Assembly (NCBI GenBank): GCA_034440375.1
Contig: JAWXBZ010000213.1
Span: 1 to 10,748, forward strand
Source: Candidatus Eiseniibacteriota bacterium
GTDB lineage: Bacteria; Eisenbacteria; RBG-16-71-46; JABDJR01; JAWXBZ01
Reading direction: 5' to 3'
DNA length: 10,748 nt
Under the pieces are notes generated by a model. It made no database searches. It was not told the origin of the DNA and saw only the letters and a list, made by a program, of their open reading frames with translations. Below are positions 1 through 10,748 of this stretch, piece by piece. Numbering within the stretch: the stretch's first letter is position 1; every line of letters begins with the position of its first letter. The position numbers were made by a program, and so were the translations under genes.

Positions 1-354
1 AACCTTGTGGAAATGTATTGAAAAAGGATTCCGGGAATGAACGAACGAGCGACCAACATTGTTTGAGCGGATTCAGCCGACGACCTAATCCAGAGTGTGG
101 AGTCTGCAAGCAAGTGAAGGGTGTCCCTCAAATGCCATGCCACACCTGTGAATAGCACGATGGATAGCAGTGCTGAACACCATTGGACACGCGGGCCGGA
201 TAAACGGGATGCAGCCCACGATGCTCCGTAAAGCAAGCCGATTAGGCCAATCGCAGCAACCAATTGCACACCACAATGCGCGGCAAGCCCTATCGACTCT
301 GGCAGCCAAGTTAACAACATGGAAGCGAACAGAAGGTGGGAGGCCAGCAACCAA

Positions 355-903
355 TCAGGACCTGTACTTTTCCAGCATCGCGCGATTGAACTCGTCCGAA
401 GCGCCGCGGGGCACGCTCAGGCTCTGCCAGTTGGCGGAGGTGGCGTGCTTCGCCAGGGTCACGATCTGGCCGGCGTGATAGGCGTAGTGCGATAGCTGCC
501 GGATGATGGCCCGCGTCACGGTATACGGCTCTGACCGGATCATAACGACGCGGGTCAGGTCGGCCGGTGTCAGCGATTCGAGGGCTTGAAAGCACCACTC
601 CCATCCCCTGTTCCACCTGGTCATCAACGATTCGCGCGTGTCATCGGCATTCAGCTCGAACTCGGTATCGCGGTTGCGATCCGGCTTCTCGCCATCCGAA
701 GTCAGGAAATCGACCCAGCGCGAACGGAGATTGCCGGCCAGGTGCTTGACCACGATGGCGGCGGGGTTCGATTCGGCATCGAGCGGGCGGAAGAAGTCGT
801 CGTCGCTCATCCGGACCAGCGCTTTCTCGGACATGGCCTTCAGTTGCCGGAACTCGGCGATCGAGTCGGTCAGGAAATCCTGGCCGGAGTTCGGGGATTC
901 CAT
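355..903 (-). CDS. DUF1572 family protein (DinB/YfiT-like four-helix fold, putative metal-binding)
   Basis: 182 aa ORF with the DUF1572-like motif IVVKHLAGNLRSRWVDFLTSDGEKPDRNRDTEF and the DinB-type His motif HYAYHAGQI. A GGGAGG RBS lies at 911-916 on the minus strand. Confidence 0.9.
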   Translation of the reverse strand: MESPNSGQDFLTDSIAEFRQLKAMSEKALVRMSDDDFFRPLDAESNPAAIVVKHLAGNLRSRWVDFLTSDGEKPDRNRDTEFELNADDTRESLMTRWNRGWEWCFQALESLTPADLTRVVMIRSEPYTVTRAIIRQLSHYAYHAGQIVTLAKHATSANWQSLSVPRGASDEFNRAMLEKYRS

Positions 904-926
904 GGTCGTGCCTCCCGTTGCCGCGA

Positions 927-1778
927 TCAGGAATCGATTCGCCAGGTCAGACCGACGCTGGCGTATCGATACGTGCCCGGTTCGACGGCATTTTGCAGGT
1001 TGAAGTGATAGCGACCCTCGAGGCCCACCGCCGATCGCCCGGCTTTGAATGGAAGCTCAACGCCGACGCCCGCATCGCCCGAAAGCAGCGATTCGCCGAC
1101 TTGCCAGAAGTTTCCGCCGACGCTTCCGGCCAGGTAGGGTCGGACGGTTTGCGTGACGGGAAAGGGATCGACGCGGACGCCGGCGGCCAGTCGCCACGAG
1201 TGCGGCGATCCAGTCAGAATTCCATACTCGGCTCCCACCGCCAGCCAGGGCTCGAAGTGCGAGTAAAGGGTGGCACGGCCCTGAAACCCACCCTCCGTGT
1301 CGTCGCGGGTCGTGAAGTCGGCGTAGCCGCCGGTCAGGGCCAGCGATCGAATCGGGCGAGTGCCGCGCGGCAGGCCATCCGTCGGGTCCTTCGAAACCAG
1401 AGAACCAAGCCAGGCGCCCAGAATCCCGCCGCCGGCTGCACCGTTGAGGCCAAAATATCCTGTGACGAGGGCCTGCTCGCCGAGTGTCAGGTCGTCGTCA
1501 TCGAGGAGCTCGAAGAGGGCGACGATGAGAAGGCCAAAACCGACCCCGGCCACGGCCCCGCTAACCAGCCCGTACTTTGCGCCAGAGCCGACCGCCCGGG
1601 GCGGATAGCGCTGATCGGGCGGGAGAGGTACGCGAGTCGTCGCTTCGGTGGAAGTGATATCGCCCGACGGCGACGAACTCACGCCGGGCTGGGCTCCGGC
1701 AACCCGCGTCACGCTCAGTGTGGCCAACAGGAGCATCGCCGCAAGTCGACGCGTTGTAGTCATGGCATTGCCGTTCAT
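927..1778 (-). CDS. Secreted protein with a glycine-zipper-like segment and a C-terminal outer-membrane beta-barrel-like domain
   Basis: Signal peptide (TTTRRLAAMLLLATLSVTRVAGA-Q), two Gly-rich hydrophobic segments, then alternating amphipathic beta-strands (WLAVGAEYG, VRPYLAGSVG, DAGVGVEL, VGLEGRYH, YASVGLTW). ATG 1778 overlaps the upstream TGA (ATGA). Alternative ATG at 1763. Confidence 0.7.
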   Translation of the reverse strand: MNGNAMTTTRRLAAMLLLATLSVTRVAGAQPGVSSSPSGDITSTEATTRVPLPPDQRYPPRAVGSGAKYGLVSGAVAGVGFGLLIVALFELLDDDDLTLGEQALVTGYFGLNGAAGGGILGAWLGSLVSKDPTDGLPRGTRPIRSLALTGGYADFTTRDDTEGGFQGRATLYSHFEPWLAVGAEYGILTGSPHSWRLAAGVRVDPFPVTQTVRPYLAGSVGGNFWQVGESLLSGDAGVGVELPFKAGRSAVGLEGRYHFNLQNAVEPGTYRYASVGLTWRIDS

Positions 1779-2533
1779 TCCCGTGATCCCTTCCCGATCT
1801 TTGTGGCCAATCCCCGCAGCATCCGAATTTCCCGCTCGGTTGGCATCGCCCGGCCGAACAGCCGACGCAGCGAATTCATGGTGTCCTCGTCCCGATCCCC
1901 TTCAAGATAGCCGATGGAGCGGAGCGCCGGTTCGAGGGCCGCCATCAGCGCCTCGAAACTGGCAGCCTTACCGGGGGGCTCCAGGGCGAGAGAGGCCGGC
2001 ACGCCCTTGCGGGTGAGGTGCGGACCGGGGCCGATCTCGGCCACCTCCTCGTACCAGCGGCCGGTGACGACGGCCACGGCCTGGGCCAGGTTCAGGGAGG
2101 GGGCCTCGTCTGTGGTGGCGATGCGGAGGCGCCGGTGACAGAGGCGTGCTTCCCCGGTGCGCAGGCCGTTCGATTCGCGACCGAAGACGAAGGCCACGCG
2201 GGTACCCGGAGGCAGCCCACGGCGGAAGGCGCCGAGCGTGTCCGGAAAGAGATCGCCCGGACGCTCCTTGCCGACACGGCGGGTGATGGCGACCGTGGCC
2301 TCTTCCTCGGCGAGTGCGGATTCCAGCGTGTCGGCCCGAACGAGTGCGTCCAGAATCGGTCGACCCTCGACCCGGGCCGCCAGTTGATCCTTTTCGACCG
2401 GAAGAGCGGTTGACCCGGCCAGGATCAATCGCGCCACGCCGAAGTTGGCCATCGTCCGGGCCACGAGGCCGACATTGCCGGCGTTGCGTGGCTCGACCAG
2501 GACGATGGCGGTGTTCAGCCCGTCCTCACCCAC
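1775..2533 (-). CDS. trmJ: TrmJ/LasT-type SPOUT tRNA (C32/U32) 2'-O-methyltransferase
   Basis: Motifs IVLVEPRNAGNVGLVARTMANFG, VAFVFGRESNGL and PSLNLAQAVAV, plus a TrmJ-like C-terminal helix LRRLFGRAMPTEREIRMLRGL. The ORF-track start at 3016 is too long. The real start is probably GTG 2533 or CTG 2518. Confidence 0.88.
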   Translation of the reverse strand: MGEDGLNTAIVLVEPRNAGNVGLVARTMANFGVARLILAGSTALPVEKDQLAARVEGRPILDALVRADTLESALAEEEATVAITRRVGKERPGDLFPDTLGAFRRGLPPGTRVAFVFGRESNGLRTGEARLCHRRLRIATTDEAPSLNLAQAVAVVTGRWYEEVAEIGPGPHLTRKGVPASLALEPPGKAASFEALMAALEPALRSIGYLEGDRDEDTMNSLRRLFGRAMPTEREIRMLRGLATKIGKGSRE

Positions 2534-3801
2534 TTCACGATTTCCGGCAGGCTCGGCCGCTTGCCATACATGAGGATGCCGATCCGGAAAATGCGTGCCG
2601 CGGCCCAGACCACGCCCACAATCGTCACTGCGATCAGCGCCATCGAAAGCGCGATCTCCCACCACGGGGGCATCAGCGCCGTGATCCGCATGATCATGAT
2701 CATCGGCGAAACGAATGGAATCATCGAGACGACACGCGCCGCCGTTGAGTCGGGGCTCGAGAGAAAGAAAAAGGTGGCGTACATCGGGAGGATCAGCATG
2801 AAGACGATCGGCTGCTGCATGTGCTGGGCCTCCTGTTCGGTGTTCACCATCGAGCCGATGGCGGTGAACATGGCCAGGAAGAGCGTAAAACCCAGGATGA
2901 AGTAGGCGAGGAACAGCAGCATCAATCCCGGTGAGAACATCGCACCGACATCCTTCATGAAGCCCGGCGGTGCCATCGAGGCGCTGTACCCGGACAGAAG
3001 GATGCCCGTCAGGCAATACGCCGCCACCTGGGTCAGACCGACGAGCCCAAGCCCGAGGATTTTGCCCATGAACAGTTCAAACGGCGACACGGAGGAGAGG
3101 AGCACTTCGATGATCCGCGATGACTTTTCCTCGAGAACGCTCCGCAGGGCCGTCACCCCGTAGGCCATCACGGGCATGAAAAAGAACAGCAGGTAGATGA
3201 AGGTCACCAGGTAGATCACGAGAAAACTGCCCCGGCTGGCTTTTCCCTTGTCATCGACCTTGAGCGTGAGCAGGGGTACGCCCTTGGTGATCGAGTCGAG
3301 ATCGGCCCGGGTAATAGTCAACTGGCGTTCCTTCAGGCGGGCGCCAATGACCGCCCGCCGCAGGGCATCCCGGATCGTGTCGACGGTATGCTCATCCCCC
3401 ACGTTCCGGGCGAAGAATCGGAAGGCGTTCCTTGATTCGATATCGTGGCCGATCAGGAGGTAGCCGAACAGCTCCTTCTCGCTGATGCGTCGGTTCAGGT
3501 CCGTCATGAGTGCCGTGGTGTCGGCGGGTGGGGCGATGGCCTCCACCTTGAACTCGTTCAGACCGCTCTTGAACAGGTCGTCGCCGAGGTCGGCCACGAC
3601 TTCCTCACCCACCTGGCCCGACTGGTCGATGACGGCCAGGTCAATGGTCCGCTCCGGCCGCAACTTCACGGACATGATCTGAATGCCGATGATGAAGGCG
3701 AAGAAGAGTGGCCCCAGCAGGAGCCCGATCCAGAACGACTTCTTGGCGACATGCTGCCTGTACTCGCGGGCGGCGATCAGCTGGATCTTCTTGACGCTCA
3801 T
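2515..3801 (-). CDS. ABC-2 type transporter permease (NatB/YhaP-like)
   Basis: N-terminal IAAREY and TM helix, a large extracytoplasmic loop, the EEKSSRIIEVLLSSVSPFELFMGKILG motif, five further TM segments and a C-terminal AARIFRIGILMYGKRPS. ATGA overlap with the ATPase stop at 3798-3801. Confidence 0.92.
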   Translation of the reverse strand: MSVKKIQLIAAREYRQHVAKKSFWIGLLLGPLFFAFIIGIQIMSVKLRPERTIDLAVIDQSGQVGEEVVADLGDDLFKSGLNEFKVEAIAPPADTTALMTDLNRRISEKELFGYLLIGHDIESRNAFRFFARNVGDEHTVDTIRDALRRAVIGARLKERQLTITRADLDSITKGVPLLTLKVDDKGKASRGSFLVIYLVTFIYLLFFFMPVMAYGVTALRSVLEEKSSRIIEVLLSSVSPFELFMGKILGLGLVGLTQVAAYCLTGILLSGYSASMAPPGFMKDVGAMFSPGLMLLFLAYFILGFTLFLAMFTAIGSMVNTEQEAQHMQQPIVFMLILPMYATFFFLSSPDSTAARVVSMIPFVSPMIMIMRITALMPPWWEIALSMALIAVTIVGVVWAAARIFRIGILMYGKRPSLPEIVKWVRTG

Positions 3802-4766
3802 CGGGACGCCCCGCTTTCGGCGAGCGCCACCTGGGCCGCCGCCTGGCTGGCCTTCATTTCCTCGGCGGCGCCGGGACCGGCCACCTGGATGAAAATGTTG
3901 TGGAGTGTCGGCTCCACGATCTCGAAGCGGCGGACCTTGACGCGCGAAGCCACGGTCACGAGCAAGGTCTGCGGGTCGGCGCCATCCTTGAGCATGACCT
4001 CGCTGTAGGCGCCGTAATCGTCCACCCCGCGCACCTCGGGCAGGGCCGAAAGGAATGAGCTGTCCCCCTCGAACTCGATGAGCACGTTATTGCGGCCGTA
4101 GCGTTGCTTGACCTCCGCCAGCGTTCCCTCCAGCACCACGCGCCCCTTGTTGATCAGGGCGATGGAGCGGCACAGCTTTTCGGCGCTCTCCATCATGTGG
4201 GTCGAGAAGACGATCGTCGTGCCGCGCCGGTTGACCTCGACGAAGAGATCCTTGAGCTGGTTGGCGTTGATCGGATCGAGGCCACTGAACGGTTCGTCCA
4301 GGATGAGGAGATCCGGTTCGCTGAGCAGGGTACCGACGAACTGGACTTTTTGAGCCATCCCCTTGGAGAGCTCTTCAATTTTCCGCTCCTTCCACTCGCC
4401 AAGGCCCACCTTGTCGAGCCAGGTGGTCGCCCGGCGCCGGGCCTCGGCCACCTCCAACCCCTTGAGCGCCCCGAGAAAAGCCAGGACTTCCAGGACCTTC
4501 ATCTTCTTATAGAGACCCCGTTCCTCGGGGAGGTAGCCGATGCGGTTCAGGGTGTCGCTGTTTGGAGGGGTGCCAAAAATCTCCACGGAGCCGGAGTCGG
4601 GCCGGATGATGTCCATCATCATGCGGATCGTCGTGGTCTTGCCGGCCCCGTTTGGGCCAAGCAGGCCAAAGACGATCCCCTTCGGGATATCGAGACTGAC
4701 GTCCTCGACGGCCACATGCTTGTCATAAGCCTTGCGGACGTTTCGGACGAGGACGGCGCTGGACAC
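3798..4766 (-). CDS. ABC transporter ATP-binding protein (NatA/YhaQ-like, with C-terminal DUF4162-like domain)
   Basis: Walker A GPNGAGKT, Q-loop region YLPEERGLY, signature LSKGM, Walker B LLILDEP and H-loop STH. Likely start is GTG 4766, preceded by GGGGG. ATG 4778 is the alternative. The ORF-track extension to 5012 looks non-coding. Confidence 0.93.
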   Translation of the reverse strand: MSSAVLVRNVRKAYDKHVAVEDVSLDIPKGIVFGLLGPNGAGKTTTIRMMMDIIRPDSGSVEIFGTPPNSDTLNRIGYLPEERGLYKKMKVLEVLAFLGALKGLEVAEARRRATTWLDKVGLGEWKERKIEELSKGMAQKVQFVGTLLSEPDLLILDEPFSGLDPINANQLKDLFVEVNRRGTTIVFSTHMMESAEKLCRSIALINKGRVVLEGTLAEVKQRYGRNNVLIEFEGDSSFLSALPEVRGVDDYGAYSEVMLKDGADPQTLLVTVASRVKVRRFEIVEPTLHNIFIQVAGPGAAEEMKASQAAAQVALAESGASR

Positions 4767-4848
4767 AAGGACCCCCATGGTGGCTTGAATCAAAAGTGCC
4801 CGGTGCCCTTGCCCCGCATCCGGGGCCGGCAAAAGCCGAACGCGAGGC

Positions 4849-4878
4849 AGTATAGCGGCCGGTGCGGCTACGCGGCAG
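4849..4878 (-). promoter_or_regulatory. Putative sigma70-type promoter of the ABC-trmJ operon
   Basis: TATACT -10 hexamer at 4854-4849 on the minus strand, with a weak -35 (CTGCCG) 18 nt upstream. It lies about 80 nt before the ATPase start. Confidence 0.45.
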
Positions 4879-4911
4879 GGGGCTGTCGGTTGCGGGGCGA
4901 CGGGTGGCGCA

Positions 4912-4969
4912 CGGGACAACTTGTCCCGATCGGGAATTTTTGGGAGCCATCGCAATGACCCGATTCGGG
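4912..4969. promoter_or_regulatory. Cluster of palindromes, candidate enhancer (UAS) for a sigma54 activator
   Basis: CGGGACAA-C-TTGTCCCG (4912-4928), overlapping TCCCGATCGGGA (4924-4935) and CCCGA-T-TCGGG (4959-4969). They lie about 150-200 nt upstream of the -24 element. Confidence 0.5.
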
Positions 4970-5040
4970 AACAAGAGGTATGACAATCGGCGTTGGAACA
5001 GGCACCGATCACTCTATCTGCTCAACGGATGATCATTCGC

Positions 5041-5053
5041 TAACTCCTTGTCC
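5041..5053. promoter_or_regulatory. IHF-like binding site
   Basis: TAACTCCTTGTCC matches the YAA-N4-TTG core of the reversed IHF consensus (YAANNNNTTGATW), though not the ATW end. It sits between the palindromes and the sigma54 element. Confidence 0.4.
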
Positions 5054-5116
5054 TGACAAACGCTGGATGGCGATCGATGAATCGGGTTGCCGTTGCCCGC
5101 ACCGGCTTCCGGCTCG

Positions 5117-5132
5117 GGGCACGGTTGTTGCA
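5117..5132 (+). promoter_or_regulatory. sigma54 (RpoN) -24/-12 promoter
   Basis: GGGCACGGTTGTTGCA has GG(5118-5119)-N10-GC(5130-5131) and matches TGGCAC-N5-TTGCA at all but the first base. It is about 120 nt upstream of the BON gene ATG. Confidence 0.75.
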
Positions 5133-5251
5133 AACGCACTTCTTACAACGGCGAAGTCACATGCGGCCGTAAGAAATCACAATGGGGAGGCGCCGGATCA
5201 GGTGCCCGATAGCCCCTGAAAGTGTACCTGCAAGAAGAAGGAGGACGGGGG

Positions 5252-5668
5252 ATGTCTCGATCCATGCTTGTGGCACTGCTGGCCATCTCGACGATGGCGA
5301 CAGCCTGCTCGAATTCGGACCGATCGAAGGTGGAGGCCACCGGCAACAAGCCGTACTCCTCGACTGACGTGGCGGCCGACAACACCGCTAAAAACAAAGT
5401 CGACAAGGACGGAATGGTTCCGGAGCCGATGGATCAGGGTACGAGCGAAGCCGACGTGACCATCACGACCGTACTCCGCCAGGCGATCACATCGGACAAG
5501 TCACTCTCCATGAATGCCAAGAACGTGAAAATCGTCACGCGTGACGGTGTTGTAACGCTGCGCGGACCGGTCGAAACGGCTGCCGAGCGGACGGGCATCG
5601 AGGCCGCGGCCAATGCCATCGCCGGTGTTCAGCGCGTTGACTGTTATCTGGAAGTAACCGGCGGCTGA
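5252..5668 (+). CDS. BON domain-containing lipoprotein (OsmY-like)
   Basis: AAGGAGG RBS (5238-5244) before ATG 5252. Lipoprotein-like signal MSRSMLVALLAISTMATA-C, then ADNTAKN and DQG-SEAD motifs and a BON core NVKIVTRDGVVTLRGPV. Confidence 0.9.
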   Translation: MSRSMLVALLAISTMATACSNSDRSKVEATGNKPYSSTDVAADNTAKNKVDKDGMVPEPMDQGTSEADVTITTVLRQAITSDKSLSMNAKNVKIVTRDGVVTLRGPVETAAERTGIEAAANAIAGVQRVDCYLEVTGG

Positions 5669-5744
5669 CCCGTTCTGAATGTGGGTTTTGTCTTCGGAGT
5701 TTCTCGGAATCAACATCAACATCTTTTGAAACCAGGAGGAAATC

Positions 5745-6272
5745 ATGTCCAAGGCAGTGATCTGTCTGACCAATACAACCGATCAGGCGGCGACGATTGT
5801 GGATGAGCTGAAGATGGTCGGATTCAACAACAACGACATTTCGGTGCTGTATCCCGACAAGACTGGCTCGCATGATCTGGCCCACGAACAGCATACGAAG
5901 GCGCCGGAAGGCGCAGCCACGGGTGCCGGCGTCGGCGGCGTGGTCGGCGGCACCCTCGGCCTCCTGGCCGGGATCGGCACGCTGGCCATCCCCGGCATTG
6001 GACCGTTCATCGCCGCTGGTCCGATCATGGCCGCCCTCGGCGGGGCCGCCATGGGTGCGACGGTCGGTGGCATCGGCGGAACCCTCATTGGTCTGGGAAT
6101 TCCGGAGTACGAAGCCAAGCAGTACGAAGGAAAGGTCCGTGATGGCAAGATCCTGATCTCGGTGCACACCGAGGATGGCAAGGAGCAGGAGAAGGCCAGG
6201 GACATCTTCAAGGCCTGCCACGCCGAGGATATTGGCACCGTCCAGGAAAAGAGCATGAGCAACAACAAGTAG
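5745..6272 (+). CDS. General stress protein (YflT/GSP17M-like N-terminus with glycine-zipper membrane hairpin)
   Basis: AGGAGG RBS before ATG. Motifs GFNNNDISVL, TKAPEGAATGAGVGG, LAIPGIGPFIAAGP and LGIPEYEAKQYEGKVRDGKILISVH. Tandem TAG TAG stop. Confidence 0.85.
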   Translation: MSKAVICLTNTTDQAATIVDELKMVGFNNNDISVLYPDKTGSHDLAHEQHTKAPEGAATGAGVGGVVGGTLGLLAGIGTLAIPGIGPFIAAGPIMAALGGAAMGATVGGIGGTLIGLGIPEYEAKQYEGKVRDGKILISVHTEDGKEQEKARDIFKACHAEDIGTVQEKSMSNNK

Positions 6273-6295
6273 TAGAACATCCGACTCATTCAATC

Positions 6296-6335
6296 CAAGG
6301 CCACGGTTGTCGGCTTTTCGACAACCGTGGCCTTG
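6296..6335 (+). terminator. Perfect 17-bp stem-loop, probable terminator or mRNA stabiliser
   Basis: CAAGGCCACGGTTGTCG-gctttt-CGACAACCGTGGCCTTG, 23 nt after the stop of the stress gene. The U-tail is weak (CCTTATT). Confidence 0.7.
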
Positions 6336-6390
6336 CCTTATTGATTCCCGCTGGACCGGGGCAACGCGGGTTGCTACCCTGCGATCCCTC

Positions 6391-7248
6391 ATGGTTGAAC
6401 GAATCAGGAACGCCCGCCCACGGGCCCTCACCGCCCGGACCGCCGATCCGCACATTCTTTACGAACGGGCTGTGCAATCAATTCCCGCGGATCTTGATTT
6501 TGCCGAGCGCATATTCAGGGCTCACCGCAAGAAATCACTCCGTTCCCTGCGTGAGGACTTCTGCGGCACCGCCGCCCTGGCCTCGTCCTGGGTCCGACGT
6601 CATCCCGACAACCGCGCGTTTGGCGTCGACCTGCATGGGCCGACCCTCGACTGGGGGCTCCGGGAGCATGTGGCCCGGATGACACCAAAGGAACAGGCTC
6701 GCCTGCTTCTGCTCCAGGAAAATGTGCTTACGGCGGCCACGCCCCCGGCCGACTTGACGATGGCCCTCAACTTTTCCTACTCGGTCTTCCATGATCGAGT
6801 TGCCCTCCGGGCCTATTTCGAGGCGGTGCATGCGGGGCTCAACAGCAAGGGGCTGTTCATTGTCGATGCCTTTGGCGGCACGGAGTCCAACATCCCCTTT
6901 GTGGAAACCCGCCGCATGAGCGCCGGTGAAACGGTCGAGGGGGATCCCCTACCGGCCTTCACCTATATCTGGGAACAGGCCGAGTTCAATGTCGTCGACC
7001 ATCGCCTCCGGTGCCACATTCACTTCCGCTTCAGGGACAAGAGCCGGCTCCGTCGCGCCTACACCTATGACTGGCGTTTCTGGACCCTGCCGGAACTCCG
7101 GGAGGTCCTGCTCGAGGCGGGCTTTCGGGAGGTGGAGATGTATCTGCACGGCTGGACCAGGAACGGGGAGTCGGATGGGGTATTCCGCGCGCGGACCCGC
7201 TCCGAAAACGCGGAAAGCTGGCTGGCTTATGTGGTTGGAATCCGCTAA
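6391..7248 (+). CDS. Class I SAM-dependent methyltransferase
   Basis: Motif I variant LREDFCGTA, acidic motif II GVDLH, ALNFSY, GLFIVDAFGG and YDWRFWTLPELREVLLEAGF. ATG 6391 is preferred because the ORF-track start at 6307 lies inside the hairpin. Confidence 0.87.
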   Translation: MVERIRNARPRALTARTADPHILYERAVQSIPADLDFAERIFRAHRKKSLRSLREDFCGTAALASSWVRRHPDNRAFGVDLHGPTLDWGLREHVARMTPKEQARLLLLQENVLTAATPPADLTMALNFSYSVFHDRVALRAYFEAVHAGLNSKGLFIVDAFGGTESNIPFVETRRMSAGETVEGDPLPAFTYIWEQAEFNVVDHRLRCHIHFRFRDKSRLRRAYTYDWRFWTLPELREVLLEAGFREVEMYLHGWTRNGESDGVFRARTRSENAESWLAYVVGIR

Positions 7249-7299
7249 TTCTTCGCGAACCGGCCCCGCAGGCCGGGGTTCTGCCACCTCTTGCCCGAC

Positions 7300-7328
7300 T
7301 CGCCAGACGCCCCCGAATCCCCTATTCT
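7300..7328 (+). promoter_or_regulatory. Putative sigma70-type promoter for the moxR operon
   Basis: TCGCCA-N17-TATTCT in the 164-nt intergenic gap, just after a small hairpin CCGGCC-ccgca-GGCCGG (7260-7276). Confidence 0.35.
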
Positions 7329-7412
7329 GTCCGGCTCCGTATGAATTTCCAATGACCGGCCGCCGCCCCCCCGGGCGGTCCACTTCGGCGGCACCGCCGC
7401 GAGGACTGTGAC

Positions 7413-8432
<1,020 letters not shown>

Positions 8433-8463
8433 TCGGCCAACGCCGACGCCTCCGGGCAAAATC

Positions 8464-9369
8464 ATGGCATCCACCCCGGACGCGCTCCGATTCCTTGACC
8501 CAAAGGTCGTTGGCCAGCTGTCGAGCCTCGACATGGTGGCCAAGCTGGTGGTCGAAGGGTTCCTGACCGGCCTGCACAAGAGCCCCTATCACGGCTTTTC
8601 CGTGGAGTTCGCCGAGCACCGCCAGTACATGCCCGGCGATCCGATCCGTCACATCGATTGGAAACTCTACGCCAAGACGGATCGCTACTTCGTGAAGATG
8701 TACGAGGAGGAAACGAACCTCCGCGCGCATCTTCTCATCGACTCCTCGGCCTCAATGGGCTACGCCAGCCCCGGCCAGTTGACCAAACTGCGCTACGGCA
8801 CCTACCTGGCCGCATCGCTGGCCTACCTGATGATCAATCAGCAGGACTCGGTGGGCCTCTTGACCTACGCCGACACGATCCGCCGGTTCATTCCGCCGCG
8901 CGCCGTCAAGACGCATCTCAAGGTGCTTTATGCGGAGATGGACGCGATGAAACCGACGGCCACCACCGACACGCTCAAATCACTTCAAGACCTGGCCGAC
9001 CGAATTCACCGGCGCGGCCTGATCATCCTCATCTCGGACCTGATGGACGACTCAAAAGGTGTGCTCACCACCTTGAAGCACTTCCGCCATCGCAAGCACG
9101 ATGTCATCGTCTTCCACGTTCTCGACCCGCACGAAATCGAATTCCCCTTCAAGGACGAATCGGGATTCATCGACATGGAAACCGGCCGCGAAGTGCTGAC
9201 CCAACCTTGGGAAATCGCGAAGGAATATCGCAAGAACTTTAAAGCCTGGCAGGAGGCCTACGCCCGTGAATGCCGAGCCAATCTCATCGACTACGTCCCA
9301 ATCGACACCTCGACGCCGTTTGACCGGACCTTGCTGGCCTACCTCGAGAAGCGGCGCCGCTTGGCGTAG
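8464..9369 (+). CDS. DUF58 domain protein with VWA/MIDAS motif (MoxR partner)
   Basis: GLHKSPYHGFSVEFAEHRQYMPGDPIRHIDWK, MIDAS-like DSSAS and LIILISD. Canonical position directly after moxR. Confidence 0.94.
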   Translation: MASTPDALRFLDPKVVGQLSSLDMVAKLVVEGFLTGLHKSPYHGFSVEFAEHRQYMPGDPIRHIDWKLYAKTDRYFVKMYEEETNLRAHLLIDSSASMGYASPGQLTKLRYGTYLAASLAYLMINQQDSVGLLTYADTIRRFIPPRAVKTHLKVLYAEMDAMKPTATTDTLKSLQDLADRIHRRGLIILISDLMDDSKGVLTTLKHFRHRKHDVIVFHVLDPHEIEFPFKDESGFIDMETGREVLTQPWEIAKEYRKNFKAWQEAYARECRANLIDYVPIDTSTPFDRTLLAYLEKRRRLA

Positions 9370-10495
9370 CAGGCGGCGATCGCTTCGCTCCCTGATCCTG
9401 GCTGGCACCGCACTCGGCCTGTTGTCAGGCTGTGGTGACGACGACGATTCGGATCCAACCCCCGTGCTCGTGGAAATCGGTGGCGCCGATGGGCGCATTC
9501 TCGATTCGGAGTACGTGTCCCGGCGTTATTTTTCGCTCGAGAACCTGCGGGTGCCGATCGAGCCGATCGAGCCACAGGATATCGAGCTCTTTCAGTCGAC
9601 CAGAACTCCCGAAGCCGACCGTCGAAACGGACGTGAGACCTTCGGGGCGCGCGGCTCCCAACAAGGAGACGGAGCCGGACCGATTCTGATAGATACGGTC
9701 GTGCGGCTGACCGCAAGTGACGACTACTTCGCCTTCACCACGGACCGCGCTCGCGGCGCCGTCATCGTTCTTCGCAATTCCCTGCCCGGGAATCTGCGGC
9801 TCTACGCGGGCTACAAGACGGGTGATGCCGGTACCCCCGGCCAGGTCGGCAATTACTGGAGTGAGCGTGCGCCGGGCGATTCTCTGAGCCTGAAACCCCT
9901 CGCCCTCACCGAAGCGGACGTCACCGGCACCACGCTTTCCGGTGACTTCATCGACTACACCCTCCGCCTGGAGCGACGAAACATCTATTCACTTGATGTT
10001 CGGGACATCGACCTGAATTCCTTGAACCTGACGATCAGCCGAATCGGTGCCGCCGATCCCACCCGGATCGACGGCGTGCCCCTGCTCGAGGCCACCGGAC
10101 TCGACTTGCTCCTCAATGTCACCAGACAGGGATGCGGCACCCTCGACATCACGCCGTTTCCGGGTGGCCCCGACGGCAGGGTCGACCCTCAGTGGATCGA
10201 CGAGCAGAACGGCCTCATTTTCTTCCCCGACCTCCAACCCTTCGACCCCGACCCGTTCGACCTGGTCGACCCGGAAACGGGTGAGGTCCGAAATCCCTGT
10301 CGGGAGCGCGTCATCGGCTGGGAGTTGTTCGACCCAACCCCCGGGACTCCGGGAGACGAAGGGTATCGCCGGACTTCCGGGCAACAGCAGCCGGACGAAC
10401 GCAATGCGGCGTTGTACGGCACGTTTCGAGCCAATCCCGCGGAAGCTCGTTACGAGATCACCGGGTTCTTTGAGGTTGAGACGGATTCCGAATGA
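9266..10495 (+). CDS. Predicted lipoprotein resembling an internal segment of the T9SS translocon SprA/Sov (start uncertain)
   Basis: Lipobox LSG-C (Cys codon 9431-9433) after RRRSLRSLILAGTALGL. Colinear SprA-like motifs: ILDSEYVSRRYF, ERRNIYSL, PLLEATGLD, PDGRVD, IDEQNGLIFFPDLQPF and ALY...RYEITG. The in-frame canonical starts upstream of the signal peptide are GTG 9266 and TTG 9320, both inside DUF58. Confidence 0.72.
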   Translation: MNAEPISSTTSQSTPRRRLTGPCWPTSRSGAAWRSRRRSLRSLILAGTALGLLSGCGDDDDSDPTPVLVEIGGADGRILDSEYVSRRYFSLENLRVPIEPIEPQDIELFQSTRTPEADRRNGRETFGARGSQQGDGAGPILIDTVVRLTASDDYFAFTTDRARGAVIVLRNSLPGNLRLYAGYKTGDAGTPGQVGNYWSERAPGDSLSLKPLALTEADVTGTTLSGDFIDYTLRLERRNIYSLDVRDIDLNSLNLTISRIGAADPTRIDGVPLLEATGLDLLLNVTRQGCGTLDITPFPGGPDGRVDPQWIDEQNGLIFFPDLQPFDPDPFDLVDPETGEVRNPCRERVIGWELFDPTPGTPGDEGYRRTSGQQQPDERNAALYGTFRANPAEARYEITGFFEVETDSE

Positions 10496-10690
10496 GCTCG
10501 TGATGATCAGGGGGGGGTCGTACACGGGGGGTCTTTCCTTACTCGAGTTGTAGTCGGGAGGCTGACCTACCTCTATTTTAGGGTATTCCCGGCTGCTGAT
10601 TCAGGCAAGCTCCAAATTCGCAGATTTGTTATTTTGCGGCCCGGATCATCGTATCTGTAGAAGCGGCGGCGCCTGGCGTGATCTCGGGTG

Positions 10691-10748
10691 TTACCCCTCC
10701 CGCGCCAACCGCCGCTCGTACTCCTCAATCCATCCGCGAATCCGCGGG
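10691..10748 (-). CDS. Possible 3' end of a convergent gene entering from the right edge
   Basis: The minus frame from 10747 reads PRIRGWIEEYERRLAREG-TAA (stop at 10693-10691). It looks like a charged amphipathic helix with GC-rich codon usage, but only 18 codons are visible. Confidence 0.45.
   Translation of the reverse strand, partial: PRIRGWIEEYERRLAREG

What the first reader, a model, noticed from the sequence alone, without database searches (positions are those of the whole stretch)
9431..10495. Stand-alone lipoprotein made of a SprA/Sov-like internal module without the barrel
Seen: a lipobox (LSG-C), an acidic/Pro linker (GDDDDSDPTP) and a soluble domain of about 350 aa. Recalled from SprA family sequences, these motifs run in the same order: ILDSEYVSRRYFSL (cf. 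I.a.dY..nRhFFL), RLTASDDY..GAVIVL..L..LYAGY (cf. RkL..seY..lGyisL..L..LAVAY), DSLSLKPL (cf. LiLKLL), ERRNIYSL (cf. mmKNIYsL), PLLEATGLD (cf. pLL.vlgLD), PDGRVD (cf. pDG.fD), IDEQNGLIFFPDLQPF (cf. I..qnG.IiFP.lePF) and ALY...RYEITG (cf. eLY...kf.lkG). Established: SprA is a protein of more than 2000 aa forming a 36-stranded translocon barrel with large folded inserts. Inference: one insert module has been excised and given its own lipid anchor. It could be an undescribed T9SS accessory or chaperone, or a surface domain shared with SprA.
Basis: partly seen in the sequence, partly recalled or inferred. Interest (0 to 1): 0.8.

Follow-up and report, generated by a model that had tools for sequence, protein, structure and literature searches.

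The report
Free-standing copy of SprA cap insert
This gene encodes a complete small lipoprotein made only of a copy of the outward-facing "cap" piece of the cell's own type IX secretion pore SprA, and relatives show such free copies have arisen again and again from the resident pore gene, for a purpose still unknown.

Summary
ORF 9266/9320..10495 (+) has a lipobox (Cys codon at 9431), an acidic/Pro linker and a ~340-aa domain. That domain is 39% identical (E 1e-58) to residues 312-661 of the genome's own full-length SprA, which lies on another contig.

An AlphaFold model (pLDDT 87) matches only F. johnsoniae SprA in the PDB, at residues ~260-694 (Z 13.6; next hit 4.2). This region fits the first extracellular cap insert, between barrel strands 7 and 8.

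The gene is not truncated. A 43-kb metagenome contig carries the same stop and runs on into a convergent gene. Homologues end at the same boundary.

A profile search finds many short forms. Most are lipoproteins with an acidic post-Cys motif like the Bacteroidota surface-export signal. Some instead carry a T9SS C-terminal sorting domain.

In 6 of 6 genomes holding both forms, the short form is closest to its own genome's SprA (39-87% against 24-42%). Monophyly of the short forms is rejected (AU p 7e-24). One pair gives dN/dS 0.13.

Function is untested. I infer a surface-displayed mimic of the SprA cap, either a decoy or a T9SS accessory. I found no prior description.

The parts
9266..10495 (+). 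Largest extent of the gene for the stand-alone SprA-cap-insert lipoprotein (409 codons from GTG 9266; 391 from TTG 9320), stop codon included
   Evidence: The identical ORF with the same stop is on a 43-kb metagenome contig. The gene call in the public collection (P0002, 343 aa) starts later, at an internal codon.
9251..9256 (+). AGGAGG, a possible ribosome-binding site 9 nt before GTG 9266. It lies inside the DUF58 coding sequence, so it may be a chance match.
   Evidence: Read from the sequence; not tested.
9320..9433 (+). Signal peptide if TTG 9320 is the start: an Arg-rich n-region, the hydrophobic stretch LILAGTALGLL, and the lipobox L-S-G-C (9422-9433, Cys codon at 9431)
   Evidence: The lipobox is conserved in P0003 and P0004. 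No SignalP-type tool was available.
9434..9463 (+). Acidic/Pro linker GDDDDSDPTP directly after the lipid-anchored Cys. It resembles the Bacteroidota lipoprotein export signal (B. fragilis consensus C-SDDDD).
   Evidence: LES consensus read in PMC5080379 section 11. 26 of 37 lipobox-type short forms have >=2 D/E in the six residues after Cys, against 18 of 121 crude lipobox ORFs in the own genome.
9476..10474 (+). Module homologous to the SprA insert (residues 71-403 of the 409-aa frame). It aligns to residues 312-661 of the own SprA and to about 260-694 of F. johnsoniae SprA.
10493..10495 (+). TGA stop. All short forms end the module at this boundary, or continue there into a Pro-rich linker plus a T9SS sorting domain.
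7413..8432 (+). Upstream neighbour: MoxR-type AAA+ ATPase
   Evidence: Pfam AAA_3 3e-62, AAA_lid_2, bpMoxR.
8464..9369 (+). Upstream neighbour: DUF58/vWA-like protein. Its last 50-104 nt overlap the 5' end of the lipoprotein ORF in another frame.
   Evidence: Pfam DUF58 3.5e-49; overlap read.
10691..10748 (-). 3' end of a convergent gene. On the longer contig this is a 252-aa predicted membrane protein with no Pfam family. It shows that the lipoprotein gene ends here in a normal gene-to-gene spacer of 195 nt.

Best explanation
SHOWN (about 0.9). The ORF is a complete gene for an exported lipoprotein. Its whole mature part (354 aa) is a paralogue of one folded insert of the type IX secretion translocon SprA. 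That insert is 39% identical to residues 312-661 of the genome's own SprA and aligns structurally to F. johnsoniae SprA residues about 260-694. It is not a truncated sprA. The genome keeps a full-length sprA elsewhere, together with porU, porV-like genes and about 100 genes with T9SS sorting domains.

INFERRED from the literature (about 0.8). The region is the first of the two inserts (between barrel strands 7-8 and 11-12) that build the 50-A extracellular cap of SprA. In F. johnsoniae it includes a residue (Q452) that touches the cargo's C-terminal domain.

SHOWN. Free copies of this insert form a sizeable family. Most are lipoproteins with an acidic stretch after the Cys; some instead have an ordinary signal peptide and a T9SS type A sorting domain. 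They are not one old paralogue lineage. Each is closest to the sprA of its own genome or lineage, so they were copied from, or homogenised with, the resident sprA many times. Afterwards they were kept under purifying selection.

INFERRED (about 0.6). Both targeting devices (LES-like lipoprotein, T9SS sorting domain) deliver the module to the cell surface or to vesicles. That is the side where the SprA cap sits.

MY PICK for mechanism (about 0.3). The protein is a surface- or vesicle-borne mimic of the exposed SprA cap. It binds whatever recognises that cap from outside (phage tail proteins, bacteriocin-like toxins) and so acts as a decoy. Repeated re-copying from sprA keeps the mimic matched to the receptor it imitates.
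For: Identity and completeness.

Cap assignment:
- Review PMC9127263 (passages read) states that two folded inserts between strands 7-8 and 11-12 form the cap sealing the extracellular end.
- PMC10994853 (passages and section 7 read) reports contacts between the cargo CTD and the SprA cap and names SprA Q452.
- The alignment places Q452 inside the matched region.

Family size: a profile search of 1.84 billion representatives gave 1111 hits at E<=1e-3. Of the best 150, 68 are <=530 aa with the match starting near the N-terminus.

Sorting domain: TIGR04183 is over its cut-off in two Eisenbacteria short forms (31.2 and 25.2 bits against 23).

LES-like motif: 26 of 37 against 18 of 121 in a crude own-genome control.

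Self-resemblance:
- In 6 of 6 genomes with both forms, the short form is most like its own SprA: 39, 87, 65, 59, 48 and 51%, against 24-42% to the other genomes' SprA and 25-45% to other short forms.
- FastTree of 147 modules interleaves short and long forms; short_lipo needs >=19 changes on starred branches.
- The AU test rejects short-form monophyly, delta lnL 1672, p 7e-24.

Selection:
- The G003 pair has dS 0.65, dN 0.082, dN/dS 0.13, with unrelated flanks.
- In run X11, 7 of 8 listed differences are synonymous and the length difference is 33 nt, in frame.

Accessory character:
- Patchy occurrence: 6 confirmed, at most 15, of 206 genomes of the phylum.
- No conserved neighbours.

For the decoy idea specifically:
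- LES lipoproteins are sorted into vesicles in Bacteroides (PMC6222051, PMC10319031; search listing and abstract starts only).
- Phage-resistant Flavobacterium psychrophilum isolates carry mutations in T9SS genes, including five in sprA (PMC9804748, passages read).
Against: - No experiment, RNA or proteome evidence exists. No RNA run holding the stretch was listed.
- Surface exposure rests on analogy with a Bacteroidota export signal that has never been tested in Eisenbacteria. The genome gave no hit to the Bacteroidota GldK and GldM models.
- The residue range of the cap inserts comes from a review; the primary 2018 structure paper is not held. 'Insert 7-8' is therefore an inference from position, not a read-off.
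- dN/dS of 0.13 shows conservation, not the diversifying selection an arms race might leave.
- The Flavobacterium phage data may reflect loss of secreted receptors rather than SprA itself being a receptor.
- In the window's lineage the copy is old (39% identity to its own SprA), so mimicry there is loose.
- The rows of the AU test were chosen after the first tree was seen.
- The CTD-type label in the 150-protein survey rests on a tail pattern of my own, checked by HMM for two proteins only.
Confidence: 0.4

Rival explanations
1. T9SS accessory. The free cap insert sits at the surface and binds the same partner as the cap inside the pore, namely the cargo's C-terminal sorting domain or the PorV-cargo complex. 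It would help hold, hand over or release secreted proteins.
For: In F. johnsoniae the cargo CTD buries about 1000 A2 against SprA, and the cap assists binding. SprA Q452 is named as a contact and lies in the region homologous to the module. The own genome has about 100 CTD-bearing genes, porU above cut-off, and porV-like genes. Tracking the own SprA could also reflect co-evolution with lineage-specific CTDs or PorV.
Against: The distribution is patchy: 6 confirmed, at most 15, of 206 genomes. There is no linkage to T9SS genes in any of the loci examined. Some forms are themselves T9SS cargo, which fits awkwardly with a protein that grips sorting domains. The Q452-equivalent position is not conserved among short forms (alignment).
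Confidence: 0.25
2. Periplasmic assembly factor. The lipoprotein stays on the inner face of the outer membrane and chaperones folding of SprA's cap, for example by standing in for insert 1 beside the second insert while the 36-strand barrel is built.
For: The review states that the first cap domain surrounds the second from both sides, so a free insert 1 should have a groove for insert 2. In G129 the short form lies 48 nt downstream of an 825-aa SurA-like PPIase gene.
Against: Sister forms carry a T9SS sorting domain and so leave the periplasm. The acidic post-Cys motif resembles a surface-export signal rather than a retention signal. Most genomes of the phylum build SprA without a short form.
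Confidence: 0.1
3. Donor cassette. The short gene mainly serves as a template for gene conversion into sprA (or the reverse), varying or repairing the exposed cap.
For: Each short form is closest to its own sprA, with similarity confined exactly to the module (flanks 25-28% identical, i.e. random). Short and long forms interleave in the tree.
Against: The short genes have their own signal peptides and sorting signals and are under purifying selection as proteins (dN/dS 0.13). Each genome has only one copy, which gives no repertoire. dS of 0.65 in the closest pair means no recent exchange there.
Confidence: 0.05
4. Not a real gene: a fragment of sprA left by rearrangement, an assembly chimera at a contig end, or a decaying pseudogene.
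For: The window is a whole 10.7-kb contig of a fragmented MAG (264 contigs), and the ORF ends 253 nt before its end. Several MAGs of the phylum do carry broken sprA frames (G006, G047, G051, G176).
Against: The same ORF and stop lie on a 43-kb contig that continues into other genes. The N-terminus is a lipoprotein signal, not barrel strands. Intact homologues at 39-74% identity share both ends. One more copy lies on a 3.36-Mb contig. Synonymous-biased differences and an in-frame indel are seen in a related population.
Confidence: 0.03

Closest known systems
SprA/Sov, the T9SS outer-membrane translocon (NCBIfam TIGR04189; F. johnsoniae structures 6H3I, 6H3J, 8GL6, 8GL8), specifically its first extracellular cap insert
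   Same: Homologous sequence and fold over the whole mature protein. It is 39% identical to the own SprA residues 312-661. Z is 13.6 over 291 residues to F. johnsoniae SprA residues about 260-694. The same motifs appear in the same order.
   Different: There are no barrel strands, no periplasmic N-terminus, no second cap insert and no C-terminal 1600 residues. It scores 14.9 bits against a family cut-off of 200. It carries its own lipoprotein signal. It is a domain paralogue, not a translocon.
Bacteroidota surface lipoproteins with the lipoprotein export signal (LES; B. fragilis C-SDDDD, F. johnsoniae C-SDDFE; Lauber et al. 2016, PMC5080379)
   Same: A lipobox Cys is followed at once by a polar residue and a run of Asp/Glu. 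The window has C-GDDDDSD. The motif recurs in 26 of 37 lipobox-type family members.
   Different: The organism belongs to Candidatus Eisenbacteria (named for relatives), where no LES pathway has been tested. The passenger domain is unrelated to SusD-like or other known LES cargo.
T9SS type A cargo proteins (C-terminal sorting domain, TIGR04183 / PF18962)
   Same: Sister short forms in two genomes of the same phylum (G194, G203) carry this domain above the curated cut-off, directly after the module.
   Different: The window's protein has no sorting domain. It ends five residues after the module and uses a lipid anchor instead.
MoxR-DUF58 (Bat-like) operons
   Same: The gene follows, and overlaps, a MoxR AAA+ gene and a DUF58 gene on the same strand. 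The N-terminal out-of-frame peptide of homologue P0011 suggests the same arrangement in a second Eisenbacteria MAG.
   Different: No BatA/BatB-type genes follow. No MoxR or DUF58 match lies within 6 kb of the module in any of 33 related loci, four of which hold short forms. The other short forms have unrelated neighbours.

Membership tests
SprA/Sov translocon (TIGR04189) | Whole-protein score above the curated cut-off (200 bits) over a model of about 2300 positions | tested here: not met
   14.9 bits, E 0.0027, only model positions 450-543. The genome's real SprA scores 535 bits.
SprA/Sov translocon (TIGR04189) | 36-strand transmembrane beta-barrel | tested here: not met
   The mature protein is 354 aa. 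The whole model aligns to the insert region 260-694 of the 2403-aa chain and to nothing else.
SprA/Sov translocon (TIGR04189) | Folded cap insert after barrel strand 7 | tested here: met
   Homology and fold match. The assignment to the strand 7-8 insert is inferred from the review's description.
Bacterial lipoprotein (signal peptidase II substrate) | Lipobox [LVI][ASTVI][GAS]C after a hydrophobic stretch and a positively charged n-region | tested here: met
   The sequence reads ...RSRRRSLRS-LILAGTALGLL-SGC. The lipobox is conserved in P0003 and P0004. The start codon is uncertain (TTG 9320 or GTG 9266).
Bacterial lipoprotein (signal peptidase II substrate) | Predicted or demonstrated SPII cleavage and lipidation | not testable with these tools
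   No SignalP/LipoP-type tool and no experiment.
LES-type surface lipoprotein (Bacteroidota) | Polar residue then several acidic residues at positions +2 to +5 after the Cys | tested here: met
   C-G-D-D-D-D against the consensus read. Family 26 of 37, own-genome control 18 of 121.
LES-type surface lipoprotein (Bacteroidota) | Actual exposure on the cell surface; an export pathway present in this phylum | not testable with these tools
   No data for Eisenbacteria.
T9SS type A cargo (TIGR04183 sorting domain) | C-terminal sorting domain above the 23-bit cut-off | tested here: not met
   The window protein has no such hit and ends 5 residues after the module. The feature is met in the sister forms L034 (31.2 bits) and L033 (25.2 bits).
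MoxR-DUF58 operon member | Conserved adjacency to MoxR and DUF58 across homologues | tested here: not met
   Adjacent in the window, but there is no MoxR/DUF58 match in any of 33 related loci, four of which hold short forms. The arrangement is possibly shared by P0011.

The most novel reading that the evidence does not exclude
Free copies of the SprA cap insert are self-renewing receptor mimics. Cells that depend on an exposed, indispensable secretion pore display, or shed on vesicles, a lipid-anchored or T9SS-delivered replica of the pore's outer face. The replica soaks up phages or toxins that dock on SprA. Lineages keep the replica matched to the pore by re-copying it from, or converting it with, the resident sprA. 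This would be a new kind of outer-membrane decoy defence, and the first function assigned to the outside of the SprA cap.
Probability: 0.2. Interest if true: 0.85.

Novelty: new variant of a known kind. Interest (0 to 1): 0.62.

Why it matters
SprA is the largest known single-chain outer-membrane barrel and the core of type IX secretion. What its extracellular cap does, beyond closing the pore and touching the cargo signal, is open.

A family of free, exported copies of one cap insert gives a small soluble handle on that part. A 350-aa domain can be expressed, crystallised and used in binding assays. That is impractical with a 2300-aa barrel.

The short forms repeatedly derive from, and resemble, their own genome's sprA. 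They use two alternative routes to the surface. Both points suggest selection for 'looking like the resident cap'. That points to an outside ligand of SprA (phage, toxin, cargo or partner) nobody has looked for.

The result also shows that T9SS components outside Bacteroidota (here Candidatus Eisenbacteria) have variants absent from the model organisms. The region has no Pfam model, so these proteins are all annotated as hypothetical.

Tried and rejected
- Pfam on the protein: no family at E<=1.
- Single-sequence search of PDB sequences: only designed pentapeptide-repeat proteins at E 0.03-0.16, taken as noise.
- IS element or contig-end truncation: rejected. The longer contig shows a plain 195-nt spacer and a convergent gene.
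- Promoter and terminator scan around the gene: 0 promoter-like sites; 4 terminator-like sites, none in the spacer after the gene, against 2.3 expected.
- Primary structure paper (Lauber 2018): not held under DOI or PMC id. The cap description is taken from a review instead.
- The search for related loci in genome contigs: alignment A5 was too diverse. A2 found 54 pattern matches but no relative. A6 gave 33 loci.
- Conserved neighbours of short forms: none found.
- G176 'short form' (L037): dropped from the list of stand-alone genes. It is cut by the contig start. It is followed 33 nt later by an ORF whose SprA_N match sits at the distance expected for one broken sprA. L037 was nevertheless a row of alignment A5, whose profile was used.
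- G006, G047, G051 short frames: these are broken full-length sprA frames, not stand-alone genes.
- ESM Atlas: best scores 0.87, below the level that means anything.
- Taxon names for the largest lipoprotein clade (P0074 group): none on record.
- RNA evidence: no RNA holder listed.
- Read laying: only short low-depth contigs. Parts of the ORF had no cover in the runs laid.
No result exists.
- GldK and GldM equivalog models: no match in the own genome, which is 93.7% complete. The GldM control rang nowhere, so this is inconclusive.
- A free copy of the SprA_N region in the own genome: none; the only hit is sprA itself.
- Literature: 'Eisenbacteria' with 'type IX secretion' gave 0 papers. For SprA/Sov/paralog/lipoprotein/T9SS, 53 papers held at least 4 of the 5 terms. 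None of the 10 listed describes a stand-alone SprA module, judged by titles and abstract starts; one was checked by passages.
Full report
**What is in the window.**

The window is a whole contig (C213, 10,748 b) of a 3.96-Mb MAG with 264 contigs, 93.7% complete. Frame 9266..10495 (+) is open for 409 codons.

Reading the DNA, the lipobox L-S-G-C occupies 9422-9433. It is followed by GDDDDSDPTP (9434-9463) and about 340 further residues.

The upstream gene stops at 9367-9369. Between that stop and the hydrophobic core there is no ATG, GTG or TTG. Translation must therefore begin inside the upstream gene, at TTG 9320 or at GTG 9266. The latter lies 9 nt after an AGGAGG. Either start gives an Arg-rich n-region, an 11-residue hydrophobic stretch and the lipobox.

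Upstream on the same strand lie a MoxR-type AAA+ gene (7413-8432) and a DUF58 gene (8464-9369).

**Is it SprA-like?**

Curated models barely see it. Pfam gives nothing. TIGR04189 gives 14.9 bits at model positions 450-543.

The genome's own translocon settles the question. Contig C34 carries a 2295-aa sprA scoring 535 bits to TIGR04189. BLASTP aligns residues 71-403 of the window protein to its residues 312-661, with 139/355 identities and E 1e-58.

Structure and profile searches agree:
- A profile of 17 module sequences hits only F. johnsoniae SprA among all PDB sequences, E 7.4e-07, chain 444-625.
- An AlphaFold2 model of the mature protein is confident (pLDDT 87.1, pTM 0.82).
- By Foldseek it matches three F. 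johnsoniae SprA entries at E 7.6e-11 to 1.4e-09; the next hit is at E 0.024.
- By VIA-align it gives Z 13.6, 11.8 and 11.3, with about 291 residues aligned at rmsd about 5.5 A to chain residues about 260-694; the next hit is Z 4.2.
- In the Foldseek-independent scan of 48,161 chains, 6h3i_A is the only chain with Z>=8; the next is 5.2, an Ig-like S-layer domain matching model residues 29-160.

**Which part of SprA?**

The 2018 structure paper is not held. [quoted passage not shown] It also says two folded inserts, between strands 7-8 and 11-12, form a 50-A cap sealing the extracellular end, the first domain embracing the second (PMC9127263, passages).

The module follows the first few hundred residues of SprA. 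By my reading of the own SprA sequence it comes after about seven strand-like segments. I therefore assign it to the first cap insert. This is an inference.

The 2024 translocon paper (PMC10994853; passages and section 7) reports that the cargo's C-terminal domain buries about 1000 A2 against SprA and is assisted by the cap. It names SprA Q452 as a contact. In the alignment, Q452 falls in the matched region, opposite the window's V-L-R-N-S-L.

**Is the gene whole?**

A 43-kb metagenome contig (L018) holds the identical gene and extends past the window's end. It has the same TGA, a 195-nt spacer, then a convergent 252-aa membrane-protein gene and an ArgZ-like gene. This contig may come from the same sample, so it counts as support for the assembly, not independent biology.

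Independent support comes from homologues.
- P0003 (74% identity, 360 aa), P0004 (70-72%, 355 aa) and P0006 (39-42%, 324 aa) all end two to five residues after the same final strand motif.
- P0003 and P0004 keep the lipobox.
- P0005, the fifth hit, is a fragment of a true SprA.

In run X11, from a different study, a contig about 84% identical shows 7 synonymous third-position changes among the 8 listed. It also shows a 33-nt length difference, in frame, at the loop where P0004 is 11 residues shorter. In X9, five listed differences inside the ORF are 2 synonymous and 3 not, at depth 2-3.5, and no indel is listed within the ORF.

**A family, with two routes out of the cell.**

Among the 206 genomes of the phylum or class held, the single-protein query found matches in 91 (E<=1e-6). 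Four of those had two matches.

The 9-row profile (A5, which included the later-dropped G176 sequence L037) found matches in 184 genomes (E<=1e-10), and 15 had two matches. I inspected six of those 15; the other nine were not inspected.

Four genomes encode lipoproteins made of the module alone:
- G000.
- G003, on a 3.36-Mb contig.
- G076.
- G129.

Three of these four have acidic residues after the Cys.

G194 and G203 encode an ordinary signal peptide, the module, a Pro-rich linker and a T9SS type A sorting domain. TIGR04183 scores 25.2 and 31.2 bits against a cut-off of 23.

Short frames in G006, G047, G051 and G176 are broken sprA genes, not stand-alone forms.

Record titles of related loci, and one NCBI protein name, place these genomes in Candidatus Eisenbacteria/Eiseniibacteriota.

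A profile search of 1.84 billion representative proteins gave 1111 hits at E<=1e-3, 520 at <=1e-10 and 79 at <=1e-30. Of the best 150:
- 82 are longer than 530 aa.
- 68 are shorter. By my own rules, 37 of these have a lipobox, 9 have a sorting-domain-like tail (pattern only), and 22 are fragments or unclear.

All names on record are 'hypothetical protein'.

**Surface signal.**

In 26 of the 37 lipobox forms, at least two of the six residues after the Cys are Asp or Glu. In a crude scan of the own genome, only 18 of 121 lipobox-like ORFs reach that, and 7 reach four. The window protein has four.

The motif matches the lipoprotein export signal of Bacteroidota (B. fragilis C-SDDDD, F. johnsoniae C-SDDFE). 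That signal is sufficient for surface exposure in Capnocytophaga (PMC5080379, abstract and section 11).

With the sorting-domain forms, this makes an extracellular location the simplest reading. That is also where the cap sits in SprA. It is untested in this phylum.

**The short forms track their own SprA.**

In all six genomes with both genes, the short form is most similar to the module of its own SprA: 39, 87, 65, 59, 48 and 51% for G000, G003, G076, G129, G194 and G203. Identity to the other five SprAs is 24-42%. Identity to other short forms is 25-36%, or 45% between the two sorting-domain forms.

A FastTree of 147 modules interleaves short and long forms. The window's clade of six short forms is sister to G000's SprA (support 95). 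G003's short form is sister to G003's SprA (support 100). The lipoprotein label needs at least 19 changes on well-supported branches.

On 42 rows (21 short, 21 long, chosen after seeing that tree), IQ-TREE needs 17 changes. The AU test rejects a single short-form clade (delta lnL 1672, p 7e-24).

In G003 the two copies are 87% identical in protein (309/356, no gaps) and 83% in DNA. The flanks are unrelated. dS is 0.65 and dN 0.082, giving a ratio of 0.13. The copy has therefore been kept as a protein for a long time.

Either the insert has been copied out of sprA many times, or an older short gene is repeatedly overwritten by sprA. Acquiring a signal peptide each time seems unlikely, which favours conversion. 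I could not test this.

**Context.**

The own genome has porU (520 bits, over cut-off), followed by the best porV-like gene, and 104 sorting-domain matches. There is no hit to the GldK and GldM equivalog models (inconclusive). There is no second copy of any other part of SprA.

Neighbours of short forms differ from genome to genome:
- LeuS and a phosphoesterase in G003.
- A sigma-54 activator in G203.
- A Ser/Thr kinase in G194.
- A SurA-like PPIase in G129.

None of the 33 related loci has MoxR or DUF58 nearby. Only P0011, from another Eisenbacteria MAG, seems to share the window's arrangement. Its annotated N-terminus repeats the peptide produced by reading the end of DUF58 in the lipoprotein's frame.

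**Reading.**

The anatomy is firm: a complete lipoprotein gene whose passenger is a paralogue of the first SprA cap insert.

The function is inferred. The targeting signals, the patchy distribution, the variable neighbourhoods and, above all, the repeated matching to the resident sprA suggest selection to look like the exposed cap.

My first pick (about 0.3) is a surface- or vesicle-borne decoy for agents that dock on SprA. The main rival (about 0.25) is a T9SS accessory that binds sorting domains or PorV-cargo, as the cap does inside the pore. Assembly chaperone, conversion donor and artefact are less likely.

The phage link is indirect. Phage-resistant F. psychrophilum isolates carry mutations in T9SS genes, five of them in sprA (PMC9804748, passages).

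I found no description of stand-alone SprA modules. The library lacks most subscription journals, so this is not proof of absence.

Noticed in passing
G000 genome (C196:26443-31076; whole genome): The genome has sprA, porU (520 bits, over cut-off) followed by a porV-like gene, further porV-like paralogues and 104 T9SS sorting-domain matches. The Bacteroidota GldK and GldM equivalog models find nothing. Either the motor and ring parts are too divergent for these models, or this phylum runs the translocon differently.
   Followed up: partly
window 9337-10650 (run X9): One low-depth (3.7), 547-b contig about 92% identical joins 9337 directly to 10650, skipping the whole lipoprotein gene. Oddly, it carries a copy of 10510-10652 before that join. 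It may be a relative lacking the gene at this locus, or a chimeric unitig.
   Followed up: no
L037 (G176:C19:1-7000), L032 (G006), L038 (G047), L035 (G051): Several MAGs of the phylum carry sprA frames broken by a stop or frameshift. In G176 the break falls just after the cap-insert module, 33 nt before the frame resumes. These could be sequencing errors, pseudogenes or genuinely split translocons.
   Followed up: partly
L036:321-2795 (+) and L036:2904-4034 (+) (G129): In G129 the short lipoprotein form lies 48 nt downstream of an 825-aa SurA-like/PPIC-type prolyl isomerase gene. The F. johnsoniae SprA complex contains a prolyl-isomerase lipoprotein of unknown role. This is a single case.
   Followed up: no
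window 9266-9369 and protein P0011: The 5' part of the ORF overlaps the end of the DUF58 gene. The peptide it would encode there (..RRRLTGPCWPTS..) recurs almost unchanged at the annotated N-terminus of P0011 from another Eisenbacteria MAG. This is probably conservation of the DUF58 C-terminus read in another frame. It leaves the true start codon open.
   Followed up: partly
window 10509-10531: Directly after the stop lie runs of eight and six G separated by eight bases. The spacer is lower in G+C (0.56) than the gene (0.61-0.66). No terminator-like hairpin was found there.
   Followed up: no
L031:7953-10700 (-) (G003): The gene convergent on G003's short form encodes a 916-aa metallophosphoesterase-like protein. 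Its C-terminus gives weak FlgD-Ig-type hits of the kind seen in sorting domains (E 1e-4), so it is possibly a T9SS cargo.
   Followed up: no
window 355-7248: The other genes of the window are: DUF1572/DinB-like (355-903, -), a SpoU-type methylase (1775-3016, -), an ABC-2 permease and its ATPase (2515-5012, -), a BON-domain lipoprotein (5222-5668, +) and a YflT-like stress protein (5745-6272, +). Nothing links them to T9SS.
   Followed up: no
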